This document shows positions 1-64,000 of a stretch of 64,000 bases of DNA, piece by piece (position 1 is the stretch's first letter; every line of letters begins with the position of its first letter). The translations under genes were made by a program, and so were the position numbers. The notes beneath the pieces were generated by a model. That model ran no database searches. It was not told the DNA's origin and saw nothing but the letters and a program-made list of their open reading frames with translations. This stretch comes from Guillardia theta CCMP2712 (Eukaryota > Protista > Cryptophyta). Where the stretch lies: NCBI RefSeq assembly GCF_000315625.1, contig NW_005434670.1, forward strand, positions 1,008,258 to 1,072,257, written 5' to 3'.

Positions 1-41
1 CCCCCCCCCCCCCCCCCGCACCTCTCAAGCTCTTCTTGCAG

Positions 42-1126
42 GCCATGGCGGGTGTGGTCGCGACCCTCAAGCTGCAGTTTGCAAAGACGATGTCGCTCGC
101 CGTCTCGATCTCGGACAACATCCGCAAGCCTGCGGTGAGGAGGGTCGAGGAGAGAAGAGGAGGCAATGAAGGAGAGGGAGAGAAGCGAGAGGACTGGGAG
201 CGAGAGAGTAGTGAGGGAGGGGGAAGGGAGGTTGTTACAAGAGGAGGTGACAGGGTGGCAGGTCTCCATCCTCGCTCCCTTCCTCATCTACTCCCTTCCT
301 CCCGAGCATCATCCATGGATCAATCCTATCCTCGACTTGACCTGCAAGTTCCTGGCCATGTCTCTGGCATGGTACCTTTCGCGGGTTGTTCGATTCTCCT
401 ACATTCCTCTCCTCCCGTCTCCATTCTCGTTGCAATCTTTCTCATCCTCCTGCTCTCCTTCACCTTGCCCCTCCTCGTCCTCCTTACCAAGATACGTCAG
501 ATCATCTCTGCTGTTCATTCTGCCATCATCGGAGGATTAGCGGCTTCTCGAGCTTGCATCCAGCTGCTCAACGACAGGAAACTTATCACTCTGGACATAG
601 ACAAGGTGATTCTTCATTATTGCAGTTTGCTGATCATCTGTCTTCATGTTGGAGATGTGTGTGTTGATCTTGGTTGCTTCCTGCTGTTGTTGTCGACCAA
701 GTTGCGCATTCTTGCAACCTTTGCTGACGTCATCACCAAGTCCATGATCGACGAGTACTCTGGTTGGACTCTCGCTGCCATGGGCATCTTGTTCCAACTC
801 GGCCAAGGTTTCTTTGCTCCGTCTATCCCCCTCTTACCCCCCAACTTCCTCCCTCTCTAAGTTCCATCCCCCATATGTTGTCTCTCCTCTGTCCTCACCT
901 ACACCTGGATCCATGGCCTACTGTACCCTACTCGCGCTCCTTCTCCCCGTCGTTCCTCTTCCTCCTTCCACCTCATTCACTCTTGCTGTAGGTATGCAGC
1001 TGAGCTTTCCCCTCAACATCCTCCTCCTCCCACTGTCGTTTGTGGAAGTTTCTGTAAGTTGTTGCTCCTACTCTCCCCTCGCTGAGCGTCTCGCAGCTAC
1101 AATGGGCGGTGACCTTCATGAAGTGA
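42..1126 (+). CDS. 3' part of a multi-exon membrane protein of unknown function (5' end outside window)
   Basis: Short GT-AG introns join hydrophobic exons (ILAPFLIYSLPPEHHPWINPILDLTCKFLA / IISAVHSAIIGGLAASR / SMIDEYSGWTLAAMGILFQ / LSFPLNILLLPLSFVE); last exon LQWAVTFMK-TGA ends at 1126. Confidence 0.6.
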
Positions 1127-1216
1127 GAGGAGGGAGGGGAAGAGGAAGAAGATGGAAATCGTCACAGAGGATCCGAACTGAGGAGGAAGAAAAACTCTTC
1201 ATTGAGGAAAACTTGT

Positions 1217-2617
1217 TCACATCGAATCCACAGATCCCTGCCCTTCAGTCATTCTCTTATCTCCTCCTGTACTCCCAATGTCCCTCCCCTTCCGCCCCCT
1301 TTGCTCCTCTCCTCCCCTCCTCCAGTCTCCCGCCCCTTCCTTCATACCTGGAGGACGGGTGTGACGGACGCTGTGTCGCCGATTGCTCTTGCAAACTGAA
1401 GACGCGTGAGAAGCTGACGAGGGCAAGGAGAAGAAGAAAAACAAGGAGAGGAGGAGAAATGGAGCAAAGAACAGCCGATGATGTGGGTTGAGCATGAGAC
1501 AAGTGAGGGGGAGATGGCTAGAGGATCAGAAGAGGAAGCAACTTGATAGAAGAGAGAGAGTAAGCAAGAGATTGCAGTATAGGGAAAGGACAACGAGGAG
1601 AACCTGACGGCGTAGACGAGGAACATCTTCGTTGAGAATCCTAACAATGAGCGATCAGATCACCAGCAGCATATGAAGTGGAGTCGAGATGATGAATGTA
1701 TATCGGGGGGATGACACAGTGGGGAGCGGAGGATGGAGGGCTACCTGTTCAAGTACTCGTTGTCTCTTCTTCCAGCATGTCCAATCGCCCTTATCCCCAC
1801 CGTTCGCATCGCCAGCTGCAACAACATGAACATGACAAAGATTGCACTTTTTCGCGCTCAACGAGAACAACACTGGCTCACATCTCTACAACGCTATTCA
1901 CATTACAGACACTGCCTTCTCATTTTTAAACCTTTAACATGCATCTTGACCAACTCATCTCAACGCATGCAACTTGACATCACATCTGTTCAACAAACGA
2001 TCGCCTTACCTGCAGTCGGGGCATGACGCGTTGCCACAGTGAGTGCAAAAACTCGTCACCCTCAGCAATTTGCATTCTGTAGTTGTCCTCAAACAGCTGC
2101 AAGAGAGAGAATGTTAACAAAGCACAACCAGGAAGATGGAAAGGAGGAGACAAGTATTCTGAGCGACTTCAGTATGCCAAAGAGCGACTTCAATATGCTA
2201 ACTCTGTTCCTTGTGCTCCTTACTCTGCCTCCTCGTTCTCTCCCCACGTACCTTGGTCAAGTTGTGGTCTTCCGTGAGTTCTGCTGTCACCTTCTTGATC
2301 CGGGGAGCAGTAAACATGTAGAACATCAAACTGAACGTCTGCCCGCCGATAAAAACTGTTGAGAAGATTGAGATGACGTCATGAAGTCGGAGGAAGGGAG
2401 GCAGAGGAAGGGGATTGATGAGCCGGGGACGACAGGACAGGACAGGACAGGATGGGACGGGAAGTGAAGGGAGAGGAAATAGTTTGGTTTACCCGGCCAG
2501 TGCATGAAATCCCATCTTTGCCCGAAGCGTCTAATAAGGTCTCCTTTTCCCTTGTAGACGGCTGGAGCCAAAAATCAAGAAAAGGCTTCGTCGGGAATAG
2601 TACATCGAGCAACGGAT

Positions 2618-2676
<59 letters not shown>

Positions 2677-4414
2677 AAATTTGGTAGCAATGAGCAATCG
2701 AGTGTCGATTGCATGACATTGAGACATTCAAGACACAATGGCGCTGTCTCGTACAAAGACTCCATACCAGCAGCAACCCCGCAGCAGCAAGAGAGACAAG
2801 AGCAGTCTGAATGTGAACCGACCACCAAACGCGGTTCACCTGCTTTCTCACTGGAATGATATCAGCGGAGTTGTTCGGGAGGTGCGAAGGTGAGAAGAGG
2901 AGGGGAGAAAAGGGGGAGGAAGGAGGAGGAAGGGAGGAGGGAGGGAGGAGGGAGGAACATGAGAAGGGAGATTCAAGAATCTTATACAGGGGAAGCAGCG
3001 CAAGATGATACCTGCAGTGCAGACCCATGCGTACATCTGCAATACGCGGGTCGAGTCGTCAAGTCGTGATATCATATTGTCTACTCTTCGCTCTTGCGCG
3101 TTGTTGACCTACACGTTCTGTTGTTCAGCCTCTACATGTGAAAGGAAGCCAGTCACCTTGTTCACAACCTCTGACCGAGTCGAGTGCAGATCCAGTAGCG
3201 CTTCTTTCCCCAGGCCCTCCCCCTGTCCCGAACCTTATCTCTGCTCCTCCTACACTCCTCCTCCTTACCTGGTTGGGAGTAGGCACACACATGGTGTAGA
3301 TGGGCGGCAAATCTTTCCTCGGAATCACCTAACGTGCCTTTCAATCTTTCTGAAGCGAAGGAGCATCATCTTACCTTGCTCAAGTTCCAGCAAAGAGCTC
3401 CAAACGCGCGGGCAAAGTCATGCATCTTGTTGAACTGATCGCACTTGTTGAAGATAATGTTCAACTTGTGCTCCATCCCATTCAGGGCCTCCCAAAACGT
3501 GTCAGGCATGCAGATTCACAGTTTGAATTTCACCTTTGTCAGGCACTCGAGTGTCTCCCCAGTTGTTCCAGGCTTGTCAGGATCGAAGAAGAGAAGAATG
3601 ACGTCGGAGTGCTCAGCAAACCAGCGAGTCACCGCCATGAAGTTGTAACCACGATCGAACGTTCCCTCCGAGGAGTACTTGCTCTCCCTTCCCCTGCTGC
3701 TGGAAGACAACCTGAGCCGCTCAGAAGTCGACAGGTGGGCAGGAGCAGAGACGGCGGGGCAGTCGATCATTCCCGGACTATCCACCAAGATCACATTCTT
3801 GAGGCCAAGGTTCTTCCTGACTTTGAGCTGCACGTGCGAAATGAGAGCGTTTCCAAAGTTTCTCAGGGCCATGAAGCCAAGGTCTGGGTCCCCGACAAGC
3901 GCCGGCCCGTCCTGGTCAGTGTCCTCCATGCCCGAGGTGATGAGAGTGAAGCTGTCGTCAGTCGGAGCCACCCCGGACTTCTGGACCTCGGACCCTACAA
4001 GGAAGTTGATGAAGCTTGACTTTCCAGACGAGTGGTTCCCGAGCAGCAGAACCATCGGACGAGACGTGATGATCTCAGATTGTGGTAGAGGGCCCATCAT
4101 ACGCTCGTTGATTGGAAGAAGAATGCTCTGATAACACTCGTCGGCCTCCTGCTCCAGTGTCTTGATGATAGTTCCAGAAGCCGGCGACCTACGAAGAAAT
4201 CGGCAAGTCAGAAAGTCGGTGGGAGACATCCAACAATGTGGGATTGTGACACAATGATGGAAAAAGGCTGAGTCTAGATTTTGATACTTGAGGATGAACG
4301 AATACCGTCACAAGAAAACTAAGTTGATCACCTCAACATCGCCGAGAAGGTTCCGCTGGAGGAGTTCGACTTGCTGTCTGGTGTCTCCGTATTGTTCTTC
4401 GCCCGCCTGGCCAT
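1217..4414 (-). CDS. EHD/dynamin-superfamily P-loop GTPase with a putative transmembrane segment, multi-exon
   Basis: P-loop LLGNHSSGKSSFIN, G2 GVAPTDD, G3 LVDSPG, RGYNF, FFDPDKPG, then spliced NKCDQ, DLPPIYTM and RRVDNMISRLDDS. ATG at 4414 (MARRAKNN); C-terminal exons ILNEDVPRLRRQ...GQGSVDSM*. Confidence 0.8.
2618..2676. repeat. (GAT)n microsatellite, intronic
   Basis: About 19 perfect GAT units. Confidence 0.95.
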
Positions 4415-5104
4415 GTTCGAAAACCTGGAACCACGTCACGTTATACAAACATAATCCGATCTACAAACATCATCCAATATCCACAAACAAAAAATAACAC
4501 ATTGCTTCGATTCAGTATTCTTTAAACTTCTAAACCGTAAGACTACCCACCTAGGTGTTACCATCACAACAATGAGCTTGTACAAAGTCAAATAAGGAAT
4601 ACAAGCTCCAGGCAATAAGAGGGAGGAGGATGGGGAAGTTCTATCTAGACATTGATTGGGATGAAATGGAACATGTAGGCAGAGTTAGGGGAAGCGGGGG
4701 GGGGGGGGGGGGGATGGCCTCAGATATGCTGGAATAACAACAGGGGAGGCCAGAGTTGTGAGCATACAAAAAGAGAAATATAAAGGATCGAGGGAAGTCA
4801 CAATAAGTGTGAATATGAGAATATGAGCAAGGAGTTCTCAGTTGTGGAGGAGATATGTAGATCGGACAGAGGCGATTTGAATGTTTCAACCAGAAAGCAG
4901 AACGAGCAGGAGGGAGACGATGGGAAAAGAATTAGGACAGGAGGGGAGGACGAGGAAACGAAGTTGAGAAAGAGGGAGAAAGGGTGGAAATGGGGTCAAA
5001 GGGGAAGCGAGGGGAGAGAGAGATTTAGGGAGAGGCAGGTAGGCAGGCAGATTAATAGAGCAATGGAGAGCGGGAGACAGGGAGAAGGGAGGCAACGATG
5101 GAGG

Positions 5105-5105
5105 T

Positions 5106-5151
<46 letters not shown>
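5105..5151. repeat. (GGCA)n microsatellite
   Basis: Direct reading; a second (GGCA)n tract lies at 11564-11640. Confidence 0.9.
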
Positions 5152-5153
<2 letters not shown>

Positions 5154-5206
5154 ACAGAGCGATGGATCAATGAAGAGAGGGAGGGAAGGGAGACAGGAAG
5201 GGATGT

Positions 5207-5306
5207 NNNNNNNNNNNNNNNNNNNNNNNNNNNNNNNNNNNNNNNNNNNNNNNNNNNNNNNNNNNNNNNNNNNNNNNNNNNNNNNNNNNNNNNNNNNNNN
5301 NNNNNN
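5207..5306. other. Assembly gap (100 N)
   Basis: Run of N flanked by GGGA-type repeats. Confidence 1.
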
Positions 5307-6344
5307 GGGAGGGAGGACGGGAGGGAGGACGGGAGGGAGGACGGGAGGGAGGGAGGGAGGGAGGGAGGGACGAAGGGAGGGAGGGAGCATGGGGGTAGAC
5401 AGGCAGGAGGCGAGAGGATTTCAGTCTCTGCATTCCCTTCAAATTCCCGCCATCGTCACCCCTAACACCACCAACCCTTTTCGAAAAACATACCACCACC
5501 TACCCCTTATCTTTTGTCACTACCCTTGTCAACAAACTAGCCCCCTTGTCAGGACCACCACCCGTCCTTTTCCATACTTTACACTAGATACTACCCCCAC
5601 CCATGTGCTTTCCCTGACCATACGTTGCAACCACTACCCCCTCATCTCCGGTACCACCACGATATTTCACATCCACCCCAACGGGTGTACCCACCCCACA
5701 TTGACATTCGTTCTGCTACGCCTCACCTTCCCGAAATCACCCTACCTGGTCAAGATACCTTCTTATCACCGGTACTTACCCAATAAACACGTACCCTACC
5801 CCTATTTTCAACACCTTGCCGAAGTCCTGCAAACATGGTTCAAGGAGCTGTAATGGCGAAGTAGGAAGATCCGCGATGAAAGGGAGGAAGGGAGAAGTGA
5901 GGGAGGGAGTAGGAGATGATGAGAGGAGGAAAGGAGAAGGGCATGAGGAGACTCGCTAGCAACAGGAGGGAACAATGAGGGAAAGTGAGATTGGGCTCGG
6001 TATCGGAGATCTTTCGTTCGAATTGTAGAGAGCGAAAGATTAGGTGATGAGATGGAGAGAGTGGAAGAAATGCGATGAAAAGGGATTGGATAAAATGTCA
6101 TGATGCATTCACTCAGAATATACCATTTCGCAGCCGGTCTGGTTTTGATTTGGTAAGTTATATCTTGTGTCCTGTCCAAGAGCTGGCCAAGTCTTGTTGT
6201 GTGCTGTCGTCGACCATCATGTTTTCAAGCATAATCGTTCGTGTCGGAGCAACAAGACATCAACATTGCTGATTTTGGCATGGAAGAAATCACATGTTTG
6301 TGATCGCCTCGGTGCTTGTTTGGTTGGCACTCTCCAGAGGCGAA

Positions 6345-7450
6345 CTACATCAGCACTCGACTTCTTCTTTGCGAACGATCGGCAGTAGGAACCCTTGAGT
6401 GAAAACACTTTCTGTTTGCGGTTTCTCTTTCTCGTTGAAGTATCTGCACAAGAAAGTATCAGGTGACGAGCGAGGGGAACCTTTCTTTGCTACCCGGTAG
6501 TGATGATGGTGGGGATTTTGTACAAGTTGCTCGCCGAGATATTGTTGTCGTCGAGATCCAAAACCTTGAGTTATGTCAAATGCAATCCATCGCATCATGA
6601 TGACCATGAATGATGAGGATGATGATGATGAGGATGAGGATGAGGACGAGGATGAGGATGAGGATGAGGATGAGGATGAGGATGAGGATGATGATAGAAT
6701 TGAGAGGAGCGAACCTTCAAGGTGCATGCTTCACCCTGCGCTGTCAGCTCCTCGATAATATCCAGCGCTCCCTTGTCTCCTCTGCAAGAACGTCATCCGG
6801 CCATCATGCACACAGTCTGCATGGAAGCAGGGACAACATCGAGTTGTATCCTAGATAGAGCTCTCTCAGCGTCTCATGCCCCTTTGCCGCCTTCACGATC
6901 TCGGCAGCCCCCCGCGGTCCGATGGAGTTCAAAGACAAGTAGAGCTCCTAGGAGGGAGGCGGGTCAGTCGTGTTAGGAAGACAGCGGCGGAGCTGCGGTA
7001 GATGCGTCGTCATAATGGTAGGGAAGGGGGAGGGAGGGAGGGAGGGAGGGAGGAAGCAACTGTTTTCTTTACCGCAACACTTCTGTTCGCCTTCAGCGCA
7101 TTTGCAATGGCGACCGCGCCGTCATCGCCGAAGCCGATCCTCCGAGCGACGAGGATGTTGCAGCTGGTGGGAGAAGATCGCGATCAACGTTTGAACTGCC
7201 CCACGAGATCGCCATGGGTGGGATACCTGTGTGAGCGGAGACTGTCTACCGCGTCCTTGAGACTGTGAACCACCTTCAACGGCCATCAGTCGCTCCATGA
7301 AAGCTGATTGCTCCTCCTCTACACGCCCTTCCTGTTCGCTTTTCCAACCCTTCGTCTTGTTACTGCATGATACTCTGTCACTGCGGCTCTTCCTGATCTT
7401 TGTGCTCCTCCTCCTCCTCCTCCTCATACTGCTCGAGTGTTCGCACCTGC
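6345..7450 (-). CDS. Ribonuclease-inhibitor-like leucine-rich-repeat protein, multi-exon (ends uncertain)
   Basis: Exons read IGFGDDGAVAIANALKANRSV, ELYLSLNSIGPRGAAEIVKA..TLRELYLGYN, GDKGALDIIEEL and LKVLDLDDNNIS, which fit the RI-like LRR consensus. Confidence 0.65.
6611..6694. repeat. (GAGGAT)n/(GAT)n microsatellite, intronic
   Basis: Direct reading. Confidence 0.9.
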
Positions 7451-7675
7451 TGCATCGAATCTTCCCGGGCAATATGCTCGGAGATAAGGGTGGGTACTTT
7501 CGTTGAAACACCGGTTCGAACTAATTTGAAGGTACGGGTGACGGATAATTTTGATAGGCCTGGGTAGGGTACTCATACCTTGAAAAGTTTGACAAGGATG
7601 GGCGGCAGTATGGCAAGGTAGGGAGTATAGCAGGCAGGTAGCGACTCGGTGAGTCAGGGAGGGAGGGAGGGAGGG

Positions 7676-7676
<1 letters not shown>

Positions 7677-7744
<68 letters not shown>

Positions 7745-7745
7745 G
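7677..7745. repeat. (GACA)n microsatellite
   Basis: About 17 GACA units. Confidence 0.95.
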
Positions 7746-8009
7746 GACGGAGGAGAGAGGGAGAGGAGGTAGAGAGGGAGGATAGGGATTCCGTGGGCAA
7801 ACTGGACGCCGAAAGGAGGAGGGTGTGGATCAACACTGACTGCATTCAGCCATGTGGGAGCGAAGAGGAGGTGCAAGCTCAGTTATGCAGGATTAGAGGC
7901 ATGAAACCGTCAGGATACTCATTCAAATCTCTTTCATTAACTTATGAAATATGACAGCATCTACATGGGAATCAACCCTTGACCTATAGTACACCAGCAC
8001 CATCCCATG

Positions 8010-11000
8010 TTAGAATTGGATGACACTGTTGAACCTGAACAGGCTCGTCCTCCTCTTTCGTTCCTCTTTCCCCTGATGGACACTCAGCGGCTGGTTGAGA
8101 TCAACGAGAACGGGGCGGGAGGAGGAGGGGAAGGGGGAGGAGGGGAGGGGAGAGGAGGGAGGAGGGAAAGCGAGTCACCTTCGACATGATTGAGGGCGCT
8201 CTCTGAATTTTCTCGTTGAGAAATGCTGGATCGAGAGCAAAGTCCCACTTCATTGGGAAGCGAGAGATCCAGAAGGTCTTCATGAACCCCTTCCCCTTGA
8301 CGAGCACGTCCCCTCTTGACGTCAAGAAGACGTCCTGCTCCATGCTCTTGAGCTGCTTCCGCAGGATCCTCGCCGTCTCCTGCTCAGACATCATCACGCA
8401 GGGTACGAAGTTCACCTCGACTCACCTCCGTGCACTGGATCTTGCCGGGGATAGAAGTCGACTCCATTCGTGAAGCAGTGTTCACCGCGTCCCCGAAGAG
8501 CGTGTACTTAGGCCGCTGCTTCCCGATGACGTTGGCGACCACCGGGCCCGAGTGGATCCCGACTCTGATCTTGAGGGTCCCGAGCTCCGGCGCGTCCTCG
8601 TCCTGGAGGGTGGTAGACGCGCACTCGATGGCGTCCAGTGCGAACCTGGCGATGCGGACCGCGTGATCTTCGACCTGATCCTCGAGGAGGTTGGTGACGG
8701 CCATGTACGCGTCTCCTATCGTCTCGAGCTTGAAGACCCCGTGAGCCTGCGCGAAGCTGTCGAAGTTGGAGTAGAGGCGATCCAGGAACTTGGAGACTTT
8801 CCAGGGCTCCAACTTGGAGCTGATGGTCGTGAAGTTGACGATGTCAGAGAAGAAGATGGTGACGACCTCTCGTCTCTCCGGCTCGATCGGCTTCCCGTCC
8901 TTGAGCGCGTCAGCGATGTGTCTGGGCAAGACATCATAGAGGAGGCTGTTGGCCCTCTTGAAGCTCTCCCTCATGATCGACTCGCGATGGATCGATCGCG
9001 CTATGGGGCTGAGAAACTCCTCCCGGGAGTCGAGAGCTTTGAGCCTGCGAGAGATCTCGGGGAAGAGCGGGCGGTACTCGGGCTGCTTGTGCCAGCAGTC
9101 CTTGATCAATCCCAGGATCTCGCCAGGGACGTTGGGAGGGAGGGAGGGTCTTTTGTCCACCTCCCTTCCCAGGTCAGCGACTTCCCGGAGGACGGTGCTG
9201 ATGTCCTCCCCTTCGTAAGGATCCTTGCGGCTGTAGATTTCAGAGAGGAGGATGCCGAAGGCGTACGAGTCGTTCTGGACGGTGAAGTCGCCGCCGTTGA
9301 TCACCTCAGGGGCGAGCCAGGCAAAGGAGAGCTGGCCCAGCTTCTCCTTCTGGGACAGGCCGAAGTCTGTGATCTTGGCTCGGAAGTTCTCGTCAATGAG
9401 AACGTTCTGAGACTTGAGGTCCTTGTGACATATGACGGGGTTCGAGTTGTGGAGGAAGATGATGCCGCTCGTGATGTCCTGCAGCAAGTCAAGCATGATC
9501 TCTGTCTCCAGCCTGACTGTGTTGTTCCTCAACAAGTCGTAGAGCGACCCGTACTCCATGTACTCCAGCACCAGCGACGAGCCAGAGCGACCAGCCGTCA
9601 CTGCTCCGATCACCGTTGTGATGCATGGGTGCCTGACGCGCGAGATCATGCGCATGTCATGGAGGAAACATTTCCTCAGAGAGTTCTCAGCTCCAACATC
9701 GCTGATCCTCCGCTTGATCCTGAAGATGTAGCTGGACAGGTTGCAGGAAGTGGATGCTTCGGAGTCATTTTGGGACACGTCCTTGAAAAAGCTCGACGGG
9801 CAGTGCAAGTTAGCGTAAGGGAGGTGCTTCTTGACCGCTACTGTGGATCCTCGGTAATATCCCTGGATGATTGGGCCCAGCAGGCCTTCACCTAGCACGA
9901 GAGGAGGCTCGTCGAAGTGAATCTCCTTGGGGTCGATCTTCCAGAAGTTGTCGGCGTTGGCCTTCTTGTACTTGATGAACGAGTACACCAGCAGCAGGAT
10001 GGACAAGCTGACAGGCACCACGATGGCAAGAGCGAGGTACGCGACGTTCATGTTGTGACTGCAAGTCAAGACAAGGCCGTTGTTGATCTGTGCTACGATG
10101 ACCTTGGATGCCCAGGAGGACCGTGGCTCCTGCGTGTGGACGACAGTTGTCACCTGCCCCCCGAGCCAATCGGCGATCACGGTGAGCTCGAGGTTTGACT
10201 TCTGGATCAGCAGGTAACTGAGAGCAAGTCAGATCGCCGCCAACATGACTCTTCGACAGCATACCTCCAGCCGATTCGGTCAAGGTTCGAGTCGAACGAC
10301 ACCTCTCCCGACGCCCCCTTGAAGCTCACTCGCCCCAGCGCGCTCCTCACCACCTCCCCGTCCCGCACGTCTTGACCCCCCTCTACAACCTCCGCATAAG
10401 CGTGCGCAAGCGCCAGCACCGCGTCGTACGCAAACGCGATCCGAGGGTTCTCGATGAAACGCGCCTCCCCCGGGTACGAGCCCGGCCGCGTCGCCTCCCA
10501 GTACGACTGCAGCTCCTTGAGCTTGGGGTTGCTGCTGTTGATGCCTATGCGGAGCCCCAGGTAGCCCTCAGGCAGATACCGGTTGTCAAGCGAGCTCGCC
10601 GACCAGCTCCCCAGCCAGATCAGCTTCCCCGACAGCCCCGTCGCGTTCGCTGCCGCGAAGATCTCCTTTGCATCGCTCGCGTGCACGCACAGCACCAGCA
10701 CCCGCGACCTCCCGCACTTGGCTGCGATGTCTCTGAGGAGGCTCTTGGTCGCCTCCAGGTCGTTCATCGCCCACGTGTGCACGGCCTCTACCGCCACGCC
10801 CTTCTCCGACGCCACCTGCCCGAAGCGCGCGGCCAGCCCCATGCAGTACTCATCGTCGCAGCGGACGACCTGGCAGCTGGTCCAGCCGAGGAAGCTCACG
10901 AGGTCGGCCATGGCCATGCCTTGGAGGTCGTCGGAGGGGCACACGCGAGCAAAATAAGGGAAGAGAGAGCGGTTGGAAAGATCTTTGTGCGTTGCTGAGT

Positions 11001-11409
11001 AACTGAGAGTGATCAACTTGTTTGCGTTGAGGTAAGATCGCATGGCGAACACATCCCTGCTCCACGGAGGGCCAACAAACACACTCGCGTTGACACTGAT
11101 CGACTGAAACAGGTTCAAGATTGCATTCTGCCAGATGCTGTTGACGTCAGATGTCTCCACTCCGTATCTGAACGTCTGCAGAAGCCTCAGAGCCGTCAGA
11201 TCGATCGCGTCCACTGTAAAATTTTGTGGCAAGGAAGGGAATTGCAGGTTTGCCATGGTCGTGGCTATGGTCATGGATTCAAGAGATTCATGGTCGATGT
11301 CAAACTCACTTGCTGTTAGACCGCCAAACTGGTACGAATGACTGATAGGCAAGTCTGGCAAAATCAAGGAAATTGCAAGCCATGACAGCAGGAAAGGCCT
11401 GCTGATCAT
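8010..11409 (-). CDS. Receptor-type guanylyl cyclase: signal peptide + ANF/PBP1 ligand-binding domain + TM + protein kinase domain + class III cyclase
   Basis: Signal MISRPFLLSWLAISLIL; ligand-binding domain LSYSATHKDLSNRSLFPYFARVCPSD...FKGASGEVSFD; intron 10218-10264; TM LALAIVVPVSLSILLLVY; kinase VAVK/HKDLKSQN/DFG/APE; cyclase VTIFFSDIVNFT, KLETIGDAYM, VGIHSGPV, LFGDAVNTASRMES, VKGKGFMKTFW. Confidence 0.9.
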
Positions 11410-11566
11410 GACACCTTTCAGTCCAGTGGACAGGATGTCCTTGTTTCTTCAATGGTATTCCTGCATGGTTGTCTCCTCCGAAACTACTTGTGGTGAGCCG
11501 AAGGACGATTTCTCTTATCTTCTGGAATGTCAAATCAGCGATTTGATACAAGACGATGACAAACGG

Positions 11567-11638
<72 letters not shown>

Positions 11639-13009
11639 CAAGGTTCGAGGGCGATTTAATGGTATTGCCGGGTATTGAGCTTGCAAGACTGATTGAACAC
11701 TTATCAACAACGACAGGAGGTCTGGGTCTTCCTCAAGGAGGTGGGAGCAGGTGCGAGGATGCGAATACATGCAAGGGTAGAGGTGACATGCAGGGTCAGA
11801 GAGAGTTGAAGCGTGTCCTTATCTGGAAAGAACTGATGTAAAGGGACAGGAAGAGACAAAAAGATGGGATACGAGGCACAGAGGCAGCGAGGAGGAGCAG
11901 AACTGATCGTAAGAGCATGATCGTAAGTCATGGGGGAAAGAAGAAGGCAAAGGAGGGCTGGAGACAACGAGGGCAGGATGCAGCATCATTTCATAGGCGG
12001 AAGTCTATTTCCCACCAGGGTTGGGGTAGGGGGGGGGTACTCCCCCAAGAAGACGATTGGGGAGTAGTAGGGTACCAGAGGTCGTAAACATAGTGTAAAG
12101 TCCAATTTCAGGGTGGGGTGGGGTGGGATGGGTCATTGTCCGAGCTACGGCCAGTCGAGTACCCTACCCCCACGTCAAAGGATCCTTGATGACGATACCC
12201 TGACCACCGTCTGACCGGCTATTGAGACTGATATGGAGGGGTGATAGCACATATTTAACTACCCCACCCCTTGGTGGACTCCGTTCCCTACACCTGATTA
12301 CGAAAGGCTTCGTTTTTTATCTTTTTAAAATAGATTATTTATCTTTCGGGAACTCTCCTAAATATCTGTATTAGAATTCAAAACTTATACTATAACTTTG
12401 AAAGGGTCGCCCAAGAAACTGTCTAAGATCAAGATTGATCCTAGTCCGACTAGGAAGCAGTAGCCGCCACCACGGGCGGAGAAAAGGGTAGACGACAAGA
12501 AGAGCATGGTGGGCATGGCAAAGATGAGAAAAACAACAGCTGTCTACGAATAGAAGTATCTTGAAGGTTTCGAAGTTCGATGTTTAAGAATGAACAATCC
12601 AAGGAAAGCTCCAGGAATGATACTTGAGACTGTGCCAGAAGGAGGAGGTGATGTTCAAGAACCAAGAAAGAGAACAGAAGCAAAATGCAGAACTAGAACA
12701 AAATTAGAAGATGCTTGAACGGAAGAGCAAGACTTTGGGAACAAAAAGAGCAACGGTGTTGTGGCCCCTCTGCTCGCGGGTAGATGATCAACGCTTTTTC
12801 AGTGCGAAATCATTGAGCCAAAACAAGTGGGATGAGTAGGATGTGTGTAGGTAGAGAGAAGAACAATATACGCTCAAATTAATCTCAGACTGCAGCGACA
12901 TGTGTCAAATCTAGAATTGATCCAGGGTCCTGTGCAGTGTATAGCTGCAGATAGAAGGTGGCGGGAGTGAAGTCTTGTCTACACGGTTGTGCTGGAGAGA
13001 TTAGAAGAA

Positions 13010-13117
13010 GTTTTCTGATGGTGTCTCTGACTGATGACGGAATGACACATGAGATTTGGAGAAGGTTTTCTGACGGTGTCTCTGACTGATGACGGAATGA
13101 CACATGAGATTCGGAGA
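13010..13117. repeat. Two-copy 55-bp tandem duplication
   Basis: gttttctgaYggtgtctctgactgatgacggaatgacacatgagattYggaga at 13010 and 13065. Confidence 0.9.
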
Positions 13118-13311
13118 TTAGAGTGAGTGAACAATGAATGATCGGGCATCTGAGATTGACATGGTAAAATTCATTAAAAATGAAGAAACGATGCACTCCC
13201 CTTTGCCTGGCTACTGGTCGAATCCTACTCTGTCAAAGCAAGTTTACCCGCACTAACTGAAGGCAAGCAGTACTTTGTAGATCCCCATGATTCCAACCAG
13301 AGTCGGCTAGC

Positions 13312-14491
13312 TCAGCCTTTCAATGCTGCTAGCCTGCTTTCCAGATCGTCTATCTCGTCCTTCTCGCTCACACCCTGTATCTCACAGACTCAGTGGAAGC
13401 CGCACAGACTGAACCATGTTCGGACCTGATCGCGGGCGGGCAGTGCACCGCGTGAGGGGTTTGCGACTTGCGAAGCAAAGTCGATCCCGATCTCATCCAG
13501 CACCTGCAGGGACTCGTAGTCAACAACTCGAGGAGGATGAGGCAAGAGAAGTCAGGGGCGCTCACCTGCTGGGTTAACGAGTCTGCTTCCTCCTCGAAGC
13601 TGATGAAAGGAAGCCGTGAGACAGCAGCACAATAGGGAGTGACCACAAGAGGGGAATAGAAAACATGCGAGGGAGAGATGAGTTGGTAGAAGGAGATCTG
13701 GAGGGGATAAAGCATCATTGGGAGCAGAATTCACCCGTCTTCATCAAACATGCTTTCCAATGCCTCATCGAGCATGTCCTGTAAGGAGTTCAGTGCTTAT
13801 CAAAACGTTCAAATTTTCGAGAACCTGTTTGCTGTCAGAGATCTCGCTCTCTCTCTGGAATTCTTGCATGACTCTGTTCATTTGCTCGATGTCAACTGCA
13901 CAAGAATCAGAACCACAACAAGAGATCGCAGCTGAGCAATCACGACAAGCGTTGAAACCCTTCTTTCTCACCTTGCGCATTCATCTTGCCCATTGCCTTA
14001 GATATCCCCGCCATGCTCTGTACCATCTTCTGCTGAGACGCGGCAAGCTACACACGGTAAACATGCAGATTAGCAAACTCGATCGATCAAGTCTTTCATC
14101 ACCGTCATGGAGTTTCTGACTCCTTGCACTTGACTTTTCATGCTAGTCATTCTATTCTGTAAACATTTGTAGGATGAGCAATGTGGCAGGTATGCATGTT
14201 GGGCTCACCTGCTGCTCTCGGACTCTGACGAGCTGCTTTGCTAAAGTCTTTACAATCTTGTCTTGCCCTTCCTGCACACCCATGGATAATCACAGGGACG
14301 CGAGGATTCTCAACGCGAAAGTTCGCTGAAAATACCTTTGCTGCCTTCTTGATCTCGATCACAAGCTGTCTTTCCTCGCGCTGGAGGGCCATTTTTTCTC
14401 TTTCGATCTCGCGCTCATTCTTCTTGATTTCTCTGCCTTGCTGCTTTGCCACTTCCTTGATGTCTTGCTCCTTCTTGCCAAAGATTCGCAT
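13312..14491 (-). CDS. CHMP2: ESCRT-III subunit CHMP2/Vps2 (Snf7 family), multi-exon
   Basis: MRIFGKK..REIKKNEREIERE..LVIEIKKAAK / KTLAKQLVRVR / MQEFQRESE / EEEADSLTQQ-VLDEIGIDF / C-terminal MIM1-like DDLESRLAALKG*. Confidence 0.88.
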
Positions 14492-15126
14492 TTTCCTTCC
14501 TCCACCTTCACTGCACGACAAAGAAAATTTCAGAGCCCGCACTCTCGAGACCGAGCATCAACTAACAATCATTCCTTCCCTCTCTCATCGTCATTGTCGT
14601 CAATACTCATACAATTCCTCTCTCATACCTCTTCCAAACCAAAACTGACCACTCCGGCCTTGAAACTTTTTTCGCCTCAAAACACTTCTAGAAGCTTTTC
14701 TGCCGCAAACTCCAATATGCATTCTCCTGTATCTCTGCCTGACTCTCCGTGTCCTGCTCTCTGGCTTTCGAACCATTTCTCCTCTCCTCCTTCCGCAATG
14801 CCTCCACGCCCCTTTCGCTTCCTGGCGTCCTCCCGTATGACCATCGAGCGAAAATGTACTACAGCTGAAGCTGGTTCAACGCACGAGCCCGCCTCACGGA
14901 AAATTTCCGAGAGAAAGGAGGGCAGCAACAATACTGTTCCAGCTGGCTATGGCAAGAGTCAAATAAGTGTGTGCAGATGTATACTTCACTCATTCTGCTC
15001 AACACAACCTTATCTCTGTTTACGGTGTAAACTTGGTAACATACAGAGTTTGTTTTCATGAAGTGGTCAACATATCTCACCAATACTGCACAACTGCTGC
15101 AGTCCCCTGTTGCAACTCTATCCGTC

Positions 15127-16449
15127 TTATCTTGTTCTGTTCTCAATCTTCTCAAACATCTCCAGCGCAAGGAGGATCGCTCTGTCCATATTGATGTATT
15201 TGTAAGTTGCCAACCTTCCAACAAAGAAGATTGAGCTCTTCTTCTCCGCTTCGTTTGCCAGCTCCTTGTACTTGTCATACAGAGCAATGTTTGTCTTCTT
15301 GGGTACAGGGTAATAAGGCTCTCCATCATCAGTGCTGAATTCCTTGACTATAACCGTGAAGTCACTTTTCTGCCATAAGAAATGTTTATATTCCACAATG
15401 CGCGTGAAAGGGACGTTAGGCTCCGGGTAATTCACGACAGAAGCTGGTTGAAAGAAGCCTGAATTGCGCAAGACCGTCTTCTCGAACCGGATGCTGCGGT
15501 ATTCTAACTTTGGCAACCCTTCTTTTGAGAAATAGGAGTCGATGGGTCCCGTGAAGAATGTTTTGCCGCATTTGAGATCCTTGAGAGCGAAGTAGTCCGT
15601 GTTAAGCTGGACTGTGATCTTGTCGCTGCGGAGGATCCGCTCGAACCACTTGGTGTATCCGTGCTTCGGCAGCGCTTGAAACCTGTCGGAAAAGTACCTC
15701 TGGTCGAAGTCGTTCCTCACGGGGATTCTTGCAGTAACTAGTGGCTCCAGCTCGCTCGCATCCTTGTCCCACTGCTTCTTCGTGTAGCTTGCAAAGATCT
15801 TCTGGAATAGGACGCTTCCAACCCGGCTCTCAGCCATCTCTTTCGCATTCGCACAGTTTCCGTCGCATTTCTTCTGAATGGAGTTCAACCAACTTGTCAT
15901 CTCAGAAGTGTTGCGGAAGTTCAAACCGAACAACGAGTTCACCGTGTTGATGTTCACGGGCACAGGCACAAGCTTCCCGTCCACCACAGCTCTGACTTCA
16001 TGATCCCATCGGATCCATGGAACCTCCTCATGCCACTGGTTGACGTATCTCCACACCTTCTCAGAGTCTGTGTGGAAGAGATGCGCACCATAGAGATTCA
16101 TCAATATGCCCGTTTGCTCATCAACGTAGTCGTAACAGTTGCCCCCTATGTGCGATCTCTTCTCAATCACCACCACCTTCTTGTGAAGAACGTTGGCATA
16201 GCGCTCTGCTAGGACGGCTCCACTCAGTCCCGCTCCCACAATGCAGACGTCGTAGTTGAGATCACTGAGGTGTTGCGGAGGCTGTTTCGGGGCAACTTTG
16301 GAAGACTTGCGGAAAGATGAAGACAACATGACGAACGAGACGTGGTACATGGATATTCCGAAGAGAACAAACAAGAACAAATATGACCTTGACCGCTTCA
16401 CTCGTCCGCGCATCATGCTCGATGGAAAACTCGTGAAGTTCTTAACCAT
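15127..16449 (-). CDS. glf: UDP-galactopyranose mutase, bacterial-type, intronless, with N-terminal hydrophobic extension
   Basis: IVGAGLSG FAD motif, EKRSHIGGNCYD, YGAHLFHT, YTKKQW, LEYRSIRFE, FTRIVEYKHF, GEPYYPVP, GRLATYKYINMD. Confidence 0.95.
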   Translation of the reverse strand: MVKNFTSFPSSMMRGRVKRSRSYLFLFVLFGISMYHVSFVMLSSSFRKSSKVAPKQPPQHLSDLNYDVCIVGAGLSGAVLAERYANVLHKKVVVIEKRSHIGGNCYDYVDEQTGILMNLYGAHLFHTDSEKVWRYVNQWHEEVPWIRWDHEVRAVVDGKLVPVPVNINTVNSLFGLNFRNTSEMTSWLNSIQKKCDGNCANAKEMAESRVGSVLFQKIFASYTKKQWDKDASELEPLVTARIPVRNDFDQRYFSDRFQALPKHGYTKWFERILRSDKITVQLNTDYFALKDLKCGKTFFTGPIDSYFSKEGLPKLEYRSIRFEKTVLRNSGFFQPASVVNYPEPNVPFTRIVEYKHFLWQKSDFTVIVKEFSTDDGEPYYPVPKKTNIALYDKYKELANEAEKKSSIFFVGRLATYKYINMDRAILLALEMFEKIENRTR

Positions 16450-16947
16450 CGCAGAAAACTTCCCGGGCAGGTGAGAAGGATCAGTCAAGACTTGACTTGC
16501 CCAGCTTTCAAGTTCTGTTCCTTCCCTAACGTAGAATCTACTCTCACTTCAGCTCTTGTTTTTGTAGTCAGCTCAGAAGAGAAACTTCGGGCATACCGTC
16601 ATGCATCGAATCGCTCCTCCTTATCCTTGTTGCTCCTTCCCCTCCCCCACCTGGCTCCTGCTCCCGCCACACTCGCGCTCTTTATAACTTTTACTTACAT
16701 TTTAACTCATTTTATCTCAATCCCGGCTTGCCTCAGTGAGTTCGGACTAAAGCCGCCGGCGGCGGAGGCTCCCGGCGCCGCCGCGGCGACTCAGATCGGA
16801 CGCCGCCGCCCGCCGGGTCACCGCCGGGCCGCCGGCCAGTGCCCGCCGCCACGCCCATCGTGGTTCCGACTTGAACGGTCACCGTTTGCGGGGGGGGCCC
16901 GGGGGTGACAGTGTATCATGGTACCGATGATTTGAATGAACGGCCAA

Positions 16948-16976
16948 ACTGATTTTTAACTTAACATTGAGTAAAG
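16948..16976 (-). repeat. Copy of dispersed ~30-bp element in a CpG-rich island
   Basis: Reverse complement reads ctttactcaatgttaagttaaaaatcagt; matches the copies at 41400, 52840, 54868 and 54977. Confidence 0.85.
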
Positions 16977-17675
16977 AATGAATCGGGGCCGGTGTCGGTA
17001 GTACCGTACAATACTGGTGAAGGGCCGCCCGGCAGCAGCGGGGGCCCGGGCGGCCGCGGGCCGCTCCGGCTGAGGCTCACTGGGCCGCGCGCCCCGCCCC
17101 GCCCGGCCCGGCCGGCCTCTGAGGCAGTACTGAATTTACAACCAGCAAAACTAATAGGGCCGACCGTTACATTATCAGGCTGCGATTGCCGAGCTATGCC
17201 ACTCGTGGTGACAGCGGACGCTGTTCACAGGCTTCCGCATGGCGCGACCGTCTCCGTTAGGGAGGAGGCGCGAGAATTGGTGGAGATATCGAGAGAGCCG
17301 GAAGAGAACTCGGAAAAAGCGATGAGTTTCAGTGTCACGAGACTTGTCGAAGATTTCAGTTGAGTATTACCGTCAACTGAGAAAAGTATAAAACTCGGCT
17401 GGCTGGAAGAAATCATGAGGGATGAAGAAAGAGGAATCAAAGGCAATCGCATTGGTTGGTATTATGATAGCACTAGCAATATATAATGTACGGACATATC
17501 AGTCGGTAGGGTAAACTAAATGAGCAGACAGGAATGAATGGAGTTTGTTCGAAGAGGTTCCTCACAGCTCAAACTGTATTCCTTGGGATAAGAGTAATGT
17601 TGTTTCAAACACATGTCGATCGATAATTAATGTGCTGAGATTTATGTAATCTGTTACTACAGGCTCCTTTCAAAG

Positions 17676-20600
17676 ATGGATCTTGATGCCGACATGATTG
17701 ACTGGAGTTGGAGCGATTCGAGCGTCGATGACGAGGAGACAGAGGCAAGGCAGAACTCTCACTCGCGCTCTCAGGAGTGGAGAGGTTCAACCCCTGACGC
17801 TGGTAGCGATTCACTCTCCAAGGAGGTCGGGCAGAGGTTCCTGCCGAGGACGATGCAAGTGACACCGCACCATGTCACCGTGGAGGATGCCAAGTACGGA
17901 AGGAGAGCGGTCGAATCGCAGCGGGACTGGCACGAGCACCCGATCTCTAGAGCATCTTCCAGCAACCCGTCCAAGAACATCTCGGAGAACTTCAGGAAGG
18001 TGCCAGTGGAGGCCTTCAAGAAAGCCTTGTATCCATCCTCCTACGACAGCAACGGCGAATCTGCAAAGATCTTGGAGTATAGGAAGAGAATTGAAGACTT
18101 GGACCAACAATGGAAGCAACAGGTGGGAAGACCAGCACGATCCTTGAGGTCTGACTTGAGCTCGTGTTCTGACATCGATTGTTTCCTCCAGACACAGATG
18201 AACGCCAAGATGGAGGAACTTCTCCGTATGCAGGTGGAGCCAGTTAGTCTGAGCAGCTCCCCTCTGACCGGCTCGCAGGAGGAGGCTTTGAGTGAGCGCG
18301 ACGACAAGATAAGATCGTTAGAGGCAACTTTGAAGGAGAACGAGGCGAGGACCTGCATTATTTCTTGACTCGAATGTGTTCGACTGACTGTCGCATCCAG
18401 AGCCATCTTAGACATGTCTCAGAGAAGATGTTTCAGACCAAGCACTCCTCTTCGCTCCATGTTGAGATCTTGGAGGAGGACAAGAAGACTATGCAAGAGC
18501 AGATCAACTCATTGGAAGAAGAGAAGGCAAGGCACGAGGTCAGTCGCTGTCTGGTGGCCCTCCCTGCTCCCTCAAGTCTGCGTCACCTCAGGGAAGGATA
18601 TCGGAGCTGGAGGAAGCTGTGATTGAGCGCGACGAGAAGCTGAGAAAGATGGATCAAGAGAAGTTGCGACTGCATGAGCTTCAGCTGGAAGAGAAAGACG
18701 AAATGATCAGACGTCTCGAAGCAGCCCTTCAAGGTGAGGAGAGGGAGGGAGGGAGGGAGGGAGGGTCATTTCCACTGCTGGAGATGAACATGTTGCTTGT
18801 TTACAGCAAGATCAGACAAGACGGTAGAGGAGCTGAACAAAAAGGTACGAGGATAGGAGATCCAATGCGATGGACTCACACCATTGGAAAGATTTCAGAG
18901 CAAGAGGCTCAAATCAAGAGCTTGCAAACGGAGCACCTGAGCCTGAGCTCGGCCAACTCGGTCCCGCTGGAACAGATGAGGATGGAAGCGGAGCAACTTC
19001 AGATGGCGATCTCTATCATCGAGCCCAAGGTTCACATCCTGGATTCTCAACTCGCAGAAATCAGCACGTTGGAGCAGGAGAACAAGAAGCACTTCTACTC
19101 CCTCCAGATACGCGACAACGCCATGCAGAGTGAGCACGAGGCCATGACCAAGTTCCTGTCGCAGCGAGAGAGCATCATCCGGCAGCAGTCCAACGAGCTC
19201 TTTCAACTCAGGTTCGCCTGCAACGAGCACAATACCAGGATGGAAGGTATGGCGCCTCCTCCTGCATGCTCTGCCTCTGACACAGCGCTGCCCTTGTCAG
19301 ACATGACCTCGAAGCTGAGTGCTCAGAAGGAGAAGTTCGACGCCCTCCAGGAGGAACTCAGCAAGAAGGACATGAGGATAGAGCACCTGCAGAAGACCAT
19401 GGATCACATGCAGCTCACCATGGACAGGATTCACAGCGCCATGGGGGAACGAGAGTCGCGCATGATGATGCTCCAGGTGCCCTACCAGCTGGTTTCCCTT
19501 GCCCTCCTCCTGCTCTTGTTTCCCTTGCTCTTGTTTCCCTTGCCCTCCTCCTGCACTTGTTTCCCTTGCTCTTGTTTCCCTTGCCCTCCTCCTGCTCTTG
19601 TTTCCCTTGCTCTTGTTTCCCTTGCCCTCCTCCTGCTCTTGTTTCCCTTGCACTTGTTTCCCTTGCTCTTGTTTCCCTTGCCCTTGTTTCCCTTGCCCTC
19701 GCTCCTCCTGGCTTTCGTCTCTAAGTTTGGACCAGACGTCTCTGGACCAGACTCAGCCGGCCTTCAGCATAGCGCAAAAAGCCATCGAGGAGCGCGACAT
19801 GAAGATCGACGCCTTCCAGATGCTCCTAAAGATGGGCGAATCCCAGGTGCAGGAAAACCTCAAGGCGCTGGACGATGCCATGGCGAATCTCAAGGTGAAG
19901 GACGAGAAGATCAAAGAGCTCGAGGATGTGATGAAGGAGAAGAATCACCACATCGAGCGGCTCGAGAGGCTGCTGGAGGAGAGGGGCCAGCACGACTTGA
20001 CGCACAGCAAGGAGGAAGATTCAGAGATCATGAGGGCCTCGACATTCTCTCCTCAGGTTCACGCCTCCCTCCATTCGGCCCAGGAGGTTCCCTGGACGCC
20101 GGCGAACCGAGACGTCCGGGCTGAGGGGGAAGCGCAGCGTGCTGACGTCATCAAGTTCGAGGGGCAGGAGGTGACTGTGAGCAGGAGCATCGGGTTCGGT
20201 GAGAGCCGCAACCTGGTTGGCACGGTGGTGCGAGCGAACCCCATCCATGCAGACGGGGACCTGGTGAACGCCGACGAGGTGGGAGGGAACATCGTGCTGA
20301 TCGAGCGGGGGAAGTGCACGTTCTATGAGAAGGCAGTGAGGGCGACGGCCGCTGGCGCCATCGGCATCATCTTTGTCAACGTCGACGACGAGCTGATTCC
20401 TCCCTCTTACACGGAGCAGCAAGAGAGGCCCATCAGCGTCCCGATAGTTTGTATCCGGAAATCAGACGCGAGAGAGCTCAGGGACGGGACCCAGGTGTTG
20501 ATGGTGTTTGCAGAGGAGGCCGGGGAGAAGAGCTCTTGGCAGAACTCGTTGACTGTAGCAGCCAATGGACAAGAGGACGATCTTGCGAGCAAGGGTGTCA

Positions 20601-21496
20601 GCGTGAAGACTTGCAGGCTCGATGGGTTCATCGGCAACTACATCGTGTCAGACTCTGTGCTCAGGCTGGAGGAGAACAGCCTGCGTCTGCTGATCAACGA
20701 CAACAGCGTCGTCCTGAAGTTCGTGCTGGACGGTTGCGGAGAGAGCTTCATCGCTGCCATGAGCAGACATGCTGTCTCCTACTCCACCTTTAGGATCATC
20801 CTGCAGGACCCTTCGCTGCTCAGCCACTCCCTCTGCCTTCACGTGCTATGCTCCGACAGGGATAAGGCGCTTCTCTACCCCAGGTTCCTCAGGTTCCTGG
20901 CCGAGGTCAAGGACAAGGACGGGATGACCTACAACGGAGATTCTTCTCAAGGGCTCCCTCAAGGCATCGGGCTGGCTACCTGGCCCAACGGGAATCAGTT
21001 CATCGGCTCCTGGAGCGCCGGCTTCATGCATGGCGTCGGGATCTTCGTGTGGAGCAACGGCGACACATACCGGGGGGACTGGACAGGAGGAGTTCGCAGC
21101 GGCTTCGGTACCATGGAGTCCTCCTCTGGCACCATCTACCAGGGCTGTTGGAAAGATGATGTGAAGCACGGGCCCGGGGTCGAGGTGGACTCGTCGGGGA
21201 GGAAACGCTACGGGATTTGGCTCGACGGCTTCCAGCATGCAAGGGGGGTTCATGTGCAGTCAGACGGCAAGAAACAGTCTGTCCTGTACAACTTTGGGAG
21301 GATGATTCAGCAGAATGAGTTTCCTCACCCGCAGAAGTTGGAGAAGCAACAGTTCCAAAAGTGCGTCGCCACGGCAAAGGAAGCTGCTAAGAAAGCAGCG
21401 CAAACGGCGTCGACTGCGCAGCAGATCGGGAAGAACTACCTGCAGATCTCTCCTTCAAGGATGCAATCTTATTTGAATACGAACTTGAGTCCCTGA
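17676..21496 (+). CDS. Coiled-coil + PA (protease-associated) domain + MORN-repeat protein, multi-exon
   Basis: Long E/K/Q-rich coiled-coil exons; PA motif GNIVLIERGKCTFYEKAVRATAAGAIGIIFVN (~20215-20500); about 5 MORN repeats of the type YxGxWxxGxxxGxG (~20920-21290). Confidence 0.8.
19492..19700. repeat. Intronic minisatellite built from CTTGTTTCCCTTGCT and CCCTCCTCCTG units
   Basis: About 12 occurrences of gtttcccttg between the donor at ~19477 and the acceptor at ~19756. Confidence 0.9.
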
Positions 21497-21642
21497 TTGC
21501 AGTCAAAGTGAAGCACGTGAGCGGAACGATGCGTTTTGGTGCAGCAGTTGGAATGTCAACCTAGAAAACGAATGAAATAGCGGAATGAAGTCTCTCTTTA
21601 AGAACGTGATGATGCAACACATTAAAGTCTTTCTTATGAATC

Positions 21643-22248
21643 TCAACAGGAGCTGGCAAGAAGTTCGTTGGCACCTCGTATGCGATGAGAATCTCGCAGC
21701 TCGTCTTCAAGTACGTCTGCACCGTTGAAACTCCCTTCCAGTTTAGCGGCAGGAGAGGACTGGATGAAACTACATGAGCTGTCAAGGATAGACTCTGCCT
21801 CTGCCAGGAAACTGCACGAGGTACAGGAGTCGTCGGCATACACTCTGACTGAGGCATGTTGCTCGGAGCGTTCATATGGCAGATGCCGCCTGAGGTATTC
21901 TTCATCGCACGTGTCCTCATCGCTACTCTCGCTCATGGAGCCTGCTCTGTTTCTAAGTTCCTCCATCCTCCTCCAAGATCCTTTAGGAGTTATGTTCACT
22001 GCAGGGCTCTCCAGCATCGCCTTCCCGTGATCGCTTTCATCTTGCTGCGATGAAGCTTGTTCCTCACAACCGCTTACCCTACCATACCGCTGCAAGTCTT
22101 CATCATGGGCTTCATTGTTGCCTGCAACATGACACGCTCCTTGTTGTTTCCTTGCATCATTATCGTCGAATACTCTCATCTCCTCATCTTCTCTTGAGCA
22201 TCTCTCACCTTCTCCTCCTCTACAGCCCTGAGCAGGGTTTCCGTGCAT
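21643..22248 (-). CDS. Small protein with PEHE-like motif (MSL1/KANSL1-type)
   Basis: NITPKGSWRR...SSDEDTCDEEYLRRHLPYERSEQ resembles the PEHE consensus P-W...EDxSDExF/YxxRHxxxExxE. Confidence 0.55.
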   Translation of the reverse strand: MHGNPAQGCRGGEGERCSREDEEMRVFDDNDARKQQGACHVAGNNEAHDEDLQRYGRVSGCEEQASSQQDESDHGKAMLESPAVNITPKGSWRRMEELRNRAGSMSESSDEDTCDEEYLRRHLPYERSEQHASVRVYADDSCTSCSFLAEAESILDSSCSFIQSSPAAKLEGSFNGADVLEDELRDSHRIRGANELLASSC

Positions 22249-22489
22249 TTCTTGCCGTTGGAATCGGAGTGAAAATAGTATTAATTTCCAGATATTGTGT
22301 AGTTTTAATACTAAATCATACCAAACATACAAATACTCTCTATTTAACCCGAAACTACCTAAATTGTTTCCAAATTAAGTGAATTCTATATCAATGTATT
22401 TAAAATTAGCAGGTATGCACTTAAAACCAATCAAATTCTTGCTCGAACTCCTTTGGTTGCCCTACCTTTGAATCAGGGGTTTGCTGAAA

Positions 22490-22970
22490 AAGGGGGGTGG
22501 TTCTTGAAGTACCGGTACCATGATAAAAATACCCGGTCCTTGTACATCAAAATCATGGAAACAATGGGGTACCTAATGAATCAGACAGGGAAATGGGTGG
22601 GGTAGAAAGTAGATGCAGTTGAAACGGTTGTGTTTGAAAAATGTTTTTTTCAATGGGGTGGGGTGCATCAAAAATATAGGGTAGTGGTTTTGATAACAGG
22701 GTGATCATAGACACTGATTGGTCAATCCTCATTCTTATGGGGGTGGGGTCATTAGAGCAGTCTGAAGAGACCCTAATAAGTACAGGTTATTGGAGGGGTT
22801 TCAGCATTTGAAAGGTGGGTGTTGTTCAATGTAAGGGGTGTCTGAATGGAATGGGTGAAGAAGGGGGTAGGGTGTATATTTTCTGATCGAAAAACAGCCA
22901 GTGGGGTGGGTTTTGATGCTGGCTGGTACAAATTGATGGTAACATACAAAGAAATATCGAAGGGGTGATT
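22490..22970 (+). promoter_or_regulatory. GGGGT(G/A)-rich upstream tract (putative promoter-type sequence)
   Basis: More than 12 GGGT/GGGGT words on one strand; similar tracts at 5455-5810 (reverse), 12015-12290, 53180-53720, 55050-55170 and 58935-59355. Confidence 0.4.
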
Positions 22971-23131
22971 AAATATCTTTACAATTTTCAAATTCATCAA
23001 TTTTTAATTGAAATATGACATTCAAATTCAAACTTTCAGAGCTTTACAGATGAAAATTGCGGTGTTTGGATTACCGGATCCGGTTTTTGCGGGGACCGCC
23101 ATGGTGGAGGGCGCAATGGAAACGGAAAAAG

Positions 23132-23690
23132 ATGGAAGATGGGGCAGAGGAGGGGAGGAAGCGAAGGCAAGTTGAAGGAAAGCAAGGACTTGGGCTGTTT
23201 GACTTCGTTCAGCAGATCAAGTAAGTGACATGTCCTATACTCATTGCACTATCACTTCCTCCCATGTTCTCTTTGTTTTAGCACACCTTCCTACATACGC
23301 CCAGCAGCAAACACGCACGCTTCATGCAACCGTGTCTCGACTTTCACATCTTTCCAGTAACATCATCATTTCGATGCCACCCTCACTCGTCTGCTTGTCT
23401 GGGATGCCTTCTAACTCACAGTTCCTGGTTGGTACAGTCACCATGGAGAAACAAGGCGAGAGCCAGAACCCTGCAATAGAGAGTTGCACAGAAGAAGACT
23501 TCGAAGCTGCTAAGAGGTTGCAGCGTGACTGGTCAGAATATGCAGAGAAGGTGTGCTGCTCTTGAGAGCGTTTCGCCTCGCATTGTGCTTCTGAAGGCCC
23601 TCATTTGACAGGACGATGGGATTGTCAAGGACACGAGCGTCTATCTGCCGAGTTGCCTGTACATCGTGTTGAAAGGAAGATACATGAAAG

Positions 23691-23724
<34 letters not shown>

Positions 23725-26700
23725 GCATCCAGGTGTGATGAATGAAGCATCACTGCGTCTTGTGGATGACCCGTTTGCTCTCAAGATGTCCAAGTAGCAC
23801 GTGCCGATGACCTCATTCAAGCGTACGGCTGCCCCATCCTGAAAGGCTTCTTCCAAGATGTCACCAACATGTTTCAATCCTCGAAGAAACAAGAATGGTT
23901 TCTGGTGAGTTAGTCTTGCTCCTTGCGTAGATCGGCTGAAGGTTTGAACAGCGGTTGTTCCCCGACGGAATTGCTCTTGACAAAGCGCTGGGACAATTCA
24001 AAACCTTGGAGGCAAACTTCATCGTGGGGATCATCCTCTATAACAAGCTGGAGAAAATCATTCAAGTGTTGAAGGACAGGAGCATCGTGACGGAATCCGA
24101 GGCGTCTGAATTGACGTACCCCTGCTGGGTTCTCTTCCTTCTCCACTCACAACACATGATGCGAGATGGCAAGTGTATGGATATCTTCCCGAGCTTCAAG
24201 TTTCTTGTTTCTTGTCTCCGAGCGACGTTATTGTGTGTACTTCCCGTAGTGAGTCCAGGAGGAAGCTTCGCCAGCAGGAAAGAGGAGAAGGCTACCCTCT
24301 CCGACCTGATCTTGCACGCGGTTTGTCTGACAGAAGATGTTGTCAAGCTGCTGGGGAAGGAGGTGGAAGACATCGAGGAAGCGACGCAGAAACTTGTGGA
24401 GAGTGAAGCCAAGTTGAAAGGAGGCGGGCTCGGAGAGTGGAGCAAGCTGCTAGACGAGGCGCTGACACGCCACCTGATGCTTCATCCACTCAACCTGCTA
24501 GACTGCCGCCTCATTCCTCGGCGGGGGGACCTCATCGATATCGAGCCTGCGCATGTGAGCACGGCAGCAGGGAGCAGCAGCGATCAGGACATGTCGGATG
24601 CGAGGGCGGTATCCAACATCGCGCCCTCCTCTCCCTCCAAGCCCCAGTCTCTGCATGGGGCCGAGGCCCGGACCTCGTCTGACCCGATCTTCCGCACTCC
24701 GGAGCGACCGGTGAAGCACGCGAGGATATCGAATCCTCCTCCTACCCCGGTCAGTCAGGCACAGGAGGATCACGTCTGGTTTTCTCGCTTCCTCATGGGG
24801 GAGGGAGTAGAGCCAGACGAGAGGCTGATGGGCTTCTTGGAGGGGTGTACTCCTCCCGCCGGGGAGAAGACAAAGAAATCTCTCAGTGCGCTCATGGACA
24901 AGATTGGGATGCTGAGGGAGCACAGGGACCTCACGACGAGGATGTGCTTGAAGATCCTGAGGATGATCTGCATGCGAGAGGAGGAGAGGAAGAAGCTCGG
25001 GCCCCTTTCCATCATGCTGCATGACGAGGCGCTGCTCAAGAGCCTCGTCGCGTTTTCATCGGAGGTTGTCTCGTTCCTCCACCTTTCTTCATCCTTCCAC
25101 CTCTCTTCCATCCTGCAGAAGGTTGAGATCAGCGAGTTCGAGCTTCTCATCTTCATCGAGAACTTCTTGCACCTTATGGAGGTGAAGAAGTTTCGCCTGT
25201 CCTATGGCATCAACCAGCATGTCCGTGACCTGTTGAACCGCATCGTGGAGAGCGAGGGATGGAAGAAGAACTCTACTCTTCTCCTCTACTTGCAGAAGGA
25301 GGAGCTTGCAGAGGTCTTTGCGCGAGCCTTGAAGGATTTCAAACAGGCAAGTCGAATGCCCAGTGGCGAATCGCTTGATATGCCCATCCTTTCCGATAGA
25401 AAGATGGGGATAATTATCGTTCTTATCTTGCTCTCTCCCTTTCTTCATTGATGCTTCTCTTATCTCTTGCTTGCTTCTGAACGGCTACCTCCACCAGCAC
25501 AAGAATTCTGTCCCTGAATCCCCCATGCGCATCTCGGCTCATCGGTCGTCGATGAAGAAGCAGGATGTTGCGAACTCAGCGGCGTCACAGGAAGCGGAGG
25601 CGCTGCAGCTTAGAGCGGTGATGTTGCACACCGCTTGCCGCCTCCTCTCGCTTCCTCCTCATCCTGCTACTCCTTCCCACCCCACTCCCCGTGCACCCCC
25701 TCCTCTTCCTCCTCTTCCTCCTCTCCAGTCCACTTTGACTTCCTTGTAGAGCGAGCGGCAGCTCTCAGCATTTGCCCGACGCCTGTGGTATCGAGCTGGT
25801 GAGCAGAGATCAATATGATGATAGATGTGAAGATTGTGATGACGAAGATATGGGAGTGGTGATGATATGGTTTGATTGTGATAAGATATATTGATGATGT
25901 TGGGAGATGATGATGACGACGACAATAACGATGTTGGCGCAGTTGAAATCCTGGAAAGCATGTACAGAAACCTTCGATCTAGCGGGATCACGATGTGACG
26001 ATCCGATTCCTCCTCTTTCTGATCCTCTTGACGCTGCTGCTCGTGACTGCAGGAGGTCGTACAATAGAGCGTACGACGTGATGAGCAGGTGAAGAAAATG
26101 CCATCCTTTCCGTATGTCTTCTGTTTGTATGACGAGGTTTCCCTTCAGAATCTTGGAGTCTCCTTCTGCCCGAGGCCTCATGGTGGGCAGAAATCTTCAT
26201 CAGGTTCGCTCGTTCTGTTGATGCTTGCGATGCGATCTGACATGTTCTCGCGCCTTGGCAGATCATTCTCTGTATCCTCTTCGGGGCCTGCAAGTCTGAA
26301 GGGGAGGGGAACGTCACCTTCAAAGTTCTTGTGTGCCAGCACAAAGCTGTGTACAACAATCAAGGCAAGAAAGGCTGCTCGTCCTATTTGCTGTGGCCCC
26401 TGCCTTATGTCTAGATCATCCCATCGAACATCTCCCCCCTTGCCTCTCCCTCTCCTCCTCCCCTTCCCTTCCCTTCTCGACCCCTTCCCCTTGATCTCTG
26501 ATTGGTCCGCATCCTCCTGGCTGATCCCCTCCCTCAGACTCTGACCTGCTCTACTGGAACGTCCTCCTCGATGAGAACAAGGTCTCCCGCAAACTCGGCC
26601 AGACTTGTTATCTGACAGCTGGTGGTCAGCTGGGGAATATCATCGAGTTCTACAACCAGAAGCTCGTTCCCGTCTGCAAGGTCTGCATAGCTGGGTGGGT

Positions 26701-27246
26701 CAGAGCCGGCGGATCTTCTAATGAGAGCATGCCAGGAGTTCGTTCACTCGGACATACACGACCTCTCTAGCACGGTAAACCTCCTCCCCCCTCCCCTCTC
26801 CGGCTCGATCTCGCATCTACTTCCCCTCCCTCCAGAGCCTTTCGCTCTCCTCCTCTTCCAATCCTCCTCCTTCCTCCGCCCCCCCCCCCCCCAATTCTGT
26901 TCTGATTCTTCGCAGACCCCCCCTTCCAGCCCTTTCTCAGTCAAGAAGTACGTGAGAAGAAATGTGACGATCAGCCCCATGCTGCAGGTCTCTCTCGCTT
27001 CCTCCTCCTCCAGCTCCTGCTTTCCTTCCTCCTCCTCCCACGCCCCTCTCTCCCCCTCCCCTGCTCTTCTCCTTGAACCATTGCTACATATATTTGTTTC
27101 TCATCAAGAGGTACAGGATCGCGTCATCAGCATCAGTATGTCACCCAAGACCAACAGGTGAGCAGCAGGGGAGGGGAGGAGAGGTAACGATGCTGTTGTA
27201 GGCTGATGACCTATGAGAGCTCAAGGGTGGGGATGGTGAGACTTTG
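23132..27246 (+). CDS. RBR: Retinoblastoma-related pocket protein, multi-exon (ends approximate)
   Basis: RB_A pocket: PPTPVSQAQEDHVWF, LLKSLVAFSSEVV, FELLIFIENF, RIVESEGW. RB_B pocket: QIILCILFGACK..VTFK, NIIEFYNQKLVP. C-terminal NVTISPM and MSPKT; many S/T-P CDK sites. Confidence 0.88.
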
Positions 27247-27748
27247 ACGTGCAACGAGGATGAAGCTGAACGTGATGCAGAGAGAAGGAGAAGAGCACGA
27301 ACAGAACTTAAGGTGCAGCCCTTCCCTCCTCTTCTCATCAGTTCTATCCCTCCCTTTGTCCGTCCCTGAGGAGGAGGAGGAGGAGGAGGAGTAGGAGGGA
27401 TTGAGAAGGCTTGGGTCGGGAGGGGAGGATTTCATTCCTTTGTCACCAATTTCCCTCCTTGGCCCCTCTTCCTTCCTCCACATCTTGCCTCTCCTCTCTA
27501 TCAGTTTGCATTCCCTTTTGATCTTCATATCTCAAGCTTTTCCTTGTCAGGCTTAATAAGAGACAAAAACCCATGGAGTCGGAGCGATGAAGCTGAACTG
27601 CCAATGTACATGCCTGGCGGGGAAGGAGATTGTAATTCAATAATGAAGGATTCATAAGATGTAACATTAAAAGATGCCAAATATATTGTCAACCAAGCCC
27701 CTTCTCCCTTAATCTTCTGCAGCTTCTCCCTTATCCTCCTCCTCGTCG

Positions 27749-28228
27749 TCAAAGATTGTTTGACAAGTTGTTGAGGGTCGAAAATCCCGCCTTCACCCCC
27801 TGCAACATCCCGTCATACACTAACCCATCCTCTCCTCTTTCCCTCCTGCTGCCCCCCCGTTTGCCTCTCACCTCCTCTCACCTCCCTCCTCTCCCTTCTC
27901 CACTCCTGACTTACCGTCTTGATCCCTCCGAGCGCACGAACTGGGGCTGAGGCAACAGTCGAGAAGGCTTTCCCGGGGAGGGACAGCAACGTTCTCCCAG
28001 CTCTGCTCTGCTTGTCATGGCCAAGGGACAGCAATGGAGAAATGTGCTCACCCCCTCTCGACGGAATCGCCCCCCTCCTCCTCTCCCACTTCCTCCCACT
28101 CCTCCTGGATTGGTCGCCTCCTGTTCAGCCGCACGTGGCCAATGCTCTGTCCTTCCACTTGTAGTCCGAGCACGCGATCTGACCAGGCGTCGAGACCCTT
28201 GAGAACAAACCTGCTCCCATGTCAGACA

Positions 28229-28269
<41 letters not shown>

Positions 28270-31200
28270 ACTCCTGCTACTCCTGCTCCTGCTCCTGCTC
28301 CTGCTACTGCTCCTGCTACTGCTCCTGCTCCTGCTCCTGCTCCTCTTCCCCTACGTTGAGGCTCGCCATCGCGCATCCCTCAAACACATCTCTGCAATCC
28401 CAATCCCCCTCCTCCCTCCCTGCTCATCCCAGGGCTCACTTGGCGCTGAAGAAGCTGTCGGAGAAACTCGAGAGGAAGCTGCTGAGGTGTCAGAGAGGAC
28501 AAGCAGCGAAGGACGAGGATACAGGCGAGAGAGGAGGGTGAGGCAGAAGCTTTCTGTGTTGAGCATCTTCTTGACCTCCATAGCCTGCAGGAAAGTCAGT
28601 GGTGACGTCGCAGGGCCGGGGGACGTACAGGAATCTTGACGACGACGTCGTCGATGCGGATCTTCCTGACGATCCTCTGCGAATTGAAGATGAGGGGAGA
28701 AGAGGAGAAAAGAGGGAAGTGAGGTATGAGAACGAGGAGACCAGCATAGCAAACGGCGGATCGAGAGGAGGAGGAAGGAGCAGCAGGAGGAACAGCAGAA
28801 ACAGTAGGACAAGGAGAAGCATGAGGAGGAGTTAGGGCAGCAGGAGTTGAACTCACCTCGACTATGGCTCCTGCGAACTTGCGGACAATCGCGCTGCTCT
28901 TGCTGTCACCGGAGAAGAGGAGGGTCAGATGGATGTTCAAGGGCTTCATCCGGAAATCCTCGAGGAAGACGATGTTGTCGCTGAAGACGGTGGGAGCTGC
29001 CTCGTCCTGACAAACCCCGTCCATGAATCGACTCTTCAGCACCATGATCTCCTCGGAGATCCCTTCGCTTGCGTCTGCTCCTCCTCGCACGTCCTTATCG
29101 TCTCTGGCAGCAAGGAACCTGTTCACGAACTCTCCGATCCTCACTACCATCTTGTCCTCCACGAACAAGTACGAGTCCCCAAACTCCAGCCGGACGTGTT
29201 GATAGAACCTTTCGATCCCCACCTGCCCCAGCTTCTCCACGATCGCGATGTTGAGCGCCGCGCCGCCCCCGTCGTCGGCGTTGATGCACATGACCACAGG
29301 AAGAGACGTCGAGCTGTCGTGCTGGTTATCAAGCTGCATCTTCAAGACAGAGGCAGAGATCTGACGAGCATCACTGTCTGATATCACCGACGCCTTCACG
29401 TCCTCCAGGTACAGGTGCAGGAGCTCCTCCGTGGAGCCGCTGGCGTCATCCTCTAAGAGGATCTTGAGCACAGGAGCGCACAGGGAGACGATCGTGAAGT
29501 CCTTGGGCGCGTCCTCGGGAGCGGTGGAGACGTTCTTTCCTATGCCGAATGAGAGCTCCTTGGTCCCTTCCACAAGGTTTGACGAGCAGGACAGCAGTGA
29601 CACCGACGTGACGTACTGCCTGTAGAACTGATCGGCCGGGAGCAGGATGAGGCTGAACAGGGTGGTCACAGAGTCCGAGAGCTCGAGATCGGCTCTCATG
29701 CAGAAAGAAACTTGATCTCCGACTTTGAGCTGCTTGCTAGTTACGTGCTCTTCGTTCACCATCACAAACACTTTCGAGTCAAGCACGTTGACCATCCATT
29801 TCTCCTCCGCCGTCTTGGTGAAGACCGCGCATATCTCACAGTCCGCAAGATCGCCGGGAGGGATGCAGTGGAAGCGAAGGTCCTGCAGGAGGAGGTCGAC
29901 GACTTGAAACGCCACCATGAGCTGGTCGACATCGAGCAGAAGAGCAAGTGGGACATCCGACCGGACTGAGTCGGCCGAGGAGCCAGTCTGACAGAGGACG
30001 TAGCCTGACTTGTATCGCTGCCTCTCTGGCAGATTCGCCGCAAACTTGTCAACAAGAGCGTCTCTGTTCTTCTTGCCGTAGAGGCTGATGGCCTGAAACA
30101 TGTCCACCTCCACCTCGAAGGAGCGAGGAACATCGACATGGTCGATGCGGCAGAGCACGAGCCGACGAGGAGCAAGAGAAGGGTCCGGCCAGATCAAAGA
30201 CTCGACCTGAAAGATGGTCAACGAATGTTTGAAAGACAAACAGCGTAAGAGGACATCGATATCAATCAACACGGTGCATGTGAAAGCGAAGATTGAAACA
30301 AGGCTGATATGAAACGAGACTGATATGAAACGAGACAGATATGAAACGAGACAGATATGAAACGAGACAGATATGAAACGAGACAGATATGAAACGAGAC
30401 AGATATGAAACCAGCTGATATGAAACAAGACCGACATGGAACGTTGATGAATGAAACAAGAACACATAAAATAAGAGTCTCATCAATGAGTCACGTCAAA
30501 CTTGTTCACCTGATAAGGCCTGAGGCTCACGGTCTGCTGGGAAGAGCTGCCGACCTGCTGGAACTCAAGGAGGTAGGGAGTGTTGTTGACAAGCCGGTGA
30601 GGAACATTGGAGGAGACCTCTGAGAAAGTGATAATGGTTGACCCGTGGACGCTGACTTCGGACTTTGCCGACACGACAACGTTCTCTTCTGTCCGCAAGA
30701 GCGTGAGCTCATCAAGGTCAGGGGAGAAGATGGAAGCGATCTTGAATGCTTCACAGGTCTGCCCTTGGGTCACTGAGAATCGGCAGCTCTCTTGCGCTCC
30801 TTCAGGGTGAAATGGCTGGCGAGTGTTGGGCATGACGAGGATGTGCGGCAAGTCCCTACGGCCAGAGGAGGAGGAGGAGGAGGAGGAGGAGGAGGAGGAG
30901 GAGGATGGGTGAGCCTCCCGCTGCCAAACAGTGATGGGCCTGCTCAAGTTGTTCTGCACTAAGATGGCCGGCAGGAGCAGCACCAGGGCCGTCCGGTCGA
31001 ACTTCCCTGAGGCCGGCGTCATGGAGCTGTAGAGTTGGACGGTCTCGTTGTCTAGCGCCTTCCTCTCCCTCGCGAACGGGTGCTCATCCCTTGCGGAAGT
31101 CAGGCTGATCGCCTGCCGACGTTGGTTGGAGTCCAGCACGTTGACTGCGTTTGACCACCCGAAGCCGCTAAGGCGGAACTCTACCTCCCCATCGTAGGCT

Positions 31201-34200
31201 ACCAGCGATCCGTTCTCCAGCTCGCGCTTCGACGTGACATCGAGACCAGTAAACTTCTGGCAAATCAACCTCAGACCCGTCAGGTTCATGAGCCAGAACC
31301 GGTTGTACATGCAAACTCGAACTTGCGAGCTGACCGGGTCTCGATTGACCTCGACCCGGATGTCCTGAGAGCTCTTGTCATCAAGGTCAGGGGCCGAGAC
31401 TGACAACTCGTTCTCCCAGTTCTCGCAGTGATAGATTTCAAACACCCTCGACCAGTTCGTGTCAACATGACTAGCCCCTGAGCTCAACCGGACCCGGCAG
31501 TTGATGTTCCGACGGAAATCGTAGCAGCTGACGTGAACGATAGAGCCGGAGCCGAGCTGATAGTTGGCGATGACGTTACCAATAGGATCGATGAGCTGAA
31601 CCTCAAGGCCTGACTGGGTCAAGTTCTCCAGAGTCCAGGGAGAATGAAATTGAATGGTCAAGGGATTGCCAATGGTACGCTCGAACCCGGTTTTCATCGT
31701 CAGAGCATCCAAGACACTGACTGAGAACGTGACCACGTCCCTCGATCGAGCGATCTTGCTGTGGTACTCAGAGCTTGCCTGGCTCGCATGCTTGTCCGGC
31801 ATCCGTCTACACGTCAATGTCCTGTTCCTCAGCACGGTCTTGGTCGGGGCGCTGGCATCAGACAAGGACGAGCTGGAGTCGCCAACCGCTGACTTCCACA
31901 GAGGCATCATCTCCTCCTCTACCACCTTGTCGCGGTCCCACTTGCCACTGGAGATGAAGAGGGACTGGCTGGAGGTAGCCGCATAGATGGCGTTGTTCCG
32001 TATCAGAAACGACTTGCGCTTCTCTATGGCAGAGATCTCTTTCCAGGGAAGTTTGATGAGTTTGGATGCACTGTAGTTCATGAAGAGCAGGTGCAACGTT
32101 GTGATCAGCGCGTAGCCCTCGATGATGTGCGGGTCCTTGTGCATCTGGCAAGAGTACATGGACAGAATGACGTCAGAGTCGTCAAGCGCAAACGCAGCAC
32201 GGGCTTTCTCGTCAACGTCGTCCTCCAGCTTCGCAACGCTCTGGTTCGGTATCACCTTGACAATGGACCGGAACGTCTCCGCGCGGTTCCGAAAGGTCCT
32301 GAAGTGCCAAGTTCTCTCCCTCGTCCTCACTTTGATAGCGTTCGGGAACACAAAGGCGGTGTAGCACTTGGAAATCTCAAGGATGTCAGAGAAGGGAATG
32401 ATTACTTTCTGCTCAAGCCCCATGATGTTCGAGTAGTGGCAAAGGCAGTTGTTGGTCAAGTACAAGACACCTTGCCGTAGTCCCAGACCTTCGACGTCGT
32501 TGGCGCAAGCATACCAGTTGATCAAGCTCGTCTCCACCGTCAGCTCGCTACCAAAAAGCTTCTGGAACCTTGTGTCGACCATCTGAAATAGACGGAAAGT
32601 GCCATCCTGAAGGGCCTTGAGATTGACTGCCTCCGACATCTCATTGCACCACTGATACTGGCAATCTTCATCGACAGGCTTGAAGAGCAAGGTTCCATTC
32701 TTGACAAACGTGGTGGGCACTGACATGATTTCATTCGGCTTCAAACAGCCCAGCTCATAGAGGTCTGCTCCATCCGACACTGCGGCTGCTATCGACGTCG
32801 AGCTCAAGTTCTGCAGAGACACCATAGAGTTGACCACGAGAGTCTTCTGTCCTCCTCTGGACGACAGTTGGCAGACGATCGAGCAATGAGTCTCATCCCC
32901 GTCCAGCGAGACTTGGAACGAGCATCTCTGCTCGGCCTGCGAGCTACGTCAGCCACGCTCGCAGTCAACTGTCACTCTCACCTCTAGAGACATCGTCCCG
33001 AAGATCTGCGAGGTGCCCTCCAGCTGCAGGCAGACCATGTTGCTGATTCCAGTCTCGTCGTAGTCCCTTGCATATGTGCTCAGAGCGTCTCGCCGACTCC
33101 AAACTTGCTCGTAGGAGAGGAAACAGCTCTCCTTGCTCCTCAGGCGGTTCTCAGTGCCATCCTGCAAGATGCAAATCAGAGTCTCTGCCATGTTGTTGGT
33201 GATCACGTAGGGCACAAAGTTGTGCTGGTCTGATCGAACTCCATCCTTGAGCTCTTGACCTGCTTTATCGCTGGTCCATGACAGGATGGAGTCGTAAATC
33301 GAATCGATCCCTGCCCGAGAGACATGTACCAAAATCTCACTCTGCACACTTTGGACATGCAGCTCGAAGTTCTTCGAGGCCTCTTTGAAGAGATAAGAGA
33401 TTTCGAGGCTGACTGGCTCGACCGCTGGCTTCCACAGCGACGTCGGGTGGTGGAAGTAGTCAACCATGAGCTGTTCTCCCTTGAGCAACAGCTTCGACAG
33501 ACTGCCCGACATCTCAAGTCTTGGTGCCTTTGCACGCAGTAGCGGAATCCAACGTCCGCGGAAGTCATCAGTGAGCGATATAGTAAGATCCCTGCCTTTC
33601 ACTTCCAGGGACTCCAATTGTCGGCCAACTTCTTCCACTGACTCGGCAGGTCCCGTTCCGTCCACCTGCTCAACTGTCGAAGGAGGGACGAGGTCTTCCT
33701 GGAAGGATTGGAGGACCTGTAAACCCAGCATGACATATCTGTAGGTCAGGATGGCATTGATCTTGGCAAACTCGATACTCGTTCGAGTGTTGACAAGCGA
33801 CGAGTCTGTCTTGCCCTTCTCCGATCTTCGAGTCATTGACAAGCTGCATGGCTTCAATATTTGCAGACTCTTGTCAGACACGTCGGCAAGAACGCCATCG
33901 CACAAGGTCATGAAGACATCGGAAGCCAGGAAGCTCATACTTGAGTCCGTCTCCCGCATCTCATAGTCGAAGCAGAAGCCTCCCCCGAGATCGAAAGTTC
34001 CTCGCTTCCTCCCGTCTCTTCTGCTGTACAGTAACACTCTGGCGTTTGGGAACTTTGTTCGGAACGCAAAGGATCCAGCAATCGATCGAGAGTATGTCAT
34101 GGTGTTGGTCGAGTCTCGGAACTCAGAGGGCTTAGCTGAGATCCAACGGATGACTTGCATCAACAACCGCAAGTCTGCAATGGCCTCCGCACGCTCAAAG

Positions 34201-37200
34201 TTGAAGCTGATTTTCATATCCCCACTGACATGCTTGACGAACTGTAAAGAGATGAGATTGTCTGTTCCGCAATCACCAGCTCTCAGAGACTCCGCCGGGA
34301 CAGACAAGATGGTCTTCGTTGCTTCAGGATCTCCATGGTCAAGAAGAAATGCCTTGCCCAGAGCCACTTGACATTCATACAATCGCTGGTCAGCACCCTC
34401 GTAGAATGCTGAGTAGGTGACGTCGACAGATTGGGCTGTCACGGACAGGAACGTTTCTCTTGTCTCTTTCTTCCAGAGCAGCTCAAAGTCAAGGTGCGGA
34501 ATTGCGATTGAAACCCGCATCATGTCGCGCTGTATGGTTTTCTTGTTGGCCTGTGTGCTCTGTACTTGTGCACGGTTCTGATCTTCCAAACTCACGGCGC
34601 CATCACAGATTCTGCGCTCACTGAAGTTTTCTCCGAGGACAGACATCAGGGTTGCAAGTTGAGTTTCGTCCATGGCAGCCTCGATGGTGCGCGTCTTGAG
34701 GTCAAGAACAACGTCAGCTGACTTGTCGAGAAAGAGGAATATCTTGGCGGACACGTCAAAGTTCCGAGAGATCGCGGTGATCGAAGCTTCGTCCAAGAGC
34801 GTTGACAGTGACATCTCTCGGAAATCTAGATTCCAAGCCAACAGACCGCTCTCGTTCTCTACGTGCAAGAGCCCCAGGTCGATCAGCAAGCCTTCATCGA
34901 GGTATGAGTTGCGAGGGATGTAGATCTCAGGGTGAATGAAGTCAAGCTTGACGGCGATCTTGTTGGCATTCCCATCGTCCTTTGATTCTTCACGAGGCGA
35001 TTGCTCGCCACTTGTGAATGTCCTGGCGAACTCCTGGATCTCCTGCACTGCCCGCCACAAGAGAGTCAGTCTGGGCTGGTGGATAGAAAGCTTCCATGCT
35101 TGCCCTGTGATGGAGGATGAGATCGAGTGCTGGTCAAAGATTTGGACATCGAAGTTCACAAACGACTCTGTCTTGGATCGGACGTCGAGAAATGATGCAT
35201 GAGAATGATCTGGAGCTGTCAAATCCTTCAGCTCGACGCTCTGGAGCTTTCCTTTTAGCTCAATCGTTCCATCACCAAAGAAACTCGTGCCCCAACTTGA
35301 GTCGTTCATAGACAGCGAGTATTCCCTCAATCCTCCCCCTCCCAGGAGTTTGACTAGCAACCCTTTGGCTTTCCAGCATGAGCTGCTAGTCAGTGCACGG
35401 TCAGACGTGTTGCTTATCACAAAGGAGGCGGGCACTTGGAAACGAGGAGCCCCAACATTCCCTTGAGTGTGCTGCAAACCTTCATCTGAAGTCCGACCGC
35501 GCTCATCGGTACTCTGAAGGAGGACCATCAAGGATCTCACGGTGTTGAGCAGACCGACATCAATGCTGATCTCATGGTCTGATAGGTCAACCTCTGTCTC
35601 CGGCAGCATATGACGTGCCCTGTCCCATCTGTACTTCACCGACAAGCCGAAGTTGAAGTCCGAATGATCGGTTCTCCTGCTGAAGTACTCCCTTACAAGG
35701 TTACTTCCCTGGTATCGAGCGATCTCCAAGTTCTCGAACTGAAATTCAAACGAGTCACACGACTCTAGCAGCTCCAATGTAGAGGTCAGGTCGTTCAGCT
35801 TCAGGCTGACCGTAGTAGAGTCTGCTGCTGGGTCTTCTATTGTGACTTCAACATGTTTAGATCGGATGAGAAAGGTCAATCTGGAAGCTTCGTTCCCAGG
35901 TGCCTTCTTGTTAGAGTTTTCAAGATCTGTTACTAGGGATCCAGGCTGCATTGGAGTCCAGAATTCTCTTGATGGATTCAACATTTCTCGTAGTTTGTTA
36001 AGTTTGGAAAAGAGCGAGGAATGTGCATGGCCAGCATAAAGCTTCAATGTTTGATTGTGCTGAGAGTTTGCTGAAGGTGTTATGACAATGATCGGATTTC
36101 CGTCTTCGAAAGCAGATGAGACAACTGCATCTTTCAGGGTGTATTGTTCATGGAAGACAGTATGTTGTTGAGTGCGCATCACAAGAGTGCCATTCACTAC
36201 AGACATGTATCTGTAGCACCAGCCAGTCTGAGACTTCAAGCCCTTGACAAGGAGGTAGTGAGAATCGAGATCGTGAAAGGTCAAATCATTGTGCAGAGTG
36301 ACATTTGCCGAGCAAGTACGAAGAATCGACTGCATGACAACGAGGGAACCTTTGTCAAGATTGAGATGCACATCGTGCACGCTCAAATCAAGTACATAGT
36401 CGAAATCTTTGGAACCATGAAGGTCGTGTTGATGCAGGATCAGGCTTCCCTCGACTCCTGTGTCGTTCAACACACTTCGTTTTGACTGCATGAAGAGTTC
36501 CGAGTCCGAAAGAGTCACGTCATACATCACTTCCAAACCCACGTTCTCCAATCGCAGTTTGTACCCGCTACTTGCAGAGGTTCCCTCAACCTCGCCCTGA
36601 TGTATTTGGAAGCGTCCAAATCGGATGGACATCAGGTTCTGCCCGATGTTGCTCAAACCTGTAGGGCTGATGTAGATTGAAGGAGCGTGCATATCCACAT
36701 CAAGATGCCAAATGATTCCACGGACAGCGTGTATGGCAGTTTCAGAGATGTCGACATTTCTCGAGTCCGTGATGAGCTTCGGCTTGTGCATATCACTCGC
36801 AACAGCACCTTCAAACACACTTGAGAACTCAATGAAGTTTCGAATGAAATCATTCGCTGCAACAACTTCTATTGAGCTTGACTTGATAGTCAAGCTTGCT
36901 GTCGACGGTCTTTCACTCCAATCTGTCTTGAAAGAACATCTCAAAAGCGGTTGCCAGTCAGAATTTCCGCTCGTCGACACCCAACAGACCGGCGACTCTG
37001 AAATTTGATCCAAGACGTTGATAGACTTCAATTCTGCTTCAAATTCCAATGCCTGGGACTTTCTCTTGAGGTTGATGAATCCGCTTTCACTGGCGAAGAC
37101 AGCATGAAACAATGAATCCTTCCTGCCTACTAACCGGAATGCATTCAGCTCCATCTCGCACGAGAGGAGCAGCTGGTCTGAATTGGTCGACGAGAAGAAA

Positions 37201-38564
37201 CTCTCGTACGAGTCCCCAGGTCCGATGGCATCGACGTCGACAGCTCTGAGCAGAGAATCTCGTTCTTCCTTGGACATGGCCAGCAGTGGAGAATCAAGAT
37301 GTTCAGGGTCCGCTGGAATGTCAACAGGGCCGCTCCTCCACCAACGGGACATCCAGGATCTCGATTGGTTCTTGCTGGACACAGCCTCTTGTGATCTCAT
37401 CTTAGACTGGGAGATAGCAGTACAACGAAAGTAAATAATGTCGGAGTACCCGTAATTCCTCTCCAGCTGGCAAAACTTGCTCTCATCCGATTTGCATAAT
37501 TTCCCCTTCCGGCGTTTGAGGTAGATCTCTACATAATCCAGTCGATCTCTCCGTCGTTGACGCATGTAGACATCAGAGAATCTCTTTCTCCTCTCCTTAA
37601 CGTCCTCGACCACCTTGCCTATCGCGTAATTCCACCACAACCTCGGGCTCTGAGCTACAGGAACCGAAGGCTTTGCCGCCTCCAACACGTTGAAGCTTGT
37701 CTTGCGCTCGAGCAGAGTCAGGAGGGAGAGGGAGCTTTCGACTTGAGCATGATCAAGAGTCACACTCAACACGGGGGTTTTCAGCTTGATCGTCACTTTG
37801 GGCCTGTTCACGTCAGGTTTGGCTCTTGGGCGGTCATACCCGATACAGCAGCTTGCACTCAGAGGTTTCAGGACGAGGTTTTTCTCCTCACTCAGAGGGT
37901 TTGTCTTTGACTCAGACGAGAGTGTGTCTACGTAGATGCTGCAGCCAAGCAGGGAGATCATCTTCTGGATATGCTCGGCAAACCCGGTGGCGAGGTCTAG
38001 ACCTTCACTGTTCTCGAAGGAGACGTTCTCGATGACCATCCCATATTTTGTTCCACGTGTTGAATCTTGAAACGAGAGATGTACATTGCTCACTCTGACT
38101 TCAAGCTTGTCAAGAAAAGCTCGATACATCTTCGGGACATTCTCGTCGGGCTCACTCTGCGATGTTTCAGCGTCCTGCTTCTTTGAGATGCTGTCGTCAA
38201 GCTGCATTTCCCATTCATCGAGCAGTTTCAGCTTGCTTGATAGCTGCCTCTCCTCCGCCTCTTCCTTGGAAATATCCCTCACGTCACATGTCTCCAGGGA
38301 GACATGAACGGTGTCCACGGAAAAGATCACACTCTGCTCTTTGTGCCAATCGATTGTGAAATTCCTGACCAATCCACTTTGAACTCGAAATGGGAGTCCC
38401 ATACCATCAAGGCAATCTTTTCGGATCAGGAGATCCTCTGCAACGAGCCTCCACACCGCGCCCGAGGTGTCACTGTGCAGGTTGTTGCGGTCCACCATGA
38501 TCCACCTACCCACATGGCGAGAGAGGAGCCAAGCGATGACTCTCTGCTTTAGCCACTCCAGCAT
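27749..38564 (-). CDS. VPS13: VPS13-family bridge-like lipid transfer protein with inserted tandem GRAM domains
   Basis: Chorein_N start MLEWLKQRVIAWLLSRHVG..LPFRVQSGLV; LEVRVSNVHLSFQD, PRLWWNYAI, LDVDMHAPSIYI, VDYFHHPTSLWKPAVEP, PYVITNN; VAB-like SPWTLENLT, NRFWLMNLTG, PHRLVNNT; C-terminal MQLDNQ; probable last exon GMLQGVKAGFSTLNNLSNNL*. Confidence 0.9.
28228..28343. repeat. (CTGCTC)n microsatellite, intronic
   Basis: Direct reading. Confidence 0.9.
30304..30431. repeat. 16-bp minisatellite (GATATGAAACGAGACA) x ~8 in a VPS13 intron
   Basis: Head-to-tail units without spacers. Confidence 0.95.
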
Positions 38565-38970
38565 CTCGTCCCTGGCGTGAAGCAGACCCTAGCACCTACT
38601 CTTGCGTCTTGAAACCTTCACTGCCCTCCCTTCTCCTCCTTCAGCAGCCCTCCTCCTGCCTCTTCGCTCCCACTCCCTGCAGAGCTTGTCCGCCCATTCT
38701 ATTCCTCCACAAAGTGTAACTGGCCAACCCCTTTCAAGATTGACCCCGCCTCCCAGAGCCCGCCTCAGCAGTGCCCTGACTGCCGGGCCGTGCCCGCCCG
38801 GGGGCCTCTCTGAACCGGGCCAGCGGCGCGCGACTCGTGACTGCCGGGCACGGCGCCAGGCGCTCACCCAGTGCCGCTCAGGCCGGGCCGTATCAAGTGT
38901 TTTAGTTATGTCACAGACAGTCACGATCTTCTCAGCCTGACACCGCAGCCGACGCGCCCTATCCTTTCAC

Positions 38971-40563
38971 CTACACCGTTGCGTCCTTGGGCAGAAGCGG
39001 CGCCGACTCGTTCTGCCCGGCCAGGTCAGACCCCACCCCGCCCGAGTCCCCATGCTACCGGGGCACCAGCTACTCACCACCGTCTTGGGCATCTCTTCCA
39101 CGCAGTCGTACAAGACGTCGTCGGTGTGAGGAGAGACCCACACGAGAAGCTTGACCTCGCAGTCAGAAGCTGCTCGCACACAGGCAAGCACGGCTTACCG
39201 CAGCCAGCACCTCCGCCAGCAGGATGACGAGAAAGACCGAAGCCCCCCACAAGTGAATGAGAGGCATGAGCACCAGCGGCATCAGCGCTGCGACCAGCTT
39301 CGTCGCCCCGTTGCCCAGCGACAGGCCCAGGTTGCGATGCGACGTAGGAAGAAGCTCTGCCGCGAAGATGTACATGGCCTCGTAGGGCAACACCACTATG
39401 AGCCTCAGCCCCATGCTTCCCAGGTGAAGCCACGTCGTCCCCTTGTCGGAGATCATGATCATGATGCCGGCGACCACGACAGAGGCAAGCGACAGCACGA
39501 GCAGGATCTCTCTCCTCCCCACGTGCGTCCCCTCCAGCGCCCAAATCAGCACCACCAGCCCCGGGATCTCGATGAAAGCAAGCTGGATCATCAGCCAGTA
39601 CTGGTCGAAGGCGGTGATGGTGGGATCTCGTTCCAGCAGCACAGGGTACGCGAACGACTGGCTAAACAGACCGACCGCCAGCAAGCTCCAGATCCCCACG
39701 ACCAGAGGAAGGATTCTGTTCATGGGAGGCTTGAACAGCTCCCCCATCAGCTGCCAAGCCTCCATGCTCGCCTCTGCCTTGTCGTGCTCCTCCTTGACGG
39801 GCCTGATAGCTCCCTGATGGAGAAGCTGCGACTCTGTCCCGTTGGTCTCGGCGATGCTCCTGATGATCGCTTCAGCCTCCGCGGTCCTCCCCTGCGACAG
39901 CAAGAATCTGGGGGACTCCGGGATGTAGAGGTACACCATCAGGACGGCCACGACGTCTGGCACGACTCCTGCGACCAGCATCCCTCGCCACCAGCTGCAC
40001 TTCTCGCAGTTCCATCCGTAGTACCCCATCAGCACGATCCCTACCGTCAGCACAGTAACTTGTCCTGCTACATGCGCCAACCCAGGGATGAGAAGGATGA
40101 GCCTTGAGCGGACGTTACAGGGAGAGAGCTCTGCCATGAGCGCGACAGAGGTCGGCAGCACCAGCCCCATGGATATGCCGATCAGAAAGCGCGTGACCGC
40201 AAGCTGGTAGAAGCTCTCCGACGTGGCGGATGCGATGGAAAAGGGCACGAACACCATGGTGTGAGCGTAGAGGATCGGCTTCCTCCCGAAAGTGTCGCCC
40301 AGCTGTCCTCCTATGATCGCCCCGACCACGAAGCCCGAGAACGACAGCGACACTAGAAGCGCCCTCATGCTGTCGTCTCCTCCCCACTCCTCGACGGGCA
40401 TCGCTCTCCATATCACGTTGGTCACCACCAGCTCCATCCCATCGCTGATGATGAAGAGGATGAAAGTCGTGACGGCCAGGATGTGGAACCTGCCGAAGCC
40501 AACGGCGTTGATCTGATCCTCCATGGTCGGCAGCTCCCCATGCTTGTCCTGTTGAGCTGACAT
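38971..40563 (-). CDS. SVOP/SV2-like MFS transporter, copy 1 (two small 3' introns)
   Basis: EDQINAVGFGRFH, DGME, MFS motif A GQLGDTFGRK, RFLIG, AELSP, IPESPRFL, AELLPTSHRNLG; spliced tail VKLLVWVSP...PKTV / NESAPLLPKDATV*. Confidence 0.92.
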
Positions 40564-41399
40564 GCCTGCGCGGGGCGAGCTTGGAGCTCAGCGAAAATAG
40601 AGCAGGATGGTGAGAGGAGAAGGATGTGTCGAGGGCTCTTGGGCTTCCTGCTGTTGTTCTCTTCTCCTCTGTCTTGTCTGCATATGTGTTGTTGAATCTT
40701 TCAAGCTCTATCATATGCTGCCATGGGTTCGTCCCTTTTCAATTAGCGGATGATGTGAAGGGGCCGAGGTCAAGTTGACCTTTTGCAAGTGTTAACTTCG
40801 GTAAAATTCAAATTCAACTTGAGGAATGCCCAAATCTTGTGAGGAAAGTTGTAAACTTTCAGCAATCACTTCAAAGCTTGAAACCGATCTATATGACTTT
40901 TAACCGCTTTGAAGAAAAGTCGGTGAGTGACTCTCACCGTCGCGGCGCGTCGGACCGTCCTGAGCATCCGGGCCCCCGGGCCCGGCCGGGCGCCGCCGGT
41001 GCCGGCAGAGACTGAAGAATCATCACGGTTTACTCAGAGGCTTGACCCTGACGGTCACTGTCGCACAGGCCAAACCGTGGCGCAGTGACGGCGAGAAGAC
41101 AAAAGATAACTGATACCGTACCTTCCGACTTCATTGCGCGCAGGGCCATCCGATCCGCATCCGCCAAGCCTTCGCCGCCGGAGCGATCCGACTCAGCAGC
41201 GCTTCCTTTATTCCGCAAATTTAAGTTAAAAATAGGCTGCCCGGCGTGAGGGCCTCGGGCGATCCGGGGTCATGCTCGAATCCGCCGGTCGGATCCAACT
41301 GAACTCACCGTCCGATCGGGTGACGGCACGGCACGCCGTAACATCACTGTCAGAAAGTACTAGTACCGTAGTACCAGGAGCCTTTCAACACGATCAGAC

Positions 41400-41430
41400 C
41401 TTTACTCAAAGTTAAGTTAAAAATCAGTAC
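41400..41430 (+). repeat. Copy of dispersed ~30-bp element
   Basis: ctttactcaaagttaagttaaaaatcagtac; a degenerate copy also lies at ~41206-41236. Confidence 0.9.
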
Positions 41431-41772
41431 GGTACGACGATCAGAACCTTCGGTCATCAGACACGTCTACAAGTGCTTTGCTGTGTCATATTGACCTGCC
41501 TTCCTTACCGCCGGTGGTACGGCCGGTAGTGCAGTACGGTACTACGGTACTATAGGCGGCCTCTTCATTTTAACGGGGGCATTATTGAATAATCAAATTC
41601 TATGGTGAGAAATGAAATTTTCAGATAGGATTCCGAGAAAATCTACTTTGATTTCATGAGGATATAAAAGAGTTTGTAGGGATAAAAGCTCCGATTATCG
41701 CCTTCTCATCCGTCGGAGCGCGGAACATCAGGGAGGGGGAGGATCGCTACGTCTTAAGTTTGTCCTCTGTTG

Positions 41773-42794
41773 ATGAAGACAGGACCCTCCCTTGTCACTG
41801 CCATCAGTCGCCGTGTTCCTAACAAGAGATCACATAGACTTATTCCAGCAGAAGCCCTCGCAAGTGTTCTTGTTGTAATTCTACGGAGCAACTTTCCGAA
41901 CCTCCCCTTGCAGTGTTGATGGGACAATCCAACAATCCGTGAAGAAAAGAATTGATTCGATTGAGTATGAGTGCTGTTATGCTCCATGCAGAATATCTCT
42001 ACTCATATGTGACAGTGCCCGATGGCGATGACAAGGTGCAATATTCGCCTCCTCCGGGTGAGGATTGCGACAGGATTTCTTCGGATCCCAGTGATTTCAA
42101 GTTGGAATATCCAACAACTGCTGAAGCTTCAGACTCAACAGGTGTCCTTCCAACGAACCGCTGCCCTCCTGCCCCTGGGTCCGTTTCGCAGCTGTCTGCC
42201 TGCGAGCTGGACCTGATGAGGCTACAACTTCAAGCTGCTTTCTTGAGTTACAGGTCGCCGGACACCACTCCAAAGCAGTATATCAGTCACGAAGAGCTCA
42301 TAGAAACCTTCAAAGATCTATCAGCCCCTGCTGCTGGTCATCACAAAGAGCGCGCCGGTTCTTGCTCCAGCAGTCGCCCGCAGAGGATTCAACGGGAATC
42401 AGAGGGGAAACAGCCTAGCAGAAGATTGTCGGCCAGATCCGATTGTGAAGGCGTTTATGGTGTGGTAGAGATGCGAACCAAGAAGGGCGCTCAGCGTCCA
42501 GAAAAGGTTAAGTGCACCATCGAATCCGGCAGGGGCAGGATGCTCCTCTCGATCTTCGGAGGTAACGATTACAAGGTGCAGATGGGTTTCGTCTACCTTG
42601 AAGAATCGTATGTTGCTTCATACCCCAGCAAACCCCCCACCTTCGCTGTTGGGCTGATGGCTGGGAATGTTTGTGTCGACGACAGCGAAGTACTTTTCAG
42701 CTGTCACACAATAAGTTCGAGGGACAAGTGGGTGGAGGCCCTCCTTCAAGGCGGCTGCAGAGTCAAAAGCAAGCGAGAGCAGGCAGGGAAGTAA
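41773..42794 (+). CDS. Hypothetical protein with C-terminal PH-like domain (start uncertain)
   Basis: 280-aa ORF; beta-rich C-terminus ending VLFSCHTISSRDKWVEALL, like the terminal helix of a PH domain with its conserved Trp. Confidence 0.55.
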
Positions 42795-43095
42795 AATACA
42801 GGAATCCCCGGACTTGGCCAAGTGAATGAAGCCAGGGTGAGGGTCAGGGCCGCGCAGTAAAATGGGCAGCCCCTTACAGTCCTCGGGAGTACTCCTTTGA
42901 TATCCAAGGGCAGTAAAGCACAGCAGATTGAGTGTTACTGCCATAGCTCAGAATTTACAAGAGGCATTGCTCATGAATAAAAGTGATGCGTTCTTTGAAT
43001 TGAGTGATTCAGTCCCACGACGGATCCAAGCGTCCGTCCATCTTGTCAAACTAAGACCAGGCCTGATACGTAGCCCACGAGCCCTATCCTTTCAC

Positions 43096-44688
43096 CTACA
43101 CCGTTGCGTCCTTGGGCAGAAGCGGCGCCGACTCGTTCTGCCCGGCCAGGTCAGACCCCACCCCGCCCGAGTCCCCATGCCACCGAGGCAACAGCTACTC
43201 ACCACCGTCTTGGGCATCTCTTCCACGCAGTCGTACAAGACGTCGTCGGTGTGAGGCGAGACCCACACGAGAACCTTGACCTCGCAGTCAGAAGCTGCTC
43301 GCACACAGGCAAGTACGGCTTACCGCAGCCAGCACCTCCGCCAGCAGGATGACGAGAAAGACCGAAGCCCCCCACAAGTGAATGAGAGGCATGAGTACCA
43401 GCGGCATCAGCGCTGCGACCAGCTTCGTCGCCCCGTTGCCCAGCGACAGGCCCAGGTTGCGATGCGACGTAGGAAGAAGCTCTGCCGCGAAGATGTACAT
43501 GGCCTCGTAGGGCAGTACCACCATGAGCCTCAGCCCCATGCTTCCCAGGTGAAGCCACGTCGTCCCCTTGTCGGAGATCATGATCATGATGCCGGCGACC
43601 ACGACAGAGGCAAGCGACAGCACGAGCAGGATCTCTCTCCTCCCCACGTGCGTCCCCTCCAGCGCCCATATCAGCACCACCAGCCCCGGGATCTCGATGA
43701 AAGCAAGCTGGATCATCAGCCAGTACTGGTCGAAGGCGGTGATGGTGGGATCTCGTTCCAGCAGCACAGGGTACGCGAACGACTGGCTAAACAGACCGAC
43801 CGCCAGCAAGCTCCAGATCCCCACGACCAGAGGAAGGATTCTGTTCATGGGAGGCTTGAACAGCTCCCCCATCAGCTGCCAAGCCTCCATGCTCGCCTCT
43901 GCCTTGTCGTGCTCCTCCTTGACGGGCCTGATGGCTCCCTGATGGAGAAGCTGCGACTCTGTCCCGTTGGTCTCGGCGATGCTCCTGATGATCGCTTCAG
44001 CCTCCGCGGTCCTACCCTGCGACAGCAAGAATCTGGGGGACTCCGGGATGTAGAGGTACACCATCAGGACGGCCACGACGTCTGGCACGACTCCTGCGAC
44101 CAGCATCCCTCGCCACCAGCTGCACTTCTCGCAGTTCCATCCGTAGTACCCCATCAGCACGATCCCTACCGTCAGCACAATCACCTGACCTACCGCGTAT
44201 GCCAACCCAGGGATGAGAAGGATGAGCCTTGAGCGGACGTTACAGGGAGAGAGCTCTGCCATGAGCGCGACAGAGGTCGGCAGCACCAGCCCCATGGATA
44301 TGCCGATCAGAAAGCGCGTGACCGCAAGCTGGTAGAAGCTCTCCGACGTGGCGGATGCGATGGACAAGGGCACGAACACCATGGTGTGAGCGTAGAGGAT
44401 CGGCTTCCTCCCGAAAGTGTCGCCCAGCTGTCCTCCTATGATCGCCCCGACCACGAAGCCCGAGAACGACAGCGACACTAGAAGCGCCCTCATGCTGTCG
44501 TCTCCTCCCCACTCCTCGACGGGCATCGCTCTCCATATCACGTTGGTCACCACCAGCTCCATCCCATCGCTGATGATGAAGAGGATGAAAGTCGTGACGG
44601 CCAGGATGTGGAACCTGCCGAAGCCAACGGCGTTGATCTGATCCTCCATGGTCGGCAGCTCCCCATGCTTGTCCTGTTGAGCTGACAT
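43096..44688 (-). CDS. SVOP/SV2-like MFS transporter, copy 2
   Basis: About 99% identical to copy 1 at an offset of 4125 bp, with the same introns. Confidence 0.92.
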
Positions 44689-45229
44689 GCCTGCGCGGGG
44701 CGAGCTTGGAGCTCAGCGAAAATAGAGCAGGATGGTGAGAAGGATGTGTCGAGGGCTCTTGGGCTTCCTGCTGTTGTCCTGCACACGCGGGAGCAGGGAG
44801 TCTCGTAGCTGTCTTGGCTCTCCTCTGTCTTGTCTTCCTCTCCTCTTCTCCTCTCTCCTCGTCCTCACCTACTCGAGCATTCCAGTATGTCAGTGCATGC
44901 CCCTTCGCTTTTAGTCAACAAGTAAACAAATAAAATAGCAAGGATTGAGGACAGCAACAAGAATTACCCCATCGACTAGATAGAAGAAAGGCAGCGAAGG
45001 ACAGCACTTGGTCTCCTATTGCAAGTGACGCCGAGGACTGAGGGCAGCGAATCTCAACAGTTACTTGACTAGGCGCTATGGCAGAATAACTGACGCTCCT
45101 GCTCCCGTCCCTCCACTTCCTCCACTTCCTCCTCTTCCTCCTCCTCCACTTCCTCCACTTCCTCCACTTCATCCCCTTCCTCTTCCTCTTCCTCTTCTTC
45201 TTGTCTGCAGCCTCTTCTCTCCTAGCCGA

Positions 45230-48048
45230 GGATGTCGTCCTTGTCTTGCAAGCCTCATGCGCAGGGGAAGTACCTGAAACTCCAGGACGAGGACTGGGCG
45301 AGAGGGATCAACGGACCGATCTTCAGCAGGACGGTAAGACGTCCCAGTCTGTCACTGGGCATTCTCTTGTCCTCAAAATCTCAGACTCCTCGTCGGACCT
45401 TTCCCTATCTTTGAACTCCTTCACTCCTTCACTCCTCCCCCCATCCCATCCCCCCCTCGCCCACTTGCACTTTCTCCAGAGGCTCCTCTCACACCGTATG
45501 AATGACGGTCTTCCTTCAGCTCTGTGGAGGAGCCAACGCCTCAGGAACCTTGTTCAAGTGGGATGAGCTGCCGAGCCGGCAGAGGGAGAAGCTTGTGCAG
45601 TCAGCGACGCCGATCCCATGGCAGGTAAGAATTCCTTGCTGTCACTACCATTGCGCAGGAGGAGGTGATGAAAACTCCCGCAGGCGCTCGTACAGGAGGA
45701 GGAAGTTTCCTCTCCCTGGCCCCATCACCCGGCAGGGCTCAACAGGACGCTGCCTCCTCCCGACCCTTCGACCCTCTACGATGAGAACGGGAACCTGTTC
45801 AAGTCCGCCTTCACTCGCCAGCTGGAGGAGGAGCACTGGAGGATGAAGAAGTCGATGACGTCGCTGTCCATGACGACGAGCATTGGGAAGCCTCCCGGGT
45901 TTCATCGGCCGAACCCTATGGAGTTCACTAGGAAGAGCCTCAAGACCTTGCCGCAGCGTGAGGGAGAGGGAGAGGGAGAGGGAGAGGGAGAGGGAGAGGG
46001 AGAGGGAGAGGGAGAGGGAGAGGGAGAGGGAGAGGGAGGAGGAGAGGAGGGAGGAGGAGGAGGAGGGAGAGGGAGAGGGAGAGGGGCTTCCTGACGTCTT
46101 GGCTGGTGAACCTGAGGCTCGTCTTCTGCCTCTTGCTCGGCTGATCCGCTCGACATCCGTTGTGACGGATGGAGTAGACGATACGCTTCGCCTCCTCCAG
46201 CGAGACCTGCGGAAGGTTTGAGGAGAGAGGAGGAGAGGAGGAGAGGAGGAGAGAGGAGGGAAAGACAGGAGGAAAGAGAGGAGCGGAGAAAGCAAGAGGA
46301 GAGTGGAGGAAGGGAAGATAGTGAGAAAACCGGAAGGAGAGGAGAAATGGAGTAGAGCAATTGAAAGAAAAGACAAAGAGGGAGGAAATGACAAGGACGG
46401 GAAGAGACGAGGAGAGAGAGAGGAGGATGCTACCTCTCGAGGGGAGCCCTTGGCAAAGACGAGGCCGATAAAATCAGCACCTGGGAGAGGTTGAGCGAAC
46501 GATGGACAGATGAAACATTGCAGGAGGAAGAGGAACAGAAAAAAGGAGGAGGAGGAGGAGGAGGAGGAGGAGGAGGAGGAGGAGGAGGAGGAGGAGTAGG
46601 AGGAGGAGGAGGAGGAGGAGGAGGAGGAGGAGGAGGAGGAGGAGGAGGAGGAGGAGGAGGAGGAGGAGGAGGAGGAGAGAGAGAGGAGGAGGAGANNNNN
46701 NNNNNNNNNNNNNNNNNNNNNNNNNNNNNNNNNNNNNNNNNNNNNNNNNNNNNNNNNNNNNNNNNNNNNNNNNNNNNNNNNNNNNNNNNNNNNNNGAGGG
46801 AGAGGGAGAGGGAGAGGGAGAGGGAGAGGGAGAGGGATGAAGGGATGTAGGAAAGAATCATGGAGGAGACAGAAGAAGAGAAGACAGTAAGGAGTGCAGG
46901 GTAGAGCTCAATTACTTTGATGATACGACATGCGCAAAGAAAAGCAAGGAGAGGGAGGGAGGGAGGGAGGGAGGGAGGGAGGGAGAAAAGGGGTGGTGAG
47001 AAGGATGGGGTTGAAGAGGAGAGGAGGGAGAACAGGAGGCGCGGAGAATAGTTTTCCTCCCAGCTGACCTTATGAGCAGCTCATCGATATCTCTATCCAG
47101 AGCAGCTCAACAACACGATGAAGCCGCGGGTGCCTAAGATGTCTATCCAACAAGCCAGTCCCCCTCGCCGAAATTTCCCGCTAGACAACGCAGCAGAGGC
47201 AACACAAGGAGGAAGGGAGGAGAGGAGGAGAGGAGGAAGAGGAGGAAGGGAGGAGAGGAGGGTGGGAGGGAGATGGAGGGTGGGAGAGAGCAGGTGAGAT
47301 ATGCGGCTGACTGAATGCCCAGGTGATTGTGGATGGGAGCAGGATCGAGTCGAAGGAGGACAAGAAAATCCGACGGCTACTCATGGAGGACTTTTCCTCC
47401 CTGCTCAGGGTCAGGCCTCCTCCTCCTCTGCTCGTGTGAATGACAAGGATGGCAGGGGGGAGATTTGAGATCGCCGAGCCGCCTCAAGCGGCTGAAGAGG
47501 ATCTCGAGGCTGAGCTCGAAGAAGGAAGAGGACGAGAAGCAGACGGAAGTTCAGAAGAAACCGGAAGATGCAGCACGGAGGGTAACTGCTACCCTTGTCT
47601 TCCCAGCAAGACCGCCCAAGACGGCTCCACCCACTCACAGTCTGACATTCCTGCCGGAGGAAAGTCGCCAGCAGCTCATCGATCAGCTAAAGGACGAGTG
47701 GGAGGGGCACAACAGGATGCTACAAAGATATTCTCTGAGCCTTAATTACCTCGACTCCATTAGCAGAGTGAGTCTCCCCCTCTACCCCCCCCCTCCTCCT
47801 CCTCCTCCTCCTCCTCCTCCTCCTCCTCCTCCTCCTCCGCAACCCTTATGGTTGACTTGGGCGCAGGTGAGAAAGCGGGAAGAGGCTGAGCACAACATGA
47901 AGCTGATTGAGGACAAGATCAAGCTCCTGTCCCACCAGGTCTTCCTTCCCCTTCTACCTGCTGACCCTGACCGCCTTCACAGAACATCATCATCCACGAC
48001 CAGCCGCCCAGCGTCCGCACCCGCACCCGCACCCGCATGCGTTCCTGA
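45230..48048 (+). CDS. Enkurin-domain protein, multi-exon, spans a gap (5' part uncertain)
   Basis: LPEESRQQLIDQLKDEWEGHNRMLQRYSL..LDSISR/VRKREEAEHNMKLIEDKIKLLSHQ/NIII matches the enkurin C-terminal domain pattern. Confidence 0.7.
46544..46835. repeat. (GGA)n and (GAGAGG)n tracts around a 100-N gap (46696-46795)
   Basis: Direct reading; (GAGAGG)n also at 45960-46037. Confidence 0.95.
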
Positions 48049-48113
48049 TCCTTCTGTACCGCCCACAAAAACCTCGTCCTTGTGTCGTCCTCTTCTCAAT
48101 GAATAAACTTGTC

Positions 48114-51100
48114 CTAGCTGGGTTGGTTGTGCAGTCTCCTCCCAACGAGGTACATAGAGTCCCTCAGCGAGTCGTGCAGCTGCCCCAGCACGCTCCTCGT
48201 CCTCCTCATCCCCATGATAGTCACGTACACCATCGCTCCTCCTGGATACATCACTCGCCAGTACCAGCTGCAGCACCGCGCCCCGAAACCTGCCATGCTG
48301 TCAGCTGCGTCCTTGTACCTCACTACTCCCTCCTCGCACTCGAAAAGTACTCCGGCCCTCCTCCCTCTTCCCTTACTCTTCTCCTCCTCTCGCTCTCTTG
48401 TTCGTACTCACCAAGGACAGGCATCAGCCCCCAAGCAAGCGCATAAGGGACTGCAAGGAGCATGGAGAAAGCGGAGAGGAGGGGGACGGCGAGGCTCCTC
48501 ATGACCCAGGAGAGCCGCACGTTGCGCAGGCCCATCTGCTTCAAGTGCTGCAGCTTCTCACTCCAATGCGGCGCGAGGGAAGGGATGGCGAGCAGGACGC
48601 GGACGGTCACCTTGAGGACGAGAAGTCCCACCATCCAGTGCAGGAGGCCATGGAAGGCAGGGGCCTGATCCCATCCAACCCGCAGCATGAGGGTGAAGAC
48701 GAGGTCGAGAAGCAGTCCGAGGAGGAAGGGAAGGAATCCTCCGAGAAGCAAGAAGATACATGCGAGCTCGAGCCCCTGCAAAGCCTGTGAGTCCTATGAT
48801 ACGTGGACTTTTGGGAGAAGAAGAGGAGGCGGGGAGAAATGGGGGGAGGGGAAGGCGGGGGGAAAAGGAGGTGGTGGAGGCATCCGCCTTACCCGAAACA
48901 TTGTTGAGATAGTGTTGCTAACAAACACGTCAAACTCATGCTGCTGGAGCTGAAGACGAAGTCTTGCCGTTCCTTCCCAGAGCCAAACTGCTCATCATGA
49001 TCACCTTGAGCAGTGAACGACGAGGAGGGCGAGGAAAAGGATGAGGGAGAGGGAGACGAAAACGGTAACGACGAGGCAGATGAGGAGGAGGGAGAGGGGA
49101 GGAGGGGAATAAGAGAGACGGAACGAAGGGAGCAGGAGGAAGAAAGCTCACCTGTTGAGGAGAAGCCTATGGAATACGCGTACATGTCGTTGCATTCGTT
49201 CACACCCAGGACCGCGAGGATCTGACGGCCAACAAGGAGGGGGACGATGACGGAGAAGCCGCCGACCAAAGCGATGGACAAGCACGCGAGGTGCAGCATC
49301 AAAAGAGACTCTTTGAGGATAGACCGCTTCTCTCGGCCATCGCTCTGATCTTCTTGCAAGATGTCTGCCTCTGATGATCGCTCGTTGGCAGATGCTTGAT
49401 CCTGCACGTGGTCCTGCGCCGGCTCCTCTGCCTGATCCTGTGCTCTAGCCCCCTCGTCAATCTGATCTTGAGGAAGGACGCGATCTCGGATGTCTAGCGC
49501 GGTTCCGACCGCCTCCAGCCATGCTCGTAGCAGCGTCTGCGGCAACCAGGTCACAAGGGACGGGAGGGAACGAACGGCTCTCACCTTGAAGAAATCGCGA
49601 GGAGCAAAGGTTTCCATAAGAAGAGGAAAGGAAATATGGAGCAGGAGAATGTAGGGTGGGACTTCAGCTATAGGGTTGTAGAATCTGAACCTCACAGGAA
49701 ACAGACCAGGGAGCGCCTGAAGAGAGGAGAACGTCAAAACCAGGGAAAAACACACGAGCGGCCATCACCGCATCGGCAAGAGCAAGAGGAAGATGGATGA
49801 GGATGACGGTAAGGGGAAGGTAGAGGATTGTGCAGAGGACGATCCTCCTCGCATGCTTCGGGATCGGCTCGTCGATCAGATCTCGAAGAGGGTGTTCGAT
49901 CGCATCCTCCGGGTTCCTCAAGAACCAGAGCACTTCTGGCTTGACAACTTCACGCAGCACAGCAACCAAGACTGCCACATGGACCATGAAAGCAACCCCG
50001 ACTGCCCAGTGACTGCGAAACCTTGTCACTCTCACTCGTACCGGGAGATCAAAAATTACAGGAATTGAGAAGTGAAGAAGTTTTGCCGCATGTACTCCAT
50101 CCTTTCCGCTCTCGTTGCACCTGTCAACTGCAGGGAGCAAAAGTCTAACCACCACCCGCATCCTGTTGGGAAGGCAACGAGCTCGATCAACAGGAGCACC
50201 GTGACCTGCTGATTCTGTCAGCTCAAGTGAAGAGGGAGCAAGCAGACTTTCCTTGATCAGGATCAGCGCATATCGAGTCATGCTCAGTACTTGGCGATGT
50301 AGAGGAGAATGAGGAGAAAACCATTCCTGCCTTGTTCCAAACACCAGCGAGACCAGGATTACATCCAGGAGGATGAAGATGATCGTTGCATATCCCGTCA
50401 AGAGCGTGACTCCGTCACCGTAGTATGCACTCTCTGCTTCCTTCTCCGTGAAGGTGATGTCGAAGAACACTTTCCAGTTGTGCTTGAACTATTCAATCAA
50501 AAAGTCAGCTAAACTGCAAAAATGCGACAGGTCTCATTCACCCATAGGATAGATCTTCCGATGCTGAAAGGAATGAAGGTGAGCATTCCAATGAAGATGG
50601 CGTTGGAAATCAAAACTGTAAGAAAGTTTTCCAGGATCAGAGGAAGGGGCCCATTGATCCCAATGAACTCCTCCAAGGGGATTTCCTCCCTTCCGTCCAA
50701 GAACCCAACAAGCGGGTCGTCGTTTTGGACCTCCTGATTCTCCACCTCTCGGATCGGGAAGTTTCTATCCGCTTCTTGGTTGAAGTTGACGTTATCATTC
50801 CTCATGTCAAACTCTTCGTTCCCTCCCGCGCCAAAGGGCTCTTCGGCTCCTTCCTCGTTCTCAGGTTCGAACTGGCGACGAGCAGGCTGAGCAAGGTTGA
50901 AGCGGTTCGGTGCTGGGATCCTGTACTGTTGGCGGTTGTGGAGGTGTTGATGAAGTCGTTCTTGACGGAGCATGTAATCTCGCAGAGCAGAGACTGCCAA
51001 GAAGACCGTGACGACCAGCAGAGACAGCAGGACCCCTTGCATCCAATCTGCCACGATGGCACCGACCTGCGCGTTCACCAAAAAAAATCAAACAAGAGCA

Positions 51101-51964
51101 CGTCAGGGCAGACGTTCACTATCACCTGCATTCGATTGCGGAAGTGTGACAGTATGTACAGGGACCTCATAAAGTACAACCTACAGATCCACGACGTTCC
51201 AACGGGCAAGAACACGATCCATAGGAAGGCAATGAGATTCTGCAGGTGACATGTCATGCGAAGGGAAAGCAACGACCTGAGAAGCAGTGCAGGATACAAC
51301 TCACCAGCCTCAAATACCAGATAACCTTCTTGAAAAGCACATCCAGCAACCCAGCGGTGAATTCATAGGGCGAAAGCCGTTCAGGAGCGTTGGGAGCATA
51401 TACAGGTGAGAAAATGAATGGCTGATGGCAAAGTTCGCACTTAGTTGACCCTGTCCGCGCCAACCAGGCATCCAAGCACTCTTGGTGGACATATCGGATT
51501 GAGCCTGAGCATTTGCAGGGATACAACAGGACTCCGCACTCTACCCCCCCACGGCAGATGCGACATTCTAGATCGTCCTCGTGACAACCAGCATCTGACA
51601 CCCTTGCATCGGATGAACCTTCATTGCTAGCTTTCTGAAATTGAAAATCTTCTGACATGTCGACCTCGTCGCGCTCTTCACTCTTGCAGGCGTGATCCCA
51701 TTGGGAATCGTCTTCCACGGCATCCGAGTTCCGACTGCGGACATCCTGCGCATTGATGTCTGAATCATCATAATCGAGGCTGTTACTTGAGTGCGTATCA
51801 TGGTACGACTGTGCAAACACTGGCTGTGCAAAAATCATCTGAGCAGAGTCCGTTTGCACATCGCTCTCTTCACTCTGTGTCAGGCGAGTGTTCTGCCACA
51901 GCATACCCCTCACTGCTGAATCAGAGAATCCTTCGGCAGTCGAATTGTTATCCTGCAAGGACAT
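48114..51964 (-). CDS. MARCH6: MARCH6/Doa10/SUD1 RING-CH ERAD E3 ubiquitin ligase, multi-exon (may extend further 5')
   Basis: RINGv CRICRGG..LLYPCKCSGSIRYVHQECLDAWL..KCELC..FIFSPVYAPNAPERL; IPLEEFIGINGPL; LREVVKPEVLWFLRNPED; many TMs; C-terminal LRDSMYLVGRRLHN. Confidence 0.93.
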
Positions 51965-52839
51965 TCAAACTCTTGATTGATCTTCCTGGCAGAACATTCA
52001 ATCTGAGCGAATTTTCCCGCAGAAAGCACTCATGTTGTCCTAGAGAACTTTAGACTGTGATGATTCACTTGTCATCCTCGGTCGTCCATTCGTGTAGGAA
52101 CAACCTATGGCATGGTATCAGTGCAACTCCATGTATGATGTAAACGCATTATAACACAGAACATGCATTACTTCTGGTCCAGCACGATTGCAACCAGCAA
52201 CTGAACAAACAGGAACATCGCAAAACAGCATGTGTTCCCATCTAACCTCTCAAGTTCAAATCGAGCATGATGGCTGTCCTCACGATTCAAGAAGCATCAT
52301 CTTTGAGCAGATCTCAACCTATCGGTATCTTCTGACACTCTCGACCGAGCCAATCGACCTCTCCTTGCCTCCTCTCCTCACCTACCCAGTTTCTGAGTTT
52401 TCAACCAAATCTTGTGTTTGACCTCTATGCAATCGACATCTCAGGCTCCCTAATCACTTGCATCGCCTTTCAGCGGCTCTGTCCTCGGCTCTGTCCTCTC
52501 CGTGCAACCTTTCCATTGCCTGTAGCTCGATCCGTCATCATCTTATCCCTTCCATCTTCATCTGCTTCATTCCCTGCCTTTTGTCTACCAGCCATGTCGC
52601 AGCATCTCTCAACCCCTTGATACCATCTAGTTTTCCCAAGAATAATTTCACACATGCATAATGTTTTCAAATATTAATTTATTATTTGAAATTTAATCAA
52701 AATATTTGCATACAGTCGCTTTTTTTTTCCTAAAGTCGATATCCTTAGGCCGGGGCCCGGACCGCCGCCACAGGCCCCGGCGGCCAGGCGGGCGGGCCCG
52801 GCCCAGTCACTGAGTGAAACCTCGGCGGACGGTATACTT

Positions 52840-52871
52840 TTTACTCAAAGTTAAGTTAAAAATAAGTATAC
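52840..52871 (+). repeat. Copy of dispersed ~30-bp element
   Basis: tttactcaaagttaagttaaaaataagtatac inside the CpG-rich island 52745-53100. Confidence 0.9.
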
Positions 52872-53740
52872 TACTACCGCCGCGCGTGATGATTGCGTGA
52901 TCGGACGGTCCGATCTGTCAGCGCAGGCAAGTTTCCGTTCCGAACGTGACTGATTTGCGGTCCGAGCGACGGTGCCGGGCCTATTGAGCGGGCCCCCGGC
53001 CGCGGGTCCGATCCGAGCCGAGTGGGCCGGCCGCCGCCGCCGCCCCGGGGGCATCATCATAGTTGGGGCACTAGTAAAGTCACTGAGGCAAACGCCGGTG
53101 CCAGGCTGTCACACGAGTCGCTGAATCGAGACTGGTGATGACTTGAGACCCTCCCTCCCTGAACAAGTTGTGATCCGAGCGGGGTGGGGTGATATGAGTA
53201 CCCGTATATTTTAGTCTTTGAACCCCTTCCTTGCCCAAGGGTACATGGGATATTCTATCAAATTCCTCTACGAGGGGTCAAAAAGTAATCTAGTTTTGGG
53301 TAGGGACATGTCAGCAAGATGGTGGTCCCCACCGGTTGGTCTGTGCTGGTTGATGGGTTTGATGACAGGGGGTAGGGGTAGGGTACTTGATCAACACTGA
53401 TGGTATTCGGTACCGGTGTCCGTTAGAACTAGAATTGTAAGTACCTGGTTATACCCTTTCCTGGTAGGGGTACTTGTCGGTGAACCGGAGGGTGTATTCA
53501 TAATGTATGGTGTCATCAAGGTCCTTGCTTATGGAGGGGGGTAGGATAGAAATTGGTAGGGTGGTGGCTCGTAGGGATACAATTAGCCACCAAAAGGTTG
53601 AGAGGGGAGGGGGTATTCCCGATGTGCGTGAGGAATAACAAGGGGTGGGGGTGAGCTCAAAATGATGGAGATATGGGTGGGGTATGGATACGCCGCAGTA
53701 TAAAGAGTAGGGTGGGTGGAGCAGGTCGTAGAGACAGAGG

Positions 53741-54260
53741 ATGGTGAAGGAAGTTGCGACTAAGGCAGAGTTCGACAGCATTATTGCGACAGACAAGGTG
53801 ACATCATGTTGAGATGTTTCATGATTGAATGAGCGTGTTCTTAAACTCTTTATTATTGCTTCTCTACTTGAGTTTTCGACTCTTTGACTGTGATGTGCAG
53901 CCTGTTTTCGTTGATTTTTCTGCGACGTGGTGTGGACCATGCCAGAGGATTGGACCTGTTTTTCACAAGCTAGCTGATGAGTACGGCGACAAGTGCATTT
54001 GCATCAAGATTGATGTTGACGACAACGAGGTGAGTTTGGCAATTTCACTAACCTCAGGCACATGGTGACGAGATACTCTCCAGGAAACTGCGGCTGCTTG
54101 TGGAGTTGAGTCCATGCCCACTTTCCATGTTTACAAGGGTGGCAAGCTTGAGCACAAGTAACTTTTTTCTTATCATCCATAGTACTAGTAACACTGTGGG
54201 TCCAGGTTCACCGGTGCTGATGAGGGCACTTTGAGAGAGTGCTTCAAGAAGTACTGCTAG
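53741..54260 (+). CDS. TRX: Cytosolic thioredoxin (4 exons)
   Basis: [33 protein letters not shown]...[45 protein letters not shown]. Confidence 0.95.
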
Positions 54261-54867
54261 ATCAAATCTGCTCAAACAAGTGTAAACGATTGCTTCGTAT
54301 TGGGAGGCAGGGGTACTTGCCTACAGAACACAACTTGAAAATAAGTAAATAGCTTGTGATATTTCCTGGTTCTCAATTCTCATTGTGGTCGAACCTGCTT
54401 TTGGTGCACCCGACTCTAAAGGCTCGTCACCAGAAGCTGATCTTGCTCGCAATTCTTCATCTGACCATGGCGAGTGTGTTGTGAAATCATCCTTGAGTTT
54501 GAATCATAGCATAATATTGTCAACTTTTTGCTCGTGAAGCCCATTTCGAACCGTTGAACCAGATCTGCAATAACGGTTCTGAAAGTTCCCCTCAAAACTT
54601 CCCGAGTCCGTGTATTGGGTGACCGGAGGTACGGTATCGTAATCAGTAGTGTTGCCGCGGCCCGTCAAGGACAATCCGATGATCACTGGGAGACACTGTT
54701 GGCCAGGACCAAGAGGAACCAAACTTGAAGTTTCAAGTCAAGTTGCCAGCCGGGTCCCCGCATCAAAGCCTACATGATCACAGTGGCGCCTGCACTGTGC
54801 CTTTACCGACTGCTGCCCCCCAAACTTAACTGATATCTTCACTTAACTGCGCGCAGGACAATTCTCC

Positions 54868-55010
54868 TTTTACTCAAAGTTAAGTGAAAAATCATTACGA
54901 GGACAATTCTCCCGTGCTGTCCACAGGGCCCCGGTTGACTCATCCGGATTACCCGATCGGACAACGGAGGCTCTTGTTACTCAAAGTTAAGTTAAAAATC
55001 AGTACGAGGA
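54868..55010 (+). repeat. Two copies of dispersed ~30-bp element (54868-54899, 54977-55010)
   Basis: ttttactcaaagttaagtgaaaaatcattacg and ttactcaaagttaagttaaaaatcagtacgagga. Confidence 0.9.
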
Positions 55011-55259
55011 TAGACCCGTTGTCAACTTCAGATTCCTCGTGTGCTAGAATAGGAGGGGGTGGTCGTTTGTGCTCTAAGTACCCCTTCGAACATATGGAAG
55101 ACTATGGGTATTCACAAGGGAAATGGATGGGGGAAAATCTATTTGTGTCATTTGAGGGGGTAGGGGGTGATGTACCATCTCGTCTTGCAAATAAAAATGA
55201 AGAAGATTTCAGTCAAAAATGAAAGCTCACATCTACATTTGACTCAGGCAGGGAAAGGA

Positions 55260-55910
55260 ATGCAGGAGACCAAGGTAGACGTTGAGGGGCAGAGTGAGGG
55301 AGCGAGGGGGCAGGACGAGAAGGATGCGCAACAACGACGCCAACAACAGGGAGGACAAGAGCATGTCATACTGTGGGGTGGAGTGTGCGTGCATGCAGGA
55401 ACGGGTGTGCCACTGAAGAACGAAGAGCTGAAGGCCACTAAACTCGACACGGGTGGCGACAAGGCGAGTCCTCGTCAAGAGAATGCGGATAAAGGTCTTG
55501 ATGCATTAGTGGGTGGCGTATGCGTGAATGCGGTGAGTGGAAAACCGGTCAAGAAGGAGGAGTTGGGAGCTCTACACCTGGAAGAATTTCTCCCTTCATC
55601 TCACCGTTGCCCCTGTTGTGGCACTATGATCGGTGGGGCTGAGCGTGAGCAATCGATGTGTGACAATCAACGATGGAGCTGGAAAGGAGAGCCGATGTTC
55701 TGCTGCTTTTGTGCAAACTTGAAGGGATTGGGCAGTTTGAGCCATTTTGGATGTGAACTCTGTAAATCCCGGAGAAAACGATTCTACAAGAGGCAGTCTT
55801 TGCTCAACTCCAATTGCATTAATTGTGGCAAGCCTGGTAGTCAGCATGTGCCTGCTGATCCCAATGGAAGGGTAAAGTTTCACCTGCTCAAGTGTGTGTC
55901 GACTAAATGA
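55260..55910 (+). CDS. Hypothetical Cys-rich protein with an internal duplicated motif
   Basis: Uninterrupted ORF; GGVCVxAxxGxPxKxEEL occurs twice; CPCC, CCFC, CELC and CINC pairs. Confidence 0.6.
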   Translation: MQETKVDVEGQSEGARGQDEKDAQQRRQQQGGQEHVILWGGVCVHAGTGVPLKNEELKATKLDTGGDKASPRQENADKGLDALVGGVCVNAVSGKPVKKEELGALHLEEFLPSSHRCPCCGTMIGGAEREQSMCDNQRWSWKGEPMFCCFCANLKGLGSLSHFGCELCKSRRKRFYKRQSLLNSNCINCGKPGSQHVPADPNGRVKFHLLKCVSTK

Positions 55911-56371
55911 AAAGACCTTTCTACCGGAGCTCGAAAAGAAATGTAAACTTCGCTCCGCGAGTGTAGTTCTCTTGCAGTGAAAAGTTTTAGATCCTGCATC
56001 CATTTGGAAAATTAAAACACGATGCAAAATTTACGATGAGCTGTCCGATCGAGTATAGACCGAGTACAAGATCGACTTTCGTTGTTCAATGACAAAGTGC
56101 ATAGCATTGTACAACAGTTCAAACTGTGGAGGTGGGAACACAGTGAAAGGCCATCAATGCAGTAGATGAGTGAAACTTCAATAGGGAGCAGCGGCACTAA
56201 AGGGACAAGGAAGGATCTTTCCACTTTCGTTCAATTCATCCATGACACAGCAAGACTCTATTCCTGTGAGCTGCTGATAATCCCTTGTTTCTACTTCATA
56301 ATTTTGCATTTGGCATGAGAACCTCGTTAATTGTTTCATCTCCAACCTGCAGATTCTCTACAAGTCAGGCA

Positions 56372-58107
56372 TCAATAGGACTGAAAAACTTGAAACACCT
56401 CGTTGAGAGCTTCCCTGTCCCTCACACCAAGCAGGTAGAGGATGCCGTCTAGTCCGAGCGTGCTGATTCCCACTTTTGCCTGCGAAACGAACTTCAGAGC
56501 CTGGACAGCAAGCCTGACCGTCAAGTAGCAGTAGCAGCTCACCTGCTCTTTAACCTTCGGCTTTGCATGGAAAGCAACACCGAGCCCAGCGAGCTTGAGC
56601 ATAGGAATGTCGTTGGCACCATCACCGACTGCAATAACTTGCTTAAGAGACAAGCCCTCCTTCTTCGCAATCTCCTGAAGCAGCTCTGCCTTCCTATTGC
56701 CGTCAACGATTTCTCCCTTCACTTCTCCTGTAAGTTTTCCATCCTTGAAGTCCAGCTCATTGGCGTGCACATAGTCGATTCCCAGCTTCTTCTGCAAGAA
56801 GCGAGCGAAGTAGGTAAAACCTCCTGACAGGATTCCAACCTTGTAACCCAACCTCTTAAGGTTAGCTATCAGCCTTGGAGCTCCTTCTGTGACAGGGAGT
56901 CCCTCAGCAATCTCCTGCAGGACATTCTCGTCCATCCCCTTGAGGAGTCTCATACGCCTCTTGAAGCTTTCCTTGAAGTCAAGTTCCCCTCGCATGGCTG
57001 CTTCTGTGATTTCTGCCACCTGCTTCCCAACATTTGCCTTCTTGGCCAGTTCATCAATGACCTGAACAAGCAATTACCGATCCGGCTACCCAGGATCGCG
57101 AAAGATTTACCTCGCACTGTATGAGAGTCGAGTCCATGTCGAAGAGAATGAGGCGCCTGTTTCTTCTATAGAGATCATCGTCCTACAGAAAGGGCAACAT
57201 AAGGAAGGAAGCGACAGGAGATTCGAGTGGTAACAATGTCAAACCTGCACAGCGATGTCGACAGGTTGGCTGAGAGAGACTTTGAAGAGTTCTTCTCTCA
57301 TTTGATCCACATTGCGAGGCTTTCCGCTGACCTTTCAAGAAAGTGAACAAGAGATTACCAAGAGAGAAATCGAATTACCTCGAACTGAAGGGCAGATCGT
57401 TGCCCTTTCACATTAGTGCTGAGGTATTCGTCAATGGTCAAGCGCTCCAGTCAGAAGGAACTCACGAATTGAGGCCCCGCAATGAAACTCGACCAGAAAG
57501 TCGAGTAATGCTGTCAATGTTCAAGTTGTTGTCGAAGATGATCTTCGTTACTGCCACCGACAGGCTCAACTACAACAACAACAATCGAGAGGCTAGTTCA
57601 CCAATGGCAAGGTATTGTGCCTGGAGCCTCCTAGTGAGCAGAGTCACAGTGAAACGAGGCTTGGTTTGTTCGGCGACCCATCTTTCGTAATCAGGAGCAG
57701 AGATGGGAGTGAAATTGACTGGGTGTAGTCATCAAGAGTGTCAGCGCAAAGCAAGCTCTTGTAACACGGATCCCACCACCTGTGAGCCCCAGGTGATGTG
57801 CCATGAAGACGATCTCCTTCAGGACGTTCAGACCTGCGCGAACCTGTCATTGCTTGCAGAAACCTCTCACTCTCAGTGCCTGGCTCAGCCGGGGCCTCGA
57901 TTAGCATGCCGAGAGACAGCATATCGTGGATCTCTGCAACCGTATTGACAAACTCATCAACACACGTCAGATGCGTCGGTTACCAGCTTGCCCGATGTCG
58001 AGGACGGTAACGTTGTGCTTGCCCATCGTCTCGGTCAGGGCTGCGGTGAGACCCGGGCGAGCTCTCTCGCCCTTCACTGTGAGAAGAAAAATTTCTCGGC
58101 GAGGCAT
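56372..58107 (-). CDS. serB: Phosphoserine phosphatase SerB (HAD family) with N-terminal ACT domains, multi-exon
   Basis: MPRREIFLLTVKGESSPGLTAAL..VLDIGQA (ACT); NRRLILFDMDSTLIQCE/VIDELA; AMRGELDF; ILSGGF; AVGDGANDIPML; AFHAKPKV. Confidence 0.93.
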
Positions 58108-58157
58108 TTTAGGACTCCCTCCAGACTGGAAATTGATTCAATGAACTGACGATTGAG

Positions 58158-58209
58158 ACAGATCTTTGACATCTTCTACACGAACAGATCTTTGACATCT
58201 TCTACACGA
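58158..58209. repeat. Perfect 26-bp tandem duplication just upstream of serB
   Basis: acagatctttgacatcttctacacga x2. Confidence 0.9.
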
Positions 58210-59756
58210 ACATAGATCAAAGTGTTGTGATGAATCATCAGCACTCAAAACCAAAATCCATGTGCACATTTCGCGATTTGCGTTACACCCCTGCCTCCTC
58301 ACGATTAGTTGTTCTGCCTGTTCATACGCGTCCCTCTGCAGTAGTTCGCTCTTCTTCCTGCCTCGCAGTGCTGTTCTATTCTTTTTTGTTTTGTGTTTTG
58401 CACCCTTAAACATTTTCTCGTCATTTTGGCTGAAAGCGAAATGACGATCCCCTCCTCGTCTAATCTTGCTATATGATCCTGGCTTCACATCAATGCTCCA
58501 CATCTTCAGATGGTATAGATTTCCTCTCTGATGATCATGACTTCTTTCATCAACGTCCTTGAGTCTCCTCCCGTTCTCTCTTTAACGTATCTCGTCCTCT
58601 CGCTTCATTCCTCCTCCTCACATCCTCTCCCCCCCTCTATTCCGCGGGGCCGCAAAAACGAGCACAAGAAGCCTCATTCGAACCTGTTTCCTGTGGGTGT
58701 TCTTTGTCATCAAAAGCTGAAAATAACTTCGTCTGTATTTCAAAACTTCTTTTTGATATTCAAATGTACAGGTTGAGTTATGCATGGTTGTGAAAATATG
58801 GCGCTGGTTCTTATCAGACAAGCGTGAGTTGGATTCCCTATTGACCGTTACGCTTGAGTGAACTCATAACCGTCTATATAGTTGTTGGCACCGAGCCAAA
58901 CAACTAGGCTTCTACAGTTTTTTAATCAACAATTGGGGGATAAATAGGGGGTAGTTTTAGATGTATAAGGAGGGGTAGTAGCAGGGTACGGGTTTGCTCT
59001 GGTAGAAACTTCGGGCAAAGGGGTCACAAAATCTTCGATTTATTTCATTTAATTCTGTGACTTGTGAAAACATTGCTGTACTTTTCGAGAAAGGTGGAAT
59101 AAATACATCACAAAAAGTCCCCTGCCGGTAACGACGATGTTTCCGGGAAATCTTGGTAGGGGTGGGTTATCTAAAATCATGGGTCATATTTGTCTTACAG
59201 GGGTATATGAAGCTCTCAATGGAAAATAATGGGGTACTTTTTGTAATGAATTACAATATTTAAGCACGGGTACATTTTTTTTGACAGGGGTGCTAGCGAA
59301 CTAATTGTCAACAAGAGAGGGTGGGGGGTACTATTTGAGGGGTGGGGGTAGGGGAGGTGGCGCATCATGTCAGAGAGTGAACCATATGAAGGAACAGATG
59401 GAAGAGGGAGAGGGGCAGGGAGAGGAAGAGGAAGAGGAAGGTAGAGAGGGTAGTGGAAGGAAGGAAGCGCGGGGAAAGTGCGACAAGGCAGGTAGAACGT
59501 TGGCGAGCAAGCTGGGTGGAAGGGAAGGACTAACACTACTAGGGAAGATTGCAGCCTGATGTTTGGCTGTATGCTCATTGTCTTTGACCTGAGTCCAGGG
59601 TGTAATTGCTGAGGGAAAGAGATTTTGCCATGAATTTAATGTTCAAGCTGAGTGCTCTACAGGTGCTCTGGCCCGACGCATGGTTCAAACACCTTCCATG
59701 GATGGGATAAGATGAAGACAAGGGGAGACCCATATTCTGCCTGAAAATTAGAAAAC

Positions 59757-62691
59757 ATGTCGGATCCTATCTCACAGCTCGGGTCATGGTTTGGCCAAGA
59801 GAGAAATCAGAGCTTTGGAGAACTTCCGAGCAGGAGGAGCAGTGCACAGACAGTGGCGAAGGTGCCTGAGAAAGACAAGACCGAATGCTTCGGTGTCGGG
59901 CTAGCGTTCGAGATCGGGAGGGACAGCAGTCTGTTTGTGTCACAGCTGGACCCATCATGCTCTGCTGCTCGGTCAGGAGTGATCCAAGTGCATGACGAGA
60001 TCTTGAAGATCGATGGGGAGTTGGTCGAGAAGCAGTCCCTGAACCTTCTCAAGTCCAGGGTGCTGGGCAGGCAGGGCAGCTTCGTGAACATGACGTTTCG
60101 ACGCCTTACCGATCGAGGATTGTTCGTGTTCGAGGTTGAGCTGATGAGAGGGGCCGCAGAGTTCATCGAGATCGTCAGCCAGTGCAAGCTGATGACCAAG
60201 GAGAACAAGAAGCTGGTGGCTCAGATTCGAGAGTCCGAGCTGACGGCTGAGTCACACAGGGAGAACATGATGACGATGCTCAAGGATCTGCAGAAGTTCG
60301 AAGAGATTACAGCACAGTATCAAGCTCTTCAGAGGAGGGCGGAGGGGGAGAACGAGCGGCTGTCCAAGGAAGTGGCTCAGCTCAGGCAGCTCCTTGCGGA
60401 TCGAGGGGAGCAAGGCGACCAGGTGTGTCCGGCAGGAGGAGGATTGCTGGTTGACGATCTGGCCAGGACTTGAAACAGCGCGAGGAAGTAGAAGCTCGTC
60501 TGCTAGCGGAGGTCCCTGCATGTTCCTCCGACGGATGTGACTGACGATGAAGCAGAGGAAGGAGTTGGAGTTGTTCTATCAAGGAAGAGAAGAGGAGCTC
60601 AAAAGAGAGGTACTCCAAGTCTTCTCTTCATGGCCATCCTGCTGGACAGCCGTGACCTGTGTTTCAGGTTCAAAGCCTCCAGGCCGTCATCAGAGACATG
60701 CAGGCAGCAAGGGAGAGGAGTCAGCAGGAGCAGCAGCAGCTTCTGCAGCACGAGCAGGAGCATCGAGGGCTCACCGCGGAGCTCGAAGAGCTGAGAACTG
60801 CGAATAATAATTTGACCGCTAGAGTTGTCAAGATGAATGAGGAGATGACGTCCAAGAGGCTGCAGGGGGCAGCTCGGGAAGAGCACATGCTGGATCAGAT
60901 CAGGCAGGCGGAGCGAGAGAGCTCGTCGTTGAGGAAAGAGATCGAAGGAGTGAAAACTCAGCTGGAGTTGACGAGGTTGGAGCTGAAGGAGAAGGAGTTG
61001 GAGGTAGCGAGGATGAACAGCGGGAGCCAGGAGGAGATGAAGACGTTGGCCGCCAAGCATGACAAGTCGCTGTCCAAGATCGTCAAGTTGGAGGAGGAGA
61101 TCTGGAGCAAGAAGTCGGAGCTGCAGGCGTTCGAGCAGAGGATAAGGCTTCTGACGGAGAAGACGGAGACCGTCGGATCGGAGAGGGACGAATGGAGGAG
61201 AAGGTTTACCAATATGGAGGAGAAGAACAAACACCTCATGATCGAGCTAGAAGCGACCAAGTCAGAGGCCAAGAGGACGGTCGCGGAGGTCGTCAAGGAA
61301 AAAGACATTCACATCTCCAGCCTCGAAGAGGAGGTGGAAACTCTGCGAGCAGACAAGGACAGGATCAAGGTGCTCAGCAGCCGCACCCGCCAGGAGCTCT
61401 TCCAGCAGCGCGAGAGGACTGAGAGCCTGGAGGAGGAGGTGCGGCGGCTAGGCGATCTGATGCAGGAGGAGCAGGAAGGGAAGAAGAAGCTCTCGCAAGA
61501 GATCTCCCTCCTCGTCCGCCAACTCGACGAGCTCCGCGATCGCTCGTCCTCCATGATGGTGGATGAGAGTCGCTCGCAGCTGGCTGCGATGCAAGAGGAG
61601 CTGGCGAGAGAGCGACAGTCGCGTCAGGAGGCGGAGGAGAGGCTCCTCACTGCTCTCCTGGAACGAGAGGAGGTTGTTGAGAGCAAGGATCAGGTCAAGG
61701 TGGAGCTGACAAGCAACAAGCAGCTGGTCGAGGCGCTTCACGGGGTGGGAGAGCTCCAGGTGAAGCTCTCAGAGGACATCGCCATCTTCCTTGATAGCCT
61801 CGACCTCGCCCATCAGCCCTCCTGGTCGCCACTGGAGGAGGAGCAGAAGAAGCCCTCCTGGTCCCTGTGGAGCTCGGATCACTCCGCATCTGTGCTTGAA
61901 CTGCTGGGCAAGCAGGAGGCAAGCATGCTCGTGCTCTCCAGCAGCCTCGGACAAGCTGACTCGTCCTGCGAACGACTCGCCCAGCTCACTCGCCAGCTGC
62001 ACGAGTCCTTCGAGTCTCAGGGAAGCCTGAGATCCACCGCGAGAGTGAGGCAGGAAGAGGAGACGGCGGGGGAGGAGAGGGGAGGCGAGGAGCCGTCAAG
62101 TAGTCCCATGGACAGCTTGAACCATGTTGGGGAGGGAGGAGAGGAGAATGGAACGGATGTGGGCGGGGTGGCGGTGGAGGAATCGAGCGGCGCGCGTGAC
62201 AGTCAAGTGGGTCGCTTCTTAGTTAACGGCTTCAAGGTGAAGGAGGACGATCAGTTGAAGCCTGTTGTGGAGATCCTCCGCTCCGTACCGAAGCGAGGAT
62301 GCCTGTGGAAAGGAGTGCGAAAGAGTTCCAAGCTGAATTTCAGCGAAGGAGAGTCAAATTGCGTGTATCTGCTACCAGAGCAGGAAGAAGATGAAGGAAC
62401 TTGTGCTCCCGTCAGCAGCTGGCGGACTTCCCTCGATGTAGAGGTAACGAACTTGATTCTTACGGCAGTTTTCCCTTCTCTCACTCCCCGCTCCCTTCCC
62501 TCTGCTTCTCACTATCACCCCCCCTCCTCACCTCTGCGCTTGCTCGAGTACTGGCGCCTGCCTTGTCCTTGATTTCTACTGCCCATGAATACTTGAGGCA
62601 GGAAGAGCTGGAAGTGGCCGAGGAGGAGCTTGACCAGCTTGTCCGAGAAAACACTCGCGTGAATGCAGGCTCTTCCTACAGCTTCTGCTGA
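59757..62691 (+). CDS. PDZ domain + long coiled-coil protein, multi-exon (3' end approximate)
   Basis: GVGLAF..LFVSQLDPSCSAARSGVIQVHDEILKIDG..VLGRQGSFVNMTFRR (PDZ) followed by more than 400 aa of heptad-rich sequence. Confidence 0.8.
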
Positions 62692-62780
62692 GTCTTTTGC
62701 GCCTCCTCCATGTTTGTCCTACCGGCATACTAACAAGAAAGAATAGTCTATTAACAATCTCTACTTCTCAACACTGCTTC

Positions 62781-64000
62781 TCACTGTACAACTGTGTTGC
62801 GAAACTGTACATAAGACTTGTGCAGCCCCGACTTGAGGCTGTACATGTCGTGCAAGATCACCTTGACAGCCGCGCGTTAGAGGAGCAGACGGGCGAGAAA
62901 AAGACAAGGAAGAAACAAGTAGCCACGACGATCAGCGAGCCAGACGGCAGGAGCAGGACGGGGGAGACAGCTTACCTGCATCTCACAGATATGACGATGG
63001 AGACCTTCGGTTGTCTCCCACTCGCTCAGAGGAACCAGCATGCAGCTGTTCATGATCGAGCTCTTGATGTACCCCACCTGCTCAACCTCAGATCGTAGGA
63101 CAGCTCAGGCGACAATGTCCTACCTCCACACAAACGCACACATCGCGATACCCGACCGTCTCATGCTTGTTGTATGCGGGATCATACCTGCGGTGAAGAT
63201 GAGGAGGAGAGGAGAGGAGGTGCGTGTCGTCAGCTCACCTGTTCTTGATGCATGTGATGCTCATGAACTTCTTGCTCAGCTCCACTCCCTCTCCCTCCGA
63301 CTCCTGCGGACACGAGACTCTCAGACGACTGTCGGTCGGCCCCCAAGACCAGCACAAGCTCACCTCAGCCCCATCAGGCTGCACTTTCCCCCTGTGCGGG
63401 AACCGCTTCTCGTACCCGAACGCAACCTCCGACGTCCTCATCAGATGCTCCACCCACCGCGTCAGCTCCGTCAGGTCCTTCACCACAATGCTGCACCGCA
63501 CGAGGTCCGTGAGCTTGGAGCAGTCTCGCTCGTAGGACCGCACGACTTTCTGCAGAGCGCGCGAGCATGTCTTGATGTTTCCCTGCTTCACCACTCCGTG
63601 CGCGTTCCACCGAGCCACGAAGTCCTGGAAAGGACCGCTCAGCTGCTGCGCTTCTTTGTACAAGAGCTCGATGTCGTTAGATCTTTGCCCCATCTTGAGA
63701 CGTTTGGAGATGCGGGGTTTGTACAGACCCATCAGGATCATCGCCTTCCGACCGAGGCCTCGTCGTTCTGTCTGCCGCGCAACGAGTAGGAGGGAGTTGA
63801 CTTGTCTGGTGAGCTGATACAAACGTTGTAGCATGTCGGCTTCGTTGCGTCTCATCCTGTTCCACGCCTCGCTGAACGCATTTGATTTTTCCTCCAGCTC
63901 CTCGTAGATCGCACGAAGCTTCAAGTAATACATCACAGGCATGGAAATGGCAAGACCAAGCAACACGGTGCCGTACACGTAGAACAAGTAAATGGCCCAC
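62781..64000 (-). CDS. Transmembrane protein with C-terminal RelA/SpoT synthetase-like nucleotidyltransferase domain (5' end outside window)
   Basis: TM WAIYLFYVYGTVLLGLAISMPVMYYL; spliced domain IKTCSRALQKVVRSY..LTDLVRCSIV..IKNR/YDP..VGYRDVCVCVE/..HICEMQ/VILHDMYSLKSGLHKSYVQFRN*. Confidence 0.7.

Follow-up and report, generated by a model that had tools for sequence, protein, structure and literature searches.

Do the open reading frame fragments found at one end of a stretch of Guillardia theta DNA (64,000 nucleotides, hereafter the window) belong to an alarmone synthetase of the RelA/SpoT type that is tied to a membrane, and if so, is the enzyme likely to work and where? An earlier note on this DNA had proposed that the fragments between positions 62781 and 64000 join at canonical GT-AG sites. 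This segment belongs to a nuclear gene of cryptophyte type, of which it forms the 3' end, and it is both expressed and correctly spliced. A model derived from the sequence places five exons and four introns, all GT..AG, on the minus strand from 64000 to 62781, and all four junctions were recovered from transcripts as skips of 60, 51, 46 and 114 nt, bounded by CT..AC on the plus strand. The proposed joining was thus borne out by transcript contigs of three runs and by raw RNA reads: X1 and X4 have contigs across every junction, X3 across those of 60, 51 and 46 nt but not that of 114 nt, and the raw reads of X21 carry all four.

Exon A (63364..64000, frame from 63999; this and all features below lie on the minus strand) runs past the end of the window and encodes the last transmembrane (TM) helix, a linker and the N-terminal half of the synthetase-like domain. 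Over the stretch 63363-64000 there are no differences to the transcript contigs of X1 and X3, and the X3 contig extends about 2.4 kb farther upstream of 64000. Intron 1 (63304..63363, 60 nt) is in frame and stop-free, but a reading as coding read-through was rejected, its 60 nt being skipped by contigs from all three runs and by one raw read. Exon B (63239..63303) completes an acidic, Gly-rich insertion and adds a beta strand, and is separated by intron 2 (63188..63238, 51 nt; junction in three contigs and five raw reads) from exon C (63124..63187), which carries G-Y-R-D at 63153-63142. The junction of intron 3 (63078..63123, 46 nt) was seen in three contigs and 11 raw reads. This intron is unspliced in the contig from which P0001 was derived. 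Exon D (62976..63077) ends with the residues H-I-C-E-M-Q and, after intron 4 (62862..62975, 114 nt; skipped by X1 and X4 contigs and by 15 raw reads), exon E (62781..62861) supplies a C-terminal helix with H-K-S-Y-V-Q-F-R-N and the stop codon TGA at 62783-62781. One X3 contig begins at 62920, within intron 4, which suggests partial retention of this intron. A paralogue has the first 46 nt of the 3' UTR (62735..62780) in common with this gene; when the window mRNA was compared with L001 by blastn, identity to the paralogue's transcript ended at 62735, and contigs of X3 and X4 have loose ends at the same position.

The 315 residues encoded within the window comprise the last membrane helix, a helical linker of about 70 residues and a domain of 221 residues that extends to the stop codon (62784..63717 before splicing), and the gene is predicted to encode a protein of about 905 residues in full, a length read from the paralogue P0131. 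The C-terminal 221 residues are a synthetase domain of the RelA/SpoT-homologue (RSH) kind, though a divergent one. A PDB search with the single sequence gave a weak match to Tas1 (E 0.14-0.16), and a family profile was therefore needed. The profile A1, an alignment of 64 domain sequences at 25-45% identity, matched Tas1 (6ox6, 1.9e-11), RelP (6fgk, 1.2e-7), 2be3 (6.7e-5) and 6fgj (2.5e-4), with all motifs aligned. The AF2 model of the domain has a pLDDT of 89.8, falling to 62-72 in the acidic Gly-rich insertion, and the best 50 Foldseek matches to this model were all RSH enzymes. In VIA-align the first 26 rows were all RelA/SpoT synthetases, led by RelQ (Z 14.5, rmsd 2.5 A over 145 residues) and including RelP (Z 13.3) and Tas1 (Z 10.4, 22% identity), whereas other pol-beta nucleotidyltransferases, such as TdT and Pol lambda, reached Z 7.8 at most. 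The RelA/SpoT fold, of the pol-beta-like nucleotidyltransferase type, which had been suggested from the motifs, is upheld by the profile matches to the PDB, by Foldseek and by the superposition on RelQ.

A comparison with Pfam PF04607 and with the RelQ and RelP structures had been proposed as a check, and its two halves came out differently: the structures matched, as given above, but PF04607 (RelA_SpoT) did not match the protein even at E 10. The same model found weak matches in 19 of the 64 domain sequences (best 2e-4) and in full-length relatives reached E 0.001 or better for five of 40 (best 5.2e-8). PF04607 is drawn too narrowly to cover this branch. Pfam searches with single exons and with the stop-free stretch of 253 residues gave only noise because of fragmentation, and a word-index protein search with exon A returned no match because that search sees only proteins of similar length. 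By exhaustive HMMER search 130 relatives were collected, the nearest of them from cryptophytes.

Five motifs had been picked out in the spliced product, and all were found again in the proposed order, 3' of a hydrophobic helix: I-K-T-C-S-R-A-L-Q-K (63547..63576), T-D-L-V-R (63496..63510), GYRD (63142..63153), EMQ (62976..62984) and HKSY (62811..62822, in exon E). They coincide with invariant or near-invariant columns of A1, a profile that itself matches RelA/SpoT synthetases, and so exceed a chance resemblance. The first contains a K-x3-R-x3-K triad and aligns with RvKs..S...K of RelP and PIKSRERAMQK of Tas1. The Asp of the second (63507-63505) aligns with that of 'HDIAGVR' in RelP, and this region was aligned by HMM to 6fgk, 2be3, 6fgj and 6ox6 alike; GYRD aligns with GYRS of RelP/RelQ, and the Glu of EMQ (62984-62982) with the catalytic Glu of E-I-Q in 'aEIQIRT' of RelP/RelQ. 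The Tas1 segment 'GHKYYEDWR' lines up with the family consensus around HKSY. According to the established literature on RSH synthetases, this Asp binds Mg and is catalytic, as is the Glu. The profile alignment places D71 of D-L-V-R and E193 of C-E-M-Q on the RelP/RelQ Asp and Glu. In nearly all members the family domain stops 0-3 residues before the C-terminus.

Upstream of the domain there are a charged linker of about 70 residues (63718..63927), inferred to be helical and perhaps coiled-coil, and a hydrophobic helix (63925..63999; Kyte-Doolittle about 1.7 over 19 residues), which corresponds to residues 586-609 of P0131 and is TM6 of the full-length protein. The spacing between the last TM helix and the domain is commonly about 70-110 residues among the family, with a few outliers to about 280. 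The architecture beyond the window was read from P0131, a near-identical paralogue transcript of 905 aa, as a proxy for the gene: 310 of the 315 residues of the window product are the same, and in the last TM helix five of nine consecutive residues differ. P0131 is organised, in order, as a degenerate TIR-like domain, a SAM domain, about six membrane helices (by simple hydropathy, TM4 and TM5 being weak), the linker and the synthetase-like domain. The anchor is thus the last of about six helices rather than a single pass and the N-terminal part holds TIR-like and SAM modules, both of which go beyond the earlier note; its two claims that the domain is tethered to a membrane and that a TM helix and helical linker stand where an HD hydrolase is usual agree with the helix and linker seen here and with the absence of HD, TGS, ACT and EF-hand domains from P0131 in Pfam searches at E 10. 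Delivery modules (PAAR, LXG or a signal peptide) were not found in P0131 either. Some paralogues have two copies of the domain, each behind a TM block, which fits with a dimeric catalytic unit.

The identity of the two N-terminal modules was supported to different degrees. A Foldseek search with the whole 381-residue N-terminal model gave no match, and the SAM and TIR-like parts were recognised when VIA-align was run against all representative chains. For the modelled SAM part, the best match is tankyrase SAM (Z 6.8), on which 61 of 63 residues superpose with an rmsd of 2.1 A, and numerous further SAM domains come next in the ranking. The profile of this part matches Eph/SHIP2 SAM at E 0.003, with Pfam SAM_1 and SAM_2 matches below cut-off in relatives. 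Both the fold and the sequence signature of a SAM domain are present. The TIR-like part reaches a modest Z 6.3 with RPS4 TIR, among matches that include GTPase-like ones, and Pfam TIR_2 lies above cut-off only in P0104 and P0117, distant members of the same N-terminal family. The column of the TIR catalytic Glu (L-M-E-F and L-L-E-Y in P0104/P0117) is His in P0131 and in several cryptophyte relatives, and the domain thus lacks the Glu by which a TIR NADase is recognised.

Whether the synthetase-like domain is active has to be judged against its departures from the canonical motifs. Of R-x-K-x3-S-x3-K, both Lys are kept (K49 and K57), the first Arg is absent and the Ser position is Arg (R53); in D-L-V-R the Arg stands at +3 from the Asp, compared with +5 in D-x-x-G-x-R; and the catalytic Glu is followed by Q-V-I-L in place of Q-I-R-T. 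These changes, together with the loss of the catalytic Glu from the TIR-like domain of the same protein, would suit a domain that has the RSH fold but no catalysis and serves as a scaffold or as a sensor that binds nucleotides, comparable to the degenerate domains of some long RSHs. We consider this unlikely, given that the residues aligned to the catalytic Asp, the Glu and the basic triad do not vary over 64 sequences as divergent as those of A1, that the dN/dS values (0.04-0.09) are low, and that Tas1, an active toxin, shares two of the departures in the aligned N-terminal segment, having no first Arg of R-x-K and D-L-A-R with the Arg at +3. Invariant in A1 (n=64) are K49, R53, K57, D71, R74, R154 and E193, and G152, H190, Q195, H209, Y212 and R216 recur in 90% or more of the sequences; against a homologue with dS about 1, the dN/dS of the domain is 0.09. 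Both the invariance of the seven residues and this ratio indicate that the domain is likely active, and, as far as sequence can tell, the retention of residues aligned with the Asp that binds Mg, with the catalytic Glu, with the basic triad for the ATP phosphates and with the G-Y loop makes an active pyrophosphokinase the most likely function. The changed R-x-K, G-x-R and Q-I-R-T elements imply that its substrate or chemistry could differ from that of the canonical enzymes.

An enzyme of this fold might also act on translation rather than make a nucleotide product. A defence effector of the CapRel/FaRel2 type, triggered at the membrane and shutting down translation, would be in keeping with superpositions on CapRel (Z 10.4-10.7) and FaRel2 (Z 7.5), with modules of the conflict-system type (TIR and SAM here, kinase and HEPN in the metagenomic relative P0015) and with Atlas neighbours that have TPR or ankyrin repeats. 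The genes around P0015 and around P0014, another metagenomic relative, were uninformative. However, at a cut-off as loose as E 10 the A1 profile picked up neither CapRel nor FaRel2 chains, though it matched Tas1, RelP and RelQ, and the nucleotide-making small alarmone synthetases (SAS) superpose better (Z 12-14.5), which leaves a translation-directed effector quite improbable.

A conventional plastid-targeted RSH, with its HD domain encoded by exons upstream of the window, runs against the data and is very improbable, even though plastid RSHs are the ones known in algae (PMC10107265, PMC3153485) and cryptophytes are photosynthetic, since the near-identical full-length P0131 has the TIR-like domain, SAM and about six TM helices instead of HD, TGS, ACT or EF-hand, its N-terminus (M-E-E-H) bears no hydrophobic signal by eye, and the domain is nearer to Tas1 and the SAS enzymes than to long RSHs (Z 8-11). 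The N-terminus also shows no obvious transit peptide to the eye and, together with the cytoplasmic-type TIR and SAM modules, suggests a location outside the plastid. The even number of helices and the same two modules imply that the enzyme domain should face the cytosol.

We therefore return to a membrane-bound enzyme, and regard it as fairly probable that the locus encodes a membrane-bound domain with the RSH fold that is a likely active pyrophosphokinase with a signalling or effector product. The putative enzyme would use ATP as the donor of a beta,gamma-pyrophosphate for the 3'-OH of a purine nucleotide, and a product of the (p)ppApp or (p)ppGpp type would arise at a membrane. Its output may depend on the membrane module and on oligomerisation mediated by SAM and the linker. 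Such a product could serve as a second messenger, or the enzyme could be a defence or death effector that drains ATP, as Tas1 does. Members of the clade of Tas1, RelV and the exported synthetases differ in acceptor (PMC12691689), and the product is therefore not readable from sequence. More tentatively, and as something we hold to be possible rather than probable, we postulate that cryptophytes and other protists, the latter known here only from transcriptomes and metagenomes, have a cytosolic, membrane-based alarmone-type system, in which a multi-pass or receptor-like family, including the member with TIR-like, SAM and six TM elements, would make (p)ppApp or a related 3'-pyrophosphorylated nucleotide upon a membrane or oligomerisation signal. 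This nucleotide would be a second messenger new to eukaryotes, or else its synthesis would drain ATP in an immune or death response in the manner of SARM1 and Tas1.

To our knowledge, alarmone synthetases have been treated as bacterial and plastid enzymes, and we know of none at eukaryotic membranes. No description of this family was found in the literature searched on Guillardia, on small alarmone synthetases or on eukaryotic and protist RelA-SpoT or Tas1 proteins; the word 'eukaryot' is absent from the main text of Jimmy et al. 2020 and of the 2025 exported-synthetase paper, and according to a 2022 review there is no report at all of (p)ppApp from plants or algae (PMC10107265). What the locus represents is a conserved, expressed family under purifying selection, in which Tas1-like domains are joined to membrane modules, here also to TIR-like and SAM domains. 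An active member would tie bacterial conflict-system enzymes to eukaryotic receptor architecture, and would make the use of 3'-pyrophosphorylated nucleotides in eukaryotes, as cytosolic messenger versus suicide effector, open to experiment.

Among known systems, the plastid RSH1-4 enzymes of plants and algae share the synthetase fold superfamily and are likewise nuclear-encoded in a photosynthetic eukaryote, but long RSHs are targeted to the plastid and carry, besides an HD domain ahead of the synthetase, TGS/ACT or EF-hand domains, whereas the alga protein has TIR-like, SAM and TM elements in their place. The divRel[S] proteins of Dictyostelium, Aspergillus, Gibberella and diatoms (PMC3153485), compared here by description, are also eukaryotic, synthetase-only and too divergent to fall in a bacterial subgroup; the word 'transmembrane' is absent from that paper (Atkinson et al. 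2011), which predates the cryptophyte genome. SARM1, an ARM-SAM-SAM-TIR NADase, similarly couples SAM and TIR-type modules to a nucleotide-consuming enzyme, and its SAM and TIR superpose at Z 5.8 and Z 5.1. In the alga protein, however, the order is reversed with the TIR-like domain first, the catalytic Glu is His and there is no ARM, while SARM1 has neither the membrane module nor an RSH output. The class III adenylyl and guanylyl cyclases (6TM-catalytic or 6TM-C1-6TM-C2) offer an analogous layout of six-helix block, linker of conserved length and cytosolic enzyme, with a counterpart to the two-unit paralogues too, although the catalytic fold and chemistry are unrelated and the likeness is one of analogy only.

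The best structural matches are RelQ/SAS1 and RelP/SAS2 of Firmicutes (PDB 5ded, 6fgk, 6ewz), which superpose over 145-153 residues at Z 12-14.5 and an rmsd of 2.5-3.4 A. These enzymes, each of about 200-230 residues, form soluble homotetramers and synthesise (p)ppGpp/pGpp; their identity to the alga domain is 13-17%, and it alters their canonical R-x-K, D-x-x-G-x-R and E-I-Q-I-R-T. Tas1/Apk1, the (p)ppApp synthetase toxin of Pseudomonas aeruginosa type VI secretion (PDB 6ox6), is a soluble bacterial toxin domain with a PAAR delivery module and an immunity protein, whereas the alga protein is eukaryotic, spliced, membrane-integral and fused to TIR-like and SAM domains, and has two insertions (about 30 and about 24 residues); the mid-domain was not aligned to Tas1 by HMMER. 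Tas1 ranks first by sequence and, among the structural matches, also in identity, and it shares with the family the derived motifs P-x-K-x3-R-A-x-Q-K, D-L-x-R and G-H-x-Y-Y/V-x-x-R.

On the minus strand of 62600-64000, a frame that is open at the window edge, together with GT..AG boundaries, gave five exons at 64000-63364 (exon A, which reaches the window edge), 63303-63239 (B), 63187-63124 (C), 63077-62976 (D) and 62861-62781 (E, with a TGA at 62783-62781), which when joined encode 315 residues inside the window. The spliced product consists of a hydrophobic helix (residues 1-25, 63999-63925, Kyte-Doolittle about 1.7), a charged linker (residues 25-94) and a synthetase-like domain (residues 95-315). 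The five motifs on which an earlier note had based a RelA/SpoT-like assignment are all present on this strand downstream of the helix, namely I-K-T-C-S-R-A-L-Q-K (63576-63547), T-D-L-V-R (63510-63496), G-Y-R-D (63153-63142), E-M-Q (62984-62976) and H-K-S-Y (62822-62811).

The proposal that these fragments are joined by GT-AG splicing was confirmed by comparison of public runs with 62300-64000. Raw RNA reads of run X21 contain all four junctions of the in-window exons (skips of 60, 51, 46 and 114 nt, CT..AC on the plus strand); transcript assemblies of X1, X3 and X4 also contain the first three (60, 51 and 46 nt), and those of X1 and X4 the 114-nt one. Intron 1 is in frame and stop-free, yet it is removed in the contigs of X1, X3 and X4. 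Positions 2429-3352 of a 3352-nt X3 contig correspond to the window, so the mRNA extends about 2.4 kb past the window end. A high-depth X3 transcript contig begins inside intron 4, at 62920, and continues unspliced into exon D, suggesting that some transcripts keep intron 4 or end at an alternative 3' site. The convergent neighbour (60659-62691, plus strand) encodes a long coiled-coil protein. Its 3' UTR and the 3' end of the synthetase-like gene overlap, and in consequence an X1 contig holds spliced introns of both strands. The neighbour's last intron (GT at 62444) is spliced to either of two acceptors separated by 4 nt, which give exon starts of 62602 (X1 and X3) and 62606 (X4) and would put the two forms out of frame with each other.

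Pfam searches of window pieces and a word-index protein search gave no match. An exhaustive HMMER search against 1.84 billion representative sequences identified 130 proteins at E <= 0.001, and a second word search with the best HMMER match as query retrieved P0131, 900 residues long and translated from a JGI transcript contig (L001, from a near-identical paralogue, with an ORF of 905 residues). P0131 differs from the window's 315 residues by only five substitutions, all within nine positions of the membrane helix, and served as proxy for the full-length protein. The relatives that carry a name are hypothetical proteins of Guillardia theta CCMP2712 and transcripts of Hanusia phi, which fits a cryptophyte origin of the gene; UniRef lists one of them as a 'RelA/SpoT domain-containing protein'. 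At the nucleotide level, L001 shows only 5 silent changes in the roughly 890 nt that encode linker and enzyme, its last TM helix (window 63940-64000, minus strand, against L001 2424-2482) carries 5 amino-acid changes and a compensated 1-nt indel pair in 9 codons, and identity ends 46 nt past the stop codon (62735). This pattern suggests either the boundary of a tract produced by gene conversion or duplication or a hyperdivergent patch; paralogue reads show up as 'variants' at 62811, 62820 and 63754.

The C-terminal domain, delimited to 170-220 residues by iterated search, ends 0-3 residues from the C-terminus in nearly all members. In a 64-sequence alignment K49, R53, K57, Y62, D71, R74, R154 and E193 are invariant, and G152, H190, Q195, H209, Y212 and R216 occur in at least 90% of sequences. 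Its profile matched the PDB sequences of Tas1 (1.9e-11), RelP/YwaC (1.2e-7), 2be3 (6.7e-5) and S. aureus RelP (2.5e-4 and 0.0024), with K-x3-R-x3-K aligned to RvKs..S...K, D-L-V-R to hDIaGvR, G-Y-R-D to G-Y-R-S, E-x-Q to E-I-Q and H-x-x-Y to H-K-x-Y. The AlphaFold model (pLDDT 89.8) has the RelA/SpoT homologue (RSH) fold: all of the 50 best Foldseek PDB matches were RSH enzymes, and VIA-align gave Z 14.5 for RelQ (rmsd 2.5 A over 145 residues), 13.3 for RelP, 11.1 for the exported synthetase, 10.4-10.7 for CapRel, 10.4 for Tas1 (22% identity) and 8-11 for long RSHs, against at most 7.8 for TdT and Pol lambda. The RelA/SpoT-like reading of this region is thus borne out by both profile and fold. 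The Pfam RelA_SpoT model gave no match to P0131 and matched 19 of the 64 domain sequences weakly and, at E <= 0.001, five of 40 full-length relatives (best 5.2e-8), indicating that the family is a divergent RSH branch.

Hydropathy of P0131 indicated four clear TM helices (about 422-442, 468-490, 500-521 and 586-609) and two weaker, aromatic-rich ones (536-556 and 561-581); relatives P0132 and P0010 have six. The N-terminal 420 residues are common to some twenty proteins of the set, 18 of which were aligned. Two distant members, P0104 and P0117, have D-V-F-I-S-Y-R and L-M-E-F / L-L-E-Y and match Pfam TIR_2 above cut-off (34.2 and 28.6 bits), the TIR Glu column being His in the protein under study and several cryptophyte relatives. 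A W-L-R-x-x-G-L ... F-A ... D-S-L block resembles SAM domains: Pfam SAM matches were sub-threshold in six relatives, the N-terminal profile matched Eph/SHIP2 SAM (E 0.003), and the N-terminal model (pLDDT 69) superposed on tankyrase SAM (Z 6.8, rmsd 2.1 A over 61 residues) and many other SAM domains, and more weakly on the TIR domains of RPS4, RPP1 and SARM1 (Z 5.1-6.3, interspersed with GTPase-like folds). P0131 gave no HD, TGS, ACT or EF-hand match. The layout is therefore a degenerate TIR-like region, SAM, about six TM helices, linker and RSH-like synthetase; on this paralogue, the earlier claim of a membrane-tethered enzyme with no HD domain before the synthetase held. P0104 also has an F5/8 type C (discoidin) domain (residues 424-494), seen in two further relatives, which adjoins the first predicted helix (start 391) and could be an extracellular ligand-binding loop. 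The metagenomic relative P0015 (L002 2743-7074, 1443 residues) has the RSH-like domain at its C-terminus, together with TM helices, a SAM-like region, a protein kinase and a DZIP3-like HEPN match below the Pfam cut-off. This is a further conflict-system-like architecture for the domain.

Every part of the protein is under purifying selection. In comparison with P0001, a homologue of 77% identity whose retained 46-nt intron was first taken out, dN/dS (at dS about 1 or more) was 0.06 for the N-terminus, 0.11 for the membrane block, 0.22 for the linker and 0.09 for the synthetase-like domain (0.04 for its last 86 residues). The source contig of P0001 keeps the homologous intron 3, and its database protein consequently ends prematurely. 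The distance from last helix to domain is commonly about 70-110 residues across family members, and some paralogues carry the 'TM block plus domain' unit twice. A quick maximum-likelihood tree placed the domains of TIR-like/SAM/6TM proteins inside a single 22-row clade (SH-aLRT 95), P0131 with two G. theta proteins (99), and the tandem proteins elsewhere.

The gene is therefore spliced and expressed, and encodes a membrane anchor and an RSH synthetase fold with conserved residues at catalytic positions and no hydrolase domain. An even number of helices, the cytoplasmic nature of TIR and SAM domains and an N-terminus (M-E-E-H...) that by eye lacks a signal sequence make it probable that the domain faces the cytosol. 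It probably moves pyrophosphate from ATP onto a nucleotide 3'-OH and would be controlled by the membrane module and oligomerisation. Sequence does not predict the product, since acceptors vary within the Tas1/RelV/exported-synthetase group (PMC12691689). The conserved linker would suit a messenger function. Resemblance to Tas1 and the TIR/SAM surroundings would suit an ATP-draining role in defence, as would the kinase and HEPN modules of P0015 and the TPR or ankyrin repeats of ESM Atlas neighbours.

No description of the family was found in the open-access texts searched. For eukaryotes, Atkinson et al. 2011 list no RSHs beyond Mesh1, the plastid enzymes and a small number of unplaced synthetase-only 'divRel' proteins from Dictyostelium, three ascomycetes and two diatoms, and the word 'transmembrane' is absent from that paper (PMC3153485), as is 'eukaryot' from the main texts of Jimmy et al. 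2020 and the 2025 exported-synthetase paper; a 2022 review states that (p)ppApp is unreported in plants or algae (PMC10107265). The protein combines an RSH synthetase fold with the architecture of a eukaryotic membrane protein, as the structural reading in the earlier note had it, with a predicted chemistry. The derived motifs P-x-K-x3-R-A-x-Q-K, D-L-x-R and G-H-x-Y-x-x-x-R are common to the family and Tas1.
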